The notes under the pieces: generated by a model
Database searches by the model: none
Told to the model about the DNA's origin: nothing
What the model saw: only the letters and a program-made list of their open reading frames with translations
In this document: one piece after another, positions 1 through 64,000 of the stretch
How the letters are laid out: every line of letters starts with the position of its first letter
Position numbering within the stretch: the stretch's first letter is position 1
NCBI GenBank assembly: GCA_030827125.1
Contig: JAURFD010000003.1
Coordinates: 65,607-129,606, forward strand
DNA length: 64,000 bases
Direction of reading: 5' to 3'
Source: Candidatus Nanopelagicales bacterium
GTDB taxonomy: Bacteria; Actinomycetota; Actinomycetes; S36-B12
Made by a program: the position numbers and the translations under genes

Positions 1-487
1 CCGCGGAGGTACCGATCTCATGGAGTCGCACCGGCAGTCCGAACGCCGCGGAGACGCGTCGCAGAACCGCGACCAACCCTTCGGTCCGTCCCACCTCGTT
101 GGTCTGGGGGAACCACGTCAGCCCGTCCGCGATCTCGTCCGCGCGCTCGGCCACCACCGCGTCGAATGCCGCAAGGCACTGCTGCTGCGCCTGCGGACTT
201 GCCGGCGGCGTCCCACCCACGCTGGCGAAATACACCGCCAACTCCGGCGCACGACGTTCGAGGACCAGGCGATGAATCGATCCTAGGAAGCGCAACGGCA
301 CCATGTCAGCGACCGGTGCCTGCGCATAAGGCCGGAGCAGTTCGGCCAGCGGACCCGGCCGATCCACCTGCTCGCGAACGTGGTCGGCGAGGAGCGCGTA
401 GGTCGGGGCATCCAAGCGGGCGCAGGATTCAGACATGTCGCCGAAGAGGGCGCCCAGCCCGGGCCGCTCCTCGCGACTCAATCCCAT
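1..487 (-). CDS. DUF2332-like hypothetical protein, N-terminal part (gene runs off the left edge)
   Basis: Hand translation of the minus strand from ATG at 485-487 gives MGLSREERPGLGALFGDMSESCARLDAPTYALLADHVREQ...PLRFLGSIHRLVLERRAPELAVYF..., open to position 1. It is absent from the ORF track because it has no stop in the window. The family assignment is from memory. Confidence 0.5.
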   Translation of the reverse strand, partial: MGLSREERPGLGALFGDMSESCARLDAPTYALLADHVREQVDRPGPLAELLRPYAQAPVADMVPLRFLGSIHRLVLERRAPELAVYFASVGGTPPASPQAQQQCLAAFDAVVAERADEIADGLTWFPQTNEVGRTEGLVAVLRRVSAAFGLPVRLHEIGTSA

Positions 488-570
488 GCGCTCACGCTAG
501 TGGCACGACCCGCCGAACACCTTCCGCGAATCCCCCACTCGCGCACTGATCCGGCGTAGCCTGCTCGTCC

Positions 571-1275
571 ATGGCCGTTGACACCGTGAATGCCGCGCCC
601 TGGCGGCGCCTCCTCTTTGCGCTGAATGCCCTGGTTGCGTGGTCCGGACTCGCGTTGTCCTTCACCCTCACCGTGCTCGGGACCTACCCCAGCCAGAACA
701 CCGACCCCACCATGCTCGGCAACCCTGATCAGGGAGCCATCGGTCGCATCCTGGACTTCTTCACCTACTTCACCATCTGGTCCAACATCATCGTGGCGAT
801 CGTCATGACGATGCTCGCGATCAATCCCACGCGCAATACCTTCTGGTTCCGTGTCGTCCGCCTCGACGCACTCCTCATGATCACGGTGACCGGAATCATC
901 TACAACGCGATCCTCGCCGCCAGCGCCAAGAACGAGGGCCTCGAGGTCATCTCGAACTTCCTCGAGCATGTCGCGACTCCCGCTCTCACCTTCGCCATCT
1001 GGCTGGTGGCCGGGCCTCGCGGCTGGATCAATTGGCGCACGATCTGGGCCGCGCTCATCATCCCCGTGGTGTGGTTGGTCTGGGCGCTCGCACGCGGTGC
1101 CGTCATCGACGCGTACCCGTACGGCTTCCTCAACGTGGCGGCGTACGGCTATCCCACGGTCCTGCTCAACGTGCTGTACATCATCATCATGGCGATCATC
1201 CTGTGCCTCATCTTCTGGGGCCTGGACTGGGTCGTTCGCAAGATGGTGCCGGAGAAGCAGACCGAAGCCGCGTAG
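571..1275 (+). CDS. Pr6Pr-family (FAR-17a/AIG1-like) integral membrane protein
   Basis: 234 aa ORF with about 6 predicted TM helices. The N-terminus (WRRLLFALNALVAWSGLALSF) and overall layout resemble Pr6Pr family proteins. Confidence 0.6.
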   Translation: MAVDTVNAAPWRRLLFALNALVAWSGLALSFTLTVLGTYPSQNTDPTMLGNPDQGAIGRILDFFTYFTIWSNIIVAIVMTMLAINPTRNTFWFRVVRLDALLMITVTGIIYNAILAASAKNEGLEVISNFLEHVATPALTFAIWLVAGPRGWINWRTIWAALIIPVVWLVWALARGAVIDAYPYGFLNVAAYGYPTVLLNVLYIIIMAIILCLIFWGLDWVVRKMVPEKQTEAA

Positions 1276-1291
1276 CAGCGGCTGGCCGTCC

Positions 1292-2497
1292 TCAGCTACG
1301 AGTCTTGTAGTCCTCAAGCAAGCGTCGAGCGATGATCATGCGCTGGATGTCCGCCGTGCCTTCGCCGATGAGCAGCATGGGGGCCTCGCGGTAGAGGCGC
1401 TCGATCTCGTACTCCTTGGAGTACCCGTAGCCGCCGTGGATCCGGAAGGAGTCCTCCACGACGTCACGGCAGTATTCGCTGGCGAGGTACTTCGCCATCC
1501 CGGACTCGAGGTCATTGCGCTCGCCGGAGTCTTTCTTGCGGGCGGCCATGACCATCATCTGGTGCGCCGCTTCAACCTTGGTGCCCATGTCCGCCAGGCG
1601 GAAGGCCACGGCCTGGTGGTCGGCGATCGGCTTGCCGAAGGTCACGCGCTGCTGGGCGTACTCGACGCCGAGTTCGAAGGCACGGTGCGCGAGGCCACAG
1701 GCACGCGCCGCGACGTTCACGCGCCCAACCTCGACGCCATCCATCATTTGGTAAAAGCCCCTACCCGTCTCACCGCCGAGCAGGTCATCGTCCGACAGGT
1801 GCAGGTTGTCCATGACCAACTCGGTCGTGTCGACGCCCTTGTAGCCCATCTTCTCGATCTTGCCGGGGATCGTGAGGCCCGGACGGACCTCGCCGAAGCC
1901 CTCCGGCTTCTCGATGAGGAAGGTCGACATCTTCTTGTAGACCGACGCTCCTTCATCCGCGTCGCCATCGGTACGCACGAGAACAGCGACGAGCGTCGAG
2001 GATCCACCATTGGTCAGCCACATCTTCTGGCCATTGAGCACCCACCCGTCCCCATCGCGAACGGCCTTGCTTGCGATCGCGGAGACATCGGAACCGCAGC
2101 CGGGCTCCGACATGGAGAAGGCGCCACGCACTTCACCGGTCGCCATGCGCGGGAGGTACTTGTCCTTCTGCTCCTGCGTGCCGTGCTGCATGAGCATGTA
2201 GGCCACGATGAAGTGGGTGTTGATCACACCGGAGACGCTCATCCAGCCGCGCGCGATCTCTTCGACCACCAGGGCGTAGGTGAGCAGGGACTCGCCGAGG
2301 CCGCCGTACTCCTCGGGGATCATCAGCCCGAAGACACCCATCTCCTTCAGACCATCAACGATGGCTTTGGGATATTCATCGGCATGCTCGAGGTCGTTGG
2401 CGACCGGGATGATCTCGTTGTCGACGAAGTCACGGACCGCCTCGAGGATCGCTTCCTGCTCCTCGGTCAGTCCTTCGGTCTGGGCCAGACGCGCCAT
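1292..2497 (-). CDS. acyl-CoA dehydrogenase
   Basis: 401 aa with full-length ACAD architecture: LTEEQ..., GxFSMSEPGCGSD, and a C-terminal YREAPMLLIGEGTADIQRMIIAR. Confidence 0.9.
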   Translation of the reverse strand: MARLAQTEGLTEEQEAILEAVRDFVDNEIIPVANDLEHADEYPKAIVDGLKEMGVFGLMIPEEYGGLGESLLTYALVVEEIARGWMSVSGVINTHFIVAYMLMQHGTQEQKDKYLPRMATGEVRGAFSMSEPGCGSDVSAIASKAVRDGDGWVLNGQKMWLTNGGSSTLVAVLVRTDGDADEGASVYKKMSTFLIEKPEGFGEVRPGLTIPGKIEKMGYKGVDTTELVMDNLHLSDDDLLGGETGRGFYQMMDGVEVGRVNVAARACGLAHRAFELGVEYAQQRVTFGKPIADHQAVAFRLADMGTKVEAAHQMMVMAARKKDSGERNDLESGMAKYLASEYCRDVVEDSFRIHGGYGYSKEYEIERLYREAPMLLIGEGTADIQRMIIARRLLEDYKTRS

Positions 2498-2526
2498 CTC
2501 AACCTCCTTGAACTACTCGCCTGATG

Positions 2527-3162
2527 CTAACGGACGTTAACTCGCCATAGCCCGGCGCCGGGGTTGACCAGGGCGATGGCGGCGACGAATGGCACCGCGA
2601 TGAGCGGCAACGCCTCAATGAGCGGCAGGCCGAGCAGGGCCGCCCCGAGGAGCTGGAGAGCGACGACCGAACCCCAGCTGACGGACCGGGTGACGATGAC
2701 ATGGCCGTGATCGGGCCGGGCGAGGACCGCCTTGGAGACAGCCACGCTCACCGCGGTGGCCGCGACGGCGACCAGCGCGATGCCCCACGGTTGGCCGCTC
2801 AGGGGCACCGCCCCGAGGGCCACCACGAGCAGCAGCGAGGTCACCAGTGCCGACCACCAACTCGGCCGCCGGAGCACCTGCGACCAGGGCCGTCTCGGGC
2901 GCGGAGTCGGAGTGTCTGACTCCTGGGCGACCGCCGGGTCCATCGGGACCGGTTCCAACAGCAGGGCCCGCGCCGCGCACAGACGGTCGAAGGCTTCCGG
3001 TGATCCGCCCTGATCGGGGTGGGTGACCGCTGCCCAGAGTCGGAAGGCACGGCGGACCGCCGCCGGCTCGGCATCCACCGAGACGCCGAGGAGTCGTGCG
3101 GCATCGGCTCGGCGCATTGGCCAAGCCGCCCTCGCCGAGCTCAACCGCTCTTCACCGGCCAT
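2527..3162 (-). CDS. J-domain (DnaJ-like) membrane protein
   Basis: The N-terminal J-domain has an HPD motif (AAVTHPDQGGSPEAFDRL). It is followed by a Pro-rich linker and about 4 hydrophobic helices. Confidence 0.7.
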   Translation of the reverse strand: MAGEERLSSARAAWPMRRADAARLLGVSVDAEPAAVRRAFRLWAAVTHPDQGGSPEAFDRLCAARALLLEPVPMDPAVAQESDTPTPRPRRPWSQVLRRPSWWSALVTSLLLVVALGAVPLSGQPWGIALVAVAATAVSVAVSKAVLARPDHGHVIVTRSVSWGSVVALQLLGAALLGLPLIEALPLIAVPFVAAIALVNPGAGLWRVNVR

Positions 3163-3269
3163 GCGTGCACGATACTGACCGATTGAGCCAGCGGCATCCG
3201 GTCAACTCTCAGCAGATCGTCAGCGCCAGCGGCGCTATCTCAGTGGAAGAACGCTGACAACCGCCGTGA

Positions 3270-4262
3270 CTAGCCCTCGGGCGGGGTGAAGGTCTGCGTC
3301 CGGGCCATCCCCGCCGCGCGACCCTTGGCGGCGATGACGACGGCCATCTTGCGCGATGCCTCATCGATCATCTCGTCGCCGAGCATGACCGCACCCTTGG
3401 CCCCACCCGCCGCCGAGGTGTAGTACTCGTAGGCATCGAGGATCAACTCGGCGTGGTCGTAGTCATCCTGCCGCGGGCTGTAGACCTCATTGGCCGCCTC
3501 GACCTGACCGGGGTGCAGCACCCACTTGCCGTCGAAGCCGAGTGCGGCGCTTCGACCGGCCACGCGCTTGTAACCCTCGACGTCCTTGATCTGCAGGTAC
3601 GGGCCATCGATGGCTTGCTTGTCGTACGCGCGGGCCGCCATGAGGATGCGCATCAGGATGTAGTGGTAGGCGTCTCCCACGTCGTAGCCGGGCGGCTGCT
3701 CACCGACCACGAGCGACTTCATGTTGATGCTCGCCATGAAGTCTGCGGGGCCGAAGATGATCGTCTCTACGCGCGGAGAGGCCGCCGCAATGGCATCAAC
3801 GTTCGTCAGTCCCATCGCGTTTTCGATCTGGGCCTCGATCCCGATGCGACCAATCTCCAGACCGTGGGACTTCTCCAATTGCGTCAGCAGGAGGTCCAGG
3901 GCAACGATCTGATCGGCGGTCTGCACCTTGGGCAGCATGATGCAGTCGAGGTTCGCCCCGGCACCCCCCACGACCTCAACGACGTCGGCGTAGGTCCACT
4001 GGGTAGTCCAGTCGTTGACCCGGACCGCGCGGACCTTGCCGTCGTACCCGCCCTCATTAAGTGCGGCAACGATGTTCCTGCGGGCCTCCGGCTTGGCCAG
4101 CGGTGCGACGGCGTCCTCGATGTCCATGAAGACCTGATCGGCTGGCAGACCACGGGCCTTGTCCAACATCTTGGGGCTGGAGCCGGGGACGGCGAGATTC
4201 GAACGGCGGGCGCGCAGTGGTCGGGACACCGGCATGGCGCCCCCGGAGGTCATCGACGACAT
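3270..4262 (-). CDS. citE: HpcH/HpaI aldolase / citrate-lyase beta subunit-like (CitE, acyl-CoA lyase) protein
   Basis: The protein has CitE-like sequence (RSNLAVPGSSPKMLDKA..., DIEDAVAP, GFDGKWVLHPGQV). The start could instead be the internal Met at 4235. Confidence 0.85.
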   Translation of the reverse strand: MSSMTSGGAMPVSRPLRARRSNLAVPGSSPKMLDKARGLPADQVFMDIEDAVAPLAKPEARRNIVAALNEGGYDGKVRAVRVNDWTTQWTYADVVEVVGGAGANLDCIMLPKVQTADQIVALDLLLTQLEKSHGLEIGRIGIEAQIENAMGLTNVDAIAAASPRVETIIFGPADFMASINMKSLVVGEQPPGYDVGDAYHYILMRILMAARAYDKQAIDGPYLQIKDVEGYKRVAGRSAALGFDGKWVLHPGQVEAANEVYSPRQDDYDHAELILDAYEYYTSAAGGAKGAVMLGDEMIDEASRKMAVVIAAKGRAAGMARTQTFTPPEG

Positions 4263-4351
4263 GCGCCGACCCTACTCGCCACGGTGAACGATCGCTTGTG
4301 GCCCATGGCGGAGGCACTCGGTGGAGGGAATCGCGAGTACCCTTGGGCCAC

Positions 4352-5602
4352 GTGACCACTCCCACCCGCGTCTTCGTCGCCCGACTGGCGCGCGCTGAGG
4401 TCTTCGACCCGCGTGCGGACCAGGTCGGTCGGGTGCGCGATGTCGTCGTGGCGCTGCGAACCGACTCCCAGCCACCGCGCGTAGTCGGGCTCGTCGTCGA
4501 GGTCGTGGGTCGGCGCCGGATCTTCGTGCCGATGACCCGCGTGACGGCCATCGACAGCGGCCAGGTCGTGGTGAGTGGGGTCGTCAACCTTCGCCGCTTC
4601 GAGCAGCGCCCCATGGAGACTCTGGCTCTCGGTGAACTCCTCGATCGCCGCGTCACCCTCATTGACCCGTCACGTTCGGCCGACCCCAAGACGGTGACCA
4701 TCGTCGACCTCGGGATCGAGCAGCGCCCAAGCCGAGACTGGTACATCACACAGCTCTTCATCCGCGAGGGCGGTGGCCTGCGACGCAAGGGCCAGACCCG
4801 CATCGTGGACTGGGCAGCGGCCGATGGCTTAACCCTGCCGCAGGAGCAGGGCGCCGAGCACTTCCTCGCCACGATCGACGACATGCGCGCCCCGGACCTG
4901 GCGAACACGCTGCAGGACATGTCGGCCAAGCGGCGCCTGGAAGTCGTCCAGGCACTGGAAGACGATCGTCTCGCCGACGTGCTGGAAGAGTTGCCCGAGG
5001 AGGACCAACTCGAGATTGTCCAGGCGCTCGAGGCGGAGCGTGCCGCCGACGTCCTGGAAGAGATGGACCCTGATGACGCCGCCGACCTGATCTCGGAGCT
5101 GCCCCCCGAGCAGGCGGCTGACCTGCTTGAGCGCATGGAGCCGGATGAAGCCGAGGACATCCGACGCCTGCTGGTCTACGGCGATTACACCGCCGGCGGC
5201 ATGATGACGACCGAACCGATCGTCCTCGCACCGGATGCGACGGTCGCTGAAGCCTTGGCCCGGGTGCGTTCCCCCGAGCTGTCCCCGTCCCTGGCCGCAC
5301 AGGTCTATGTGACGCGGCCGCCCACTGACACCCCGACGGGTCGCTACCTCGGGACCTGCCACCTGCAGCGCCTGCTGCGTGAACCGCCATCGGCACTGGT
5401 CTCGGGCATCGTCGACACCGTGCTGGAGCCGATCGGACCGGAGACGGACGTGCCGACCGTGGCGCGCTACTTCGCGACGTACAACCTCGTTGCCCTTCCC
5501 GTCGTGGACGAGAACGATCACCTCCTCGGTGCCGTCACCGTCGATGACCTCATCGATCACATGCTGCCGAAGAACTGGCGTGACACCACGGAGGCGTCGT
5601 GA
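4352..5602 (+). CDS. soluble MgtE-N-terminal-domain / CBS-pair protein with a PRC-barrel-like N-terminus
   Basis: Acidic MgtE_N repeats are present (LEELPEEDQLEIVQALEAERAADVLEEMDPDDAADLISELPPEQAADLLERM), followed by a CBS pair. There is no MgtE TM domain. The GTG at 4352 was chosen because the upstream part of ORF 4217 overlaps citE. Confidence 0.8.
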   Translation: MTTPTRVFVARLARAEVFDPRADQVGRVRDVVVALRTDSQPPRVVGLVVEVVGRRRIFVPMTRVTAIDSGQVVVSGVVNLRRFEQRPMETLALGELLDRRVTLIDPSRSADPKTVTIVDLGIEQRPSRDWYITQLFIREGGGLRRKGQTRIVDWAAADGLTLPQEQGAEHFLATIDDMRAPDLANTLQDMSAKRRLEVVQALEDDRLADVLEELPEEDQLEIVQALEAERAADVLEEMDPDDAADLISELPPEQAADLLERMEPDEAEDIRRLLVYGDYTAGGMMTTEPIVLAPDATVAEALARVRSPELSPSLAAQVYVTRPPTDTPTGRYLGTCHLQRLLREPPSALVSGIVDTVLEPIGPETDVPTVARYFATYNLVALPVVDENDHLLGAVTVDDLIDHMLPKNWRDTTEAS

Positions 5603-6135
5603 AAACCCCGCGTCGCCGACGCGGCGAACTGCGGATGGATCAGCCGCTGGAGCGGGGGCGTCTGCGCGGTCCCTCCTATGACCCCGAGCAGTGGGGGCGG
5701 CTGAGCGAGCGCATCGCCCGCTTCATCGGCTCCTGGCGGTTCATCGCGTGGATGACCGTGGTCATCGTCGCCTGGCTGGCGTGGAACATCTTCGCTCCCG
5801 ACGATCTCAAGCCCGATCCCTATCCCTTCATCTTCCTGACCCTGCTGCTGTCCCTCCAGGCCTCGTACGCCGCCCCCCTGATCTTGCTCGCCCAGAACCG
5901 GCAGTCGGACCGGGATCGCGTGCAGTACCTAGAGGATCTCGCCACGACCGAGCGGCTGGTCTCCGACACCGAGTACCTCGCTCGTGAGATCGCGTCACTG
6001 CGCATGGCTCTCGGTGAGATGGCCACCCGCGACTATCTGCGCAATGAATTGCGGGACCTCTTCGACGAGCTCGGCGAGCGCCTCACGGAGCAGGAATCGC
6101 CCCAGGACGAGGACGGCCCTAGCATCGGGGTATGA
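5599..6135 (+). CDS. DUF1003 membrane protein
   Basis: 178 aa with two TM helices plus the conserved LLSLQASYAAPLILLAQNRQ motif. Its start overlaps the upstream stop (GTGA), which implies translational coupling. Confidence 0.75.
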   Translation: MKTPRRRRGELRMDQPLERGRLRGPSYDPEQWGRLSERIARFIGSWRFIAWMTVVIVAWLAWNIFAPDDLKPDPYPFIFLTLLLSLQASYAAPLILLAQNRQSDRDRVQYLEDLATTERLVSDTEYLAREIASLRMALGEMATRDYLRNELRDLFDELGERLTEQESPQDEDGPSIGV

Positions 6136-7271
6136 CCACCATCGATCGCGCCCTCGTCGACGCTGCCCTGGCACGGGTCGAGGACCCCGAAATCCATCGA
6201 CCCATTACCGATCTCGGCATGGTGAAGTCCGTCGACATCGACGGCGATCGGGTGAAGGTGGCGATCTACCTCACGGTGTCCGGCTGCCCGATGCGCGACA
6301 CCATCACCCAGCGCGTAACGCTGTCGGTGGGTTCGGTGCCCGGTGTTCGCCATGTCGACGTCGAACTCGATGTCATGAACGACGATCAGCGGGCGAATCT
6401 GCGCCGGACTCTGCGCGGCGACCAGGAGGAGCGCTCGATCCCCTTCGCAGACCCCACCTCGCGCACCCACGTCTACGCCATCACCTCGGGCAAGGGTGGT
6501 GTCGGCAAGTCGTCGGTCACCGTCAACCTCGGTGTGGCCATGGCGGCCCAGGGCTTCCGCGTCGGCATCGTCGACGCCGACATCTACGGCCATTCCGTAC
6601 CCGGGCTGCTTGGACTTACTACGGCGCCGCACATGGTCGAGGGCATGATCATGCCGCCGGAGGCCTACGGTGTGAGCGCCATTTCGATGCTGCCCTTCAA
6701 GCCCGGCGGGAGCGCCGAACCGGTCGCCTTCCGCGGCCCGATGCTTCATCGTGCGCTGCAGCAGTTCCTCTCCGATGTGTGGTGGGGCGATCTGGACGTC
6801 CTGCTGCTTGACCTGCCCCCCGGCACCGGTGACATCGCCATCTCAACCGCCCAACTGCTGCCCGGATCGCAGGTCATCATCGTGACGACTCCGCAGACGG
6901 CAGCCGCGGAGGTCGCCGTACGTGCGGGGATGCTCGCGGGGCAAACCCACCAGAAGGTGGTGGGTGTCATCGAGAACATGAGCGGGTTCCCCTGCCCGCA
7001 CTGTGGCGAGCCGATTGACCTGTTCGGTATCGGCGGCGGGACCGCCGTAGCGGAGCAGCTGTCCGCCGGACTGAGCACCACGGTGCCACTCCTTGGTCGC
7101 GTGCCCTTCGACGTACGACTGCGCGAGGGCGGTGACAGCGGCTCACCGCTGGTCCTCAGCGATCCGATGGCTCCCGCCGCGGCAAGTCTGATCGAGATCG
7201 CCGGGCAGTTGGCTCGCACGCCTCGCGGACTGGCCGGTCAGTCCCTCAACATCTCCCCCGCGGGTCGCTAG
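6132..7271 (+). CDS. mrp: Mrp/ApbC/NBP35-family Fe-S cluster carrier ATPase
   Basis: It has an N-terminal DUF59-like domain, a deviant Walker A (SGKGGVGKSS) and the CPHCG motif. Its start shows an ATGA overlap with the upstream gene. Confidence 0.9.
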   Translation: MTTIDRALVDAALARVEDPEIHRPITDLGMVKSVDIDGDRVKVAIYLTVSGCPMRDTITQRVTLSVGSVPGVRHVDVELDVMNDDQRANLRRTLRGDQEERSIPFADPTSRTHVYAITSGKGGVGKSSVTVNLGVAMAAQGFRVGIVDADIYGHSVPGLLGLTTAPHMVEGMIMPPEAYGVSAISMLPFKPGGSAEPVAFRGPMLHRALQQFLSDVWWGDLDVLLLDLPPGTGDIAISTAQLLPGSQVIIVTTPQTAAAEVAVRAGMLAGQTHQKVVGVIENMSGFPCPHCGEPIDLFGIGGGTAVAEQLSAGLSTTVPLLGRVPFDVRLREGGDSGSPLVLSDPMAPAAASLIEIAGQLARTPRGLAGQSLNISPAGR

Positions 7272-7301
7272 AGCGGATCCGCGTTTGCTCGGGGCGCAGT
7301 C

Positions 7302-7649
7302 CTAGGTTGCGTCGGGATCGAAGCGTGCCGGTTGTGCTTCGGCTTCGGGGGCGGACCCCGGCGTCTTCTTGCGGGGGGCGGCATCCACCTCATCGTCGTC
7401 ACCCTCAAGGAACGACTTCGCCAGCCGCTTGGGGTGCAGGTCCCGCAACTCATTGAGGGCGTCCTGGGCGTCCGACAGATCCACTCCGGCCGAGTCCGCG
7501 AGATCCTTGCGGGCGTTGCCCGCCATCGCCTTGACGTTGCGCAGGGTGCGAGCGGCGTCGGCCGCGGCGCGGGGCAGCCGTTCGGGGCCAAAAATGAGCA
7601 GCCCGATCACGGCCAGGATCATGATCTCGCCGAGGCCGATGTCGAACAC
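7302..7649 (-). CDS. tatB: Sec-independent protein translocase subunit, TatA/B family (TatB-like)
   Basis: The N-terminus MFDIGLGEIMILAVIGLLIFGPERLP is the Tat TM-plus-amphipathic-helix signature. The location next to mrp matches other actinobacteria. Confidence 0.75.
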   Translation of the reverse strand: MFDIGLGEIMILAVIGLLIFGPERLPRAAADAARTLRNVKAMAGNARKDLADSAGVDLSDAQDALNELRDLHPKRLAKSFLEGDDDEVDAAPRKKTPGSAPEAEAQPARFDPDAT

Positions 7650-7707
7650 CCCGTCAGGGTACGCCGATCTGGCCGATCAGGGGCGGCCCGGGACTAGGCT
7701 GCCCCCT

Positions 7708-8364
7708 GTGACCGATGACGCGCTGCTCCCCCCGAGCCCCCTGACCTGGGCCTACGTCGATGGCTGGGCCGAGGAGGAGCCCGAACTCGCTGAGGCCCGC
7801 GCCGTCGCCCAGCGACTCGGGGTACCCGTCGTGAGCCGGGCGACCGGTTCCGCGCTGCGCTTCCTCGCGGCCGCATCCGGCGCTCAGACCATCGCCGAGG
7901 TGGGTTCGGGCGTTGGCATCTCGGGAGCCTGGCTACTCCAGGGCATGGGGGCCACAGGCATCTTGACGACCGTCGACGCCGATGCGGAGTTGCTCACCAC
8001 CACCCGGGACACACTGTCGCGAATCGGCTACCGCCACACGCGCGTGCGCGCCATTGCCGGAGATCCGTACGCCGTCCTCCCCCGGCTCAGCGACGCGGGA
8101 TATGACGCGGTCGTCATTGGTCCGGGAGTACCCCTGACTCGCGGTGAGGAGCACGATCTGCTGCGTGAAGCCCGACGGCTGCTGCGCCCGGGCGGCATGT
8201 TCATCGTCACCCACGCCCTCGGCGAGGACGGTGCCGATGCCGACCACCGAGACCTCGCCATGCACCTGCGGGACGATCCGGATTGGATCCCGGCCCTGCT
8301 CACGGTAGGCGAGGGCATCCTCGTCGCGGTGCTCGCGGCCGCGCCCACCGAGGACAGCAAATAG
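7708..8364 (+). CDS. class I SAM-dependent O-methyltransferase
   Basis: SAM-binding motif I is present (IAEVGSGVGISGAWLL). The GTG at 7708 was chosen because the upstream part of ORF 7369 is antisense to tatB. Confidence 0.8.
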   Translation: MTDDALLPPSPLTWAYVDGWAEEEPELAEARAVAQRLGVPVVSRATGSALRFLAAASGAQTIAEVGSGVGISGAWLLQGMGATGILTTVDADAELLTTTRDTLSRIGYRHTRVRAIAGDPYAVLPRLSDAGYDAVVIGPGVPLTRGEEHDLLREARRLLRPGGMFIVTHALGEDGADADHRDLAMHLRDDPDWIPALLTVGEGILVAVLAAAPTEDSK

Positions 8365-8383
8365 GCCCAGTGAGCAGATCCCG

Positions 8384-8445
8384 CGTTTCCCGACCGACGT
8401 TGGGGTGCTGAACGCCGCGACGCCCCAAATAGCGGGCGGGAAACG
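8384..8445. other. nested stem-loop element in a convergent intergenic region
   Basis: The outer stem is a 9-bp pairing of CGTTTCCCG (8384-8392) with CGGGAAACG (8437-8445). It encloses an 8-bp inner stem pairing 8400-8407 with 8421-8428. Confidence 0.4.
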
Positions 8446-8472
8446 AGACTGAATGTTCCCCCGGGCATGCGG

Positions 8473-8503
8473 AAGGCCCCGTCCCTGTCAGGGACGGGGC
8501 CTT
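8473..8503. terminator. bidirectional hairpin terminator between convergent genes
   Basis: A perfect 13-bp stem pairs AAGGCCCCGTCCC with GGGACGGGGCCTT around a 5-nt loop. It lies between the methyltransferase stop (8364) and the DUF3117 stop (8512). Confidence 0.7.
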
Positions 8504-8511
8504 TCACGTGG

Positions 8512-8679
8512 TCAGCTAATGGCGCCGTGCAAAGCGTCGCCGAGTTCCTTGACCTCGGTGGCATTGAGTTCGACCACCAGGCGGCCACCACCTTCCAGGG
8601 GCACTCTCATGACGTAGCCGCGACCCTCCTTGGTGACCTCCATAGGACCGTCACCGGTCCGTGGCTTCATCGCAGCCAT
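8512..8679 (-). CDS. DUF3117 small conserved actinobacterial protein
   Basis: The sequence MAAMKPRTGDGPMEVTKEGRGYVMRVPLEGGGRLVVELNATEVKELGDAL matches the DUF3117 family from memory. The internal ATG at 8679 is the preferred start. Confidence 0.8.
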   Translation of the reverse strand: MAAMKPRTGDGPMEVTKEGRGYVMRVPLEGGGRLVVELNATEVKELGDALHGAIS

Positions 8680-8739
8680 GGTCTCCCCTTCCGTGGGCAA
8701 AACGAGGCTCCATTATCGCCTACGAGGGCGGATGAAGGC

Positions 8740-9330
8740 TCACCGGGTGCGTTCGCGCACGTGGCAACCGGCCAGATGGTCATTGACCACACCGATGGCC
8801 TGCAGTGCGGCGTACGCCGTCGTCGGACCGAGGAAGCGCCAGCCACGACGCTTGAGATCCCGCGATAAGGCGGTCGACTCGGCAGACGAACTCGGCAAGT
8901 CCACCAGTGTCTGCGGCGGACGCGCCGCGGGCGCCGCGGACGCCCACACGCGTGCGTCGAGGACTCCCTCGCCTTCTACACGCTGCCAATCGGTCAGGAC
9001 CTGCGCGTTGGCAATCACCGCCTCGATCTTGCCGCGGTGTCGGACGATGCCGGTGTCGGCGAGCAGTCGCTGGATGTCCGCTTCGTCGTACTGAGCCACG
9101 ACCGAGGAATCGAAGTCCGCGAAGGCCGCTCGGAAGTTGTCGCGCTTGCGCAGGATGGTCAGCCAGGAAAGTCCCGACTGGAAGCCTTCGAGGCTCAGCC
9201 GCTCGAAGATTGGCCGATCACCGCGGATGGGCCTGCCCCATTCGTCGTCGTGGTAGCGACGCATGTCGGCCGGGGCGTCACCCCACGGACACCGGGCCAA
9301 TCCGTCATCACCAACGATGGCGCCGCTCAC
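8740..9330 (-). CDS. tag: DNA-3-methyladenine glycosylase I
   Basis: Tag family features are present (CPWG...YHDDEWG, LEGFQSGLSWLTILRKR, HLAGCH). Confidence 0.9.
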   Translation of the reverse strand: MSGAIVGDDGLARCPWGDAPADMRRYHDDEWGRPIRGDRPIFERLSLEGFQSGLSWLTILRKRDNFRAAFADFDSSVVAQYDEADIQRLLADTGIVRHRGKIEAVIANAQVLTDWQRVEGEGVLDARVWASAAPAARPPQTLVDLPSSSAESTALSRDLKRRGWRFLGPTTAYAALQAIGVVNDHLAGCHVRERTR

Positions 9331-9791
9331 GCGTACTCACGGGGAAGCACACCGGACTCCACGAGTTCGGCGAAGGTCTGCAACGAACGACGCACCCCCA
9401 CCGAGAATCCCGGCCGAACCACCGGCCAGCCGAATCGGCCGAGGGCGCCCAGCGGCACGTCGAAGTTCTCGGTCCAGACCACACGAGACATGCCGTGCGG
9501 TAGCTCGAGGATCTCGGCACTCCCCCGTCCTTTGACGAAACGGCCCACGTGCTCGACTTCTACGCGTCGCGGCGGGTCCCAAACCGTGATCACCATGGCG
9601 TCGACAATGGCGAGGGGACCGGCGCCCGCCGTGGCTTCGATGCGCGACCCCACGCTGCGGCCGTCGCCGTCGACGACACGGGCGCGCGTCCCGACCATCC
9701 ACAGGTCGCGACCCTCCCAGTCGGTGATGGCCGCGAATGCCGCCTCTGCCGGCGCTCGCACCACCGCGTCGAGGACGACGCCTTCGCTCAC
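9327..9791 (-). CDS. SRPBCC (polyketide cyclase/START-like) family protein
   Basis: 154 aa with size and sequence typical of SRPBCC proteins. It has a 4-nt overlap with tag. Confidence 0.65.
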   Translation of the reverse strand: MSEGVVLDAVVRAPAEAAFAAITDWEGRDLWMVGTRARVVDGDGRSVGSRIEATAGAGPLAIVDAMVITVWDPPRRVEVEHVGRFVKGRGSAEILELPHGMSRVVWTENFDVPLGALGRFGWPVVRPGFSVGVRRSLQTFAELVESGVLPREYA

Positions 9792-10204
9792 GGCGTCTCC
9801 GTTGGGGCGCCTTCGCTCGGCGCAGCACCGTCATGGACGTCGGATTCCGCCGGTGACTTCGGTGTGGCGGGTGCACCATCGCCGCGCAGGCGTGCAATCT
9901 CCGCGTCTCGCACGGCGATCTCCGCGCCGAGGCGGTCAACGAGGGCATCGACCTCGTCCATGCGATAGCCACGCCAGGTCTGATCGATGCGCACCTCGTC
10001 GAGGTCGGTTGGTGCCAGTTCGCCGACACCGGCGGCGGGGAGTCCCTGGAGCGCCTCCGCGGGGGGCGCGTCGGGGAGCTCGTCGCGTAGACGTCCGGTC
10101 GCCAACAACCAGATACCCGTGACAACGGCAACACCGGCCACGAGGAAGACGAACGCCGACCATGCCGCTCCCATGGGGCCATCGTGGCATGCGCGGGCGG
10201 ACAA
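9788..10204 (-). CDS. membrane-anchored DivIVA-domain protein
   Basis: An N-terminal TM helix is followed by the DivIVA-type motif RGYRMDEVDALVDRLGAEIAVRDAEIARLR. The start may instead be the Met at 10174. Confidence 0.7.
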   Translation of the reverse strand: MSARACHDGPMGAAWSAFVFLVAGVAVVTGIWLLATGRLRDELPDAPPAEALQGLPAAGVGELAPTDLDEVRIDQTWRGYRMDEVDALVDRLGAEIAVRDAEIARLRGDGAPATPKSPAESDVHDGAAPSEGAPTETP

Positions 10205-10301
10205 TGCTTACGGGACCCAAACACTGCACTCATCCTCATCGCACATCCGCCGCGCAGGATGGGTCCAGATCGGAAGGGATCCGACGGAAGGGGATAGACC
10301 C

Positions 10302-10973
10302 GTGAAGACCTCACGCATTGTGGGCATCGTTGCTGCCGCCACCCTGGCAGCCGGTGCCGTCACCGGAACGACCGTGGCCCTCGCCGCCGACAACGGCAAC
10401 GGCAATTCGCAGAACGGCAACAACTCGCAGCGGCAGGACGGCTTGCCCGCAGCACCTGATCTCGGCATGGGTGCCCAGAACCACCGTGATGGACAAGGTC
10501 GCGGCCCCCGTGGTCCCGGTGGCATGGGCGACCGCGGCCCCGGCGGCATGGGCGACCGCGGACCGGGCGGACCCCGCGGCGAGATGGGCGGCCGCATGCT
10601 GCACGGCGAGGGTGTTGTCGAGGATGCCGACGGCAACTACATCACCGTGCGCATGCAGACCGGTGAGGTGACGGCCGTGTCTGCCACGTCGATCTCGGTC
10701 AAGAGCGCCGATGGCTACACCTCGACCTACGCCATCACCGATGCCACCGAGCAGGATCGCGACCGCACGGCCGAAACCCAGGCGAAGGTCGGCGACACCG
10801 TGCACGTCCGCGCGACAGTCGATGGGGGCACCGCGACCGCCGACGACATCCACGCGATGTCACCTGAGTTCGCTGCGCAGATGGAGGAGCAGCGTGCGCA
10901 ACACCAGGACGGCATGGGCGGACGCATGGGTCATCACGACGATGACGCCGACGACGACAACGCTCAGGGCTGA
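10302..10973 (+). CDS. secreted hypothetical protein with Gly/Met-rich tandem repeat
   Basis: The GTG at 10302 is preceded by GGAAGGGGA. A signal peptide is present (KTSRIVGIVAAATLAAGAVTGTTVALA). The protein has an NGNGNSQNGNNSQ tract, a GPGGMGDR duplication and an acidic His-rich tail. Confidence 0.6.
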   Translation: MKTSRIVGIVAAATLAAGAVTGTTVALAADNGNGNSQNGNNSQRQDGLPAAPDLGMGAQNHRDGQGRGPRGPGGMGDRGPGGMGDRGPGGPRGEMGGRMLHGEGVVEDADGNYITVRMQTGEVTAVSATSISVKSADGYTSTYAITDATEQDRDRTAETQAKVGDTVHVRATVDGGTATADDIHAMSPEFAAQMEEQRAQHQDGMGGRMGHHDDDADDDNAQG

Positions 10974-11075
10974 TCTGCGCTAGATCGGCGCGCAAAGGGC
11001 GGGTACCGACCCCAATGTGCGCATCCGTACCAGAGGGATATAGTTGAACCCTTAACTACCACCCCAAGGAGCACC

Positions 11076-11624
11076 GTGAGCACTGACCTATCTCCCATCA
11101 CCGGCACCTGGGAGTTCGACCCCTCGCACACCAACCTCGGCTTCAATGCCCGTCACGCCATGGTCGCCAAGGTCCGCGGCGGGTTCTCCGAGGTGACCGG
11201 CACCCTCGTGCTCGACGGCGCCAATCCCGCCGCCTCGACGGCGACGGTCACGATCCTGGCCGCCAGCCTCGACACCAAGAACGCCGATCGAGACGCTCAC
11301 CTCAAGTCCGCGGACTTCCTTGACGTGGAGCAGTTCCCCACCATTACCTTCACCAGCACCTCGGCCAAGCAGGTCTCGGACGATGAGTTCGAGGTCATCG
11401 GCGACCTCACCATCCACGGAGTGACCAAGCCGGTCACCGTGAAGGTGGAGCTCACCGGGGTCGGCCAGGACCCTTGGGGCGGAACCCGTATCGGCTTCGA
11501 GGGCAAGGCGGAGATCAGCCGCAAGGACTTTGGCATGGTGTGGAACGTCGCGCTCGAGGCAGGCGGTGTCCTCGTCAGCGACACCATCAAGCTCGAGCTC
11601 GACGTCGAGGCCGTCAAGCAGTAG
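11076..11624 (+). CDS. YceI family protein
   Basis: YceI hallmarks are present ([40 protein letters not shown]). Confidence 0.9.
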
Positions 11625-11689
11625 CGCCGTCAAGCAGTAGTAACGCACGGCCGGTCCGGTCACGCGGCCACTTCGATAGCCTGCCCATC

Positions 11690-12625
11690 ATGCACAGTGA
11701 GCCCGTGACCGGACCGGCCAGCGCCCATGGACTGGCGACGTACTCAGACGGCGTCCTCCTCGATGCCTGGTACCCCTCCCCCGTCCTCGACCGCGATCCC
11801 CTGCCGGTCCTCGGCATCGACGCTGCCCAGCGGCACGACGAGATTCGCGGAGTCGACGTCCGCACCATTACGACCGTGATCGAGGACCTGCAGGCTCCCC
11901 CGGCGGACGCCGCCGATGCCTACCTCAGGCTGCATCTGCTGTCGCACCGACTCGTCCAGCCGCGCACCATCAACCTCGATGGCGTCTTCGGTCTGCTCAC
12001 CAACGTCGCCTGGACCACGCGCGGCCCCGTCGCCATCGATCAGATCGACGCCGCACGCATGCGAGCCCGCTCCCATGGCGAGTCTCTCAACGTCTTGGGC
12101 GTCGACCGCTTCCCGCGCATGGTCGATTACGTCGTCCCCTCCGGAGTGCGCATCGCCGACGCCGATCGCGTCCGGCTTGGTGCTCATTGCGCCGACGGCA
12201 CAGTTGTCATGCACGAGGGCTTCATCAACTTCAACGCCGGCACGCTCGGCCACTCCATGGTCGAAGGTCGCATCTCGGCCGGGGTCATCGTCGGCGACGG
12301 ATCCGATATCGGTGGCGGCGCCTCAATCATGGGCACGCTCTCCGGCGGCGGCCAGGAGATCATCAGCGTCGGCGCCGGCTGCCTCATCGGGGCCAACGCC
12401 GGCATCGGCATCAGCCTGGGCGATGGTTCCGTCGTCGAGGCCGGCACCTATGTGACCGCAGGGGCCCGCGTGACCCTTCCCGACGGCGAGGTCGTCAAGG
12501 CGCGCGAGCTCTCCGGCGTGCCGAACCTGCTCTTCCGCCGCAATTCGGTGACCGGTGCACTCGAGGTCGTGCCGCGGACGGGTTCATGGGGTGGTTTGAA
12601 CGCCGCCCTGCACGCGAACGACTAG
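11690..12625 (+). CDS. dapD: 2,3,4,5-tetrahydropyridine-2,6-dicarboxylate N-succinyltransferase
   Basis: Left-handed beta-helix hexapeptide repeats are present ([52 protein letters not shown]). Size and sequence match actinobacterial DapD. The ATG at 11690 was chosen as the start. Confidence 0.9.
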
Positions 12626-12631
12626 GACTTC

Positions 12632-13945
12632 TTAGGCGGTGCGGTCCTCGATCGGGACGTAGTCGCGCAGGGGCTCACCGATGTAGACCTGACGCGGTCG
12701 GCCGATCTTGGTGTGCGGGTCGTTGATCATCTCGCGCCACTGCGCAATCCAGCCCGGGAGGCGACCGAGAGCGAAGAGCACCGTGAACATCCGGTTCGGG
12801 AAGCCCATCGCCTTATAGATCAGCCCGGTGTAGAAATCGACATTGGGATAGAGCTTGCGCTCGATGAAGAAGTCGTCAGCGAGCGCAACCTCCTCCAAGC
12901 GCAGGGCGATGTCGAGCAGCGGATCCTTGACGTCGAGCGCAGCGAAGACGTCATAGGCCGCCTTCTTGACCAGCGCGGCGCGCGGATCGTAGTTCTTGTA
13001 GACGCGGTGCCCGAAGCCCATGAGCTTCACGCCGTCCTGACGATCCTTGACCTGGCGGATGAAGGTGTTGACCCCACCACCGGAGGCGTGGATCTTCTCG
13101 AGCATCTCCAGCACGGCTTGGTTAGCTCCGCCATGCAGTGGGCCGAAGAGTGCATTGATGCCGGCCGAGACTGAGGCGAAGAGGTTCGCATGCGACGAAC
13201 CTACGAGCCGCACGGTTGATGTCGAACAGTTCTGCTCGTGATCGGCGTGCAACAGAAGCAGCATGTTGAGCGCTTTGGAGACGGTGGGATCGACCTGGTA
13301 TTCCTCGGCGGGGACACCAAAGGTCATCCGCAGGAAGTTGTCGATGAACCCCAGGGAGTTGTCGGGGTACATGTACGGCTGGCCGACCGACTTCTTGTAG
13401 GAGTACGCCGCCAGCGTGGGCACCTTGGCCATGAGGCGGATCGTGCTGATCTCGACCTGCTCGGGGTCGAACGGGTCCAGCGAGTCCTGGTAGAACGTCG
13501 ACAGCGCCGAAACCGCCGACGAGAGCACCGGCATCGGATGCGCGTCGCGGGGGAAGCCATCGAAGAACTGGCGCAGCTCCTCGTGCAGCATGGTGTGCCG
13601 CTTGATCTGGCCCTTGAATTCGCCGAGTTCGTCGACCGTCGGAAGGTAGCCGTAGATGAGCAGGTACGCCGCCTCGAGGTAGGACGACTGCTCGGCGAGT
13701 TGCTCAATCGGGTATCCGCGGTAGCGCAGGATGCCCTTCTCCCCGTCGATGTAGGTGATGGCCGACGAGCATGAGGCGGTGTTGACGAACCCGTGGTCGA
13801 GGGTCACGTTGCCGGTCGTGGACAGCAGTTTGCTGATGTCATAGCCGGACTCACCGATGGTGGATGGCGCTTCGGGAAGTGGTAGTTCGCCCCCCGAGTA
13901 CTGCAACACCGCATCCGACACCGAGGGCCTCCTGCTTGCACGCAC
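12632..13945 (-). CDS. gltA: citrate synthase (type II)
   Basis: 437 aa carrying the GFGHRVYKNYDPR and HADHEQNCSTST signatures. Confidence 0.95.
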   Translation of the reverse strand: MRASRRPSVSDAVLQYSGGELPLPEAPSTIGESGYDISKLLSTTGNVTLDHGFVNTASCSSAITYIDGEKGILRYRGYPIEQLAEQSSYLEAAYLLIYGYLPTVDELGEFKGQIKRHTMLHEELRQFFDGFPRDAHPMPVLSSAVSALSTFYQDSLDPFDPEQVEISTIRLMAKVPTLAAYSYKKSVGQPYMYPDNSLGFIDNFLRMTFGVPAEEYQVDPTVSKALNMLLLLHADHEQNCSTSTVRLVGSSHANLFASVSAGINALFGPLHGGANQAVLEMLEKIHASGGGVNTFIRQVKDRQDGVKLMGFGHRVYKNYDPRAALVKKAAYDVFAALDVKDPLLDIALRLEEVALADDFFIERKLYPNVDFYTGLIYKAMGFPNRMFTVLFALGRLPGWIAQWREMINDPHTKIGRPRQVYIGEPLRDYVPIEDRTA

Positions 13946-13998
13946 CCCTTGTGAGGGGCTGAAACCGGACTTGAACTGGTGCGCCCACCGTATCCTCG

Positions 13999-14021
13999 CC
14001 GGGTTCGGCGAACGAACCCGG
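13999..14021 (-). terminator. hairpin downstream of dapC
   Basis: A perfect 9-bp stem pairs CCGGGTTCG with CGAACCCGG around a 5-nt loop, 9 nt after the dapC stop. No U-tract follows. Confidence 0.5.
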
Positions 14022-14029
14022 TCCTGCGA

Positions 14030-15097
14030 TCAGGCGCTGAGGGACTCCGCGGCCGCCGCGATGGTGTCATCGGTGGCCGTGAGAGCAACCCGGACATGTT
14101 CGTGCCCTGCTGCCCCGTAGAAGTCGCCCGGGGCCACGAGGATGCCCCGCTCGGCGAGCCAGCGGGCCGTCTCCCAGCAGTCCGCCCCACGGGTGGCCCA
14201 CAGGTAGAGGCCTGCCTCGCTATGGTCGATGCGGAAGCCGGCCCGCTGCAGGGCCGGGAGAAGGATTGCGCGCCGGTGGAGGTAGCGCTGCCGCTGCTCC
14301 TCGACGTGGACGTCGTCCGACCAGGCGACGACGGCGGCCCGCTGGACCGGCAACGGCACCATGAAGCCCAGGTGCTTGCGCACCTCGAGCAACTGCTTCA
14401 CCACCACCGGGTCACCGGCGACGGCGCCATAGCGATAGCCAGCCATGTTCGAGCGCTTGGACAGCGCGTGCAGGGCGAGGACTCCGGACGGGTCCGTTCC
14501 GGTGACCTCTGGGCTGAGGACTGAGGGGGGCCGACCCGCCCAGCCAAACTCGATGTAGCACTCGTCGGAGGCGACGAGCGCTCCTGTGGCCCGCGCCGCC
14601 GCCACCATGTCCCGGAGCTCGTTCGCACCCATGACCCGGCCCGTCGGATTGCTGGGAGAGTTCAGCCAGACGAGCGACGCACCCTCAACATCAGCCGGAT
14701 CGTCGGAGACGATGATGTCGCAGTGGGCGAACAGGCCACCCACGACGTACGTCGGGTAGGCCAATTCCGGGACGATCACCTTCGCGCCATCGCGCAGGCC
14801 CAGGAGGATCGGCAGGAGCGCGACAACCTCCTTGGACCCGATCGAGGGGATCGTCGCCACGTCAGAGACGACCCCGACGCTGCGGTGCAGCCAGTCAGTG
14901 AACGCTGTTGCCGCCTCGGGCAAGCCGGCGACCGTGGGATAACCCGGCGCGTTCGCCGCGGATGCGAGTGCCCGCTGGACGGGCTCAGGCGTGGGGTCGA
15001 CCGGGCTGCCAATGGACAGGTCGGCAAACCGGGGATGCGATCGCGCCTGCTCAGCGACGGGCGCGAGGCGATCCCACGGGAAGTCCGGAAGCTTCAG
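14030..15097 (-). CDS. dapC: succinyldiaminopimelate aminotransferase (class I/II PLP aminotransferase)
   Basis: The conserved N-terminus LKLPDFPWDRLAPVAEQA matches the DapC family, and the PLP lysine region is SKRSNMAGYR. The 5' end is uncertain because the only codon at the conserved N-terminus is CTG (15097), which overlaps the fdxA stop. Confidence 0.8.
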   Translation of the reverse strand: MKLPDFPWDRLAPVAEQARSHPRFADLSIGSPVDPTPEPVQRALASAANAPGYPTVAGLPEAATAFTDWLHRSVGVVSDVATIPSIGSKEVVALLPILLGLRDGAKVIVPELAYPTYVVGGLFAHCDIIVSDDPADVEGASLVWLNSPSNPTGRVMGANELRDMVAAARATGALVASDECYIEFGWAGRPPSVLSPEVTGTDPSGVLALHALSKRSNMAGYRYGAVAGDPVVVKQLLEVRKHLGFMVPLPVQRAAVVAWSDDVHVEEQRQRYLHRRAILLPALQRAGFRIDHSEAGLYLWATRGADCWETARWLAERGILVAPGDFYGAAGHEHVRVALTATDDTIAAAAESLSA

Positions 15098-15417
15098 CTG
15101 TCTTCCTTCGGCGGCACGGTCGCGATGAGGGCCGCGTCGAACTCCTGTGCGCCGAGCTTGGCTGCGCCACCGGGCGAACCGAGGTCGTTGAAGAACTCCG
15201 CATTGGCGGCGGTGTAATCGGTCCACTCCTCGGGGACGTCGTCCTCGTAGTAGATCGCCTCCACCGGGCACACCGGCTCGCAGGCACCGCAATCAACGCA
15301 CTCATCGGGCTGGATGTAGAGCATCCGCTCGCCCTCGTAGATGCAGTCGACGGGACACTCCTCGATACAGGACTTGTCCTTCACATCGACGCAAGCCAAG
15401 GTGATGACGTAGGTCAC
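15094..15417 (-). CDS. fdxA: 7Fe ferredoxin (3Fe-4S + 4Fe-4S)
   Basis: The sequence VTYVITLACVDVKDKSCIEECPVDCIYEG...CVDCGACEPVCPVEAI is the classic FdxA cluster-binding pattern. The GTG at 15417 was chosen as the start. Confidence 0.9.
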   Translation of the reverse strand: MTYVITLACVDVKDKSCIEECPVDCIYEGERMLYIQPDECVDCGACEPVCPVEAIYYEDDVPEEWTDYTAANAEFFNDLGSPGGAAKLGAQEFDAALIATVPPKEDS

Positions 15418-15595
15418 CGGACTGCCTTTCGTCTCGGGCGACGCCCCGCAGGACGCGCACACCGCACCCGACCGGTCGGTCGAGTCGACGATCACTCGCC
15501 GGGGGTCACGTTAGCGCCCCGGGTGCGTCTGCCGGTGTCGCGGGTGCCCCGAGCGCACGAGGTGTCCCGCGGACGGGACCACCGACGAGCGAGTC

Positions 15596-17443
15596 TCAGG
15601 CCTGATCGTCTCCGGCGTTCGCGGGTGCGTCCGCACTGGGATCGGTGGCGGGAACGTCCGTCGGGTCAGCCGTGGGTTCGTCGGTTGGCGCGTCCGTGGA
15701 TTCGGGGTCCGGCTCATCGGGCTTGTCCGGCTTGGGCTTCTCGCCGCAGATCACCCGTGGAGAGGGGGTGTAGGCGGTAGTGAAGGTCTGCCGCTCGACT
15801 TCCTTGTCACCCTCATAGAAGACGCGATCCACGTCAATCGTGAACCCCTCGGTGCCGGACTGCGGCGAGCACTCCTCATCGGGGTTGTAGATCGTCTTGA
15901 AGTCCCTCGGCCAGTACCGCTCGCCCACCTCCGCCTCGATCGCCGTGTAGATCTTGGTGCTGTACATCCGCACCGTCATGGACGTCTCGTCGGACTCGGC
16001 GGTGATGAAGACACCGTAGGGCGTGTTGTTGCGGAACTTCATGTCGAAGCCACCCCACGCCACGGTCGCCTCTAGCCCCGGCGTGTAGCGCGAGATGTAG
16101 ATCGAGTGCGCCTGGACGTTTACGGGCTCGAGTCCGGCGTAGAACGCCGCCGACCAGACGGTCGTCGTCGCGGCAGACAGACCTCCGCCGAGTTCTTTGC
16201 GGAAGATGCCACCGGGGCCAATAACGTAGCCCTCCATGTAGCCATTCTTCGGATCACGGTTTTCGGTTTTCTCGTTCATCGAGAAGACCTCGCCGGGCAG
16301 CAGCAGGGTGCCGTTGATGTATTCCGAGGCGAGCGCCAGGTTGTGGGCGAGGTATTCCGCGTAGTTGACCTCCTGGGTGAAGCTGGAGATCTCTTCGATA
16401 ACGCCCAACTTCTCCGCATCAGCCGTGGTGACGACCGGGTCGCGGACGGTCACTACGGCAGTGGCCCGACGTCCGTCGGTCTGGAACATCGCGTCGGCGA
16501 CGGCAGCAGCCATGTCGTCGTCCGAAACTCCCTCGCCGACCTGGGATGGGACGACGTACGGCTGGTTGTTTTCGTCAATCGCGAAGGTCGCGTTGTTGCC
16601 GGGCGTCTCCACGGCTTCGAGTTGGTCGGCGGTCGCGTCGTGCAACAGGCGCCCGTCGATGACCGGTGCAAGTTCGCCGTCTTGGACCTCGTAGTAGGTC
16701 GCGGCCGCGATGAAACCAGCATCAATGCCGACGTAGACATCCTGGACCTTGATCTCGACCGGGCCGGACACCGCCGTCGTTGCGGGCCCGGCGAGGTAGT
16801 CATCGGCAGCCTCCACGCCGACCGCGGGCTCAACGATGATCTCCGGAAGCGCCACCGACGAACTGGCCTGAAGGTAGGTATTGGCGACAGCTTCGGACGC
16901 GGCCGGGAGGTCGATGTCACGACCCTGCTCGGGCGGCGTGAGTACCGGGGTCAGGTCATCCTCGTAGTAGATCGTGGGCTCCGACGAGGGCATCGCGACG
17001 AACTCCGCGAAGTTCGCGAGCCGATCTTCAAGTTGCGGCTCGTCGATAACCACGACGGGAGCCACCACCTGCGGACCGAAGAGACGCATGACCATGCCGA
17101 CCGGGTTGTAAATGCGGCCAGTCGCGTCGTCGACCGTCGCGATCGGGTCAAAGGCCAGACCGGACTGACTCGGGTAGATCTCCTCGGAGGTGTCGAACGC
17201 CGAGATCTGAATTGGGGCCTCGGCGCGAGGCCCGACTTGCTGCTCGAGCGTCTGCACGGCTTCCGCGCGAGACATGCCACCGATCTGAACCCCGAGGACC
17301 GTGGTGTTGGCCGGGATGTCGGAGGAACCGCCGAGGATCATCCCCAGGTAGAAGACCACGGCACCTGCCACCGCCGCCAGCGCGATGAACAGGCCACGTT
17401 GACCCAGGGCAGTGGCGCCGCGGGTCGGCTCCTCATCAGGCAC
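15596..17443 (-). CDS. VanW family protein with N-terminal membrane anchor and Pro/Asp/Thr-rich C-tail
   Basis: A TM helix sits near the N-terminus. The VanW core is present (GGGLSAATTTVWSAAFYAGLEPVNVQAHSIYISRYTPGLEATVAWGGFDMKFRNNT). Confidence 0.85.
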   Translation of the reverse strand: MPDEEPTRGATALGQRGLFIALAAVAGAVVFYLGMILGGSSDIPANTTVLGVQIGGMSRAEAVQTLEQQVGPRAEAPIQISAFDTSEEIYPSQSGLAFDPIATVDDATGRIYNPVGMVMRLFGPQVVAPVVVIDEPQLEDRLANFAEFVAMPSSEPTIYYEDDLTPVLTPPEQGRDIDLPAASEAVANTYLQASSSVALPEIIVEPAVGVEAADDYLAGPATTAVSGPVEIKVQDVYVGIDAGFIAAATYYEVQDGELAPVIDGRLLHDATADQLEAVETPGNNATFAIDENNQPYVVPSQVGEGVSDDDMAAAVADAMFQTDGRRATAVVTVRDPVVTTADAEKLGVIEEISSFTQEVNYAEYLAHNLALASEYINGTLLLPGEVFSMNEKTENRDPKNGYMEGYVIGPGGIFRKELGGGLSAATTTVWSAAFYAGLEPVNVQAHSIYISRYTPGLEATVAWGGFDMKFRNNTPYGVFITAESDETSMTVRMYSTKIYTAIEAEVGERYWPRDFKTIYNPDEECSPQSGTEGFTIDVDRVFYEGDKEVERQTFTTAYTPSPRVICGEKPKPDKPDEPDPESTDAPTDEPTADPTDVPATDPSADAPANAGDDQA

Positions 17444-17497
17444 GGGTTTAGTACTCCGGTGAGTCGAGGTCAGGACACCCCATCTTAGGCAGGTTCA

Positions 17498-17905
17498 TCA
17501 CGAAGATGCCTCTTCAGGAGCGCGTGGCTCCGTGGGAAGTCTCTGGGGACCTCGCAGCCGCCCGATTGGCGGAATCGTCGCGGCTGCCGCGGCGATGATG
17601 ACTCCGCCGAGCAAGTAGGTCATCTGTCGGCCGCCCGCCGAAATAATCAGCGACCCAGAAGGCAGTTCGGCCGCATAGATGACGGTGGCAATGAGCCAAC
17701 CCGCGAAGGCCAACCATCCGGTCCATCGCACCCCGGTCGCCTCGATGACCGCTCGCACTAGGACGAGAAACAGGATGAGGGTTATCCCTAGCCCGATGGG
17801 GATTGTCCACCCGCCGAGGGACAGGCGAACCGCCTGGAGGAAAGCCCCCACCACCCCCGTGACCACACCAGCGCCAACGGCGCCGACGCCGATGAGGACG
17901 CGCAC
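17498..17905 (-). CDS. small integral membrane protein (DUF6113-like)
   Basis: 135 aa with 4 hydrophobic helices, located immediately downstream of mshB with a 3-nt gap. Confidence 0.55.
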   Translation of the reverse strand: MRVLIGVGAVGAGVVTGVVGAFLQAVRLSLGGWTIPIGLGITLILFLVLVRAVIEATGVRWTGWLAFAGWLIATVIYAAELPSGSLIISAGGRQMTYLLGGVIIAAAAATIPPIGRLRGPQRLPTEPRAPEEASS

Positions 17906-17908
17906 CCG

Positions 17909-18787
17909 TCAGATCCCGGCGAAGAGATCGGTCTCGCGACCCTCCGCATCCAACGGCCCCGGCACTCCCCGCACAAGCCGGTAGTACTCGGTGGCGAATG
18001 CCTGAGCACCCACGTTGTCGGCCAATGCGAAGAAGCCACCATCGACCGACACCTGAGTCACGTGCTCACGCAGCGCATCCATCTTGCGCTCAAGATGCTC
18101 CGGTGCGAAGACGGCTGTAGTCACCAACTCGTCATCAATGACGAAGGGGAGGTCGTCAGGGTCCATCTCGGCGAAGCCGGTCGTCTCTCCCGCGGCCCGC
18201 ATGGCCTCGATTCCAGCACGGACGACACTGCGTGGGAACGCCGTCCAGTAGACCTTGTCAATGTGCCACGGCTCACCGAGGTCGCGCCGATACGACGGCG
18301 CCTCAGCCAGCGCAACGGCGTACATGGCCACGCGATGGGCCTGGATGTGATCGGGATGTCCGTAGCCACCGAAGTCGTCGTAGGTCACGAGGACCTGCGG
18401 CTTCACTTCGCGAATGACCGGCACGAGCTCGTTCGCCGCGTCTAGCAGGTCCGCGCGCCAAAAGGCCTCGGGACGTTCGTTGGGTGGGGTGCCCACCATG
18501 CCGGAGTCGCGGAAGCGCCCGGGACCCCCGAGAAAACGATGATCGGTGACTCCGAGGACCGTCATCGCGTTCGCTAGTTCGGTCTGCCGGTGCTCGCCGA
18601 GCCGATCCTCCAGCCCGGACGCGAGATGGGCGAGCTCGGGGACGAGGACCTCGCCTTCCTCGCCCAGCGTGCAGGTGACGAGCGTGACCTGCACTCCCTC
18701 ATCGACATACTTGGCCATGGAGGCGCCGGTCCCAATGCACTCGTCATCGGGGTGAGCATGGACAAGGAGAAGCCGCCGGTCGGACAT
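17909..18787 (-). CDS. mshB: N-acetyl-1-D-myo-inositol-2-amino-2-deoxy-alpha-D-glucopyranoside deacetylase
   Basis: It carries the LmbE-family AHPDDE motif ([16 protein letters not shown]), and length and sequence are typical of MshB. Confidence 0.9.
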
Positions 18788-18854
18788 GGTGCGACGATAC
18801 CGTCACGCCGGACCGCGACAGCAGCGGTGAGGTGCCAGGAGAGGTGGCCAGTCG

Positions 18855-20939
18855 ATGACCCAGGAGTCCTACCCCCGGCAGCGGGCCCGCACGCGCGGAT
18901 TCCGACTTGGCGCGCCACGGAGTACCGCGATCGATGCGACGAACGACCGCATCTACTTCCTGCGAGGCCGCTCGGGCACGGATCCGGTCAACGCACTGTG
19001 GGCCTTCGACATCTCGACAGGCGTTGAGACCTGCCTCGTGGATCCCACGGACATCGCATCGGACGGTGACCTTCCGCCCGAGGAGCGTGCTCGGCGGGAG
19101 CGACTGCGCGAGGTCACGGGCGGAATCACGGACTATGCGACGGACTCGACGCTCAGCCGCGCGTCGTTCGCCCTCGCCGGGAGCCCCTTCGTCGCTGACC
19201 TTGCCACGGGCATGGTGACGGCCCTTGCCGCTCCCGGCCCGGTCATTGACCCCCGGATCGACCCGACCGGCCAGCAGGTCGCCTACGTCTGCGAACGCGC
19301 GTTGTACGTCGCACCCACCGACGGCGGCCCCGCACGTGCCGTCGCCGTACCCGACAGGGACACGGCGAGTTGGGGCCTCGCCGACTTCATCGCGGCCGAG
19401 GAACTCGAGCGCATCCGCGGCTTCTGGTGGCTCGCCGACGGCAGCGGCCTTCTGGTCGAACGCGTGGACGTCGACCCCGTCGACGTGTGGTGGATTGCCG
19501 ACCCTGCGAATCCCGCGCACCCGCCAGCGGAGCACCGCTATCCCGCCGCCGGTCGACCCAACGCCGACCTGTCACTGTGGCTCGTGCCTCTCGCTGACGG
19601 CGCCGAACCGATCGACGTGACCTGGGATCACGAGGAGTTCCCCTATCTCACACGCGTCGACGTCGTCGACCACGCCGATCCCCTCGTGGCGGTGATGTCC
19701 CGTGACCAACGCCGTCAGCGCCTCTTCACCGCTGATCCGAACACCGGGGCGACGACCCTGGTCACCGAGCATGCCGACGATGACTGGATCGATGTCGTTC
19801 CCGGGAGTCCGACACGGTCTTCGACCGGAGCGCTGGTCGAGGTGCTGTCCGATCGCGCTCACGACACCAATCGGGTCTATGTGGACGGCGACGCACTCAG
19901 CCCGGTGGGACTGCAGGTGTCGGCCCTGCTTGACGTCGGCGAGGACATACTTGTCTCAGCCAGCGACGACCCGGTCCGTGAAGGCGTCTATCGCATCGGT
20001 GCTGACGGATCGGCGGTCCGGCTTCCCCTCCCCGGTATCGCCTCGGCGCGACGGTCGGGCGACGTGCTCATCACGACATCGACCGACGTCGACCGCACGA
20101 CGAGCGAGATGGCGGTGTGGCGAGCCAGCGATCACGTCGGCACCATCGCGTCGTTCGCGGAGACTCCGTGCATCTCCCCGCAGGTCACCCTCCATGTCCT
20201 GGGCGATCGGCAACTGCGGGTCGCCGTCCTCTTCCCGACCGGCCACGTCCCGGGAAGTCAGCATCTGCCCATCATCTGTTCGCCGTACGGCGGCCCGCAT
20301 GCGCGCATGGTGGTCGCCTCCGGCCTTGCCTTCGGTACGAATCAATGGCTGGCCGACCAGGGCTTCGCGGTGATCGTTGCCGACGGGCGCGGGACCCCGG
20401 GTCGCGGCCCGGCCTGGGATCGCAGCGTGCGCGGAGATCTGGCGAGCCCTGCGCTCGAAGATCAGGTGGCCGCCGTCCTGGCTGCTGTGGAGATGTATCC
20501 CGATGATCTGGATCCGACGCGCGTAGGGATTCGCGGCTGGTCCTTCGGCGGCTACCTCGCCGCGCTCGCGGTCCTGCGTCGACCCGACGTCTTCCATGCG
20601 GCAGTCGCGGGCGCACCGGTCACCGACTGGCGCCTGTACGACACCGGGTATACGGAGCGCTATCTCGGGATGCCCGCGGATGAAGACGCGGCGTACGAGG
20701 CGTCCTCACTGATCCCTCTCGCCGCGGGCCTGACACGACCGCTGCTCATCATTCACGGACTCGCGGATGACAACGTCGTGGCGGCGCACACCCTGCGGTT
20801 GAGTTCGGCGCTGTTGGCCGCCGGTCGACCGCACAGCGTGCTTCCACTGACAGGGGTCACGCACATGACCCCGCAGGAGGTCGTCGCCGAGAACCTGCTG
20901 CGCGCCGAACTCGACTTCTTCACCGAGCACTTGCACTAG
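18855..20939 (+). CDS. S9 family serine peptidase (prolyl oligopeptidase / dipeptidyl aminopeptidase type)
   Basis: An N-terminal beta-propeller region is followed by a C-terminal alpha/beta hydrolase with nucleophile motif GWSFGGY and the GLADDNV Asp motif. Confidence 0.9.
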   Translation: MTQESYPRQRARTRGFRLGAPRSTAIDATNDRIYFLRGRSGTDPVNALWAFDISTGVETCLVDPTDIASDGDLPPEERARRERLREVTGGITDYATDSTLSRASFALAGSPFVADLATGMVTALAAPGPVIDPRIDPTGQQVAYVCERALYVAPTDGGPARAVAVPDRDTASWGLADFIAAEELERIRGFWWLADGSGLLVERVDVDPVDVWWIADPANPAHPPAEHRYPAAGRPNADLSLWLVPLADGAEPIDVTWDHEEFPYLTRVDVVDHADPLVAVMSRDQRRQRLFTADPNTGATTLVTEHADDDWIDVVPGSPTRSSTGALVEVLSDRAHDTNRVYVDGDALSPVGLQVSALLDVGEDILVSASDDPVREGVYRIGADGSAVRLPLPGIASARRSGDVLITTSTDVDRTTSEMAVWRASDHVGTIASFAETPCISPQVTLHVLGDRQLRVAVLFPTGHVPGSQHLPIICSPYGGPHARMVVASGLAFGTNQWLADQGFAVIVADGRGTPGRGPAWDRSVRGDLASPALEDQVAAVLAAVEMYPDDLDPTRVGIRGWSFGGYLAALAVLRRPDVFHAAVAGAPVTDWRLYDTGYTERYLGMPADEDAAYEASSLIPLAAGLTRPLLIIHGLADDNVVAAHTLRLSSALLAAGRPHSVLPLTGVTHMTPQEVVAENLLRAELDFFTEHLH

Positions 20940-20958
20940 CGAGGTATTGATCGATGGG

Positions 20959-22119
20959 CTAGATGCCTTCGTCGGTGCTGTTGGCCGAGTCGAGGCGGGT
21001 CGTGCCCACGGCACCGAGGTCGGTGATCGACTCGCTGAAGTAGCCCGGCTCGGGTTCGAGCGGCGCGGTGAGTCCGGAGTCCGGGCCGTGGATGACCTCG
21101 CCGATTCTCTGCTCTTCGATCGGGAAGTGGCAGGCCACCAGATGCCCCTGCCCCATATCGCGCATGATCGGCACCTCGGTGCGGCAGCGATCCTGCGCGA
21201 CGAAACAGCGGGTGTGGAAGACACAGCCCGACGGCGGATTGAGCGGACTGGGCAGGTCGCCACCGAGCACGATGCGTTCACGCTGGGTCTGCGCCTCCGG
21301 ATCCGGGATGGGTACGGCGGACAGCAGCGCGTGGGTGTAGGGATGCAGCGGGCGCTTGTAAAGCTCCTCACGCGAAGACGACTCCACGATGTGCCCGAGA
21401 TACATCACCGCGACGCGGTCGGCGATCTGGCGCACCACGGCGAGGTCGTGTGCGATGAAGAGATAGGAGACACCGAAGTCATCCTGCAGGTCCTGCAGCA
21501 GGTTCAAGATCTGCGCCTGGATGGACACATCCAGGGCGGACACCGGCTCATCGCAGATGATCAACTTAGGGCGAAGCGCAATGGCGCGCGCAATGCCGAT
21601 GCGCTGACGCTGGCCGCCCGAGAACTCATTGGGATAGCGGTTGACGTGCTCCGGGTTCAGTCCCACCCGATCCAAGAGTTCGCGCACGGCGGTCCGCACT
21701 CCCCCGGGCGGCTCGACGCCTTGAATGCGGAAGGGGGCGGCAATGATCGATCCGATCGTCTGCCGAGGATTGAGCGCGTTATAGGGGTCCTGGAAGATCA
21801 TTTGCGCCTCGCGACGCAGCGGGCGCAGTTGGCGACGCGACAGGTTGGTGATGTCGGTCCCGTTGAGTTCCACGCTGCCGGCGGTGGGCTGCGTGAGCCG
21901 CAGGATGGCGCGGCCCGTCGTGGACTTGCCGCATCCGCTCTCACCGACCAGCCCCAGCGTCTTGCCCGCCTCGACGTGCAGGCTCACGCCGTCCACGGCC
22001 TTGATCTGGCCGATGGTGCGAGGGAAGACCCCGCGCGACCGCACCGGGAAATAGACCTGGAGGTCACGCACATCGAGGACGCGCTCGGAGTCAGCGGGCA
22101 CCGAACACCTCCTCGGCAT
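20959..22119 (-). CDS. peptide ABC transporter ATP-binding protein (DppF/OppF-like)
   Basis: It has Walker A GESGCGKST, signature FSGGQRQR, and an oligopeptide C-terminal extension with Cys residues. Confidence 0.9.
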   Translation of the reverse strand: MPRRCSVPADSERVLDVRDLQVYFPVRSRGVFPRTIGQIKAVDGVSLHVEAGKTLGLVGESGCGKSTTGRAILRLTQPTAGSVELNGTDITNLSRRQLRPLRREAQMIFQDPYNALNPRQTIGSIIAAPFRIQGVEPPGGVRTAVRELLDRVGLNPEHVNRYPNEFSGGQRQRIGIARAIALRPKLIICDEPVSALDVSIQAQILNLLQDLQDDFGVSYLFIAHDLAVVRQIADRVAVMYLGHIVESSSREELYKRPLHPYTHALLSAVPIPDPEAQTQRERIVLGGDLPSPLNPPSGCVFHTRCFVAQDRCRTEVPIMRDMGQGHLVACHFPIEEQRIGEVIHGPDSGLTAPLEPEPGYFSESITDLGAVGTTRLDSANSTDEGI

Positions 22120-23104
22120 GGACCTGTGCGGTGAGGTGGCAACGGGCCGTGTGCCCGGCAGCCACCTCGAGAAGCTCGGGCTCGGTCGTCACACACAGGT
22201 CACCACGGACCTCGTCACGACGACCGCAGCGGGGGTGGAAGACGCAGCCCGACGGCAGGTTGATCAGCGATGGCGGATTGCCGGGGATCGGATCCAAGCG
22301 TGCATTGCGATCGGAGTCGAGGCGCGGAACCGACGCGAGGAGGCCCTGCGTGTAGGGCATGGCCGGTCGGTAGTAGACGTCGTCGATGGAGCCGTACTCC
22401 ACTACCCGACCGCCGTACATCACACAGACATGGTCGGCCATATCGGCGACGACTCCCAGGTCGTGCGTGATGATGATGAGGGTCGTGCCGGTCTGCTTCT
22501 GCAGTTCGACCATGAGCTCAGTGATCTGGGCCTGGACCGTCACATCGAGCGCCGTTGTCGGCTCGTCCGCGATAAGCAATTGCGGTTCGTTGATGAGGGC
22601 CATCGCGATCATGACGCGCTGGCGCATGCCGCCGGAGAGTTGATGCGGGTAGTCATCAATGCGCTGTTCTGGGGCGGGAATGCCCACGCGGCGCAGCCCA
22701 TCGATCGCCCGATTGCGGGCCTCCTTGCGACTGACCTTGCGGTGCACGCGCACGGCTTCGGTGAGTTGATCACCGATGCGATAGAACGGGTGGAGACTGG
22801 ACAGCGGATCTTGAAAGATCATCGCCATGCGGGCGCCGCGCAAGCGGCGGATCTCATCGTCGTCGAGCGCGAGCAGGTCGCTGCCATCCAGCACTACCTG
22901 GCCGCTGATATCGGCGCTGCGACGACTGAGCAGCCCCATGATCGCCTGAGCGGTGACGGACTTGCCCGAGCCCGACTCGCCCACGATGGCGAGCGTCTCC
23001 CCCTGGGCGACGTTGAAGGATGAGCCGTCGACCGCGCGCACGACGCCGTCCTCGGTGCGGAAGGACACGCGCAGGTCGTTGACCTCGAGGAAGGGAGCGC
23101 TCAT
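22091..23104 (-). CDS. peptide ABC transporter ATP-binding protein (DppD/OppD-like)
   Basis: It has Walker A GESGSGKS, signature LSGGMRQR and Walker [13 protein letters not shown]. Confidence 0.9.
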
Positions 23105-24090
23105 GTCGGCCTCACCCTGGGGTCAATGAAGGCGTAAAGGATGTCGACGATGAGGTTGGCCACGATGATGAACGTCGCCGTGATGAGCGTGATGCCGACG
23201 AGGATCGACTGGTCAGGGTTGAGCACCGACGAGATCGCGAGGCTACCCAATCCGGGCAGGCTGAAGATCGTCTCGAGGATGATCGCCCCGCCCAACAATC
23301 CGGCCAGGTCAAGACCTGCGGCCGTGACGATCGGGGTGAGACCCGCGCGCAGGGCGTGCTTGCCGATAACGACGCGCTCCTTCAACCCCTTAGCACGCGC
23401 GGTACGAATGAAGTCCTCGCTGAGCGTCTCGAGCATCTGACTTCGGGTCAGTCGTGTGTAGAAGGCCGCATACAGCACCGCCAGCACGATCCAGGGCAGG
23501 ATCATCGTCTGGAGGAATTGCACAGGGTCTTCCCACGGGTTCACGTAGTCGGGGAACGGCAGCAACTGCCATCGGATGATGACGAAGAAGATGACAACAA
23601 GGCCGATGAAGAAGGACGGCAGGGAATAGCCGATGAGCGAGACTCCGGTGATTGCCTTGTCCTGCCAACGACCGCGACGCAGCGCGCTGTAGACACCGAG
23701 GCCGACACCGCCGATGAGAAAGATGACGAAGGCGCCGAGCGCGAGGAAGACGGTGGCGGGAAGGCGGTCGAGGATGAGCTCGAGGACCGGCTCGGACTTG
23801 GTGAAGGACCAGCCGAGGCACGGCGCCTCGCAAACCAGTGCCCCTTCGCCCACCCCGTAGGTGCGGCCGACGAAGATCGCCGAGAGGAAGAGCCAATACT
23901 GCTCGAAGATCGACTTGTCGAGCCCGAGCCGTGCGCGATTGAGTTCGATGGTCTGGTCGGTGCAGATCTTGCCGCAGGTGAGACGTGCGACATCGGCGGG
24001 CAGGATGCTGAAGAGGAAGAAGACCGCGAAGCTCAGGAGTAGGAGCATCAACAGCATGATGAGCACGCGGCGCACGACGAACGCGCTCAT
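23101..24090 (-). CDS. peptide ABC transporter permease (DppB/OppB-like)
   Basis: 329 aa with 6 TM helices and the EAA-type loop FIRTARAKGLKERVVIGKHALR. Confidence 0.9.
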   Translation of the reverse strand: MSAFVVRRVLIMLLMLLLLSFAVFFLFSILPADVARLTCGKICTDQTIELNRARLGLDKSIFEQYWLFLSAIFVGRTYGVGEGALVCEAPCLGWSFTKSEPVLELILDRLPATVFLALGAFVIFLIGGVGLGVYSALRRGRWQDKAITGVSLIGYSLPSFFIGLVVIFFVIIRWQLLPFPDYVNPWEDPVQFLQTMILPWIVLAVLYAAFYTRLTRSQMLETLSEDFIRTARAKGLKERVVIGKHALRAGLTPIVTAAGLDLAGLLGGAIILETIFSLPGLGSLAISSVLNPDQSILVGITLITATFIIVANLIVDILYAFIDPRVRPT

Positions 24091-24146
24091 GTCCTACCCC
24101 CTTCCGTCGTCGTGTTGGGTTGGTTTCTCAGGTGGGCTGATGGTGC

Positions 24147-24180
24147 GCGTGGAGGGGGCGGCGAACCGCCCCCTCCACGC
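24147..24180 (-). terminator. strong intra-operon hairpin after the binding-protein gene
   Basis: A perfect 15-bp GC-rich stem pairs GCGTGGAGGGGGCGG with CCGCCCCCTCCACGC around a CGAA loop. It lies in the 99-nt gap between the binding-protein stop (24190) and the permease start (24090). Confidence 0.6.
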
Positions 24181-24189
24181 TGACGCCGA

Positions 24190-25962
24190 TTACTGCGCGG
24201 CGTACATGATCGGGTACGGGTAGGACCCGTACGCCGCCCAGCTGAAGATCGGACCGACACTGGTGCCGGCCAGACGCTGGTCACGACCGAAGCGGGTCGG
24301 GACCGTCCACATCTTCTGGGCTGCGATCTTGTCGAGCTCCTGCCACATGGTGGCCTGCTTCTCGCGATCGAGCTCAACCGATGCGGCCTGAACCTGCTTG
24401 TTGAACTCCTTGTCGTCCACCTTCGACAGGTTCCAGCCCTGCACGAACAGCGGCGGGATCACGGTGGAGGCGTTGGGCCAGTCCGGGCCCCAGCCGCCGA
24501 ACATGATCTCGTTGCCGTCCTTGAACACGACGCCGTAGTACTGGCCGCGCTCAATCGGGTTCGGCTTCACGGTGATACCGGCGCGAGCGAGGGACTCGAC
24601 CCAAATGGCAACGGCCTTGTCGTTGTCCTCGGTCTGGCCGTAGTCAACGGTGATCTCCGTCGGGCAGTTGTTGCCCTCGGCGAGGAGCTTCTTGGCGAAC
24701 TCCGGATCACCGGTACCGGGCACAGGCTGGCCGAGCAGGCCGTCCCACAGTCCGGTCGGTGCGTAGTCGATGCCGATGTTGGGCTTGACGACACCGTCGG
24801 CCAGCTCACCGGCGTAGGTGCCACCGGCGTTGAGCAGGAGAGCGTCACGGTCGAGGGCGACACCGATGGCCTGGCGGCACTTCTCGTCCGGAATCTTCTC
24901 GGCGTTAACGGCCGCGTAGATGGTGTACGGGTCGAACGCGTCAATGCGACGCGACTCGTACTGCGCATCCTCGAACACGACGGGGAGAGCGGCCGTGGTC
25001 AGGCTCTGCACCATGGCGTAGGCGTCGTCGCCGGAGCTCTGCATGACGCGCTGCTCGCCGACGGTCTCCTCAATGCCGAAGTCGATCACCCAGCTGTCCG
25101 GCAGGGCCAGACGGTAGGGATCGCTGTCCTTGTTCCACGCCTCGTTGCGGACGAGGACAAGCTTGCCGCCCGCACCCTTCGAGTACTCGGCGATCTTGTA
25201 GGGGCCGTTGGACATCGGCTTGTTGGCGTACTCCTCGCCCGTCGCCATGCCCGCAGGCACCGCGCTGAAGCCGAGGGTCACGGCGTAGTTGAAGTCCGGA
25301 ACCGGCTGGTTCAAGTTGAAGGTGATGGTGTTGCCATCACAGGTCACGGCCTTGTCGAAGAGCTCCTGGCCGGTGCCGTCCGCGGGGCCGGCGTACGCCG
25401 AGTTGCCCTCTTCGTCGACGGGGATGTCGAGGTACGACACGCCATAGACCGGGCCGCCCTCGGCGAGTCCGGTATCGAACTGGCGCGAGGTGCCGTAGGC
25501 GACGTCCTGACAGGTGACGGGCGAGCCGTCCTCCCACGTAATGCCATCACGCAGGGTGAAGGACCAGGTCTTGCCCTCGTTGCTCACGGTGCCGGTGTCG
25601 GTCGCCATGTCGGGCACGAGGGTCGTGCCCTCGGTGTCGCCAGGAGCAACCTGGTACGCCGTGAGGGAGCGCATGATCGTCGCACCGAGGAACGCGAGGT
25701 CCTCACCGGTGTAGATGACCTGCGGATCCAGCGACAGCAACTGCTCCGCGCTGGTGAGGATGGAGAGGGTGCCGCCCGCCTGGCCGTCGTCGGGGGTCGG
25801 CGCCGAGGAGTCGCTACTGGACGACGATGACGAGGAGTCACCACCGGACGACGATGACGAGGAGTCACCGCCATCCGAGGAGCTGCCACCACAGGCAGCG
25901 AGAACAAGGGCGCCGGTCGCGACACCAATCGCGAGCGTTGCCCCCTTTCGGAACTTCAGCAT
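24190..25962 (-). CDS. ABC transporter substrate-binding lipoprotein, family 5 (peptide/nickel)
   Basis: The ATG at 25962 is preceded by GGAGGAAAC. A lipobox is present (LVLAACGG), followed by a Ser/Gly/Asp-rich linker and the SBP_bac_5 body. Confidence 0.9.
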   Translation of the reverse strand: MLKFRKGATLAIGVATGALVLAACGGSSSDGGDSSSSSSGGDSSSSSSSSDSSAPTPDDGQAGGTLSILTSAEQLLSLDPQVIYTGEDLAFLGATIMRSLTAYQVAPGDTEGTTLVPDMATDTGTVSNEGKTWSFTLRDGITWEDGSPVTCQDVAYGTSRQFDTGLAEGGPVYGVSYLDIPVDEEGNSAYAGPADGTGQELFDKAVTCDGNTITFNLNQPVPDFNYAVTLGFSAVPAGMATGEEYANKPMSNGPYKIAEYSKGAGGKLVLVRNEAWNKDSDPYRLALPDSWVIDFGIEETVGEQRVMQSSGDDAYAMVQSLTTAALPVVFEDAQYESRRIDAFDPYTIYAAVNAEKIPDEKCRQAIGVALDRDALLLNAGGTYAGELADGVVKPNIGIDYAPTGLWDGLLGQPVPGTGDPEFAKKLLAEGNNCPTEITVDYGQTEDNDKAVAIWVESLARAGITVKPNPIERGQYYGVVFKDGNEIMFGGWGPDWPNASTVIPPLFVQGWNLSKVDDKEFNKQVQAASVELDREKQATMWQELDKIAAQKMWTVPTRFGRDQRLAGTSVGPIFSWAAYGSYPYPIMYAAQ

Positions 25963-26062
25963 GTTTCCTCCTTGTGTGCAGAACAGGCCGAACGCACAGG
26001 CGCGGCCTCTCCCCCGAGAAACGCACGATGCGCGTCGGCGGGCGGGAGTGAGTGGAGGCGGC

Positions 26063-27076
26063 TCATCGCTTTGCCGCCTTGGGGTCGAGGGCATCGCGCA
26101 CCGAGTCGCCCGCGAGATTGAACGCGACAACGATGATGACGAGCAGCGTGCCCGGGATGAAGAGATACGAAGGAACGAGGGTCCAGTACTGCGTGGACGC
26201 ACCCAGCATGGCGCCGAAGGACGGGTCCGGCGGTAGGACGCCCACACCGAGGAAGGACAGCACGGCCTCCGTCGCGACGTAGACCGGCAGGAGCAGGGTG
26301 GCGTAGACGAGAATCGGCGCCCACAGGTTGGGCAGGATCTCGCGGAAGAGGATGCGCGGGGTGCTGGCACCGAGCGAGACCGCTGACTCCACGAACTCGC
26401 GCTCGCGCAGGCTGAGGACTTCACCGCGCACGATGCGCGCGAGGTAGGGCCAGCCGAAGATGCCGAGCACGAGGATCAGGTAGGTGATGCGCGAGGCATT
26501 GCCCTCGGGAACGCCGAGGTCGGTGAGGCGCTGGGTCATCGTGCCGGAGAGCGCCAGGATGATGAGGAAGAACGGGAAGGCGAGGATGAGGTCCATCAGT
26601 CGACCGATGGAGGCATCGACCCAGCCGCGCGCGTAGCCGGAGATGATCCCGAAGAGCGTGCCGAGAATAACGACCAGGATCGTGGCGGAGAACGCGATGA
26701 GCAGCGAAATGCGCAGCCCGTAGATCAGTCGAGCGAAGATGTCGCGACCCGTCCCCCATTCGACGCCGAGCGGGTGCTCCCAACTGGCGCCGCCCCACGG
26801 TCCGATGGGCTTGCCCCCGGCCGGGTCAAGGACATCGGGGTCCAGCGAGTAGGGGTCGACACCGAGGAATCCGGTGATGACCGGGGCAAAGATCGCGGCG
26901 AGAAGGAAGAAGGCCAGGATGATCGTCGAGACGATGAACGTCTTGTCCCGGCGCAGTCGGCCCCAGGCGATTTGCGTCAGGGAGCGACCCTTGACGTCGG
27001 AGGGATCGGCCTCCGAGGCACGACTCTCCGTTTCCACCACCTGCGACACGCCACCCTCCACGGGAGTGAAGACCAC
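26063..27076 (-). CDS. peptide ABC transporter permease (DppC/OppC-like)
   Basis: 337 aa with an N-terminal OppC-type helix, 6 TM helices and the EAA loop FVESAVSLGASTPRILFREILPN. Confidence 0.9.
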   Translation of the reverse strand: MVFTPVEGGVSQVVETESRASEADPSDVKGRSLTQIAWGRLRRDKTFIVSTIILAFFLLAAIFAPVITGFLGVDPYSLDPDVLDPAGGKPIGPWGGASWEHPLGVEWGTGRDIFARLIYGLRISLLIAFSATILVVILGTLFGIISGYARGWVDASIGRLMDLILAFPFFLIILALSGTMTQRLTDLGVPEGNASRITYLILVLGIFGWPYLARIVRGEVLSLREREFVESAVSLGASTPRILFREILPNLWAPILVYATLLLPVYVATEAVLSFLGVGVLPPDPSFGAMLGASTQYWTLVPSYLFIPGTLLVIIVVAFNLAGDSVRDALDPKAAKR

Positions 27077-27291
27077 GCACCGTCGGGAGTCCCCGGCAGC
27101 GGCGCAACTGTACGGCCAACCTGCTACCTATGGGTAACTTCCTGGACCGACGGGAGGCATTCGTAACCAATTCGCGATCATCAGCGGCCGCGCTTGCGGT
27201 CAGCAAAGAGACCAAAGGCCCGAATAACACCTGAGTCGAGCGACCTATGTCCCCGCACCGGGTGACCCGGGAGGCCGCCCAGCGGCAAGGT

Positions 27292-29154
<1,863 letters not shown>

Positions 29155-29163
29155 CGGGAGACC

Positions 29164-29550
29164 CTACGTGGGGCCCTGACCGAGCCGTGCCACCGCCTCA
29201 CGATCGGAGTCCAACCAGGGAATCTCGGTGAACTCTGCCGGACTCACCCAGCGCAGGTCATCGTGGTGGTCCAGAGGAGTCGGCTCACCATCGATGAGAC
29301 GTGCGACGTAGAGGTGGAGGACGAGGTCGTCGTGCAATTCCCACTCCCCCGGCACCCGGTGGTCGACCTCAACCGTCACGCCGAGCTCCTCGCGCAACTC
29401 CCGGATGAGTGCGGCCTCCTCGGACTCCCCCGGCTCGACCTTGCCCCCGGGGAACTCCCAGCGCCCCGCTGCCCAGTCCGGACGGGTACGCCGGGCCGCA
29501 AGGTAGCGACCGTCTCGCTCGATGGCCCCGGCGACAACGACGATGCTCAC
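29164..29550 (-). CDS. NUDIX hydrolase (MutT-like (d)NTP pyrophosphohydrolase)
   Basis: The Nudix box GGKVEPGESEEAALIRELREELGV is present. The GTG at 29550 is preferred because it avoids overlap with the upstream ACT gene; the ORF-track start is 29589. Confidence 0.85.
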   Translation of the reverse strand: MSIVVVAGAIERDGRYLAARRTRPDWAAGRWEFPGGKVEPGESEEAALIRELREELGVTVEVDHRVPGEWELHDDLVLHLYVARLIDGEPTPLDHHDDLRWVSPAEFTEIPWLDSDREAVARLGQGPT

Positions 29551-29563
29551 GCGATCTCGATGG

Positions 29564-29941
29564 TCATGTGATGTCGATGTCAGCCGCACGCCAGGTGATC
29601 TCGGCGGCTTCTCCGCGATCGGCGCTCACCAGGATGTAGTCGGTGTCGAAGGTGGCGACAGCGAGGAGTGCGATGCCGGCAGCGGCCAGCGGCGCGGTGA
29701 GCGCCGCCATGACCCCGACGACATCGAAGTCCATCGCGTCAGGTACGCGGTACGCGAGCCAGGGCGCTTCAGTGCGTTGGGCGTCGACATGAATACCCGC
29801 ATCGGTGATCACGCTGAGTTCCTCGGCGGATCGCGACACCGAGACGAAGGGCGACGCCCACACGGTCGAAGGCACCGCAGCATCGGGGGCGAAACGATGC
29901 ACGGCGTACTCACCGGGAACCCTCGACAGGCGCAGCGACAT
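29564..29941 (-). CDS. ACT-domain protein
   Basis: 125 aa small protein. The pattern GEYAVHRF...SVITD... then GVMAALTAPLAAAGIALLAVATFDTDYILV is typical of ACT_7-type proteins. Confidence 0.6.
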   Translation of the reverse strand: MSLRLSRVPGEYAVHRFAPDAAVPSTVWASPFVSVSRSAEELSVITDAGIHVDAQRTEAPWLAYRVPDAMDFDVVGVMAALTAPLAAAGIALLAVATFDTDYILVSADRGEAAEITWRAADIDIT

Positions 29942-29993
29942 GCCCGGATCCTACGGTTGATCGGACATACACACCGAGGAAGAAGGTTCCGTC

Positions 29994-30593
29994 ATGACCT
30001 GGTACTCCGAGATCCCAGCCCGCCGCGCACGGCAGATCGCCGGTGACCTGTGGCTCGTGGCGTGGAGCGCGTTGTGGATCTGGGTGGCGTTCCGCCTGTA
30101 TGACCTCGTGATGAATCTCGCCGGCCCCGGTCAGGCAATCTCGGATAGCGCGAATGATCTCGCCGCACAGTTCGACGACGCGGGAGGCGCGGTCGCGCAG
30201 GTCCCGCTCATCGGTGACGCACTTCGCTCGCCGTTCGACGGCATGGGCACGGCGGCGATCGCCATCGCTGATGCCGGTCAGACGTTGGCTGATGCGGTGG
30301 GGGTGCTGGCCCGCTTCCTGGCGATAGCGCTCGGGGTGCTGGGTATCGCGTCGTGGGCAATGGTGTGGGTACCGGTTCGGATCGCGTTCATTCGACGGGC
30401 CACGGCCGCACGGCGCTTCCTTGATGCGACCGAGGACCTCGATCTGTTTGCCCTTCGCGCGATGGCCCGTCAGCCGCTGCATCTGCTTGCGCGGATCAGT
30501 GACGATCCGGCGGGCGCCTGGCGGCGCGGGGATCGCGACGTGATCTCGGCCCTCGCCTCGCTCGAACTGCGCGCCGAGGGACTCGTGCGCTGA
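29994..30593 (+). CDS. hypothetical membrane protein
   Basis: 199 aa ORF with 2 clear TM helices and good codon bias. No family was recognised. Confidence 0.5.
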   Translation: MTWYSEIPARRARQIAGDLWLVAWSALWIWVAFRLYDLVMNLAGPGQAISDSANDLAAQFDDAGGAVAQVPLIGDALRSPFDGMGTAAIAIADAGQTLADAVGVLARFLAIALGVLGIASWAMVWVPVRIAFIRRATAARRFLDATEDLDLFALRAMARQPLHLLARISDDPAGAWRRGDRDVISALASLELRAEGLVR

Positions 30594-31058
30594 TCACTCG
30601 GCGAGGAAGTTGCCCAGGGAGTCGAAGTAGCTCTCCATGCCCTGTTGCGCCATCTGCGCCTGCTCGGCCGGCATGTCGCCGTACTGAGCGAAGCGCACCC
30701 ACGAACCGTTGACCCGAGGTTCGATATCGATGACGACGAGATGCTGCTCGGCGTCGTCCGAGTGCTCGAGGAAGTCCGCCTCATCCTGGGAGTACGACAT
30801 GGAATGCATGAGTCGCCGGGGCTCATCGACCTCGGAGTAGCGACCCCAAAAGTAAGCGATGTGACCGTAGGCGGATGCGTCCACCGCGGTGGCCCACCGG
30901 CCGCCGATCACGGGCTCGGACACTGTCGATCCGGGAACGACGACAAGGTCCGTCGGCGCGTACCACTCTTGCAGGGCGTCGGAGTCAGTCCAGGCATGCC
31001 ACATGCGATCAACCGGAACGGAGTACTCACGCTCCACGGAGTAGGCGAGATCACTCAT
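30594..31058 (-). CDS. SRPBCC / AHSA1 (activator of Hsp90 ATPase homolog 1-like) domain protein
   Basis: 154 aa. The sequence RMWHAWTDSDALQEWYAP is typical of the AHSA1 family. Confidence 0.75.
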   Translation of the reverse strand: MSDLAYSVEREYSVPVDRMWHAWTDSDALQEWYAPTDLVVVPGSTVSEPVIGGRWATAVDASAYGHIAYFWGRYSEVDEPRRLMHSMSYSQDEADFLEHSDDAEQHLVVIDIEPRVNGSWVRFAQYGDMPAEQAQMAQQGMESYFDSLGNFLAE

Positions 31059-31137
31059 GGCGCGATGGTGTCACGCCGGAGGGACCTCTCGCCGAGGGTC
31101 ACGGTCATTGACGTCCGGTCGCCTTCATGCAGTTCCA

Positions 31138-31341
31138 CTACAGCCCGTTGTCCTTGCGATAGACAGCGACGACGGCGTTCGCATGGCCGTGGCCCATACC
31201 CATCTGCTTGAGGTGGGCCACCTGCTCCATGTGCTTGGCCTCGCGCACCTCATCCAACTGCGTCATCCAGTAGTCGATGGGTTCGCCGTACTTCTTCTCA
31301 ATCGAAGGAAAGTAGGACTTTGGGCCGGTGACCTTCTCCAC
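31138..31341 (-). CDS. DUF4287 domain protein
   Basis: 67 aa. The sequence SYFPSIEKKYGEPIDYW...HLKQMGMGHGHANAVVA matches DUF4287 from memory. Confidence 0.75.
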   Translation of the reverse strand: MEKVTGPKSYFPSIEKKYGEPIDYWMTQLDEVREAKHMEQVAHLKQMGMGHGHANAVVAVYRKDNGL

Positions 31342-31367
31342 CCGCGCGAGTCTGCCACTCTGGCTCT

Positions 31368-31673
31368 ATGAGCAGGGCATTGAGTGAACAAGAAGTCGCC
31401 GATCAACTCATCCCGCTGCCGGGCTGGACCGGGACGACCGAGTCAATCCGCTGCTCGTATGTCTTCCCCGACTTCCCCACCGCGATCCTCGGAGTCGATC
31501 AGGTCGCCCTCGAAGCTGAGGACATGAACCACCATCCGGATATCGATATCCGATGGCGAACAGTCGCCTTCGAACTATCCACCCACAGTGTCGGGGGCGT
31601 CACGCAACTCGATATCGAACTCGCGCACCGCATCCGCCTCGTCGCCGAGGAGCAGCGCGGCACCATCGCGTGA
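31368..31673 (+). CDS. 4a-hydroxytetrahydrobiopterin dehydratase (PCD/DCoH family)
   Basis: 101 aa carrying the HHPD motif (EDMNHHPDIDIRWRTV). Confidence 0.85.
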   Translation: MSRALSEQEVADQLIPLPGWTGTTESIRCSYVFPDFPTAILGVDQVALEAEDMNHHPDIDIRWRTVAFELSTHSVGGVTQLDIELAHRIRLVAEEQRGTIA

Positions 31674-31684
31674 TCCATGGCTGA

Positions 31685-32758
31685 TTAGACGTTGAAGCGG
31701 AACTCGACCACGTCGCCATCGTGCATGAGGTAGTCCTTGCCCTCCATGCGGACCTTGCCGCGTGCCTTGGCCTCGGCCATCGTGCCTGCATCGACGAGAT
31801 CGTCAAAGGACACGACCTCGGCCTTGATGAAGCCCTTCTGGAAGTCGGTGTGGATGACACCGGCTGCCTCCGGGGCGGTCGCTCCCTTGCGAATGGTCCA
31901 CGCGCGGGCTTCCTTGGGCCCCGCGGTGAGGTAGGTCTGCAGACCCAGCGTGTCGAATCCCACGCGGGCGAGTGCGTCCAGCCCGGACTCGTCTTGGCCG
32001 ATCGACTGCAGCAACTCCAGCGCCTCATCGTGATCGAGGCCGACGAGTTCGGCTTCGATCTTGGCGTCCAGGAAGACCGCCTCTGCCGGGGACACGAGAT
32101 CGCGCATTTTCTGCCGGAACGACGCGTCGGACAGTTGCTCCTCGTCGGCGTTGATGACATACAAGAAGGGTTTGGCGGTCAGCAGGAAGAGCTCGCGGAT
32201 CTCCGTGGCGTCCATGCCCGAGGCGAAGATCGTCGTTCCCTCGTTGAGGATCTGCTGCGCCTTCTCCGCGGCCGCGAGCGCAGCAGCGCGCTCCTTGTTG
32301 ATGCGCGCTTCTTTCTGCAGGCGCGGGATCGCCTTCTCCACCGTCTGCATGTCAGCGAGGATCAACTCGGTGTTGATGGTGGCGAGGTCTTCTGCCGGAT
32401 CGACTCGGCCTTCGACGTGAACGACGTCCGGATCATCGAAGGCGCGGAGCACCTGGCAGATCGCATCGGACTCGCGAATGTTGGCGAGGAACTGGTTGCC
32501 CAGACCGGCTCCTTCGCTCGCCCCCTTGACGATGCCGGCGATATCGACGAACTGCACGGTCGCGGGCAGGATCCGCTCGGATCCGAAGATCTGTGCGAGG
32601 ACAGCGAGACGAGGGTCCGGGACCTCCACGACACCGGTGTTCGGCTCGATCGTGGCGAAGGGGTAGTTCGCCGCGAGGACGTCGTTCTCGGTGAGAGCGT
32701 TGAAGAGGGTGGACTTGCCGACGTTGGGCAGACCGACGATGCCGATAGTGAGCGCCAT
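31685..32758 (-). CDS. ychF: redox-regulated ATPase YchF
   Basis: It has G1 [14 protein letters not shown] and the TGS-type C-terminus [17 protein letters not shown]. Confidence 0.95.
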
Positions 32759-32769
32759 AGTGCGCCGAT

Positions 32770-32833
32770 CCTAGGTGGTGGCTGTGGATGACCGATCTTC
32801 GGCCGAAGTTCAGTGTCAGACCCCCCACCTAGG
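32770..32833. promoter_or_regulatory. nested palindromes in the ychF / HNH-gene divergent intergenic region
   Basis: A 9-bp inverted repeat pairs CCTAGGTGG (32770-32778) with CCACCTAGG (32825-32833). It encloses a perfect 12-bp palindrome CTTCGGCCGAAG (32797-32808). Confidence 0.4.
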
Positions 32834-32841
32834 TTGGGGGC

Positions 32842-34260
32842 ATGTCAGCAGGGTGGCGCGATCGCAGCGAAGCGAGCGAGTGCTCGTGGGATTCGCTGCC
32901 GCCCGGCCCGGGCTTGGCAGCAAAGTTGGCCGAGATCGATCCCGGCACGCTTGATGACAGCGATCGCGTCGCCTACCTCGCGGCGACTGACCGGCTTCTG
33001 GGCTGGAGCCACATGCTTCAAGCCAAGGCGTTGGTCGCGGTGTCCGATGCCGTGTGCGCCGCCACGGCGACACCGAACGTCGAGTTCTCGTCGCATCAGC
33101 AGGGCTGGGTCGCCGACGAGGTCGCGGCGGCGTTACACATTGCGGCACGCACGGCGACGGGCAGGGTCAACGCCGCGAGCGCCCTGGTGCGCGACTGGCC
33201 ACGTCTCGGCGAGGCCGTAGCTTCCGGGGAGTTGACCCTCGGGCAAGCCCGTGAGGTCTACGAAGCAGCGTCGATCCTGTCGGGCTGTGCCGACGAGACC
33301 GGCGCCGACCTCTCCGACCGCGCGGTGGAGATGTCGATGTTCTTCGCCCGTGATCTGCCGCCCGCGCGACTTCGTGAGCGCATGAACCGTCTGGTGTCCT
33401 CACTCGATCCGGAGGCCGCCACGCGGCGCCGGCGGCGAGCAGAGCGGGACCGCACTGACGTCTCGATGTGGGCCGAGGCAGACGGGATCGCCTGCCTGTC
33501 AGCCCGCGGTCCGTCCCTGGACACGGTGGCCGTCCGGGACCTGATCGACGCGCGGGCCCGCGCCATGCGCCAGGCCGCCGACGAGGGCGACGACCGCACC
33601 CTCGGCCAGTGGCGCCATGCAGCCCTGCTGAGCGCTTTTGGGCTCGCTCCGGTGGGTCGCGTTGGTGTGCGTCGGGCAGGCGACGAGTCCACGGCGACGG
33701 CTTTGAGCGAGCCAGCGTCTGTCGTGGACGATCCCCCGCTCACTCACCCGGATGTGCAGATCCGGGTCACCGTTCCCCTGACCACCCTCTTCGGCCTGAC
33801 CGACACACCCGGTGAACTCGAGGGTTTCGGTCCACTGGACCCGGAGTTGGTGCGCGCTCTAGCCGCCGATGCACAGTGGCAGCGCTGGGTGACCGATCCG
33901 GTCGGCGACTACCTCATCGACGAGGGTCGACAGCGGTTCCCCGGTGCGCGCCTGGCTCGGTTCCTGCGTGCCCGTGAGTCGCGCTGCAAGCACCCGTCCT
34001 GCGGTGTGCGCTCTCGCAACTGCGACGCAGACCACCTGCCGGCCTTCGGTGCGGGTGGCCAGACGTCCGCCCAGGGTCTGTCCCCCACCTGCCCGCGCCA
34101 CAATCGCGGCCGGGTCGCTTCCGGGTGGAGGGTTGAGGAGGATGGGCCGAAGGATCCACACGGTCCGCCCGACCCGATCTGGGTGAGCACACTAGGGCGG
34201 CGCTACGAGAACTCGATGCCCGCCGTGTTCACCGACGACTACATACCCCTCCGGAGATAA
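32842..34260 (+). CDS. DUF222 / HNH endonuclease (REP13E12-type) protein
   Basis: An N-terminal DUF222-like region is followed by a C-terminal HNH motif (CKHPSCGVRSRNCDADHLPAFGAGGQTSAQGLSPTCPRHN). Confidence 0.85.
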   Translation: MSAGWRDRSEASECSWDSLPPGPGLAAKLAEIDPGTLDDSDRVAYLAATDRLLGWSHMLQAKALVAVSDAVCAATATPNVEFSSHQQGWVADEVAAALHIAARTATGRVNAASALVRDWPRLGEAVASGELTLGQAREVYEAASILSGCADETGADLSDRAVEMSMFFARDLPPARLRERMNRLVSSLDPEAATRRRRRAERDRTDVSMWAEADGIACLSARGPSLDTVAVRDLIDARARAMRQAADEGDDRTLGQWRHAALLSAFGLAPVGRVGVRRAGDESTATALSEPASVVDDPPLTHPDVQIRVTVPLTTLFGLTDTPGELEGFGPLDPELVRALAADAQWQRWVTDPVGDYLIDEGRQRFPGARLARFLRARESRCKHPSCGVRSRNCDADHLPAFGAGGQTSAQGLSPTCPRHNRGRVASGWRVEEDGPKDPHGPPDPIWVSTLGRRYENSMPAVFTDDYIPLRR

Positions 34261-34325
34261 GCCTCTGCGCGGATAACCGCGTGTGACGCCAGCCCACTGT
34301 CAGTCCCCCCTGTCACAGTCGTGAC

Positions 34326-35375
34326 ATGGACACCTCCGCCCTTGCTCTCACCGTGCTCGCCACGGTCCTATGTGTTGCCCTTACTCTTCTCGCCGGCTAC
34401 GCCCTGGGGCGCTCCCGCGCGCGGTCGTCGACCGATGCACCCGATGTCATGGCGGTGGAGACAGCCCTGGATCGGCTCGGTCGGCGCCTCGATGAAGCCG
34501 AATCGCTCCGGCGCGCCGACCAGGCGGGCATGCGGGCAGAGATCGGCGAGCAGTTGCGTCACGTCGAGGCCACGGCCGAGGTGATTCGCCGGGAGACGGG
34601 ATCCCTGGCCACCGCGCTGGGTCGCGTCGACGTTCGCGGCCGGTGGGGTGAGGCGCACCTACGCCGACTGGTGGAGAGCGCCGGGATGCTCGAACACGTC
34701 GACTTCGTTGAGCAGGACACCACTACCGGCGACTCCGGTGTCTCCCGGCCGGACCTGGTGGTCCACCTCGGTGCCGAGCGCGCCTTGATCGTCGACGCCA
34801 AGGTTCCCCTCGCGGCCCTGCTCGAGGCCGAGGCCAACGACGACCCGGCGGCGAGGGCCGACCTGTACGGACGGCACGCCCGCGACGTGGCCGCGCACGT
34901 GGATCGACTCGGTGCCAAGGAATATTGGCGGCGATACGACGGATCCCTCGAGGCGGTCGTCCTGTTCCTGCCCGCGGAGTCGATGCTCGGGATCGCCCTG
35001 CGCGAGGACCCCACGCTGCTCGACCGAGCCTTCTCCCGCGGGGTCATCGTGGCGACCCCAACGACGCTGCTCGCACTCTTGCGCACCGTTTCCCACGTGT
35101 GGCGACGCGAGGCGATCGCGGACAACGCTCGCGAGATCCACGCCCTCGGCCGGGAGCTCTACGAGCGTCTCGGCACCTTCCTCGACCACGTACGGAGAAT
35201 GGGTAGTTCCCTCGACAGCGCGGTGAGTCACTACAACAAAGCTGTCGGTTCACTGGAGGGTCGCGTCCTGGTGTCGGCTCGCCGACTGTCCGAACTCGGC
35301 GTGGGTAGTGGCGAACTCGCCACACCGGAGCCGGTCACTCAGCGCAGCCGCACGACCGAATCACTTGGACGTTGA
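34326..35375 (+). CDS. rmuC: DNA recombination protein RmuC
   Basis: It has an N-terminal TM helix, a coiled-coil region, and the RmuC core (RPDLVVHLGAERALIVDAKVPL...VLFLPAESML). Confidence 0.9.
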   Translation: MDTSALALTVLATVLCVALTLLAGYALGRSRARSSTDAPDVMAVETALDRLGRRLDEAESLRRADQAGMRAEIGEQLRHVEATAEVIRRETGSLATALGRVDVRGRWGEAHLRRLVESAGMLEHVDFVEQDTTTGDSGVSRPDLVVHLGAERALIVDAKVPLAALLEAEANDDPAARADLYGRHARDVAAHVDRLGAKEYWRRYDGSLEAVVLFLPAESMLGIALREDPTLLDRAFSRGVIVATPTTLLALLRTVSHVWRREAIADNAREIHALGRELYERLGTFLDHVRRMGSSLDSAVSHYNKAVGSLEGRVLVSARRLSELGVGSGELATPEPVTQRSRTTESLGR

Positions 35376-35521
35376 TCTGCGCTGATATCCATCCACCGCA
35401 CCACCGAGTCCTCGGCGTACATGCCCACCGCTCCCCGGCGTTCGGAATACGGCAGGTCATAGGCGACGAGGAACTCCCCGTTGACGCGGCAGCGTGTCTC
35501 GGTGAGTCCACATAGGGCTTC

Positions 35522-35836
35522 TCATCGCGGGCCCTGCTCTGCTCCGTATCCCGCGAATTCAAGAACTTCCCGACGGGAGAACGAAGGTCCGAACTGTTCG
35601 GGCGCCGGCCCCTCTCCGAGGAGGTGCTCGAACGCGGCCACGATGCGCTCGGCAGCATGTCCATCACCGAACGGATTGACCGCGTCGACCATCCGGGCGC
35701 GTTCTTCGGGGTGATCTAGCAACTCCAGGGCGTTCTGCTCGATCGCCTGCGGATCGGTGCCCACCAGTCGCAGAGTGCCGGCGCGCAGGCCCTCATGCCG
35801 TTCGGTGACATCCCGGCACACGAGCACCGGCTTCAC
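35522..35836 (-). pseudogene. wecB: UDP-N-acetylglucosamine 2-epimerase, detached C-terminal fragment
   Basis: KPVLVCRDVTERHEGLRAGTLRLVGTDPQAIEQNALELLD...NPFGDGHAAERIV is the C-terminal ~70 residues of non-hydrolysing epimerases. It lacks its own N-terminal 325 codons. Confidence 0.85.
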
Positions 35837-35848
35837 GACACCGGTATT

Positions 35849-35857
35849 AGGTGTCGG
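35849..35857. repeat. direct repeat copy 1 (AGGTGTCGG) at the insertion edge
   Basis: It is an exact match to 36780-36788 and lies 13 nt beyond the stop of the pentapeptide gene. Confidence 0.8.
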
Positions 35858-35870
35858 TGTGTCGTCTCTG

Positions 35871-36701
35871 TCAGCAGTCGCTGTTATTGGTGCTGCCGTC
35901 CGGCATCGTCGTGTTGCAGAAAACCGCGCCGGTCAGGTCCGCGCCATTCAGGTTTGCGCCGTTCAGGCTCGCGTTGGTCAGGTTTGCGCCGCTCAGGTAC
36001 GCGCCGGTCAGGTTCGCGCCGTTCAGGTACGCGCCGTTCAGGTACGCGCCGGTCAGGCTCGCCCCGGTCAGGTTCGCGCCGTTCAGGTGCGCGCCGTTCA
36101 GGCCCGCGTTGAGCAGGCCCGCACCGGTCAGGTTCGCGCCGGTCAGGCTCGCGCCATTCAGGTTCGTGTAGTACAGGGCCGCGTTGGTCAGGTTCGCACC
36201 GGTCAGGTTCGCACCGGTCAGGGTCGCGCCGGTTAGGGTCGCGTTGGTCAGGTTCGCGCCGGTCAGGTTCGCGCCGTACAGGTCTGCGTTTTGACAGTTG
36301 GGATCGCAGGCGGGTCCCGCCCGCATCACGCGACCGCGTGGTCTGCTTGATCTGGTGGGACTAAAGTTTGCCCCCACCAAGGATGCATCTTGCAGCTGTG
36401 CGTGGCGTAGGACCACTGCCCGGAAGTTGGCCTCGTTCAGGCGCGCACCCCGCAGATCGGCTCCTTGGAGTTTGGCCCGAGCGAACTTCGCCCCTCGAAG
36501 GTCACCATGATGTGTAAACGTCCACTTCTGGACCACGTCCCGGCAGTCCGCCCCGGGTCCGGGCACACAGGCGATTTTGCCGGTGCCGATCCGATCCCCC
36601 GGTGCCGCCGCCACCGCCGGGGCGATCAAACCGCCCGCCAACACAACCCCGGCAGACCCTGCCACCAACACCCGACGCCACCACACACCCTGTCCAGTCA
36701 T
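35871..36701 (-). CDS. exported pentapeptide-repeat protein
   Basis: A signal peptide with twin Arg is present (MTGQGVWWRRVLVAGSAGVVLAGGLIAPAVAAAP). The body has 10 plus 24 consecutive A(D/N)LxG-type pentapeptides and Cys-containing caps. The ATG at 36701 is preferred, and GTG at 36737 is possible. Confidence 0.8.
   Translation of the reverse strand: MTGQGVWWRRVLVAGSAGVVLAGGLIAPAVAAAPGDRIGTGKIACVPGPGADCRDVVQKWTFTHHGDLRGAKFARAKLQGADLRGARLNEANFRAVVLRHAQLQDASLVGANFSPTRSSRPRGRVMRAGPACDPNCQNADLYGANLTGANLTNATLTGATLTGANLTGANLTNAALYYTNLNGASLTGANLTGAGLLNAGLNGAHLNGANLTGASLTGAYLNGAYLNGANLTGAYLSGANLTNASLNGANLNGADLTGAVFCNTTMPDGSTNNSDC
35928..36287 (-). repeat. 24 tandem 15-bp units (coding pentapeptide repeats)
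   Basis: The sequence is visibly periodic, e.g. GCGCCGGTCAGGTTC and GCGCCGTTCAGGTAC. Each 15-bp unit encodes ANLTG, AYLNG and similar pentapeptides on the minus strand. Confidence 0.9.
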
Positions 36702-36779
36702 TCCGCGACCGTAACCGGCCCACGCAACGCAGTCCACCCCACACGACGAAAACCCCCGACGACGGACACACCAGGGTCA

Positions 36780-36788
36780 AGGTGTCGG
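36780..36788. repeat. direct repeat copy 2 (AGGTGTCGG) at the insertion edge
   Basis: It is an exact match to 35849-35857 and lies at the point where epimerase homology stops (…EEGPSVGTP). Confidence 0.8.
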
Positions 36789-37761
36789 GGGTCCCGACGC
36801 TTGGGCCCTCCTCCTGGATTCCCCCGGAGTCCGAGATAGCCAGCGTCGCCGCCTTGAGCAAGCGGGCGAATACCGCGTAGTCCAGTGGCTCGGTGATGAT
36901 CACATTGGGGAGTGGATCGAGGATCGGCCGCATCTCGTGCGCCACTCGGGGATTGGGATGCAGCGGCAGGACCGCAGTGAGATCCGGCCGCGCCCGGCAC
37001 ACGCGCGCAACGCCCTCCGCAATGCCGGCCAGCCCCCCGCCCCAATTCTCGCGTCGATGCGCCGTGACAACGAGGAGCGGCCGTCCGTCATCAACGCCCT
37101 CAAGTCGAGCGTCGGGCCATGGTGCCTGGAGATTCGCGGCCCACTGCAAGGCATCAATGCCGGTATTGCCACTGACGAAGATGAGTTCGCCGGAGATACC
37201 TTCGCGAATCAGCGACTCCTTGTTGTCGAGTGTGGGCGCAATGTGGAAGGAGGACAGGGTCGTGAGCACTCGACGGTTCAGTTCTTCGGGGAACGGCATG
37301 AGCATGTTGTTGGAACGAAGTCCGGCCTCCAGATGGAAGACCGGTAGCCGCGCGTTCGCCGACGCGAGCCCCGCAGCCATGGCCGAGGTCGTGTCGCCGT
37401 GGACCAGCGTGAAACCGGGAAACGCACCCTCGCCGCCCTCGACGGCACCCTGCAATCTCGGCCGACCGCGGCGTTCGGCGACTCCACCCCGCAACTCCTT
37501 CAGCAGGTCCTCGATTGCACGCACCACGCGGTAGGTAACGCCGTTCAGGGTCTGCTCCGGCCGCGCCACGGCAAGGTCGACATCGGGCTCGACGCCTGCA
37601 AGCCTGAGGACGTCGTTCACCAAGTCCTCATGCTGACCGGTCGAAACGACCACCGGACGAATTGATTCGGAGTCACGCAAAGCGAGGATGACCGGGAGCA
37701 CCTTGATCGCCTCTGGCCGGGTGCCGACGACGATCAGGCACGGTGTTTGAGGCTTTGCCAT
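36787..37761 (-). pseudogene. wecB: UDP-N-acetylglucosamine 2-epimerase, N-terminal 325 codons (truncated by insertion)
   Basis: MAKPQTPCLIVVGTRPEAIKVLPV...HGDTTSAMAAGLA...HLEAGLRS...VTAHRRENWG...ISDSGGIQEEGPSVGTP is collinear with WecB/MnaA. The ORF then reads through ~95 unrelated codons to a stop at 36502. Confidence 0.85.
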
Positions 37762-37802
37762 GAATTCATGTTAGGCGAACGCCGCGAACTAACGGGTGCA
37801 CG

Positions 37803-38534
37803 ATGAGGTATCGCGTAGCCTTGGCGATCGTGAGCGACGCGACCACCCCCACGGGACGCCTGTTCCGGTCGCTGCGTGCCGAAGGCTCAGCCGCCGACAA
37901 CGCGGTCCCCGCCCTCTCCCTTGATGAGGTGGTCGGGTTGCGCAGCGTGAGTCTGGCCAGCACGCACACTCCTGAGCCAACCCCGGAGGTCGTGACCGAA
38001 TCAGGCACGATGCCCGATCTGCCACCCGTGCCGGCGGCACCGACACCGGAACCCTTCGTCGCGCCGCCCCCGGCCGCACCTGCCCCCGTCGACGTCCTGA
38101 CGGGGGGTGCCGCAACTCCCCCACCACCGCGACGGGGAGGCGCGCACGCCCAGCGAGGTATCGGCGCGGGCAGTGTCTGGCTCATCGTCATCGGAGTCAC
38201 CGTCGTCATGGCCTTCGCCGACGCGCTGGTCATGAGGCAGGTCGGCCTGGGGTGGCTCACCGGAGTCGCCCTCGTCGTCGCGAGCGTCTACGCAGCATTC
38301 ACCGTCCGCATCGATGACGCGATCATCGCAGTCGTCGCGCCGCCACTGGCGTTCTTCCTCGCCACGTTGACCGCCGGTCAACTCACCGTGAGCACATCCG
38401 GAGACCTACTCGTCAACGAGGCCTTCATGATCGTGACGACCTTGGGCACCAACGCCCTATGGATCTTCGGGGCGACCATCGCAGCCCTCATCATCGTCCT
38501 GGTGCGTCGCGGGCTCAGCCGCCGGCAGCCTTAA
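37803..38534 (+). CDS. membrane protein (DUF6542-like) with Pro-rich N-terminal region
   Basis: The C-terminal half has 4 TM helices ([20 protein letters not shown]..., [15 protein letters not shown]...). The true start is uncertain. Confidence 0.55.
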
Positions 38535-39468
38535 GGTCCCGACGCAACTCCGGCGGAAGAGCGAACACCAAGGTTTCCTCCGCTGACGTCACTTCCTCGA
38601 CATCATCAAAGCCGCGCTCCGCGAGGTAGGCCAACACACCGTCGACGAGAGTCTCCGGCACAGAGGCACCTGATGTGATACCCACGATCTCGGCACCTGT
38701 GAGCCAGGCTTCCTCGATCTCGTCGGCGGCATCGATGCGGTACGCCGCCGTCGCGCCCGCTTCGAGTGCCACCTCGACGAGGCGCACCGAATTGGACGAG
38801 TTGCCCGACCCCACGACGATCACGAGGTCGCATTCGGGGGCAATGTCCTTCACTGCCGCCTGGCGGTTCTGGGTGGCGTAGCAGATGTCATCACTCGGGG
38901 GGCTCTGCAATTGCGGGAAGCGGCCCTTGAGCCGATCAACCGTCTCGAGGGTTTCGTCTACGGACAGTGTGGTCTGGGAGAGCCAGATGACCGGGCGCTC
39001 CGCGTCGATCGCGACCTGGTCGGCGTCATCCGGAGATTCCACGAGCGTCATGGCGTCCGGGGCCTCCCCCATCGTCCCGACAACTTCCTCGTGGCCTTCG
39101 TGCCCGATGAGCAGGATCTGCATGCCATCGCCGGCGAAGCGCTTCGCCTCGGAGTGCACCTTGGTCACCAACGGGCAGGTCGCGTCAATGGTCTTCAACT
39201 GCCGATCGGTGGCCTCCGCATGCACGGACGGGGCAACCCCGTGCGCGGAGAAGACCACGGTCGAGCCCTCGGGCACCTCGTCAAGTTCCTCGACGAAGAC
39301 CGCGCCGCGCGCCTGCAATTGCTCGACGACGTAGCGGTTATGCACGATCTGCTTGCGGACGTAGACGGGGGCGCCGTAGAGGTCCAGGGCCTTTTCGACG
39401 GTGACCACAGCTCGGTCCACGCCGGCGCAGTATCCGCGGGGCGCTGCAAGGAGAACTCTCTTCGGCAT
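38515..39468 (-). CDS. ispH: 4-hydroxy-3-methylbut-2-enyl diphosphate reductase
   Basis: [21 protein letters not shown]...IVHN...[10 protein letters not shown]...SSNS are IspH/LytB hallmarks. The ATG at 39468 was chosen as the start. Confidence 0.95.
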
Positions 39469-39536
39469 TCCCCCATCGTAGGTGGAGAGGTCAGATGTGG
39501 CCTGCGGCGGCATGAGCGGCCCCGTAGCCTGCGCCC

Positions 39537-40682
39537 ATGGGTCTGGAAACATCCGCGGAGTCACCGGCCGCCGTCCGGACGGTGTCACACCTGCTCGCGG
39601 ACTGGATCGGTCGGCTCGGGTCGATCTGGATCGAGGGTCAGATCGCACAGATCAGCAGGCGTCCAGGCATGCGCACCGCGTGGGTGACCCTGCGTGATAC
39701 CGACGCCGACCTGTCGCTGACGGTCGTCACCGATGTCGCCCTCCTCGGCGCGACCACCCCGCCACTCACCGAGGGCCAGCGCGTCATCGTGCATGGCAAG
39801 CCGGAGTTCTATGAGGGCCGCGGCACGCTGCAGATCCGCGCCCGCGAATTCCGAGCGGTGGGTCGGGGTGCGCTGCTGGAAGAGATCGAACGCCTCCGAG
39901 CGCTCTTCGAAGCCGAGGGCCTCTTCGCCGCCGCGCGCAAGCGTCCCCTGCCCTTCCTGCCGCGCCGGGTGGGGCTCATCAGTGGTCGAGCCAGCGCCGC
40001 CTTGACCGACGTGGTGGAGAACGCCGAACGCCGCTGGCCGGCCGTGACGTTCGAGATTCGGGAGGTTGCCGTGCAGGGCGCGAGCGCCGTGACCGCCATG
40101 GTCGCCGCCCTCAGTGACCTCAACGACGTACCCGAGGTAGATGTCATTGTCATCGCCCGCGGCGGCGGCAGTGTCGAAGATCTGCTGCCCTTCAGCAACG
40201 AGCGACTCGTGCGCGCCGTCGTGGCCTCTCGGGTGCCGGTGGTGAGCGCGATCGGTCACGAGAAGGACGTGCCGCTCATTGACCTGGTGGCCGACCTGCG
40301 CGCGTCCACCCCCACTGATGCGGCCAAGCGGATCATCCCGGACCTCGCCGAGGAGATCGCCCTCATCGCGGGAGCGCGCGAACGCACGCGCCGAGCCGTA
40401 TCCCGTCGCCTCACCGCGGAGGTCGATCTCATCGACCGCCAACGCCGGTCGCTGCATCGGTCCCTGACCTCGCGGATCACCCATGGTCGCCATGACCTTG
40501 AGCACCTGGTCGCGCGCCTCACCGCCTTGTCACCGGCGGCCACACTGGAGCGCGGGTACGCCGTCGTCCGCACCCTGGACGGCGCGGTCGTCCGCGACGT
40601 CGCCGATATCTCGTCGGGGGATCACCTCGGTGTGCGCGTCGCCCATGGCGGGTTCACCGTCCAGGTCCAGGATCTAGGGTGA
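39537..40682 (+). CDS. xseA: exodeoxyribonuclease VII large subunit
   Basis: It has an OB-fold N-terminus ([15 protein letters not shown]...WVTLRD), a catalytic core ([29 protein letters not shown]) and a coiled-coil tail. Confidence 0.9.
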
Positions 40683-40900
40683 GTGCTGTGAGCGATGCAA
40701 CCTCCGCGGGCGACGAGCAGCCGACGTACGAGCAGGCCCGCGCGGCGCTCGCGGACATCGTCGCGAAGCTCGAGGCGGGTGACACCACTTTGGAAGAGGC
40801 GCTCGCGCTGTGGGAAGCCGGCGAGGAGTGGGCGCGTATCTGCACCGCGTGGCTTGATGGGGCCGAAGTGCGCCTCAGCCAGGAAGAGCCTCCGAACTGA
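40679..40900 (+). CDS. xseB: exodeoxyribonuclease VII small subunit
   Basis: 73 aa. The sequence YEQARAALADIVAKLEAGDTTLEEALALWEAGEEWARIC is typical of XseB. It has a 4-nt overlap with xseA. Confidence 0.9.
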   Translation: MSAVSDATSAGDEQPTYEQARAALADIVAKLEAGDTTLEEALALWEAGEEWARICTAWLDGAEVRLSQEEPPN

Positions 40901-41477
40901 GTCGATCGGCGAGGAACTGCAGCTCCTCCCAACTCGCCGTACCCCCGACGACCACCGTGACACCGCCAACGACGCGGACGAGCGACCGTTCGATGTCCCC
41001 CCGAGCGCCCGGGCCCTCGTAGCGCTGCCATTCGCCGCCGACCGACACGACCTCGCCACCGCCTGTCTGCTGAGCGATGTAGGACTCCGACTCCGAGGCT
41101 GACTGACCGATCTGCGCGTAGGTGTCGGCCGGCGTAACGAATCCGACATGCCACGCCGGGTCGGGATCGGACGCTTCGGTCACCGCCCAACGTGCGCTCG
41201 TGGGGCGCCAGGCGGCATCCAGATCAGCGGGATAGAGCACCGGGTACGGCGCCTCGATGCGCGCCTGGACAAGTACGGGGGTCGGATCGACGACCTTGAC
41301 GGCTTCGGGCTGCGGACGCCAGGTGAGCAGCAGCACGACGGCCACGGCGAGGAGTACCAGTGCCAGGGAGCGCACCATGTCCCAGACGGTTTGGCCCAGA
41401 CGCGCATTGCGACGGCCGGTCGGGCGCAACTCATCATCCTGCGGCGGCTGTGAGCGCGGTGCATCCGTGTCCGACAC
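40875..41477 (-). CDS. DUF4245 membrane-anchored protein
   Basis: Only the C-terminal ~200 codons of ORF 40875..42416 are plausible. They show a TM helix (SLALVLLAVAVVLLL) plus DUF4245-like sequence (YPVLYPADLDAAWRPTSARW). Start GTG is at 41477 or 41510. The rest of the ORF is antisense to glpX. Confidence 0.65.
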   Translation of the reverse strand: MSDTDAPRSQPPQDDELRPTGRRNARLGQTVWDMVRSLALVLLAVAVVLLLTWRPQPEAVKVVDPTPVLVQARIEAPYPVLYPADLDAAWRPTSARWAVTEASDPDPAWHVGFVTPADTYAQIGQSASESESYIAQQTGGGEVVSVGGEWQRYEGPGARGDIERSLVRVVGGVTVVVGGTASWEELQFLADRLSSEALPG

Positions 41478-41543
41478 GGGACCATCGTCCCTGATAGTCG
41501 TCTCCCGCACATCTTCGCGACCCTCCCGTGAGAGGGTCGCCCC

Positions 41544-42551
41544 ATGAGCAGCCCCGAACCTGAGGCCCCCGATCGCAACCTTGCCCTCGAACTCGTGCGC
41601 GTCACCGAGGCCGCGGCGATGGCCGCCGCTCGCTGGGTGGGTCGCGGAGACAAGAACGGTGCCGACGGCGCCGCCGTCAATGCCATGCGACAGCTCATCA
41701 GTGGCGTCTCGATGGACGGCGTCGTCGTCATTGGCGAGGGCGAGAAGGACGACGCCCCGATGCTCTTCAACGGGGAGGCCGTCGGTGACGGGACCGGTCC
41801 GGCCGTCGACGTGGCCGTCGATCCGATCGATGGCACGACGCTGTGCGCCAAGGGCATGTCCAACGCCATTGCCGTCCTCGCGGTGGCCGAGCGTGGCGCC
41901 ATGTATGACCCGAGTGCCGTCTTTTACATGCGCAAACTCGTCACCGGTCCCGAAGCCGCCGCGGTCGTCGACATCACGGCGCCGTGCGGTGAAAACCTGC
42001 GCCGCGTCGCAGCTGCCAAGGGGATGTCGATCCACGACCTCACCGTGTGCATCCTCGATCGTCCTCGACACGATGACCTGGTCACGGAAGTGCGAGAAGC
42101 GGGCGCACGCATCAAGTTCATCAGTGACGGTGACGTGGCCGGTGCCATCATGGCGATGCGCGAGGGCACCGGCGTCGATCTGCTCATGGGCATCGGTGGC
42201 ACTCCGGAAGGCATCATCACCGCGTGCGCCGTGAAATGTCTGGGCGGCACGATCCAGGGAATGCTGTGGCCGCGAGACGACGAAGAGCGCGAGCGCGCCA
42301 TCGCCGCCGGCCATGACCTTGACCGCGTGCTCACCACCGACGACCTTGTGACCGGCGACAACGTGTTCTTCTGCGCCACCGGCATTACCGATGGCGAACT
42401 CGTGCGCGGCGTTCACTACACCTCACACGGCGCGCAAACCCATTCGATCGTCATGCGCAGCAAGAGCGGCACCATTCGGCAGGTGTCCAGCGAGCACCGG
42501 CTCGACAAGTTGAGCCGGTACGCCGTCGTCGACTTCAGCAGCGCCCGCTAG
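41544..42551 (+). CDS. glpX: class II fructose-1,6-bisphosphatase
   Basis: The sequence [34 protein letters not shown]...DPIDGTT...GIGGTPEG shows GlpX family features. Confidence 0.95.
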
Positions 42552-42567
42552 ACCCCCTCGCCGAGTG

Positions 42568-43524
42568 CTACAAAGAGGCGTCGACCTCGGCGCGGGTTGG
42601 CGGTTGAGCGCCCTCCCGCGAGCACGTGATGGCAGCCGCCGCCACGGCCCGCTCCAAGATCTCGCGCACCTGATCGTCGCTGAGCGCCGACAGATCTCCC
42701 CCGAGTACGCCGGCATCACCGAGACCGACGAGCAGGGCCGCGGAGATCGTGTCACCGGCGCCGACCGTGTCCGCCACCGTCACCGAGCGCCCCGGCACCT
42801 CGATCACGTCGTGGCCGTGCCGCCAGGCCGCCACCCCATTCGGTCCCCGTGTGAGTACGACGAGTCCCGGGCCTGCCTCTATCCACCGGGCGCACATCTC
42901 CTCGGGCGTGCGATCGGGGTAGAGGTAGTGCAGGTCCTCGTCACTCACCTTCACAACGTCGCTCGCAGCAACAAACGCCTCGACGTGCGCCCGCATCTCC
43001 TCTCGCGGGATCGTGCCCGGTCGGGCATTCGGGTCATAGCTCAACGTCAGGTCACCGGCGTCGGCAGCAGCCCGCCAGGCCGCGATGAGGTCGTCGACCC
43101 CGGTCCCAAGCCAGCTCACCAGGGATCCGGTGTGCCAGGCACGAGCTCCCGCCGAGCGCGCGGCACCCAGGGCCTCGTCGAGATCAGCCGCGTTCCAGCG
43201 CAGGTCGGGTGCCGTCTCGTAGTAGAAGGCGTACTGCACCGACCCATCGGCGTTGCGGGTGCACACGGCGAGCAGGCTCGACCCGTCACGGCGCAGGATG
43301 CCCGCGGTCGGCAGGCCGTTGTCCGCAATCGCCTGGTCGAGCAGTTCGGCGAGCCCGTCGTTGGCGGAACGACCGAGCAGCACAGCCTGAGCGCCCAGAC
43401 GCTGGATGCCGAGCGCCACATTGGCCGGGGATCCGCCCGCCACGGCACGGTAGGCCGCCGGGTCCTCACCGGGGACGAGGTCAACGATGCGTTCGCCGAG
43501 GACGGCGATGGCGGGAGAGGTCAC
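42568..43524 (-). CDS. PfkB-family carbohydrate kinase (fructokinase-like)
   Basis: It carries GGSPANVA near the N-terminus and DTVGAGD near the C-terminus. The GTG at 43524 was chosen to avoid overlap with the fumarase gene. Confidence 0.85.
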   Translation of the reverse strand: MTSPAIAVLGERIVDLVPGEDPAAYRAVAGGSPANVALGIQRLGAQAVLLGRSANDGLAELLDQAIADNGLPTAGILRRDGSSLLAVCTRNADGSVQYAFYYETAPDLRWNAADLDEALGAARSAGARAWHTGSLVSWLGTGVDDLIAAWRAAADAGDLTLSYDPNARPGTIPREEMRAHVEAFVAASDVVKVSDEDLHYLYPDRTPEEMCARWIEAGPGLVVLTRGPNGVAAWRHGHDVIEVPGRSVTVADTVGAGDTISAALLVGLGDAGVLGGDLSALSDDQVREILERAVAAAAITCSREGAQPPTRAEVDASL

Positions 43525-43566
43525 GGCGCCGACCGTACCGGAGGGGGACCGGCCTAGGCTGGCTTC

Positions 43567-45231
43567 ATGGCTGACTTCACCTACGCCGATATGCTCCCCC
43601 TCGGACCGGATACGACGACGTACCGGCTCATCACGACCGATGGCATTCGCGTGGTCGAGGGTGCGGGGCGATCCTTCCTCGAGGTCGATCCCGAGGTACT
43701 GCGGCTGCTCACCTTCGAGGCGATCCGCGACATATCGCATCTGCTGCGGCCCGGGCACCTCGAACAACTGCGCGCGATCATCGACGACCCTGAGGCCAGC
43801 CCCAACGATCGCTTCGTCGCCCTCGATCTGCTGAAGAACGCAAACGTGTCAGCGGGCGGTGTGCTGCCGATGTGCCAGGACACCGGCACGGCGATCGTCA
43901 TGGGCAAGCGCGGCCAGCACGTCCTCACCCAGGGACCGGATGAATCAGCGATCAGCCGCGGAGTCTTCGACGCGTTCGCACAACTCAACCTGCGCTACTC
44001 GCAGATGGCGCCGCTGACCATGTGGGATGAGCGCAATACCGGCACGAATCTCCCCGCACAGATTGAGCTCTATGCCGACACCAAACCAGGCCACGAAACC
44101 ATCTATGAGCTGCTGTACATGGCCAAGGGCGGCGGCTCTGCGAACAAGAGTTTCCTTTTCCAAGAGACCAAGGCGCTTCTCACGCCCGAACGCTTCCGCA
44201 CCTTCCTCGACACGGCCCTGCGCTCGCTCGGGACCGCGGCGTGCCCGCCGTACCACCTGGCCATCGTCGTCGGCGGCACCAGCGCGGAGTTCGCTCTCAA
44301 GACCGCGAAGTACGCCAGCGCACGCTACCTCGACTCTCTCCCCGTCCACGGGTCCATGGATGCCCACGGCTTCCGCGACCTCGAGATGGAGGCCGAGGTC
44401 CTTGAGATGACGCGACACTTCGGCATCGGCGCTCAGTTCGGCGGCAAGTACTTCTGCCACGACGTACGCGTCATCCGACTACCGCGGCACGGCGCCTCAT
44501 TGCCGGTGGCCATCGCGGTTTCCTGTTCAGCCGACCGTCAGGCGCTCGCTCGCATCACTGCCGAGGGTGCCTTCCTTGAGCAACTCGAGCGCGATCCCGC
44601 GCATTACCTCCCCGATGTCGAGCACGACGACGAGGCTGAAGCGATCCAGGTCGATCTCAATCGCCCGATGGACGAGATCCGCAACCAACTGTCGACCCTG
44701 CCGGTCAAGACGCGGGTCTCGCTCACCGGGCCGCTCGTTGTCGCGCGCGACATCGCGCATGCGCGGATCAAGGAGATGCTCGACCGCGGCGAGCCAATGC
44801 CGGCGTACCTGCGCGATCACGCCGTCTATTACGCCGGGCCCGCGAAGACACCCGAGGGGATGCCGTCCGGGTCATTCGGCCCGACCACGGCTGGGCGAAT
44901 GGATGCGTACGTCGATGAGTTCCAGAAGGCCGGTGGTTCATTCGTGATGCTGGCCAAGGGCAATCGGAGTCCGGCGGTCACCAAGGCTTGCCAGGAGAAC
45001 GGCGGCTTCTACCTCGGTTCGATCGGTGGCCCGGCCGCGATTCTCGCCCAGGACAACATTCGCTCCGTCGAGGTCATCGACTTCCCCGAGCTGGGCATGG
45101 AGGCGGTGTGGAAGATCGACGTTGTCGACTTCCCGGCGTTCGTGGTGGTCGACGACAAGGGAAATGACTTCTTCGAGGACACGTTGCGACCTATGGCGCT
45201 GACGATCCCCGTCGGTCCCCCGAAGGAGTAG
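43567..45231 (+). CDS. class I (Fe-S dependent) fumarate hydratase
   Basis: 554 aa fused alpha/beta-type hydrolyase with [11 protein letters not shown] and a C-terminal GPTTAGRMD...KGNRS. Confidence 0.95.
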
Positions 45232-45237
45232 CGGGCT

Positions 45238-46296
45238 CTAATACCAGCCGTTGGACTGCCAGAAACTCCACGCCTTGGACGGTGAGCCATAGCGCTGCTT
45301 GATGTACGCCGTACCGACCCTGACCTGGATACGCGGTGACGACATGTACTGCTTCACCGTGTAGCCCTGGTCGTTGATGAAGCCGCCGGTCACCTGCGCG
45401 AGGCCGTACCAGGGGCCGTTCGGATGATTGTTGACGACCTCGTAGCGCCAATTGCTCTCGCGCCACCACATGTTCTTCAGCGCAGTGAACTCCGACCGAT
45501 CCCAGCCGTACTTCTTGGCGATGTACGTGCGGGCGATCTTCTTGCTGTTGGCCGGGGTGCCGGTCGCCGCGCGGCTGGACTTCGTCGTGGAGTCCGAGGC
45601 GCCCGAATTCGATCCGGTCCGGTCGCCGGCGCTGCGCTCGAGCGCGGTGTAGTTCCAGTGGTCAGCGCTCGGCCAGCCACTCTCCTTGTTGGGTCGGTGA
45701 TCGCAGTACCAATTGCCACCGGACCAGTTGGAGTAGCCCGCGCCGTTGTCGAAGATCGTCCAGAATGCGGCGTCCTGCCAGAAGCGCGGCCAGGAACTGA
45801 TGCGCATGCCCGCGAGCCTGTTGAGTTGCCCCACGCCCGCGTTGCCGTAGACGGCCGAGATCTCGGGCTTGAGCCGAGTAATGATCGTGTTGGCCCAGAA
45901 GGGTCCGAACTGGTAGGCGCCCTGGTAGTAGGAGTTCAGGTCGTAGTTGCCGCCGGACTCCCGCTGAACTACACAGAGGCGGTACTGCTCGAGGCGCTTG
46001 TCGTAGTACTTGCCGGTGTAGGTGCTCAGCCGGTAGCCCTTCATGTCCTTGGCCTCGTCCGTGGTCCACGGCGCATCGCCGAGATCGGGCGGGTTGGGCA
46101 CCTTGGGCTGTCGCTGGTTGGTCGGCAGCTCGGCATCGCGCTTGCTCGCCGGAGTCACGACGACGCTGGCCGATCCGCTCGTCGACTCCGCCGCGGGGGC
46201 GGCAGCGACGGCCGCCGTCGCCAAGGGCGCGACGGAGAGGGCCAGGGTCGCGGAGACTGCCAACGGCCAGGTCCAGGTACGCTTGAGCACCCCCAT
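45238..46296 (-). CDS. secreted protein with two transglycosylase-like domains
   Basis: A signal peptide is present (WPLAVSATLALSVAPLATAAVAAAPA). The first domain is Rpf/transglycosylase-like (QRESGGNY...GAYQF). The second is a C-terminal SLT-like domain (WRESNW...YGLAQV) ending in ...WSFWQSNGWY. Confidence 0.7.
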   Translation of the reverse strand: MGVLKRTWTWPLAVSATLALSVAPLATAAVAAAPAAESTSGSASVVVTPASKRDAELPTNQRQPKVPNPPDLGDAPWTTDEAKDMKGYRLSTYTGKYYDKRLEQYRLCVVQRESGGNYDLNSYYQGAYQFGPFWANTIITRLKPEISAVYGNAGVGQLNRLAGMRISSWPRFWQDAAFWTIFDNGAGYSNWSGGNWYCDHRPNKESGWPSADHWNYTALERSAGDRTGSNSGASDSTTKSSRAATGTPANSKKIARTYIAKKYGWDRSEFTALKNMWWRESNWRYEVVNNHPNGPWYGLAQVTGGFINDQGYTVKQYMSSPRIQVRVGTAYIKQRYGSPSKAWSFWQSNGWY

Positions 46297-46438
46297 ACGG
46301 TGCCCAACGATCGGCCAAATGTCACGCGGAGGTCACGAATATCCCAGGATTGTCATTCGCCCATATCGGGTAAATCGTACGGATTTTTGACGACCCATGG
46401 GGGCAAAAAAGTGATCTACCTCACAGTGAATTTTCGGC

Positions 46439-47761
46439 TCAGACGGGCAGATCTTCCAGCATCTCGGTGACCAGCGCGGCGATCGGCGAGCGCTCCGATC
46501 GGGTCAGGGTGACGTGCGCAAAGAGGGGGTGCCCCTTGAGCCGTTCGACGACCGCCACGACTCCGTCATGGCGCCCGACCCGCAGGTTGTCGCGCTGCCC
46601 GACATCGTGTGTGAGCACCACCCGGGAGTCTCGCCCGATCCGCGACAGCACAGTGAGCAGGACATTGCGCTCCAAGGACTGTGCCTCGTCGACGATGACG
46701 AACGCATCGTGCAAGGACCGGCCGCGGATGTGGGTGAGGGGCAGGACCTCGAGCATTCCGCGGTCGAGGACCTCCTCCACCACCTCGGAGGTGGTGACCG
46801 AACCGAGGGTGTCGAAGACCGCCTGGGCCCAGGGCGACATCTTCTCGTTCTCTGTGCCGGGCAAGTAGCCCAGATCCTGCCCACCCACGGCATAGAGCGG
46901 CCGGAAGACGACCACCTTGCGGTGCTGTCGGCGTTCCAGGACGGCCTCAAGGCCCGCGCACAGCGCGAGGGCGCTCTTGCCCGTGCCGGCGCGACCACCG
47001 AGAGACACGATGCCCACGTCGGGGTCGAGCAGGATGTCGAGCGCGATCCGCTGCTCAGCACTGCGGCCATGCAGTCCGAACGCCTCGCGATCCCCACGCA
47101 CCAGTCGGACCCGCTTGTCCGGTGTGATTCGGCCGAGGGCACTGCCCCGGTCCGACACCATGACCAGTCCGGTGTGGCAGGGCAGGTCACGGGCCACATC
47201 GAGGTCGATGACGTTCTCGTCGTACAACTCATCGACGATCTCAGCGGCGACGTCAATCTCGCTCATCCCGGTCCAGCCGGACTCGACGACGAGTTCAGCG
47301 AGGTACTCCTCCGCCGGCAGACCGACCGCCGACGCCTTGACGCGCATCGGCAGGTCCTTGCTCACCAGGACGACATCGCAGCCTTCGGCCGCGAGATTGC
47401 GCGCCACCGCGAGGATGCGGCTGTCGTTGTCGCCGAGCTGGAAGCCGCTGGGGAGGACGGATTGATCAGTGTGGTTCAACTCCACGCGCACCGTGCCGCC
47501 GGAGTCGCCCACGGGCAGGGGTTCGTCGAGCCGGCCATGGGTGACGCGCAGGTCATCGAGCAGCCGCAATGCCGACCGGGCGAAGTAGCCGAGTTCGGGA
47601 TGTGTGCGCTTGGCCTCCAATTCGGTGACCACCACTACCGGGACGACGACCTCGTGCTCATCGAAGCGCAGCAGCGCGTGCGGATCGGAAAGGAGGACGG
47701 AGGTGTCGAGGACATAGGTGCGGTGAGCGGGGCGGCGGGAACGGCTACGCGCAGCGGCCAC
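46439..47761 (-). CDS. phoH2: PIN-domain / PhoH-like ATPase fusion (PhoH2)
   Basis: It has an N-terminal PIN domain ([12 protein letters not shown]), Walker [13 protein letters not shown] and Walker B FVIVDEAQ. The GTG at 47761 is preceded by GGAGA and is preferred; the ORF-track start is 47797. Confidence 0.9.
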
Positions 47762-47921
47762 GAAGTCTCCTAGCCGGCGCGTCGCACGGCGGCGCACCGT
47801 GTCCAGCGGGCCGACCGGGTGCCGACCCGATATCGAACGACACTAGGCGGGCGCGGGGGTCCGTCCATCGCGCCACGCCGGGACGACAGGTGAATTACCG
47901 ATGACCGTGAACCGCTAATCC

Positions 47922-47970
47922 GTTCTTTCGTCAGATCAGCAGGCTGAGCCCGGACATGTGACGAAAGAAC
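47922..47970. promoter_or_regulatory. 12-bp perfect inverted repeat between uppS and phoH2
   Basis: GTTCTTTCGTCA (47922-47933) pairs with TGACGAAAGAAC (47959-47970) across a 25-nt spacer, 14 nt after the uppS stop. It is either a terminator hairpin or an operator. Confidence 0.5.
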
Positions 47971-47983
47971 CCGAGCAAGCCGG

Positions 47984-48745
47984 CTAGACGCCGAAGCGAC
48001 GCTGCCGAGCGGCGTAGGCCCGCAGCGCCCGCAGGAAGTCCACGTGCCGGAAGTCCGGCCAGTAGGCCTCGCAGAAGTAGAACTCCGAGTGGGCGCTTTG
48101 CCACAGGAGGAATCCGGACAGGCGCTGCTCCCCCGACGTCCTAATGACCAGGTCAGGGTCGGGCTGACCGCGCGTGTAGAGATGCTCACCGATGTTCTCG
48201 ACGTCGATACGGGCCGCGACCTCATCCAGGGACTCACCACGTTGGGCGCTCTCCACGAGATAGGCGCGTACGGCGTCCACGACCTCACGGCGACCGCCGT
48301 AGCCGACCGCCACGTTGACCCAGATGCCGTCGACGTCCGCGGTCGACTCGGCCGCATCCTTCAGCAATCGGGCCGTGTGGTCCGGGAGTAGGTCCAGGGC
48401 TCCCATGGGGTGAATGCGCCAGCGCCGGGTCTGGGCCAGGTCGGTCACCGTCTGTTCGATGATCGCCTGGAGTTTCGCGAGCTCATCGGCCGGACGGGAC
48501 AGGTTGTCGGTGGAGAGCAGCCACAAGGTGACGACCTCGACGCCCGCCTCCTCGCACCAGCCGAGGAACTCCACGATCTTCGCGGCCCCGGCCCGATGTC
48601 CGACGTCGCTGGCCGATCCCTGGCTGGTGGCCCAGCGCCGGTTGCCATCGAGGATCACACCCACGTGGCGCGGCAGCCGGTCCGCGGGGATCTGCCGCCG
48701 AAGCCGACGCTCGTACGCGCCGTAGACAAGGTCGGACAGTCCCAC
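47984..48745 (-). CDS. uppS: cis-isoprenyl diphosphate synthase (UppS family)
   Basis: The sequence HVGVILDGNRRWA...TLWLLSTDN...RTSGEQRLSGFLLWQSAHSEF is present. Whether it is the Z-FPP or the decaprenyl/undecaprenyl enzyme cannot be determined. Confidence 0.9.
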   Translation of the reverse strand: MGLSDLVYGAYERRLRRQIPADRLPRHVGVILDGNRRWATSQGSASDVGHRAGAAKIVEFLGWCEEAGVEVVTLWLLSTDNLSRPADELAKLQAIIEQTVTDLAQTRRWRIHPMGALDLLPDHTARLLKDAAESTADVDGIWVNVAVGYGGRREVVDAVRAYLVESAQRGESLDEVAARIDVENIGEHLYTRGQPDPDLVIRTSGEQRLSGFLLWQSAHSEFYFCEAYWPDFRHVDFLRALRAYAARQRRFGV

Positions 48746-48799
48746 GAGGCCAAGGCTAGACCGAGAGACCGGCTCATCCGGGCAGGTCAGGGCAACCGG

Positions 48800-50854
48800 T
48801 CACCGCGGGGGCTGGACAGCGAGCACGGCCGAGGCGACCTGCTCCTCACCGGTGACGGGGGCGTCACAGGTGAAGTGCTGGCAGACGTAGACCGCCGAAC
48901 CCCCGCTAACAAGGCCGCGATCGGCTAGGAGCGGGACGGTGGACCCGGGGGTGCCGACCGCCACGGCGGCTCCTGGTGACGTCCCCATGAGGGCCACACG
49001 GTGCAGCCGGTCCCGGACCGGATCCTCGACCTCCCCGACGACGGCCACCTCTAGCGGGCCCACGATCAAGGCGGTGGCCGCCGCCAGTCCCCAGCCCACA
49101 GCGCGCGGGGCCGGGGTCGAGTACGCCGACACGATGCACAGGGCGGACTCGGCGGACTCGCGGTAGCGAGCATTGCCGGTGAGGGCCGAGGCGGTGAGCA
49201 GAGCCTGCGCGGCGGCCAGCCAGCCCGAGGGAGTGGCGGTGTCGGACGGGTCCCGTGGCCGCAGGACGAGTCGCTCGGCATCGTCGGCTGTGTCGTAGAA
49301 GCCGCCCTCACCATCCGCGAAATGATCGAGGGTCGTCTCGAGGAGCAGTTCGGCGACGGCCAACCACTCCTCCTCCCCGGTAACGGAGTAAAGGGTGAGG
49401 AGACCTTCGGCGACGTCGGCGTAATCCTCGAGGACGCCCGCGGTGTTGCCCGCACGCCCGTCACGCGATGTGCGGATGAGTCGGCCGTGGTCATCGAGGT
49501 GCACGGCGAGCAGCAGATCGGCGGCGCGACGAGCGGCATCAATCCACCGCGGTTGGTCCAGGAGCGCACCAGCCTCGGCGAGGGCGGCGATCATGAGGCC
49601 GTTCCAGGCGGCCACCACCTTGTCATCCCGGTCCGGTGGCACCCGGTGCTGGCGTGCGCCCAGCAGAGCGGCGCGCACGCGGCCGTAGCGCAGCAGGTCG
49701 TCGGGCTCCTCCAGCAACTGCAGGGTCGACGAGCCGTGCTCGAAGGTGCCGCGCTCAGTGACGGTGAAGACGCTCGCCGCCCAGCGACCGTCAGCCTCAC
49801 CGAGGACCTCAGTGAGTTGCTGCGGCGTCCACACGTAGTAGCGACCCTCCTCGCCCTCGCTATCGGCGTCATAGGCCGCGGCGAATCCGCCCTCCGGCGT
49901 ACTCATCTCGCGCAGACAGAACTCGGCGGTCTCGCGGACGATGCGTTCGGCCAGCGGGTGTCCGGTGAGCCGCCACCAATGGAGGTAGACGCGCAAGAGC
50001 AGCGCATTGTCGTAGAGCATCTTTTCGAAGTGCGGCACCACCCAGGCGTCGTCGACGGCGTAGCGAGCGAAGCCTCCTCCGATCTGGTCGTAGATGCCGC
50101 CGCGTGCCATGGCCTCGCAGGTACCGGCGAGCATGTTGAGCGCTTGTCCATCCGCTGTGCGCGCGGCATGGCGGGCGAGGAATTCCAACAGCATGGACGG
50201 CGGGAACTTAGGGGCGCGACCGAAGCCACCGCGTGACGCGTCATACGAAGCAGCGAGCGCAGTCACAGCAGCGTCGAGTTGCTCAGCGCTCGGCGGCGCC
50301 TCCCCCGGTTGGATCCGTCGATCACGATCGGCCAGGGCCCCGGTGATGCGCCCGGCGGCGGCATCAAGGTCGCCACGGCGATCGCGCCAGGACTCGGCAA
50401 TGGCGCCGAGGATCTGCGGGAACGACGGCATGCCGTGTCGCGGTTCAGGGGGGAAGTAGGTGCCCGCATAGAAGGGGCGCCCGTCACTATCGGTGAAAAC
50501 GCTCATCGGCCAGCCTCCGCGGCCGGTCAGGGCGGTCGTCGCATCCATGTAGACGGCATCGACATCCGGGCGCTCCTCGCGGTCCACCTTGATGCTGACG
50601 AAGTGGTCGTTGAGTATGGAGGCCGTCGCCGGATCCTCGAACGATTCATGTGCCATGACGTGGCACCAGTGGCAGGCGGAATACCCGACCGAGACGAAGA
50701 CCGGCACGTCGCGACGACGGGCCTCGGCGAAGGCCTCCTCGCCCCACTCCCACCAGTCCACGGGGTTGTCCGCGTGCTGCTGGAGATAGGGCGAGGTCGA
50801 CTGCGCCAGACGGTTCGTCACGGCACCATCCTGCCGCCGTCGGACGGCAGGCAC
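48800..50854 (-). CDS. thioredoxin-domain protein, DUF255/YyaL family
   Basis: It has an N-terminal [22 protein letters not shown]...[11 protein letters not shown] and a C-terminal (alpha/alpha)6-like region. Confidence 0.9.
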
Positions 50855-50889
50855 GAGCCGAGGTCACTCGACTGTCTAGGCTCTCCCCC

Positions 50890-51789
50890 ATGTCCGCAGC
50901 ATCTGCACCGACTCGCGTCGCCTACCAGGGCGAGCCCGGTTCGAACTCCGACGCTGCCTGCCGGGCGGTCTACCCGGACTTGACGGCCGTGCCGTGCGCG
51001 ACCTTTGAAGATGTCTTCTTCGCCATGGCCGAGGGCGACGTCGACCTGGCGATGATTCCGGTCGAGAACTCCATCGCCGGTCGCGTCGCCGACATCCACC
51101 ACCTGCTTCCGGAGTCCGATCTCCACATCGTCGGTGAGTACTTCATGCCGATTCACTTCCAGTTGATGGCGCTCCCGGGGACCCGGGTCGAAGACATCGA
51201 GGTCGTCCGGTCCCACGCTCACGCCTTGGGCCAGTGCCGCCGACTCATCCGAGAGCATGGCTGGCGGGCGATCGTCGCGGACGACACCGCTGGGGCGGCG
51301 CGCGAGGTGGCGCAAGCCGATGACCCGAAGGTTGCTGCCCTGGCACCGCGGCTGGCTGCCGAGCTCTACGGCTTGGAGATCCTCGCGGAAGACGTGGAAG
51401 ACGAACATCACAACACCACACGCTTCCTCGTGCTGTCGCGTGGTCCCGCTGATGCACCCGCCGGCAACGGCCCCGTCATTACGACGTTCGTGTTTCGCGT
51501 CCGCAACGTGCCCGCCGCGCTCTACAAGGCGATGGGTGGTTTTGCCACGAACGGCGTCAACATGACGAAGTTGGAGAGTTATCAGCTCGGCGGCACGTTC
51601 TTCGCCACGCAGTTCTACGCCGACGTCGAGGGCCACCCCGAGGATCAGCCGCTGCGTTTGGCTTTCGAGGAGCTCGCGTTCTTCTCGGCGTACCTGCGGG
51701 TTCTCGGCACCTACCCCGCCAGCCCGTTCCGTGCCGAGATTGCTGAGCCGGCGGCCAACCGCGAGTTGCGCCCCGAGTCACCCGAGTAG
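50890..51789 (+). CDS. pheA: prephenate dehydratase
   Basis: The sequence VAYQGEPGSNSD...IENSIAGRV...NTTRFLVL is present, plus a C-terminal ACT domain. Confidence 0.9.
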   Translation: MSAASAPTRVAYQGEPGSNSDAACRAVYPDLTAVPCATFEDVFFAMAEGDVDLAMIPVENSIAGRVADIHHLLPESDLHIVGEYFMPIHFQLMALPGTRVEDIEVVRSHAHALGQCRRLIREHGWRAIVADDTAGAAREVAQADDPKVAALAPRLAAELYGLEILAEDVEDEHHNTTRFLVLSRGPADAPAGNGPVITTFVFRVRNVPAALYKAMGGFATNGVNMTKLESYQLGGTFFATQFYADVEGHPEDQPLRLAFEELAFFSAYLRVLGTYPASPFRAEIAEPAANRELRPESPE

Positions 51790-51804
51790 CCACCCCCACG
51801 GTTT

Positions 51805-51854
51805 CCGACTGTCATGGTTTGTTTCGTCGCGGCGGAAGCAACCATGACGGTCGG
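51805..51854. terminator. bidirectional hairpin between pheA and the SMR gene
   Basis: A 15-bp stem (one G-U pair) pairs CCGACTGTCATGGTT with AACCATGACGGTCGG around a 20-nt loop, between convergent stops. Confidence 0.6.
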
Positions 51855-51874
51855 ATATCGAAGGAAGTCAACAG

Positions 51875-52198
51875 CTATGCGCGGCCCTCACCGAGGGTGA
51901 TCGCCACCACACCGACCACGACGATGGCGATCCCGCTGACGGTGAGCACCGACAGGCGCTCCTGGAAGATCAGCCAGCCGCCGATCGCCGCACCCATGGT
52001 CCCCAGCCCGGCCCAGATGGCGTACGCCGGACCGACATTGAGTGTCTTGAGGGCAAACGCCAGCAGGGTGAAGGCAACGGCATAGCCCGCCACGACACCG
52101 ATCGACGGCCAAAGCTTGGAGAATCCCTCGCTCGCCTTCAGGGACAACGTGCCGACAACCTCGGCGGCAATGGCAAGGAGCAACAGCACCCAGGCCAT
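51875..52198 (-). CDS. SMR-family multidrug efflux transporter (EmrE/QacE-like)
   Basis: 107 aa with 4 TM helices and a conserved TM1 Glu (LAIAAEVVGTLSLK). Confidence 0.9.
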   Translation of the reverse strand: MAWVLLLLAIAAEVVGTLSLKASEGFSKLWPSIGVVAGYAVAFTLLAFALKTLNVGPAYAIWAGLGTMGAAIGGWLIFQERLSVLTVSGIAIVVVGVVAITLGEGRA

Positions 52199-52204
52199 GA
52201 CGAC

Positions 52205-53581
52205 CTACCCTTCGCGTCGCTCGATCCGCAAGGCTTGCAGGCGCGGGGGGTACTCCGGTGACATGAGCACGTCGATCCGAAGTTCCCCTTGCGCCCCCGT
52301 CATGGTCCACGAGGCATGTGCGGGACTGGTCGAGGTAAGGGATCCTCGCACGAATGGGCCGAGTGCGGTCAAGTCGCTCCACTGCGCCCGACGCTCGTGC
52401 CGAGGCTGGTCGAGATCCAGGTTCATCGCGGCAATGTCATCCAGCGCGCTGTCATCCCACTCCATAAGCAAGGACTCGGCGAGATTCATGGCGGCGATCG
52501 TCTCGGGCCAGAGAGTGCCAAGGACACTCTCGGAATCATCGGCTGCGGTCTCGCCGACGATCTCATCGAGCAGCGTGGCACAGGTCTTGCCCATGGGTGC
52601 ATAGGTGCGATTGGCGAGCGCGACGATCCCCCAGCCGGACTCCGGGTGCCACCGCATGTGCGAGCCATAGCCGGGGTAGCCACCGCTGTGATGGATAAAG
52701 CGGCCGTGCTCCGAACTCTCAGCGACGTACAGGCCCATCCCATAGGACTGGGCGACGCAACCGTCAGGCCCGGACTCAAGCCGGGCGAAGGTCTGGGGTG
52801 ACTGCATCTCCCGCCGTGACCAGCGATCGAGAGGTCCCTCAATGGCTTTGGATCGCCAGCCCGATGACAGGAACGTCACCCAAGCTGCCAGATCCGACAC
52901 CGTGCTCCACAACCCACCCATCGGGCTGAAGGCGCCCGGCGTTGGCTCAGACTGTTCGATCTGTTCCGACGCGAGTGGGTGCCAGCCAATGGCCCGATCG
53001 CGGACCTGCCGCACGTCGTACGTCGTTCGATCGAGTCCCAACGGGGCCAGGAGAATGTCGCGGACGGCATCGACATACGCGCGACCCGTCACCCTCGCGA
53101 TCACGCGGCCGAGCAACGCGTAGCCCAGGTTGGAGTACTCGAAAGCCAGTCCCGGCACTCGGCAAACACTCAGGCCAGCAGAGCCGAGCTCGTCGAACTC
53201 CTCAATCGGAAGGCCCTCCTGCCGATCCCCCCACGGATCGTCGGTGGGGAAACCCGCCGTCATCGTCAGCAGGTGACGGATCCGCAACTCCGGTCCATCG
53301 TCCGGGAGCCCAACACGCGTCAGGGATGGCAGGTATTTCGCCACCGGGTCATCGAGGGCCAGTGCGCCCCCGTCTCGCAGCGCGAGGATGGCCGCGGCGG
53401 TGAAACTCTTCGTCATTGATGCGATGCGGAAGGCGCGTCCGATTGGCGCACCACCGATCGATTCGTGCCCGACCAACTCGCGATGGTGGAGCAGACCAAA
53501 TTCGATGTCACGAATGTGCTCGTTGCTAGCGAACTCCTCAAGCCGAGTCCGCACAAGAGCCCGGGCCGAGTCGACATCCAC
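52205..53581 (-). CDS. serine hydrolase, beta-lactamase/transpeptidase-like family
   Basis: It carries the SxxK motif (ASMTKSF) and a YSN motif (FEYSNLGY). 458 aa. Confidence 0.85.
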   Translation of the reverse strand: MDVDSARALVRTRLEEFASNEHIRDIEFGLLHHRELVGHESIGGAPIGRAFRIASMTKSFTAAAILALRDGGALALDDPVAKYLPSLTRVGLPDDGPELRIRHLLTMTAGFPTDDPWGDRQEGLPIEEFDELGSAGLSVCRVPGLAFEYSNLGYALLGRVIARVTGRAYVDAVRDILLAPLGLDRTTYDVRQVRDRAIGWHPLASEQIEQSEPTPGAFSPMGGLWSTVSDLAAWVTFLSSGWRSKAIEGPLDRWSRREMQSPQTFARLESGPDGCVAQSYGMGLYVAESSEHGRFIHHSGGYPGYGSHMRWHPESGWGIVALANRTYAPMGKTCATLLDEIVGETAADDSESVLGTLWPETIAAMNLAESLLMEWDDSALDDIAAMNLDLDQPRHERRAQWSDLTALGPFVRGSLTSTSPAHASWTMTGAQGELRIDVLMSPEYPPRLQALRIERREG

Positions 53582-53712
53582 GGCGCGACGCTACCGCTCA
53601 GGCCGCCACACCACGAGAAACTGGGCGAAGTACTCCAGGGTCCACTCGCCAGCCCCTATTGTCATTTGCATCTGCAGGTCCGCGGAGCTCCTGCAGCATC
53701 TGAGGAGGCGAC

Positions 53713-54111
53713 ATGGGCTTTGGTCAAGCCGTTAAGCATGTGTTCAGCAACTACGCCAACTTTCAGGGGCGCGCGAGCCGCTCGGAGTTCTGGTGGTTCT
53801 ACCTATTCATGATCATCGTGAACGTCTTGCTCTACATCATCTACGCCCTCTTGGACTTGTGGGGAGGCACCACTGAGTCACTGAGTACGCAAGACATCGT
53901 TGGATACATACTCCTAGGCACTTGGTTCCTGGCCACGATCATTCCCGTCATCGCCGTCTGGGTGCGCCGCCTCCATGACTCGGACAAGTCCGGCTGGTGG
54001 TATCTGCTCGTATTCGCCTGCGGCATCGGTGGCATCGTGCTGCTCGTGTTCGCGCTGCTCCCGGGCACCCCAGGGCCCAACAAGTACGGTGAAGGGCCCG
54101 CCACGGCCTAG
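53713..54111 (+). CDS. DUF805 inner-membrane protein, copy 1
   Basis: The sequence FSNYANFQGRASRSEFWWFYLF...WVRRLHDSDKSGWW...PGTPGPNKYG is the DUF805 signature. The RBS GAGGAGG lies upstream. Confidence 0.85.
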   Translation: MGFGQAVKHVFSNYANFQGRASRSEFWWFYLFMIIVNVLLYIIYALLDLWGGTTESLSTQDIVGYILLGTWFLATIIPVIAVWVRRLHDSDKSGWWYLLVFACGIGGIVLLVFALLPGTPGPNKYGEGPATA

Positions 54112-54144
54112 TCGACTTGCACCACTTTCCCGCCATCACGCGCT

Positions 54145-54184
54145 AAGGTCGGGCGTAGTTGCCGCGGCGAGTGCGCCCGGCCTT
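54145..54184 (+). terminator. hairpin between the two DUF805 genes
   Basis: An 11-bp stem (one G-U pair) pairs AAGGTCGGGCG with CGCCCGGCCTT around an 18-nt loop. It ends 15 nt before the copy-2 start codon. Confidence 0.45.
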
Positions 54185-54199
54185 AGTTGAGGAGGAGAC

Positions 54200-54595
54200 A
54201 TGGGCTTCGGGGCCGCCGTCAAACACGTATTCAGCAACTACGCCACCTTCCAGGGCCGCGCGAGCCGCTCGGAGTTCTGGTGGTTCTACCTATTCATGAT
54301 CATCGTGAATACCGTGCTCTACATCATCTACTTCGTCGGGCTATCGGGAAGCCAAGAAGGGTCCCTGAGCCCACTCGCCATCGTGGGAGGACTTCTCCTG
54401 GCCGTGTGGGTCTTGGCCACGATCATTCCCGTCATCGCCGTCTGGGTGCGCCGCCTCCACGATTCGGATAAGTCTGGCTGGTGGTATCTGCTCATATTCG
54501 CCTGCGGCGTCGGTGGCATCGTGCTGCTCGTGTTCGCGCTGCTCCCGGGCACGCCCGGCCCCAACAAGTACGGCGAAGGACCCGCGACCGCCTGA
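54200..54595 (+). CDS. DUF805 inner-membrane protein, copy 2
   Basis: It has the same signature as copy 1. Identical nucleotide runs of 53, 46 and 41 bp are shared with copy 1. Confidence 0.85.
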   Translation: MGFGAAVKHVFSNYATFQGRASRSEFWWFYLFMIIVNTVLYIIYFVGLSGSQEGSLSPLAIVGGLLLAVWVLATIIPVIAVWVRRLHDSDKSGWWYLLIFACGVGGIVLLVFALLPGTPGPNKYGEGPATA

Positions 54596-54637
54596 CCCCA
54601 ACACGACGAGCGGGCATCGATCTAGGAGACTGGGTCG

Positions 54638-55897
54638 ATGCCCGCTCGTCTTGTCATTATCGGTTCCGGAGAAACCTCACCCACCATGGTGAAGTTGCAT
54701 CGAGAGTTGCTCGCAGGTGCTCCCGGGGTCGCCGCCATGCTCGACACCCCCTTCGGCTTCCAGGTCAACGCCGACGATCTCACCGACAAGATCCGCGGGT
54801 ACTTCAGCGAATCGGTGGGGCGCGACATCGACGTTGCCCGCTGGCGACGTCGCGACGAGCCAGCCACCACGCGCGAGCGGGCCCTGGCGACGATGAACCG
54901 CGCGGATTGGCTGTTCGCCGGCCCGGGCAGCCCGTCGTACGCCCTGCGGCAATGGATCGACACCCCCGTCCCGACCGCCATGCTCGACATGATCGGACGA
55001 GGGGGGACCGCTGTCGTCGGCAGCGCCGCCGCCGTGACCCTCGGCGAGTTCTCCATTCCCGTCTACGAGATCTACAAGGTCGGCGACGAGCCTCGCTGGG
55101 ATGCCGGGCTCGACCTGCTCGGCAGCCTGCTCGGAATTCGCGCCGCAGTCATTCCGCACTACGACAACCGCGAGGGCGGCCGGCACGACACCCGCTTTTG
55201 CTACCTCGGTGCCGAGCGCCTGACCACCATGGAGGAGTCACTGCCCGACCAGGTCGGCGTCCTCGGTGTCGACGAGCACACCGCCATCATTCTCGAGATC
55301 GAGTCCGGGACCGCCACGGTCTTTGGCGCTGGTGGCGTCACCCTGCGCCACCGCGACCGGCAAATCGTCATCCCGGCTGGCGACTCGATCAGCCTTGAGG
55401 ACCTTGCCTCCCATGTCCGCGGTGATGGTGGGACGTCGACGGCTGCGCCGATCACATCCCCGGCAACGTCGGAAAGCACCGACACTGATGTGGCGCCCGG
55501 AGCTCCCTCACTGCGCACGGTCGCACTCGCCCACCAGACAACCTTCGACGAGCGACTTGCCGCCGGGGACGCCGAAGGCGCGCTCGCCGAGGCCCTGGCG
55601 TTGGAGGAGCAGATCCACGCCTGGAGTGCTGACACCCTTCAGGGCTCCGAACTCGACAACGCCCGCACGATCCTGCGCGGCATGTTCGTCGCACTGGCCG
55701 GGGCCGCCGAGTCAGGACTGCGCGACGAGCGCGACGTCATTGCGCCGTACGTCGATGTCGCGCTCGGGATCCGCGCGCGCGCCCGCGCCGCAAAGGACTT
55801 CGCCACCAGCGATGAGGTGCGCGATGCTCTCGCCGCCGCAGGCATCGAGGTGCGCGACACCCCCGAGGGCCCGGAATGGGATCCGGTCGACGGCTGA
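54638..55897 (+). CDS. hypothetical two-domain protein: peptidase-S51/GATase1-like N-domain + CysRS C-terminal-like domain
   Basis: The N-terminus is LVIIGSGETS...ADWLFAGPGSPSY...VVGSAAAV. The C-terminus ARARAAKDFATSDEVRDALAAAGIEVRDTPEGPEW resembles the cysteinyl-tRNA synthetase tail (from memory). Confidence 0.6.
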   Translation: MPARLVIIGSGETSPTMVKLHRELLAGAPGVAAMLDTPFGFQVNADDLTDKIRGYFSESVGRDIDVARWRRRDEPATTRERALATMNRADWLFAGPGSPSYALRQWIDTPVPTAMLDMIGRGGTAVVGSAAAVTLGEFSIPVYEIYKVGDEPRWDAGLDLLGSLLGIRAAVIPHYDNREGGRHDTRFCYLGAERLTTMEESLPDQVGVLGVDEHTAIILEIESGTATVFGAGGVTLRHRDRQIVIPAGDSISLEDLASHVRGDGGTSTAAPITSPATSESTDTDVAPGAPSLRTVALAHQTTFDERLAAGDAEGALAEALALEEQIHAWSADTLQGSELDNARTILRGMFVALAGAAESGLRDERDVIAPYVDVALGIRARARAAKDFATSDEVRDALAAAGIEVRDTPEGPEWDPVDG

Positions 55898-55898
55898 A

Positions 55899-57770
55899 TC
55901 ACTTCAGCAGCGCGACAACCCCACTAATCGTCCCGACGTAGACCGAGCCGTCCGGCCCGAGGTAGCCGCCGGCGTAGTGGTTGTTCAGCATCGGACCCAC
56001 ACCCGCAAGCCGACGCCAGATCACCTCGCCGGTGCGGACATCGACCGCGGTGAACCACCAGGCATCGGTGCCGATCAGGCTGGACTCCTTGGTGTAGGTC
56101 AGCACCGCACCGTCGATCGCCACGCCCTTGGAGACCAGCGACGGAATCGGGAGGTCATCGTTCTCCCAGGCCACCGAGCATCCGGCATCATCAACATCGA
56201 TCTTCGCGAAGCCGGGGACCGTCGTGCGTCCACCGGCGACGGCAAAGGCGGAGTATCCATAGTTGTTCTCCACGAAGAGGGCATCGTCCATCGCAATGAG
56301 GGCGTTCTCCCCCGCGCTCATGCCATCGGCAAAGACCGGAACGGCGCAGTGTGGACGCGGTTCAGCCCCGCTGACATCCACGACAACAACGTTCATGCGC
56401 GGCTCGGCGTTGTCCGTGATCGCGACGAATCGCCCGTCGGCGAACACCGTCGGTGTCGTCCCGGAGGCACGACTGGTCTGGCCGGGCTTGCGGCGTTCAC
56501 CCCGGTCGTAGGCGAAGCGCCACGCGACCTCGAGGTTCCCGGCCACATCCTCGATACGCAGGAGGTCCTCGCCGGTGACGACATAGGCCACTCCGTCGGC
56601 CCCAAGCGCGAAGGAATTTTCGATATCGACCGGCCCGTCCCGGCCGACCAGAGTGGCCTGTGCCTGTCCGGTGGTCGTGTCCAGCAGACCCACACTGCCC
56701 TCGCGACCTACGAACCACAGGCCGGTCTCGCCGTTGGGCAGGACCGAGGTGATGCCCTCCCCCGGAAGCAGGACCTCGCCAACGGTGAACTCATCGATGG
56801 TCTGCAGGGTGCGCGCGTCGAAGCGACCAATGACACCGTTAGGCAACGGTGTGACAAGCCGCTGCTGTGCATCGATGACGGCGTACCCGCCGCCGGAGAA
56901 GTTGGTGAGTGCGTCGGCAGCCAGCGGACGATCGGCGAGTTTGCGTTCGACGCGCGATTCGAGCGTCCGCGGATCGAGGACAAACGCGCGCACCTGCGTC
57001 GGACTCACGCACACGGCGATGAGGTCACGGTCGGCATTCCACAGCAGCGAGGCGCAGTCACCACCGGCGAAGAAGGAGACGACCTCACCGCGCTCGGGAT
57101 CGGGCAGCGCGACGCCACGGTAGGCATCGGTCATCCAGGCATCATTGTGAATGCTCGACCACTGGCCGGGAGCGAGTCCGAGGGATGGCGGCTCCGGCGC
57201 GGTGACGGGGACAGCAGCGGCGGACGTTACGTCGACCGCACTCACCCACGGGGGGCGGGGGAACTGAGGGAGCGAGGTGCTCGCGAGGGCATTGACCACA
57301 CTCACCGCGGCGTACGTCGCCACCAGGCCGATGACGGCCGGAGCGAGGCCGGGCAGCGGCTTGGCCTCGGAATCGGACCGCCACAGGGCCACGATGTCCA
57401 GGAGCGCCGCCACCGCCAGAACGGCGGCGACGACGGGGCGGGATAGCCACGGCGCGGCTACGGCAGGCCAGGCACCAGAGGCGAGAACCACGAGCAGGAT
57501 CCCGAGCGCGATAAGCGCGACGATCGGTGGCCGTCGTCGGCCTCGGTATATCCCGGGGATGCTCACCCACAGCGCCACCACCACGCTGGCGATGAGCACC
57601 AGCAGGATGCCGGCCGCGATGTAGACGGGAGCGGCCGCGCGGACGCCGGAGCCGACCATCCCCGCGCCCACCCAGAGGGAGACGACCAGCCCCATCGGAG
57701 TTGTGACGGCAATGGCGGCGATGAGGGTGCCGACGGCGGCGGCGATACGAATCGCTCGTGCACCCATCAC
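55899..57770 (-). CDS. polytopic membrane protein with large extracytoplasmic beta-rich (propeller-like) domain
   Basis: 623 aa with about 6 N-terminal TM helices over 170 aa, followed by a ~440 aa domain with repetitive beta-strand/Gly-Asp turn patterns. No family was recognised. Confidence 0.6.
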   Translation of the reverse strand: MMGARAIRIAAAVGTLIAAIAVTTPMGLVVSLWVGAGMVGSGVRAAAPVYIAAGILLVLIASVVVALWVSIPGIYRGRRRPPIVALIALGILLVVLASGAWPAVAAPWLSRPVVAAVLAVAALLDIVALWRSDSEAKPLPGLAPAVIGLVATYAAVSVVNALASTSLPQFPRPPWVSAVDVTSAAAVPVTAPEPPSLGLAPGQWSSIHNDAWMTDAYRGVALPDPERGEVVSFFAGGDCASLLWNADRDLIAVCVSPTQVRAFVLDPRTLESRVERKLADRPLAADALTNFSGGGYAVIDAQQRLVTPLPNGVIGRFDARTLQTIDEFTVGEVLLPGEGITSVLPNGETGLWFVGREGSVGLLDTTTGQAQATLVGRDGPVDIENSFALGADGVAYVVTGEDLLRIEDVAGNLEVAWRFAYDRGERRKPGQTSRASGTTPTVFADGRFVAITDNAEPRMNVVVVDVSGAEPRPHCAVPVFADGMSAGENALIAMDDALFVENNYGYSAFAVAGGRTTVPGFAKIDVDDAGCSVAWENDDLPIPSLVSKGVAIDGAVLTYTKESSLIGTDAWWFTAVDVRTGEVIWRRLAGVGPMLNNHYAGGYLGPDGSVYVGTISGVVALLK

Positions 57771-57807
57771 GCCATCCTTGCCTATCAGGTGCCTCTAGGC
57801 TGCGGAC

Positions 57808-59007
57808 ATGGCCTACGACGTTCAGCGCCTGCGCGCCCAGGTCCCCGCTCTTGCGGCGGGCACTGCCCACTTTGACGGACCCGGTGGCACGCAGATGCCG
57901 ACCCCGGTGATCGAGGCCATGGCCGAGACCTTGTCGGCCGGAGTCTCCAATCGCGGACGGCTCACCCCGGCCGAACGTCGTGCCGATGACACGGTGATCG
58001 CCGCTCGCGCGGCGATGGGTGATCTGCTCGGCGCCGATCCCCGCGGGATCGTCTTCGGCCGCAGCATGACCCAGATCACCTTCGATATCGCCCGCACCCT
58101 CGCCCAGGGCTGGGGTCCGGGTGACGAGATCGTGGTGAGCAAACTCGATCACGACGCCGATGTGCGGCCGTGGGTGATCCACGCCGAACGTGTCGGCGCC
58201 ACCGTGCGCTGGGCGGAGTTCGATCCCGCCACCGCCGAGATGTCACCGGAGGATGTCCTGCGCCACGTCGGCGACCGAACCCGACTCGTGGCGCTGACCG
58301 GTGCCTCCAATCTCATCGGCACCCGGCCCGATCTCGCGGCGGTCGCTCGCGGTGTCCACGATGCCGGTGCGCTGTTCTACGTCGACGGCGTCCACCTCAC
58401 CGCGCATGCACCGATCGACCTCGCGGCCATCGGTGCGGACTTCTACACCTGCTCGCCGTACAAGTTCCTCGGCCCGCACCTCGGCGCTCTTGCCGCGGCT
58501 CCAGAACTGCTCGAGCAACTCCACCCGGACAAGCTCCTGCCGGCAACCAACGTGGTTCCAGAACGGTTCGAACTCGGCACGCTGCCCTACGAGTTGCTCG
58601 CCGGTGTCACCGCGGCAGTCGACACCCTCGCCGATCTCGTCCCAAGCGATGGTGATCGTCGCGCACGCGTCCTAGCCTCGATGGTGGCGCTAGAGGAGTA
58701 CGAGGACGGCCTGCATGAGCACATGCGCTCAGGTTTGGAGTCGATCCCCGGGATCCGCCTCTACAGCAATGCTGCACGGCGTACGCCGACCGAGACCTTC
58801 ACCATCGACGGTCACTCCAGCGAGGACATCTCCGTGGCACTCGGTCAGCGCAACGTGAGCGCGCCGGCCAGCAACTTCTACGCACTTGAGGTGTCCCGCC
58901 ACCTCGGCCTCGGGGATGAGGGTGGCGTGCGCGTAGGCCTCGCGCCGTACAGCACCATCGAGGAGATCGACCGCCTCATCGAGGGCCTGCGCGACATCAC
59001 GGCCTGA
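57808..59007 (+). CDS. class V aminotransferase, cysteine desulfurase-like protein
   Basis: 399 aa, full-length match to the fold-type I class V family (HFDGPGGTQMP..., SKLDHDADVRPW, CSPYKFLGPHLG). Confidence 0.8.
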   Translation: MAYDVQRLRAQVPALAAGTAHFDGPGGTQMPTPVIEAMAETLSAGVSNRGRLTPAERRADDTVIAARAAMGDLLGADPRGIVFGRSMTQITFDIARTLAQGWGPGDEIVVSKLDHDADVRPWVIHAERVGATVRWAEFDPATAEMSPEDVLRHVGDRTRLVALTGASNLIGTRPDLAAVARGVHDAGALFYVDGVHLTAHAPIDLAAIGADFYTCSPYKFLGPHLGALAAAPELLEQLHPDKLLPATNVVPERFELGTLPYELLAGVTAAVDTLADLVPSDGDRRARVLASMVALEEYEDGLHEHMRSGLESIPGIRLYSNAARRTPTETFTIDGHSSEDISVALGQRNVSAPASNFYALEVSRHLGLGDEGGVRVGLAPYSTIEEIDRLIEGLRDITA

Positions 59008-59039
59008 TACCGCAGACGATTCAACCGTAGGGAGATCAC

Positions 59040-60008
59040 ATGCTCGCCGCCGCTGCCACCGCCATCGATCCGGCCGATCCGCTGGCCGGTCTGACCGTTG
59101 GGGAGATGCCTGAGCCCAAGGTGCCCGAGGGCTGGGTGCGCGTGCACGTCAAGGCGGCGAGCCTCAACCATCACGATCTATGGAGCCTGAAGGGCGTGGG
59201 CCTTCCCGCCGATCGGCTGCCGATGATCCTCGGCTGCGATGCGGCCGGCGTTCTCGACGACGGCCGCGAGGTCATCGTGCACGGAGTGATCGGCAATCCG
59301 TCGGCCGGCGGTGGCGACGAGACCCTCGATCCCAAGCGCAGCCTGCTGTCCGAGGTCTACCAGGGCACGCTCGCCGAGCAGGTCATTGTCCCCGAGCGCA
59401 ATGTCATCGACAAGCCCGCCGAACTGTCCTTCGTAGAGGCCGCGTGCCTGCCGACCGCCTGGTTGACGGCGTACCGGATGCTCACGACCAAGGCCGGAGT
59501 GCAGCCAGGCCAGACCGTGCTCGTGCAGGGTGTCGGCGGCGGTGTCGCGACCGCGGCCATCGCACTCGCGCACCAACTCGGTGCACGTGTGTGGGCGACG
59601 AGTCGCGATGAGTCCAAGCGCGCGGCAGCAGTGGCACTAGGGGCGGACGAGGCTTTCGAGTCCGGTGCGCGTCTCCCCGAGCGGGTCGATGCGGTGATGG
59701 AGAGCGTGGGCGAGGCAACCTGGTCGCACTCGTTGAAGTCGCTCAAGCCCGGTGGCCGCCTGGTGGTGTGCGGCGCGACAAGCGGTCCGAATCCACCGGC
59801 CGACCTCAACCGCGTCTTCTTCCTGCAGTTGCAGGTGCTCGGCTCGACGATGGGGACACTGGAGGAGCTCATCGCGTTGACCGATCTCATGGTGAGCACC
59901 GGGCTGCGTCCGACGATCTCGGCGACGTACCCGCTGGCTCAGGCTCGCGAGGCCTTCGAGCAGCTCGCCGCCGGTGACGTCATCGGCAAGATCGTCCTCA
60001 CCGTCTAA
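59040..60008 (+). CDS. zinc-type/MDR alcohol dehydrogenase-like quinone oxidoreductase
   Basis: It has a GroES-like N-domain and a Rossmann motif (VLVQGVGGGVATAAIALA). Confidence 0.85.
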   Translation: MLAAAATAIDPADPLAGLTVGEMPEPKVPEGWVRVHVKAASLNHHDLWSLKGVGLPADRLPMILGCDAAGVLDDGREVIVHGVIGNPSAGGGDETLDPKRSLLSEVYQGTLAEQVIVPERNVIDKPAELSFVEAACLPTAWLTAYRMLTTKAGVQPGQTVLVQGVGGGVATAAIALAHQLGARVWATSRDESKRAAAVALGADEAFESGARLPERVDAVMESVGEATWSHSLKSLKPGGRLVVCGATSGPNPPADLNRVFFLQLQVLGSTMGTLEELIALTDLMVSTGLRPTISATYPLAQAREAFEQLAAGDVIGKIVLTV

Positions 60009-60026
60009 CCAGAGTGAGTCGTCCCA

Positions 60027-61040
60027 TCAGTAGTGGGAGGCGGCGGCGTCATGCACAGAGATGCGCTTGCGGAACACCCAGAATGACCACGCCTGGTAGG
60101 CGATCACCAGCGGCAGCGCGAACGCCGAGACCCATGTGATGACCGTCAGTGAGTACTCACTCGCCGCCGACCCTGCAACGGTGAGACTGTCGGCCGGGTT
60201 GAGCGAACTTGGCAGCACATTCGGGTAGAGCGCGACGAACATCTGGAGGACGAACGCCGCCACCGCGACCCCGTGCGCCCAGAAGGCGATCATCGGCTTG
60301 CGACGCCAGTTGGCCACAAGGGCGACGAACATGCCCAGGACAGCGAGGATGCCGAGGAGCAGAGCCGCGAAGTCGCTGCGGGAGAACTCCCAGTAGGTCC
60401 ACACGGCGAACGCCGTCATGAGCGCGCCGGCGACGACGTCGAATCGCATCGCCCACCGCTCATTGCTCACCTGTACCGGCCCGGTCGTCTTCAACGCCAG
60501 GAACGTCGCACCATGCGCAAGGCTGAAGGTCAGCAGCGTGAGACCACCGAGCAGCGAATACACGTTGATGAAGGACCACAGACTATTTCCGACGAACTGT
60601 CCGTCAACCGTGAGCGGAATGCCGTGCACGATACCGGCCCAGAAGACCCCGAAGAGCAGCGCAAGCAGCGCCGACGAGACGGCGACCGAGGTATCCCACA
60701 CCGAACGCCACCGCTCCCCCGGTCGCTTGTAGCGATACTCGATGGCGACCGCTCGCACGATGATGGCGATGATCACCAGCAGCAGCGGCAGGTACGCCGC
60801 CGGGAAGAGCGCGGCGTACCAGGCGGGGAACGCCGCGAAGATGGCGATGCCCCCGGTGATCAGCCACACCTCATCGGCGTCCCACACCGGGCCGATCGCG
60901 GCGAGCATCTGCGTGCGCTCGGGCTCATTGCGGCCCAGCGTGCGCGACAGGATGCCGACCCCGAAGTCGAAGCCTTCGAGGAAGAAGAAGCCGATCCACA
61001 GCGCGGCGATGACGAAGAACCAGATCTCGGGCAGGCCCAC
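60027..61040 (-). CDS. cydB: cytochrome bd ubiquinol oxidase subunit II
   Basis: 337 aa with WFFVIAALWIGFFFLEGFDFGVG at the N-terminus. It abuts cydA. Confidence 0.95.
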   Translation of the reverse strand: MGLPEIWFFVIAALWIGFFFLEGFDFGVGILSRTLGRNEPERTQMLAAIGPVWDADEVWLITGGIAIFAAFPAWYAALFPAAYLPLLLVIIAIIVRAVAIEYRYKRPGERWRSVWDTSVAVSSALLALLFGVFWAGIVHGIPLTVDGQFVGNSLWSFINVYSLLGGLTLLTFSLAHGATFLALKTTGPVQVSNERWAMRFDVVAGALMTAFAVWTYWEFSRSDFAALLLGILAVLGMFVALVANWRRKPMIAFWAHGVAVAAFVLQMFVALYPNVLPSSLNPADSLTVAGSAASEYSLTVITWVSAFALPLVIAYQAWSFWVFRKRISVHDAAASHY

Positions 61041-62453
61041 TCAGACCACCTGCTTGGGCAGATCGGCTGCCGGTTCACCGGCCATCGGTTTGTCGTCGGG
61101 TATCGGACCGGCGATCACGTAGCGGCGCATGAGGATGAACTCCACAATGGCGAAGGCGCCGTACAGCAGGAAGAAGATCGGCAGGCTCAAGTACAGGAAC
61201 GACGGCGAGATCGACGACACCGCATCCTCGGTCTTGAGCATGTTGTAGACGACCCACGGCTGGCGACCGTTCTCGGTGAAGATCCAGCCGAACATGTTGC
61301 CGAGCCACGGGGTGAAGACGATCCAGATGGAGATCGCCCAAAAGATGCGTCCCTCCGGCAGCCGACCCTTGCGGGTGCGCCACCACGCGACGAGCATCCA
61401 CGCCGCACCAACGAGACCGAAGCCCATCATGAGACGGAAGGAGTAGAAGGCGATCCAGACGTTGGGCGTGTAGTCGCCGGGACCGAACTGTTCTTCATAC
61501 TGCGCCTGCAACTCATTGGCGCCGGTGACCGTGCCGTCGAGGGAGTTGGTGGCGACGATCGACAGCATGCAGGGGATGGAGATCTCCCAGATGTTCTCGC
61601 GCGCCTCCTGATCGGGGATCGCGATGATCCCCAGTGACGCGCACGGACCCTCGGTCTCCCACAGCGCTTCACCCGCGGCGATTTTCATTGGCTGGTCCTG
61701 GGTGACGAAGACGCCGAGGATGTCGCCCACGATGAGTTGCCCCATGGCGGCGATGAGACCCATGGCGATCGCGGACTTCCACGCCCAGCGCATTTCGGCC
61801 AGGTGCTGGCGACGCTTCAGGTGGTACGCCGCCACCGCAAAGACGAACACCGACGCCGCGACCAGGCCACCGAGGACTGTGTGGGCGTAGGCCCACAGGG
61901 CGAAGGGCTGGAAGAGCACCGCCCAGATGTCGGTGAGGACCGGGTAGCCGGTGAGCGGATCGAGCGCGTAGCCCACCGGATGCTGCATCCAGGAATTCGC
62001 GACGATGATGAAGTACGCCGAAGCCCAGGTGCCCGCAACGAAGACCCAGATGGTGAGCATGTGGATCGTCCGCGGCAACCGATCGCGCCCGAAGAGCCAC
62101 AGGCCGAGGAACGTCGACTCCAGGAAGAAGGCGAGCAGGCCTTCCATGGCGAGCGGGGCGCCGAAGACGTCGCCGACGAACCGGCTGAAGACCGACCAGT
62201 TCATGCCGAACTGGAATTCCTGAACGATGCCAGTGACGATGCCCATGGCGAAGTTGATGACCAGCAGCGAGCCGAAGAAGCGGGTCATGCTGCGATACAC
62301 CGGATTGCCCGAGCGCCAGTACAGCGTCTCCAGCATGGCCACGAAGGGCGCCAGGCCGAGCGTGAGCGGCACGAAGAGGTAGTGGTAAAGCGTCGTCGTC
62401 GCGAACTGCAGGCGCGACAGGTCAACGAGCAGGCTGTCGTCCATGCGGGCCAT
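61041..62453 (-). CDS. cydA: cytochrome bd ubiquinol oxidase subunit I
   Basis: 470 aa with LSRLQFATTTLYHYLFVPLTLGL and the Q-loop region GRQPW. Confidence 0.95.
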   Translation of the reverse strand: MARMDDSLLVDLSRLQFATTTLYHYLFVPLTLGLAPFVAMLETLYWRSGNPVYRSMTRFFGSLLVINFAMGIVTGIVQEFQFGMNWSVFSRFVGDVFGAPLAMEGLLAFFLESTFLGLWLFGRDRLPRTIHMLTIWVFVAGTWASAYFIIVANSWMQHPVGYALDPLTGYPVLTDIWAVLFQPFALWAYAHTVLGGLVAASVFVFAVAAYHLKRRQHLAEMRWAWKSAIAMGLIAAMGQLIVGDILGVFVTQDQPMKIAAGEALWETEGPCASLGIIAIPDQEARENIWEISIPCMLSIVATNSLDGTVTGANELQAQYEEQFGPGDYTPNVWIAFYSFRLMMGFGLVGAAWMLVAWWRTRKGRLPEGRIFWAISIWIVFTPWLGNMFGWIFTENGRQPWVVYNMLKTEDAVSSISPSFLYLSLPIFFLLYGAFAIVEFILMRRYVIAGPIPDDKPMAGEPAADLPKQVV

Positions 62454-62492
62454 CTAACCGTGTTCTCGACGGCCGTGTGGGAGCCTGGGCGA

Positions 62493-63026
62493 ATGCGCCT
62501 CGTGGACGCCTTGACCTACGGTGCCGTCTCGGTGACGGTCACCTCCCTAGAGATGGTGGCACCCCCGGACGACGCCGTCGATCCCCCTCCCGGGGTTGCG
62601 CTCCGGGTCATGGCCGAGCCTCGCCCCGACCTCTCGCGGGACTTCTACGCCCGAGTGGGTGCCGACTGGCACTGGGTGGATCGCCTGGAGTGGTCTGATG
62701 ACCAGTGGCTCACCTGGGTCGACCGGCCGGAGCATCACCTGCTCGTGTGCGAGGTGGACGGCGTACCCGCTGGCTACGCCGAACTTGAGCAGCAGCCTGG
62801 CGGCGCCGTCGAGATCGCCTACTTCGGACTCCTTCCCGAAGCGTTGGGGCGCGGCCTGGGGCGCTGGTGGCTCGGTGCCGTCATCGAGCACGCCTGGTCC
62901 CTCCCCGACGCCACGCGGGTGTGGGTGCACACGTGCGAGTTGGATTCTCCGGCAGCGCTGCCGAACTACCTGGCCCGCGGATTCACGGAGTGTGATCGCC
63001 GGATCGAATGGCGCCTGCCGGACTAG
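62493..63026 (+). CDS. GNAT family N-acetyltransferase
   Basis: Acetyl-CoA binding motif A is present (YFGLLPEALGRGLGRWWL). The ATG at 62493 was chosen because the upstream part of ORF 61737 is antisense to cydA. Confidence 0.8.
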   Translation: MRLVDALTYGAVSVTVTSLEMVAPPDDAVDPPPGVALRVMAEPRPDLSRDFYARVGADWHWVDRLEWSDDQWLTWVDRPEHHLLVCEVDGVPAGYAELEQQPGGAVEIAYFGLLPEALGRGLGRWWLGAVIEHAWSLPDATRVWVHTCELDSPAALPNYLARGFTECDRRIEWRLPD

Positions 63027-63035
63027 GGTGGAACC

Positions 63036-63560
63036 GTGAGCGAGGACAACGAAACACCGCGGCCCGAGGACCCAGCGACGCCGGGGGCCGACGTGGGGCC
63101 GCCCCTGGGCCAGCCGCTTCCCCCGCCTGGGGCACCGATGGCGCCACCTCCTCCGCCTCCTCCGCCTCCTCCACCCCCTCCACCGCCTCCCTCCGCCTAC
63201 CCGACTCCGCCCCCGGCGTACCCGACGCCGCCGCCCGCCTATCCCGCACCCCCGGCACAGCCCTACGCGGGCTATCCGGCTCACTCACCCAAGCCAAAGA
63301 CCAACGGCCTCGCCATCGCCTCGATGGTCCTCGGCATCTTGTCGGTCGTCTTCTTCTGCGCGTGGTTCTTCCCGGTCATGCCGATCCTCGCGGTGGTCTT
63401 TGGCCACATTGCGCTGAACCAGATCCGCAAGCAGGGCACCGCCGGTCGCGGCTTCGCTATCGCGGGCCTCGTCACCGGCTACATTGGTCTGGCGATCACT
63501 GTCGTGATGATCATCTTGATGATCGTCGGCACCGTCACCTCGCCGATGCCGAACTTCTAG
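63036..63560 (+). CDS. DUF4190 membrane protein with poly-proline N-terminal region
   Basis: The C-terminus [16 protein letters not shown]...[33 protein letters not shown] matches DUF4190. The N-terminus contains 16 consecutive Pro codons and AYPTPPP repeats. Confidence 0.8.
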
Positions 63561-63600
63561 TTCCCGACACCTTTCGTTCCACCGACATCCGAGGAGTCTT

Positions 63601-64000
63601 GTGTCCCGCAAGGGGTGGGGGCTGTTCCTTGCCCTGTCGGTGATCTGGGGTACGCCGTACCTCTTCATCCGCATCGCCGTCGAACACGTCGAACCCTCCG
63701 TGCTCGTGGCCCTGCGCGTCGGTCTGGCAGCCCTGTTGCTGCTCCCCATTGCTGCCGCACGCGGCCAATTCCGCGGGATTCGCCCCTACCTGCCGTGGAT
63801 CGCGCTCTTCGGCGTCGTCGAAATCACCGGGCCATTCCTCATGCTCGGATATGCCGAGACCGCACTGCCCAGTTCGACGACCGCACTACTCATCGCGGGC
63901 GTCCCGATTGTGGCCGCCGTCCTCGCGCGTTCCTTCGGTCTGGACCGTCGCCTCGGCATCACCCGCATTGCCGGCCTGGCCATCGGCATCAGCGGCGTCG
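63601..64000 (+). CDS. EamA/DMT family transporter (N-terminal part, runs off the right edge)
   Basis: The GTG at 63601 is preceded by GAGGAG. The sequence WGLFLALSVIWGTPYLFIRIAVEHV... is typical of the first EamA repeat. Confidence 0.75.
   Translation, partial: MSRKGWGLFLALSVIWGTPYLFIRIAVEHVEPSVLVALRVGLAALLLLPIAAARGQFRGIRPYLPWIALFGVVEITGPFLMLGYAETALPSSTTALLIAGVPIVAAVLARSFGLDRRLGITRIAGLAIGISGV

What the first reader, a model, noticed from the sequence alone, without database searches (positions are those of the whole stretch)
35834..36800. wecB-like epimerase gene split by a ~0.95 kb single-gene insertion with a perfect 9-bp direct repeat at both edges and no recombinase
The minus-strand ORF 36502..37761 is a normal non-hydrolysing UDP-GlcNAc 2-epimerase for 325 codons, ending ...ISDSGGIQEEGPSVGTP, and then becomes unrelated sequence. 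The missing C-terminus (KPVLVCRDVTERHEG...NPFGDGHAAERIV) lies on the same strand at 35522..35833, 959 nt away and out of frame. In intact family members these halves abut (SGGIQEEAPSLGKPVLV.RD.TERPE, recalled from memory). The intervening DNA holds exactly one gene, an exported pentapeptide-repeat protein in the same orientation. That gene starts ~80-90 nt inside one edge and stops 13 nt from the other. No transposase or integrase is present.

AGGTGTCGG occurs at 35849-35857 and again at 36780-36788, i.e. at both junctions. Just inside lies an 11/12 inverted match (GGTGTGTCGTC at 35856-35866 versus GACGACGGACACACC at 36758-36772).

Removing the interval plus one direct-repeat copy does not restore the frame, since it gives ...GTPDT followed by TAA. 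Joining after GTC GGG (36793) to AAG CCG (35833) would recreate PSVG-KPVLV, and the flanks at those points are a degenerate 8-mer (GCGTCGGG / GTGTCGTG). The geometry fits a transposase-less mobile insertion cassette (a MITE-like element with cargo). It also fits a microhomology-mediated capture event. Either way, a gene-sized, near-precise insertion of a secreted repeat protein into a cell-envelope sugar gene is unusual, and I do not recognise it as a described element.
Basis: partly seen in the sequence, partly recalled or inferred. Interest (0 to 1): 0.8.

Follow-up and report, generated by a model that had tools for sequence, protein, structure and literature searches.

The report
Single-gene cassette inserted into wecB
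A 959-bp self-contained gene cassette encoding a secreted pentapeptide-repeat protein has landed cleanly inside a cell-surface sugar gene (wecB) of an uncultured aquatic actinobacterium; sister strains still carry the intact gene, and the cassette belongs to a multi-copy family with no transposase of its own and an unknown way of moving.

Summary
wecB is split by a 959-nt insert (35832..36790). It carries one same-strand gene for an exported pentapeptide-repeat protein (PRP).

Sister contigs 99.4-99.7% identical in the flanks carry intact wecB. They give the exact empty site, AGCGTCGGGAC|GCCGGTGCTC. Nothing is duplicated and nothing is lost.

It lies inside the insert, in a motif (CCGACACC-loop-GGTGT..) present at both cassette ends and conserved in other copies.

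The cassette belongs to a family found next to many unrelated housekeeping genes, sometimes in head-to-tail arrays. Its 3' end (...GGTGTCGTGAA) is sharp in seven different continuations. Its 5' end is ragged in other copies.

No transposase or integrase lies in the cassette or the Pfam-scanned part of the window, and none was seen among the neighbours examined at other copies.

Three alleles coexist: intact; insertion only; and insertion plus a 3.8-kb deletion of three downstream glycan genes, which is the window's state.

The 10 nt left of the insertion point resemble the cassette's own 3' end (7/10; background 0.35%). I favour trans-mobilisation by an enzyme that recognises that end, but this is inferred. 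Break-repair capture of one array unit remains a serious rival.

The parts
36791..37761 (-). wecB 5' fragment (codons 1-323 plus the first two bases, AC, of Thr324), ending ...GCGTCGGGAC
   Evidence: Pfam PF02350 profile 68-280. It is collinear with intact alleles up to 36791.
35832..36790 (-). Inserted PRP cassette, 959 nt: CCCCGACACC...GGTGTCGTGAA
   Evidence: Absent from L111-L115 and L105, which read AGCGTCGGGAC|GCCGGTGCTC. The same 959 nt with the same junctions are in L106, L107 and L117.
36754..36790 (-). Left end (LE): CCCCGACACC-TTGACCCT-GGTGTGTCCGTCGTCGGGGG, followed by TTTTCG.
   Evidence: Flagged by the terminator-like scan; fold, with a weak z-score. The same LE is in L088, L089 and L118.
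36708..36736 (-). Putative promoter: -35 TGGACT (36731-36736), a 17-nt spacer, -10 TACGGT (36708-36713), then 6 nt to the ATG. This would give a leaderless mRNA.
   Evidence: Inference. This block is the part of the 5' region kept in nearly all copies. The -10 varies as TACGGT / TACGAT / TAGGAT / TACCTT, which is a TANNNT pattern. The E. coli-type consensus scan found nothing.
35871..36701 (-). PRP gene (276 aa from the ATG): signal-like N-terminus, a conserved Cys-containing N-domain, pentapeptide repeats, and a C-terminal CNTTMPDGSTNNSDC motif
   Evidence: Pfam PF00805. Homologues share the N-domain but differ in repeat number.
35925..36276 (-). 15-nt tandem periodicity (23.5 units) that encodes the pentapeptide repeats
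   Evidence: TRF; the repeat finder families D1 and D2.
35832..35870 (-). Right end (RE): CAGAGACGACACACCGACACC-TAATACC-GGTGTCGTGAA. The hairpin stem is CGACACC/GGTGTCG. It contains the second 9-mer copy (35849-35857).
   Evidence: Fold z -2.4 to -2.8. The end falls at the same nucleotide, within 1 nt, in seven different continuations.
35522..35831 (-). wecB 3' fragment (G of Thr324, then PVLVCRD... to the stop codon)
   Evidence: Pfam profile 279-346. It is collinear with the intact alleles from 35831.
35483..35489 (-). Scar of a 3.8-kb deletion at the microhomology CCGCGTC. The deletion removed three genes (651 aa unknown, 433-aa GT2, 246 aa unknown) between wecB and rmuC.
   Evidence: Both blastn alignments overlap on these 7 nt. 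The genes are present in L105, L111-L115, L117 and the 71% relative L001. GT2 Pfam match.

Best explanation
Shown. A 959-bp self-contained expression unit was inserted once into wecB, in the same orientation, in one lineage of an uncultured aquatic actinobacterium. Close relatives are labelled 'Candidatus Nanopelagicales bacterium'. The unit consists of an upstream hairpin followed by a T-run, a promoter-like block, a gene for an exported pentapeptide-repeat protein, and a downstream hairpin. The insertion lies between GGGAC and GCCGG, with no target duplication and no target loss. The inserted piece corresponds to exactly one period of the head-to-tail arrays in which this family occurs elsewhere: it begins where a preceding unit's right end (RE, ...GGTGTCGTGAA) would stop, and it ends with its own RE. 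The insertion inactivated wecB. A sub-lineage, which includes the window, then lost the three downstream glycan genes by a microhomology deletion.

Inferred. The unit carries no recombinase and is moved in trans by an enzyme that recognises the RE (hairpin plus GTGAA) and cuts just 3' of it. On this reading it releases RE-to-RE unit lengths and joins them next to sequences that resemble an RE end; here that sequence is GCGTCGGGAC. The chemistry that best fits no duplication, one sharp end, one ragged end and hairpins on one strand is a single-strand HUH-type nuclease/transferase of the IS200/IS605 or rolling-circle kind. No such enzyme has been identified.
For: - Empty site and exact junctions.
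- Same junctions in six independent assemblies, including the insertion-only allele L117.
- Family copies with the same N-domain, 5' region and RE sit next to unrelated genes: an ABC ATPase, whiB, qcrB, IclR, Fic, an SBBP-like gene, and loci next to der, MFS, chorismate-binding and other genes.
- Head-to-tail arrays: L088 has the junction GTCGTGAA|CCCGACACC, and L095 holds two units. L118 and L089 have decayed upstream units.
- The RE ends at the same nucleotide, within 1 nt, before seven different continuations: wecB, the next LE, L090, L095b, L099-type, L118 and L084.
- The 10 nt left of the insertion match the RE end at 7/10. The empirical frequency of such a match in the window is 0.0035.
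- The whiB fragment carried by the dispersed copies L083/L096 starts right after GTGTCGGGCG, which is also 7/10.
- No mobility gene in the cassette, in the 40 of 56 window proteins scanned, or among the neighbours examined at other copies.
Against: - No candidate enzyme was found. Whole genomes of the lineage could not be searched.
- The hairpins are short, their folding scores are weak (z -2.5 at best, many about 0), and they show no clear compensatory changes.
- Only one insertion has both a filled and an empty allele, so no target logo exists.
- The receiving site of L083 does not resemble an RE end (2/10).
- The left junction has one C more than the LE of L088, L089 and L118.
- The L087/L119 copy starts inside the LE with a 3-nt microhomology. 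The 5' ends of more distant copies are ragged. Both could also reflect plain illegitimate recombination and decay.
- Sharing of pieces between copies shows ordinary homologous recombination also shapes the family: L086 and L088 share a downstream flank but not an upstream one, and P0024 is a mosaic protein.
- The two 7/10 matches were noticed after the fact among about five boundaries examined.
Confidence: 0.42

Rival explanations
1. Recombinase-independent capture. A unit-length piece of a PRP array was joined into a break or stalled fork in wecB by end-joining (Ku/LigD) or by template switching. The piece could be a linear fragment, or a circle popped out by recombination between repeats. 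The resemblance between GCGTCGGGAC and GTGTCGTGAA guided the switch. The family otherwise spreads by ordinary duplication and recombination.
For: - The joins are blunt or share only 0-1 nt, and there is one extra C at the left junction. Both are typical of end-joining.
- The same lineage made a 3.8-kb deletion at a 7-nt microhomology 350 nt away.
- L087/L119 show a 5' junction inside the LE with a TTG microhomology.
- Tandem arrays and mosaic copies show frequent recombination.
- No mobility enzyme was found anywhere.
Against: - Random breakage should not place both donor breakpoints exactly at successive RE ends.
- It also should not make the RE end at the same nucleotide in seven unrelated continuations.
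- A template switch would have to extend from a mismatched 3' terminus (C against A).
Confidence: 0.3
2. Site-specific recombination by a host tyrosine or serine recombinase (Xer-like or integron-like). It would act between the palindromic array or circle junction GGTGTCG-TGAACC-CGACACC and a look-alike site in wecB, AGCGTCG-GGACGC-CGGTGCT.
For: - The array junction is a 7-6-7 inverted repeat with the crossover point inside its spacer.
- The wecB site is itself an imperfect palindrome, and its left arm matches at 5/7.
- Cassettes share junctions in arrays, as dif modules do (PMC6449649).
Against: - The right arm matches at only 3/7.
- The spacers differ, and the switch falls mid-spacer at both junctions with one extra base. 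Staggered cuts would not give that.
- There is no dif-like or GTTRRRY core.
- The cassette has its own promoter, unlike integron cassettes.
- No integrase lies nearby.
Confidence: 0.1
3. Retroposition. Array or read-through transcripts are processed or terminated at the RE hairpin, copied into cDNA by a cellular reverse transcriptase, and integrated. This would give a fixed 3' end and variable, sometimes truncated, 5' ends.
For: - The 3' end is sharp and the 5' ends are ragged.
- A 5'-truncated fragment of the upstream whiB gene is carried in L083/L096.
- One 5' junction has a microhomology (L087).
Against: - The cassette includes its own promoter and an upstream terminator-like hairpin, which its own mRNA would not contain.
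- No reverse transcriptase was seen.
- No such process is established for bacterial cellular genes.
Confidence: 0.07
4. Classical MITE-like mobile insertion cassette: terminal inverted repeats recognised by a DDE transposase supplied in trans, with the 9-bp repeat as the target duplication.
For: - The LE and the reverse complement of the RE are imperfect inverted copies (CGACACC ... GGTGTGTC(C)GTC).
- A PRP gene inside a transposase-less mic element is known (mic-qnrD, PMC3913671).
Against: - The empty-site alleles show no target duplication at all.
- The 9-mer lies inside the insert and is conserved in other copies.
Confidence: 0.03

Closest known systems
Mobile insertion cassettes (MIC231 of Bacillus cereus; mic-qnrD and mic-qnrS2)
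   Same: They are gene-sized, have no transposase, carry a cargo gene with its own promoter, and are bounded by inverted-repeat ends. In mic-qnrD the cargo is also a pentapeptide-repeat protein (PMC3913671).
   Different: MICs have 24-bp or longer terminal inverted repeats derived from a known IS, and they make a target duplication (2 bp for mic-qnrD). Here there is no duplication and no IS partner is known. The ends are hairpins set 3-4 nt in from the termini, units form head-to-tail arrays, and the cargo is a secreted PRP rather than a cytoplasmic Qnr.
IS200/IS605 family and its transposase-less derivatives (PATEs; REP/RAYT; IS605 stem-loops next to Borrelia lipoprotein genes, PMC2775950)
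   Same: There is no target duplication and no target loss. Hairpins lie near both ends on the same strand. Insertion is next to a short sequence that resembles the element's own cleavage site. Derivatives are mobilised in trans.
   Different: No TnpA/Y1 partner was found. The left flanks are only loosely similar (GGGAC here, GTGAA in arrays). The hairpins are weak. The cargo is a full expression unit of about 0.9 kb. One end is ragged in many copies, which is not typical of IS200/IS605.
Rolling-circle elements (IS91/ISCR, Helitrons)
   Same: There is no target duplication. One end is sharply defined with a nearby hairpin while the other is variable. Adjacent DNA is co-mobilised, as with the whiB fragment in L083/L096.
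   Different: No Rep/Y2 gene was seen, there is no GTTC/CTTG or A|T target, and the polarity of the variable end relative to the target does not match IS91.
Xer-dependent dif modules of Acinetobacter plasmids and integron gene cassettes
   Same: They are single- or few-gene modules without a recombinase of their own, arranged in arrays that share junction sites.
   Different: There are no 28-bp XerC/XerD sites and no attC with a GTTRRRY core. The cassettes are chromosomal and dispersed next to housekeeping genes. Each has its own promoter. The host is an actinobacterium.

Membership tests
Non-hydrolysing UDP-GlcNAc 2-epimerase (WecB/MnaA, Pfam PF02350) | A full-length match to the Epimerase_2 profile, formed by the two fragments taken together | tested here: met
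   The N fragment covers profile 68-280 and the C fragment covers 279-346. Intact 426-aa alleles are 98-99% identical.
Pentapeptide-repeat proteins (PF00805) | Tandem A(D/N)LXX repeats that score above the Pfam threshold | tested here: met
   E 4.3e-51, 170 bits against a cut-off of 20.2. The 15-nt DNA periodicity runs for 23.5 units.
DDE-type MITE / mobile insertion cassette | A target-site duplication flanking the element | tested here: not met
   The empty site AGCGTCGGGAC|GCCGGTGCTC, compared with both junctions, shows 0 bp duplicated.
DDE-type MITE / mobile insertion cassette | Terminal inverted repeats that match those of an autonomous IS | tested here: inconclusive
   The ends are imperfect inverted copies (about 18 matched positions over about 33). 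No IS with such ends was found in the window, the loci, the plasmid collection or the viral collection.
IS200/IS605-derived non-autonomous element (PATE-like) | Subterminal hairpins at both ends on the same strand, and no target duplication | tested here: inconclusive
   The absence of a duplication is met. Hairpins are present, but the RE gives only z about -2.5 and the LE about -0.6 to -1.0.
IS200/IS605-derived non-autonomous element (PATE-like) | Insertion 3' of one conserved tetra- or pentanucleotide | tested here: inconclusive
   Only one flank is independent of arrays (GGGAC|). Array junctions read GTGAA| or GTCAA|.
IS200/IS605-derived non-autonomous element (PATE-like) | A cognate Y1 HUH transposase elsewhere in the genome | not testable with these tools
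   Only the 64-kb window and short loci were available. None encodes one among the proteins scanned.
Integron gene cassette | An attC site with a GTTRRRY core at the 3' end, a promoterless cassette, and IntI | tested here: not met
   There is no GTTRRRY at either boundary, and a conserved promoter-like block lies inside the cassette. No integrase is in the scanned part of the window.
Xer-dependent dif module | 28-bp XerC-6-XerD sites bounding the module | tested here: not met
   The ends are 7-bp arms with 7-8-nt loops, and no dif-like 11-6-11 site is present. This is my reading against the dif architecture as I recall it.

The most novel reading that the evidence does not exclude
The PRP cassettes are a previously undescribed class of non-autonomous mobile element in abundant uncultured aquatic actinobacteria. 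They would be promoter-bearing single-gene units defined essentially by one hairpin-containing 3' end. A trans-acting end-specific enzyme (HUH-type, or an RNA-mediated route) would cut them out as RE-to-RE unit lengths. They would be pasted without target duplication next to RE-like sequences, building arrays of diversifying secreted repeat proteins and occasionally knocking out genes such as wecB.
Probability: 0.3. Interest if true: 0.75.

Novelty: new variant of a known kind. Interest (0 to 1): 0.55.

Why it matters
If the cassette is truly mobile, it shows that a cargo gene with its own promoter can spread through core chromosomes of streamlined aquatic actinobacteria with nothing but about 40-nt hairpin ends. 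It would also point to an unidentified trans-acting enzyme.

Independently of mechanism, the locus is a clean natural allele series in one population: intact, then insertion, then insertion plus deletion. It documents stepwise loss of a cell-surface glycan pathway made up of WecB, a GT2 synthase-like glycosyltransferase and two unknown proteins. Such loci are often thought to be under phage or grazer selection.

The PRP family itself is unstudied. It is secreted, Cys-framed, variable in repeat number, arrayed, and recombining between copies.

Tried and rejected
- Looked in the window for a second copy of the cassette or its ends. None was found: blastn and regex found only self-hits and chance 15-20-mers.
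- The other four AGGTGTCGG sites have unrelated contexts.
- Searched plasmids by DNA. Only the generic repeat region (positions 502-866) matches PRP genes of Streptomyces, Ralstonia and others; the ends never match.
- Searched IMG/VR with two end motifs, the RE hairpin and the N-domain profile. The result was one chance 19-mer in an unrelated contig and no PRP relative. The cassette is therefore not phage-borne in that collection.
- Rfam on 35400-37000 gave nothing (one E=3.3 chance hit). PADLOC gave nothing for the PRP or the two unknown deleted proteins.
- The E. coli-type promoter scan gave no hit. The promoter proposal rests on conservation only.
- Tested whether the RE hairpin is supported by folding energy or covariation across subfamilies. 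Support is weak and inconsistent, so I do not claim a proven structure.
- Considered recombination between the LE and RE hairpin sites themselves, with the crossover in the loops. Rejected, because both complete hairpins are present at both junctions.
- Considered a serine-recombinase crossover at a shared GA dinucleotide. The predicted left junction does not match the observed one.
- Considered homologous recombination through flanking homology. wecB shares no homology with the donor flanks.
- The genome-contig scan returned only the 71%-identical relative L001 as a near neighbour. The informative alleles came from the protein-cluster route.
- The literature search for pentapeptide repeats in Nanopelagicales returned no papers.
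Full report
**1. What is in the sequence**

On the minus strand, the ORF 36502..37761 matches the UDP-GlcNAc 2-epimerase profile (PF02350) only through residue 325, at profile position 280. A separate 104-aa ORF at 35522..35836 supplies profile positions 279-346. Between them lies a single same-strand gene for a pentapeptide-repeat protein (PRP; PF00805, E 4e-51). It has a WWRR + hydrophobic + AxA N-terminus, a Cys-containing N-domain and a C-terminal CNTTMPDGSTNNSDC motif. The 9-mer AGGTGTCGG is at 35849 and 36780, as reported. G+C content does not set the insert apart.

**2. The empty site**

A protein search with the rejoined WecB found two things. One is the window's own read-through ORF (P0122, on 8 contigs from NCBI, JGI, ENA and Logan). 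The other is a set of intact enzymes: P0121 (417 aa, 98% identical) and P0245 (426 aa).

The contigs of the intact enzymes (L105, L111-L115) have the same neighbourhood: xseA, ispH, DUF6542, wecB ... rmuC, DUF222. In the flanks they are 96-97% (L105) or 99.4-99.7% (L111-L115) identical to the window. Every one reads AGCGTCGGGAC|GCCGGTGCTCGTG.

The window reads AGCGTCGGGAC|CCCCGACACCTTG on the left and GGTGTCGTGAA|GCCGGTGCTCGTG on the right. The insert is therefore 35832..36790, or 959 nt. Nothing is duplicated and nothing is lost, and the ancestral protein read PSVG-T-PVLV. A 71%-identical relative from another lineage (L001) reads the same.

Independent assemblies (L106, L107, L117) span both junctions with identical sequence. 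This is not an assembly artefact.

**3. An allele series**

In L105 and L111-L115, three genes follow intact wecB: an unknown 647/651-aa protein, a 433-aa GT2 glycosyltransferase and an unknown 246-aa protein. L001 has ORFs of similar sizes (652, 437 and 258 aa) in the same positions.

The window lacks these 3.8 kb. The two alignments overlap on CCGCGTC at 35483-35489, which is a microhomology deletion scar. L117 carries the same 959-nt insertion with the same junctions (99.4% identity over 1904 nt, no gaps) and still has the three genes.

So there was one insertion, followed in a sub-lineage by the deletion. All three states coexist in public metagenomes. The pathway lost is probably a ManNAc-dependent surface polymer. 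That is my inference from the presence of WecB together with a GT2 enzyme of the Glyco_trans_2_3 type.

**4. The insert belongs to a multi-copy family**

PRP homologues share a near-identical signal peptide and N-domain but differ in repeat number. Their loci put the gene in many unrelated places:
- fused to a truncated ABC ATPase (L081);
- downstream of whiB (L082/L093);
- downstream of qcrB (L083/L096);
- next to IclR (L084/85) and Fic (L086);
- abutting an SBBP-like repeat gene (L087/L119);
- in loci that also hold der, MFS, chorismate-binding, L,D-transpeptidase and other housekeeping genes.

No transposase, integrase or reverse transcriptase was found among the genes examined in any of these loci. 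The same holds for the window proteins that were examined. Pfam scans covered 40 of the 56 predicted proteins. Six more are identified from the same genes in sister contigs. One of the 56 (35851-36171, plus strand) is a spurious antisense call inside the PRP repeats.

The copies closest to the window's cassette (L086-L091) are 94-95.5% identical over the first 500 nt.

**5. Anatomy and boundaries of the cassette**

- *Conserved core.* Across copies the conserved core begins at about TCGTGTGGGGTGGACT. It contains a candidate -35 (TGGACT), a 17-nt spacer and a -10 that varies as TACGGT / TACGAT / TAGGAT / TACCTT. In most copies the ATG follows 6 nt later, which suggests a leaderless mRNA (inference).
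- *Left end (LE).* In the window's subfamily, CCCGACACC-TTGACCCT-GGTGTGTCCGTCGTCGGGGG-TTTTCG lies upstream of the core. The simple scan flags it as terminator-like.
- *Right end (RE).* After the stop codon comes CAGAGACGACACACCGACACC-TAATACC-GGTGTCGTGAA.
LE and the reverse complement of RE are thus imperfect inverted copies, and each end can form a small hairpin. The folding support is modest (z -2.5 at best).

L088 contains two units head to tail. Its junction is ...GGTGTCGTGAA|CCCGACACCTTGAC.... L095 also holds two units. L118 and L089 have decayed remains of an upstream unit.

The piece inserted in wecB is therefore exactly one period of such an array. It starts where a preceding RE would end and finishes with its own RE.

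The RE stops at the same nucleotide, within 1 nt, before seven different continuations: wecB, the next LE, L090, L095b, the L099 type, L118 and L084. The 5' side behaves differently. It starts at different points in different copies. The L087/L119 copy begins inside the LE with a TTG microhomology. L083/L096 carry a 5'-truncated whiB fragment taken from an L093-type locus to a different chromosomal place. The hairpin motif occurs nowhere except at PRP cassette ends in all the DNA I hold.

**6. A hint of target choice**

The 10 nt to the left of the insertion point (GCGTCGGGAC) match the RE end (GTGTCGTGAA) at 7 of 10 positions. Only 0.35% of positions in the window match that well.

The whiB fragment in L083/L096 starts immediately after GTGTCGGGCG in whiB, which is also 7/10. 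However, I noticed this second case after examining about five boundaries, and the receiving site of L083 does not resemble an RE end. Taken together this is suggestive, not proof.

**7. Mechanism**

Shown: one discrete insertion, no duplication, no loss, unit-length, no recombinase in the cassette, membership of a family with a sharply defined 3' end.

Inferred: how it was joined.

I rank first (about 0.4) trans-mobilisation by an enzyme that recognises the RE and cuts just 3' of it. HUH-type single-strand chemistry (IS200/IS605-like or rolling-circle-like) is the best fit to four features: no duplication, hairpins on one strand, one sharp and one ragged end, and a target that mimics the element's end.

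Second (about 0.3) is capture of an array unit by end-joining or template switching without a dedicated recombinase. The blunt joins, the extra C at the left junction and the nearby microhomology deletion support this. The coincidence of breakpoints with RE ends argues against it.

Tyrosine/serine site-specific recombination at the palindromic array junction (about 0.1) and retroposition of processed transcripts (about 0.07) are less likely. A DDE-type MITE/MIC with a target duplication is contradicted by the empty site.

**8. Comparison with known systems**

In concept the nearest are mobile insertion cassettes. mic-qnrD even carries a pentapeptide-repeat gene with its own promoter and no transposase. 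But it has 24-bp inverted repeats and a 2-bp duplication (PMC3913671).

In junction chemistry the nearest are IS200/IS605 derivatives. IS605 stem-loops have been found attached to Borrelia lipoprotein genes (PMC2775950). Array organisation recalls dif modules (PMC6449649) and integron cassettes, but their defining sites are absent here.

I found no paper linking pentapeptide-repeat genes with Nanopelagicales.

**9. Verdict**

The "perfect 9-bp direct repeat at both edges" is not a footprint of insertion. The event itself is ordinary micro-evolution: a surface-glycan gene knocked out, followed by operon decay. What is of moderate interest is the vehicle. It is a transposase-less expression cassette that builds arrays, makes no target duplication, and has an unidentified mobilisation mechanism.

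Noticed in passing
window 35483-35489 (compare L111 7321-11132): A 3.8-kb deletion relative to sister alleles removes three genes between wecB and rmuC: an unknown 651-aa protein, a 433-aa GT2 glycosyltransferase and an unknown 246-aa protein. The junction lies at the 7-nt microhomology CCGCGTC. Allele L117 has the cassette but not the deletion.
   Followed up: yes
window 38043-38069, inside the DUF6542 gene 37803..38534 (+): An in-frame indel of about 30 nt in the Pro/Ala-rich linker. The protein is 243 aa in the window and in L106/L107, and 233 aa in the intact-wecB alleles L105 and L111-L114.
   Followed up: partly
window 32842-34260 (+): A 472-aa DUF222 protein whose C-terminal sequence looks HNH-like to me. 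From memory it resembles the actinobacterial REP13E12 / 13E12-repeat type. It lies next to rmuC and is present at the same place in all alleles, so it is not linked to the insertion.
   Followed up: partly
window 18046, 19915, 41120, 63564: The 9-mer AGGTGTCGG occurs 6 times in the window against 0.94 expected from shuffles. The four copies outside the cassette have unrelated contexts and no hairpin partner. The excess is unexplained.
   Followed up: partly
L082 about 205-250 and about 990-1040 (also L093, L097/L098, L092): In a second cassette subfamily, an imperfect direct repeat of about 48 nt flanks the PRP gene. It derives from the 3' end of whiB (CCGC(C/T)GCACCCG(C/T)CTCG..GGTGATTCGTC..CTG.TGGGGGG). 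The repeated array unit there seems to include a piece of whiB.
   Followed up: partly
L083 about 5834 and L096 about 3831, compared with L093 3778: A dispersed PRP copy downstream of qcrB carries a 5'-truncated whiB fragment of about 130 nt. The fragment begins right after GTGTCGGGCG in the source gene, a sequence that resembles the cassette's 3' end.
   Followed up: partly
L081 5866-7290, and L101: In L081 a gene caller fused a truncated ABC-transporter ATPase (through ...ALAR) in frame to a PRP cassette, giving a 474-aa chimera. The rest of the ATPase is not downstream, and a tRNA gene lies nearby. L101 shares the downstream flank but has a different upstream flank, with a perfect 12-bp hairpin before the cassette.
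   Followed up: partly
L086 against L088 and L091: The three contigs share the same downstream flank but hold either one PRP gene preceded by a Fic gene (L086) or two PRP genes in tandem (L088). PRP proteins such as P0024 are mosaics of two subfamilies. This points to frequent recombination among copies.
   Followed up: partly
window 35834-35836: The last bases of the cassette together with the first base of the target (GTGAA|G) create an in-frame GTG. That is why the wecB 3' fragment appears as a 104-aa ORF. No ribosome-binding site precedes it, so it is probably coincidental.
   Followed up: no

Follow-up and report, generated by a model that had tools for sequence, protein, structure and literature searches.

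A pentapeptide-repeat gene with a predicted signal peptide and a strain-variable repeat array, inserted in wecB of a Nanopelagicales bacterium

Pentapeptide-repeat proteins are very common, yet only a few have a known function, most of these being gyrase protectors of the cytoplasm. The 64,000-nt stretch of a Candidatus Nanopelagicales genome analysed here (the window) encodes one that begins with a signal-like sequence, contains a long array of 15-bp units and lies inside a housekeeping gene, raising the question of where such a protein would act, how its array changes and how its gene came to lie there. The account that we favour, with a probability of about 0.6, is that of an exported, Cys-bracketed beta-helix with an array in turnover, carried by a 959-bp transposase-less cassette in wecB and serving as a rod in the cell envelope.

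A pentapeptide beta-helix with a predicted signal peptide

The open reading frame (ORF) at 35871-36701 runs on the minus strand, as do all features described below, from an ATG at 36701 to a TGA at 35871-35873 and encodes 276 amino acids; an alternative GTG start at 36737 would give 288, and the ATG is the start in most relatives. It matches Pfam Pentapeptide (PF00805) with E=2.9e-51, and its contiguous A(D/N)LXX blocks of 10 and 24 units compare with the at least eight expected of the pentapeptide-repeat superfamily. It is a real, functional gene for a pentapeptide-repeat beta-helix with predicted export. The protein opens with a predicted signal peptide (aa 1-31, MTGQGVWWRRVLVAGSAGVVLAGGLIAPAVA; 36609..36701) that has an AVA|A cleavage motif, followed by a family-defining N-cap (aa 32-65; 36507..36608) in which GDRIGTGK and the CVPGPGADC loop (C45, C53) occupy invariant alignment columns (A3, A4). 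Next come a conserved basic block of 10 pentapeptides (block 1, aa 66-115; 36357..36506) and an Arg-rich linker of low pLDDT (36288..36356), whose conserved CDPNC (C132, C136) opens block 2. The latter is the variable array of 24 unbroken, in-frame units with consensus ANLTG (35928..36287), leading through AVFCN into the C-terminal cap AVFCNTTMPDGSTNNSDC (C262, C276) and the stop codon (35871..35927). After removal of the signal peptide of approximately 31 residues, the mature protein would have a mass of 24.7 kDa and four parts, in the order N-cap with the Cys45-Cys53 loop, basic 10-repeat block, CDPNC with the neutral 24-repeat array, and a C-cap bracketed by Cys262 and Cys276. Charge is unevenly distributed along it: residues 32-135 have a pI of 11.1 and a net charge of +9, the array and C-cap together carry about -4, and the mature protein as a whole has a pI of 9.0. 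The reading frame, the N-terminus, the Cys motifs and the layout of 10 plus 24 repeats are exactly as the initial annotation had given them.

The AF2 model, with a pLDDT of 76.8 overall, 85-96 over the array and <50 at residues 1-42 and 119-129, places a strand every five residues, including in block 1, and predicts a right-handed quadrilateral pentapeptide beta-helix. The best Foldseek matches in the PDB are HetL, Np275/276, designed beta1 solenoids, Qnr and MfpA, each at a probability of 1.0, and 46 of the 50 PDB hits listed are pentapeptide-repeat proteins or designed repeat solenoids, the other four being NleL chains; the beta-helix first proposed for this protein is thus borne out by the model and by its best structural matches. 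Six cysteines at residues 45, 53, 132, 136, 262 and 276 fall into three local pairs (CVPGPGADC, CDPNC and FCN...SDC), which, as originally described, stand before, between and after the repeat blocks; C45, C53 and C136 are invariant in the family alignment, with C132 and C276 conserved at 90% or more. Each pair probably forms a disulfide, a reading drawn from the pairing and conservation of these residues.

The same fold, together with weak NCBIfam matches to the Qnr and MfpA models, might suggest a cytoplasmic DNA mimic that protects gyrase. We consider this very improbable because the matches score 63 against a cut-off of 240 (Qnr) and 56 against 360 (MfpA), the signal sequence is conserved family-wide, the mature protein is basic rather than acidic and six cysteines are conserved. 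All named pentapeptide-repeat families in NCBIfam in fact score far under their cut-offs, and PADLOC defence models gave no match.

Caps and basic block are under purifying selection. In the N-terminal domain, dN/dS is 0.28-0.46 against 13 other copies, synonymous sites being saturated for two further ones, and the C-cap is kept as FCNTTMPDGSxNNS(D/G)C among copies whose arrays differ. The N-cap pattern GDRIGTGK..CVPGPGxxC..KWxFxHHGD is restricted to a small actinobacterial family: a 48-aa query overlapping it, run against 1.84 billion representatives, returned only 66 clusters at E<=1e-3, and in most of its hits the match starts about 25-35 residues from the N-terminus. Searched with tblastn, the window yielded no further copy, the protein matching only its own ORF; megablast against a plasmid collection gave nothing beyond weak matches to generic pentapeptide-repeat genes; and viral contigs gave no match to the protein profile or to the DNA pattern of the right end described below, so there is no sign that phages carry the cassette. 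An Rfam search of five related loci for an approximately 80-nt motif flanking copies in the other clade of the family found tRNAs only. Literature searches returned no match linking pentapeptide repeats with Nanopelagicales and nothing relevant on length polymorphism of such repeats.

All of the approximately 40 family members carry an N-terminal sequence of n-h-c architecture, with a conserved AXA-type cleavage motif, immediately before the conserved mature start GDxIGxGK, which supports the initial claim of an exported protein; in the window protein, two Arg precede a 21-aa uncharged hydrophobic stretch with a mean Kyte-Doolittle hydropathy of 2.08. On this pattern, the protein is probably exported and its signal peptide cleaved. 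The signal sequences diverge by clade (MTGQGVWWRRVLVAG... vs MFRKLFISS...), and Sec appears a more likely route than Tat because the RR motif occurs only in the high-GC clade, whereas low-GC members show a classic Sec-type peptide with RK, NK or HK instead. The initial annotation had pointed to the twin arginine; read as a Tat signal, it would imply cytoplasmic folding, twin-arginine recognition and disulfide locking outside the cell. The WRRVLV of the high-GC clade, followed by a Gly/Ala-rich region of moderate hydrophobicity, a TatA/B-family gene at 7302-7649 of the window and a rigid beta-helix that could plausibly fold ahead of export are all consistent with this reading, but we consider it unlikely: the low-GC clade has MFRKLF, MFNKLF or MFHKLF and lacks RR, so that RR may reflect merely GC-driven replacement of Lys by Arg, the flanking residues of the S/T-R-R-x-F-L-K consensus are absent, and disulfide-dependent proteins usually leave the cell unfolded via Sec. 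An uncleaved hydrophobic stretch would instead anchor the protein in the membrane in type-II fashion, with the beta-helix projecting from it. Its 21 uncharged residues suffice to span a membrane, and direct reading of the sequence reveals no lipobox, LPXTG or other retention signal; nevertheless, small residues occupy -3/-1 in every member (AVA|A; SSA|xAS for the other clade), and the mature N-terminus that follows directly is highly conserved; such an anchor therefore seems quite unlikely.

Uniformity and length of the repeat array

The initial annotation had described the array as 24 near-identical 15-bp units at 35928-36287. Unit mapping gives 36287-35928, an identical placement, and Tandem Repeats Finder (TRF) reports 35925-36276 with period 15, 23.5 copies, 78% matches and no indels. 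The units are similar rather than near-identical, with a mean pairwise identity of 77%, an identity of 86% to the consensus GCGAACCTGACCGGC and 5 identical pairs among 276. Identical residues nevertheless share their codon in 82% of pairs, compared with 40% expected from the codon usage of the window, and the array is therefore more uniform at the DNA level than the protein repeat alone requires.

Unit number varies between strains. Across the family, the array has 5-28 units and always changes in steps of five amino acids; same-locus alleles differ by 1, 10 or 11 units, as in L004 and L019 (10 vs 20 units, 99.9% identical over 866 nt), L045 and L018 (16 vs 17 units, 98.8% identical) and L002 and L026 (28 vs 17 units). 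Such unit-number differences between near-identical alleles are what characterizes a coding variable-number tandem repeat (VNTR). The stepwise length change anticipated in the initial annotation thus holds across the family but not at the wecB locus, where two other assemblies spanning the insert also have 24 units (three assemblies in all), indicating that length does not change fast on that timescale. Among contigs that are 99.9% identical, most single-nucleotide differences fall within the array, at 36037, 36063 (three alleles) and 36198, and some of these could be short-read assembly noise. We suggest that the array gains, loses and homogenizes 15-bp units, which would shift helix length by quarter-turns between strains.

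A 959-bp insertion in wecB and its ends

The gene lies within a 959-bp insertion (35832..36790) that splits wecB, a cell-wall sugar gene encoding UDP-GlcNAc 2-epimerase, and comprises a left-end hairpin, a probable promoter, the ORF and a right-end hairpin. Empty wecB sites were recovered in L038 and L048-L051, and the empty sequence in L038 and L048, GCGTCGGGAC|GCCGGTGCTCG, corresponds in the occupied allele to GCGTCGGGAC|CCCCGACACC...GGTGTCGTGAA|GCCGGTGCTCG, such that the comparison is unambiguous to the base and reveals no target duplication. The insertion point falls between AC and G of a wecB Thr codon. Eight contigs, drawn from ENA, JGI and Logan, carry the occupied allele; samples with it are ERZ27296389, JGI 3300021959/60/62 and SRR7130819, and samples with the empty allele are ERZ27275034 and ERR14949514. 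The designation as a cargo gene in the initial annotation is accordingly well founded. The target itself is not a repeat element, an idea that we rejected: L038 has three occurrences of the 10-mer GCGTCGGGAC and the window two, in unrelated contexts, and of the nine occurrences of GTCGGGAC in the window only one is occupied.

On one side of the insertion, the N-terminal 324 codons of wecB (36791..37761; Pfam Epimerase_2, best stretch at profile positions 68-280) are 98.5% identical at the nucleotide level to the intact allele of L048 and 96% to that of L038, and their reading frame continues into the cassette to 36502. On the other, the C-terminal fragment (35522..35831; Epimerase_2 profile positions 279-346) is 99.4% identical to L048, with a dN/dS of 0.77 against L038 that comes from very few changes, and the cassette-terminal GTGAA joins the host G to create an in-frame GTG-AAG start for an ORF at 35522-35836. 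Homology to L048 ends about 40 nt past the wecB stop, leaving at 35483..35525 a 43-nt remnant, the start of a 651-aa gene that lies behind wecB in intact alleles. The window lacks the remainder of this gene as well as the next one, for a GT2 glycosyltransferase; here, as in L039/L040, wecB is followed by RmuC; the order in L038 and L048-L051 is wecB, a 647- or 651-aa ORF and GT2. wecB belongs to a surface-glycan operon that is otherwise deleted in the window lineage.

The left end of the cassette, CCCCGACACCTTGACCCTGGTGTGTCCGTCGTCGGGG (36754..36790), is an imperfect hairpin followed by GTTTTCG that resembles a terminator and was matched by a terminator-like scan at 36776-36754. The right end, CAGAGACGACACACCGACACCTAATACCGGTGTCGTGAA (35832..35870), has arms CGACACC/GGTGTCG at 35836-35856 and forms a hairpin that, in DNA searches of the window, occurs at this single site. 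Both ends fold and share the core CCGACACCT, although their stability is modest: the fold energy of the left end is -7.2 kcal/mol (z -0.7) for the minus strand and -10.6 (z -2.1) for its complement, and the right end has z-scores of -2.3 and -2.5 on the two strands. Between the left end and the ORF lies a probable promoter (36708..36736) with -35 TGGACT (36736-36731), a 17-nt spacer and -10 TACGGT (36713-36708). A strict sigma-70 scan found nothing at 36708-36736, and the call draws on actinobacterial -10 rules and on conservation, this stretch being the best-conserved non-coding part among copies, with the TGGACT and TAC..T positions invariant (alignment A1). The -10 lies 6 nt before the ATG, which suggests a leaderless mRNA.

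The cassette is also present at other sites. With every other copy, homology extends over about 36789-35828 and no further; the left end recurs in L015 copy 2 and L016, and the right end in L006, L015, L017, L020 and L027, each in a different flanking sequence, with CCCGACACCT and CCGACACCTAATNCNGGTGTCGTGAA serving as short signatures for the left end and the right end, respectively. Some copies lack the left end: those in L017, L045 and L020 copy 2 have differing upstream sequence. Tandem copies in L015 abut, the right end of one meeting the left end of the next. As its left flank, the window copy has GGGAC, and those of L016, L015 copy 2 and L045 have GTGAA, a pattern drawn post hoc from four sites, and the cassette itself ends in GTGAA.

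These features are consistent with a self-contained 959-bp transposase-less cassette, bounded by related hairpins sharing the common core, that would be mobilized in trans by an enzyme recognizing single-stranded hairpins in the manner of IS200/IS605. Several observations weigh against this route, namely the weak end hairpins (the left one especially, on the coding strand), a left end that is not common to all copies, and pairing between guide and cleavage site of the IS608 type that is not evident. No cognate Y1 HUH transposase (TnpA) is encoded in the 64-kb window, among whose approximately 59 scanned ORFs no transposase or recombinase domain was found.

The lack of an identified mobilizing enzyme would also suit an explanation that dispenses with a transposon, in which one period of a tandem array is looped out by homologous recombination and enters wecB once, illegitimately. 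Tandem arrays do exist in L015, L020 and L032, and solo copies of the other clade are flanked on either side by a repeat of the upstream motif, as decaying arrays would leave it. We nonetheless regard such a looped-out circle as improbable because the wecB breakpoints match ends elsewhere to the base, the left end being that of L016 and L015 copy 2 and the right end that of L006, L020, L027 and L017, amid unrelated flanks; random opening of a circle would not reproduce them. A further possibility is that a tyrosine-type site-specific recombinase acting on the joined ends integrates a double-stranded circle at look-alike sites. The joined ends read GGTGTCG-TGAACC-CGACACC, a 7-6-7 palindrome seen in L015, the wecB target GTCGGGAC|GCC and the junction at the right end, GTCGTGAA|GCC, agree in 9 of 11 positions, and several copies adjoin tRNA genes. 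However, the junctions have no overlap or core, the crossover falls on one phosphodiester bond, without a dinucleotide in common, and no integrase is encoded in the window, and we hold this mechanism to be quite improbable. A serine recombinase was rejected, there being no crossover dinucleotide common to the target and both junctions. An integron cassette was likewise rejected given the lack of RYYYAAC/GTTRRRY attC core sites, the wrong hairpin orientation and the -35/-10-like region inside. Nor does the element behave as a DDE-type miniature or cargo transposon: there is no duplication, and the only inverted match between its ends is an imperfect one of 11 nt, GGTGTGTC(C)GTC vs GACGACACACC. 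Mobilization in trans through the hairpins is the route that we retain, with the reservations given above.

Possible function and comparison with known systems

Our best guess for the function of the protein is an envelope-associated rod of variable length, the basic half of which would be held to anionic wall polymers while the distal half varies; this reading draws on the distribution of charge and on analogy with YjbI of Caulobacter crescentus, and on nothing further. More tentatively, and with considerable doubt, the locus may represent the first of a class of tiny hairpin-bounded cassettes in planktonic Actinomycetota that move promoter-plus-gene modules, here a self-diversifying secreted beta-helix as a surface module. 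If so, such modules would enter chromosomal sites, conserved genes included, without target duplication and pile up in tandem, and this surface-variation module might have a link with the lost wall-glycan operon and with evasion of phages or grazers. Strain-variable surface-glycan regions are often tied to phage-host arms races, and the wecB insertion marks one such locus. The family adds to the pentapeptide-repeat proteins an actinobacterial, putatively exported, Cys-bracketed type with a conserved basic base and a variable rod, and its natural series of 5 to 28 repeats should be useful for relating beta-helix length to function. With occupied and empty states in nearly identical genomes, this sub-kilobase carrier, which has defined hairpin ends but lacks an enzyme of its own, is a tractable case of single-gene movement in genomes apparently poor in insertion sequences, and it prompts one to ask whether enzymes acting in trans, of the HUH type or another, move cargo besides themselves.

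An extracytoplasmic location, which the initial annotation had implied to be novel for such proteins, has precedents in the published Rfr32, Rfr23, TL15 and secreted YjbI (PMC8145042, PMC12864828). Rfr32 (2F3L/2G0Y), Rfr23 (2O6W) and TL15/At2g44920 (3N90) are lumenal or periplasmic proteins of cyanobacteria or chloroplasts with disulfide-stabilized caps; Rfr32 has a 29-residue signal peptide and TL15 has 25 uninterrupted repeats (PMC8145042). All three are among the sequence and fold matches to the window protein and share with it an uninterrupted Rfr-fold helix; its predicted N-terminal signal peptide and putative disulfide-linked caps would be further parallels. Their C-caps, however, are alpha-helical, with a disulfide that stabilizes a helix pair, whereas the window protein has short Cys-bracketed loops and three Cys pairs, and mobility or length variation is not reported for them. 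YjbI has a Sec-type signal (residues 1-24), which experiments showed to direct export, and four Cys, and it resides and acts in the cell envelope, not on DNA (PMC12864828). Its host, by contrast, is Gram-negative and has LPS and an outer membrane, no evidence points to a variable array or mobile cassette, and its similarity to the window protein does not extend specifically beyond the repeats.

IS200/IS605 elements have subterminal imperfect palindromes and insert 3' of a short motif with target DNA neither gained nor lost (PMC3201880), and IS605-type stem-loops linked to lipoprotein genes in Borrelia have been reported to adjoin genes for surface proteins (PMC2775950). With these elements and their transposase-less derivatives, the palindrome-associated transposable elements, the cassette shares the lack of both DDE-type terminal inverted repeats and target duplication, and the imperfect palindromes at its ends, which lie in the same orientation, may be a further likeness. 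It differs in that its hairpins abut the ends rather than lying 10-19 nt inside, no TnpA was found with it, complementarity between guide and cleavage site is not visible, its cargo is a complete promoter-plus-gene unit and its left end is not present in all copies. An integron cassette is similar in its single ORF of approximately 1 kb, hairpin-forming 3' site, lack of its own recombinase and occurrence in tandem arrays; here, however, the 5' end carries a repeat of, rather than the complement to, the left arm of the hairpin at the 3' end, the promoter is probably the cassette's own and the site lies inside a housekeeping gene, not at attI.

The closest parallels for the array are coding VNTRs in bacterial surface proteins, which likewise have short in-frame units, codon-level homogenization and differences between close strains. 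Among actinobacteria, the mycobacterial PPE-MPTR proteins are an example of variable-number coding repeats. Unlike contingency-type VNTR loci, the array undergoes no on/off frameshifting, and unlike other coding VNTRs, its unit would be one face of a rigid beta-helix, such that length would change in quarter-turn steps while both caps are kept.

A gene-carrying insert in wecB

The pentapeptide-repeat gene singled out in the initial annotation is real and was accurately described, and its interpretation is right in part; what is most interesting is the vehicle of that gene, a very small cassette that is bounded by hairpins, has no enzyme of its own and is known from sites that hold it and from sites that lack it. 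ORFs at 36502-37761 (upstream) and 35522-35836 (downstream) are two halves of a UDP-GlcNAc 2-epimerase, WecB, with best matches to positions 68-280 and 279-346 of the Pfam Epimerase_2 profile, and the cassette splits the gene into segments at 36791-37761 and 35522-35836 (both minus strand). A search with the reconstructed WecB recovered intact orthologues at 97% identity (protein P0121) and a truncated form (P0122) on several contigs. In related loci with an empty site (L038, 96-97% nucleotide identity to the window; L048-L051, 98.5-99.4%), GCGTCGGGAC is joined directly to GCCGGTGCTCG, whereas the occupied site in the window reads GCGTCGGGAC, then CCCCGACACC...GGTGTCGTGAA, then GCCGGTGCTCG. 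Comparison of these junctions defines an insert of 959 bp (35832-36790, minus strand) with no target duplication and zero ambiguous bases. Eight contigs carry the occupied allele, and they stem from independent assemblies (ENA, JGI and Logan), which rules out an assembly artefact. Calling the ORF a cargo gene, to be checked through the contexts of its homologues, was borne out: it lies on the insert, homology to all 30-odd related loci stops at the cassette, and the wecB flanks are absent from every one.

The left end of the cassette, CCCCGACACCTTGACCCTGGTGTGTCCGTCGTCGGGG then GTTTTCG, is hairpin- and terminator-like, the right end (...GACGACACACCGACACCTAATACCGGTGTCGTGAA) holds a hairpin with a 7-bp stem, and a core, CCGACACCT, is common to both. 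A conserved promoter-like region (-35 TGGACT, 17-nt spacer, -10 TACGGT) ends 6 nt before the ATG and is a putative promoter; a strict promoter scan of this region was negative.

All empty-site alleles continue from wecB into a 647- or 651-aa ORF and then a GT2 glycosyltransferase gene. The window retains no more than the opening 43 nt of that ORF (35483-35525, minus strand), with rmuC next; in this lineage, therefore, the glycan operon has lost its downstream part. The wecB region is a strain-variable surface-glycan locus. Disabling mutations other than the cassette were not found in wecB in the window, and its dN/dS relative to L038 comes to 0.14 for the portion upstream of the cassette and 0.77 for the downstream portion, the latter from only eight changes. 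Insertion was recent, and wecB is probably dispensable in the window lineage. The last cassette bases make an in-frame GTG-AAG, a putative start for the WecB C-terminal fragment. Other neighbours are housekeeping genes (typA, ychF, rmuC, ispH, xseA, glpX and fumarase). Two genes from the cassette lies a 472-aa DUF222 protein (32842-34260, plus strand) with no PADLOC or NCBIfam match; in mycobacteria, DUF222 proteins are linked to HNH and REP13E12-type repeats.

The repeat array and its length

The pentapeptide-repeat ORF is present at 35871-36701 (minus strand), as annotated, and encodes 276 aa (N-terminus MTGQGVWWRRVLVAGSAGVVLAGGLIAPAVAAAP) with a Pfam Pentapeptide match at E = 2.9e-51. Translation bears out the description of 10 pentapeptides (block 1, aa 66-115) followed by 24 without interruption (block 2) and then AVFCN, and of the motifs CVPGPGADC, CDPNC and FCN...SDC, which hold the six Cys (residues 45, 53, 132, 136, 262 and 276). 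The 24 mapped units of block 2 run from 36287 to 35928, exactly the interval first assigned to the array, where Tandem Repeats Finder gives a period of 15, 23.5 copies, 78% matches and 0 indels. The 15-bp units are thus tandem as claimed but not near-identical, since mean pairwise identity is 77% and, of 276 possible pairs, just 5 match throughout; the units are 86% identical to their consensus, GCGAACCTGACCGGC (ANLTG). The array DNA is more uniform than the protein repeat demands: codons for the same residue agree between units at 82%, against 40% expected from the codon usage of 17 window genes, and GCG supplies 20 of 24 Ala codons and CTG 23 of 25 Leu codons, although GCC and CTC are preferred. 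This uniformity points to recent duplication or conversion of units.

The proposal that slippage or recombination changes array length stepwise is supported across the family, with no such change seen at the wecB locus. Family arrays span ~5 to 28 units with unchanged N-cap and C-cap, length differences are whole pentapeptides in every case, and units were gained or lost between close same-locus alleles in three comparisons: L004 and L019 (99.9% identity across 866 nt that take in the 5' flank; 10 versus 20 units), L045 and L018 (98.8% over 2.4 kb; 16 versus 17 units, one additional ANLND) and L002 and L026 (common 3' flank; 28 versus 17 units). At wecB, L039 and L040, two other insert-spanning assemblies, show no gaps against the window, and four more occupied-allele contigs end inside the array or just upstream. 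Six of the seven differences among 99.9%-identical wecB-locus contigs, excluding a SNP cluster near 38.7 kb, fall in the 360-bp array, at 36037, 36063 (three alleles) and 36198. That cluster (38671-38699), in an ispH/LytB ORF (38515-39648, minus strand), comprises 3-9 SNPs within 29 bp in L039 and L042, contigs otherwise 99.9% identical to the window, and may mark a short tract of recombination. Two variant family members, P0014 and P0026 (loci L046 and L047), differ from each other by five repeat units; both contain a Pro-rich linker (EKIPPPPDPPPPPDEVPPNPP...) plus another C-cap copy after the array. Nei-Gojobori dN/dS of the N-terminal domain is 0.28-0.46 against other copies (dS 0.11-0.94), and selection maintains the gene.

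A predicted exported, disulfide-capped solenoid

An AlphaFold2 model built on a 27-sequence alignment (mean pLDDT 76.8, pTM 0.72) has a one-residue strand at five-residue intervals in the array (pLDDT 85-96), with pLDDT <50 for residues 1-42 and 119-129. Foldseek's top PDB matches are to proteins with pentapeptide repeats or to designed repeat solenoids (HetL, Np275/276, beta1 solenoids, Qnr, MfpA, AlbG, Rfr23, Rfr32 and TL15), and a PDB sequence search agrees and adds the periplasmic repeat region of DotG; periodicity and matches agree with a pentapeptide-repeat solenoid, in keeping with the proposed helix. Position-wise entropy in the array is ~0 at inward-facing A and L and 2.2-2.4 bits at three outward-facing positions. 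Every score against the named NCBIfam pentapeptide-repeat families was far under the curated cut-off; the protein is a generic superfamily member rather than a Qnr, MfpA, HetL or PipB. Charge argues against DNA mimicry, being bipolar in the mature protein (net +9 and pI 11.1 for residues 32-135, about -4 for array plus C-cap), with pI 9.0 for the mature chain as a whole. The favoured function would be that of a conserved basic base holding the protein in the envelope with a variable distal rod, to which we allow about one chance in three.

Export was judged by comparing the N-termini of ~40 relatives, which keep the mature start GDxIGxGK..C.PGPxxxC. Ahead of it, every relative with a complete N-terminus has a positively charged n-region, then a hydrophobic segment free of charge, with small residues at -3 and -1, supporting the claimed signal peptide and predicted export. 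The signal sequence differs by clade (MTGQGVWWRRVLVAG...APAVAAAP versus MFRKLFISS...SSAVASN) and only architecture is kept across clades, as expected of a signal peptide; the hydrophobic stretch may alternatively be an uncleaved signal anchor. When the N-cap and first three repeats (aa 33-80, 48 aa) were searched against 1.84 billion representative proteins, only 66 clusters matched at E<=1e-3, and in most the match begins ~25-35 residues from the N-terminus. The twin arginine on which Tat export had been proposed occurs in the high-GC clade only; low-GC relatives carry RK, NK or HK instead, so a Tat assignment is unsupported as a family trait. A TatA/B-family gene in the window (7302-7649, minus strand) makes a Tat pathway probable in this organism; predicted Sec export is the more parsimonious fit. 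The putative Cys caps are likewise supported by conservation, as Cys45, Cys53 and Cys136 are invariant and Cys132 and Cys276 at least 90% conserved in the family alignment.

The contrast drawn with Qnr and MfpA is real, yet this kind of protein is not new. In Rfr32 a signal peptide of 29 residues is combined with a C-cap that a disulfide stabilises, Rfr23 is bracketed by a disulfide, and the thylakoid-lumen protein TL15 combines 25 uninterrupted repeats with a C-cap likewise stabilised by a disulfide (PMC8145042). The Sec signal of Caulobacter YjbI was shown by experiment to direct export (PMC12864828). Pentapeptide-repeat proteins that are exported and disulfide-capped were known already, and what is new in the window's protein lies at the family level.

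Cassette copies and candidate mechanisms of movement

The relatives were found in MAGs of Actinomycetota and 'Candidatus Nanopelagicales' and in aquatic metagenomes; viral contigs had none, and plasmids gave generic matches only. The window-type right end recurs with other flanking DNA in L006, L027, L017 and twice in L020; L015 copy 1 has it too, adjoining the next copy. The window-type left end is shared by L016 and L015 copy 2. L020 and L032 each hold two cassette copies. The L002 unit comes after an ABC ATPase gene broken off past its signature motif. The left flank ends in GGGAC in the window and in GTGAA in L016, L015 copy 2 and L045; the cassette's own terminus is GTGAA. At L015 ~1139-1165 and L018 ~708-735 the right-end core is fused directly to left-end-like TGACCCTCGGAAG, followed by low-GC, foreign-looking DNA, and 27 nt between two core repeats appear to have been deleted in this copy. 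In the other clade a conserved ~80-nt motif (GCGCCGCTGCACCCGTCTCGTTAGGTGATTCGTCCACTATCTGCTGGGGGGAGAGAGGGAC...), which matches no Rfam family, flanks the repeat-protein gene 5', 3' or on both sides (L001/L004 988-1068 and 222-249; L023 3498-3578; L024 4770-4850; L022 3879-3944; L006 3617-3664; L019 3899-3926) and may mark the edge of the cassette in that clade or be upstream DNA that decayed tandem copies have left. tRNA genes lie within a few hundred bases of several copies (L001 1410-1483; L023 2271-2345), and also near copies in L002, L026 and L025 (3' flanks).

A scan of ~59 ORFs across the 64-kb window turned up no domain of a transposase or recombinase. Tandem copies in L015 (299-345) abut right end to left end at GGTGTCG-TGAACC-CGACACC, a 7-6-7 palindrome like a recombinase core site; rival explanations are that a recombinase acting on the palindromic junction moved the cassette, or that the cassette is a circle excised from a tandem array and inserted once illegitimately. 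The best-fitting mechanism, at a probability of about 0.3, is HUH-type transposition, by which the cassette would be inserted as a single strand: it fits the defined ends, the same-orientation hairpins at both, the absence of duplication and the short motif 5' of the insertion, and is opposed by the lack of a TnpA in the 64-kb window, by a left end that differs in some copies and by guide/cleavage-site pairing that is not visible. In IS608, subterminal imperfect palindromes steer insertion 3' of TTAC, with DNA neither gained nor lost (PMC3201880).
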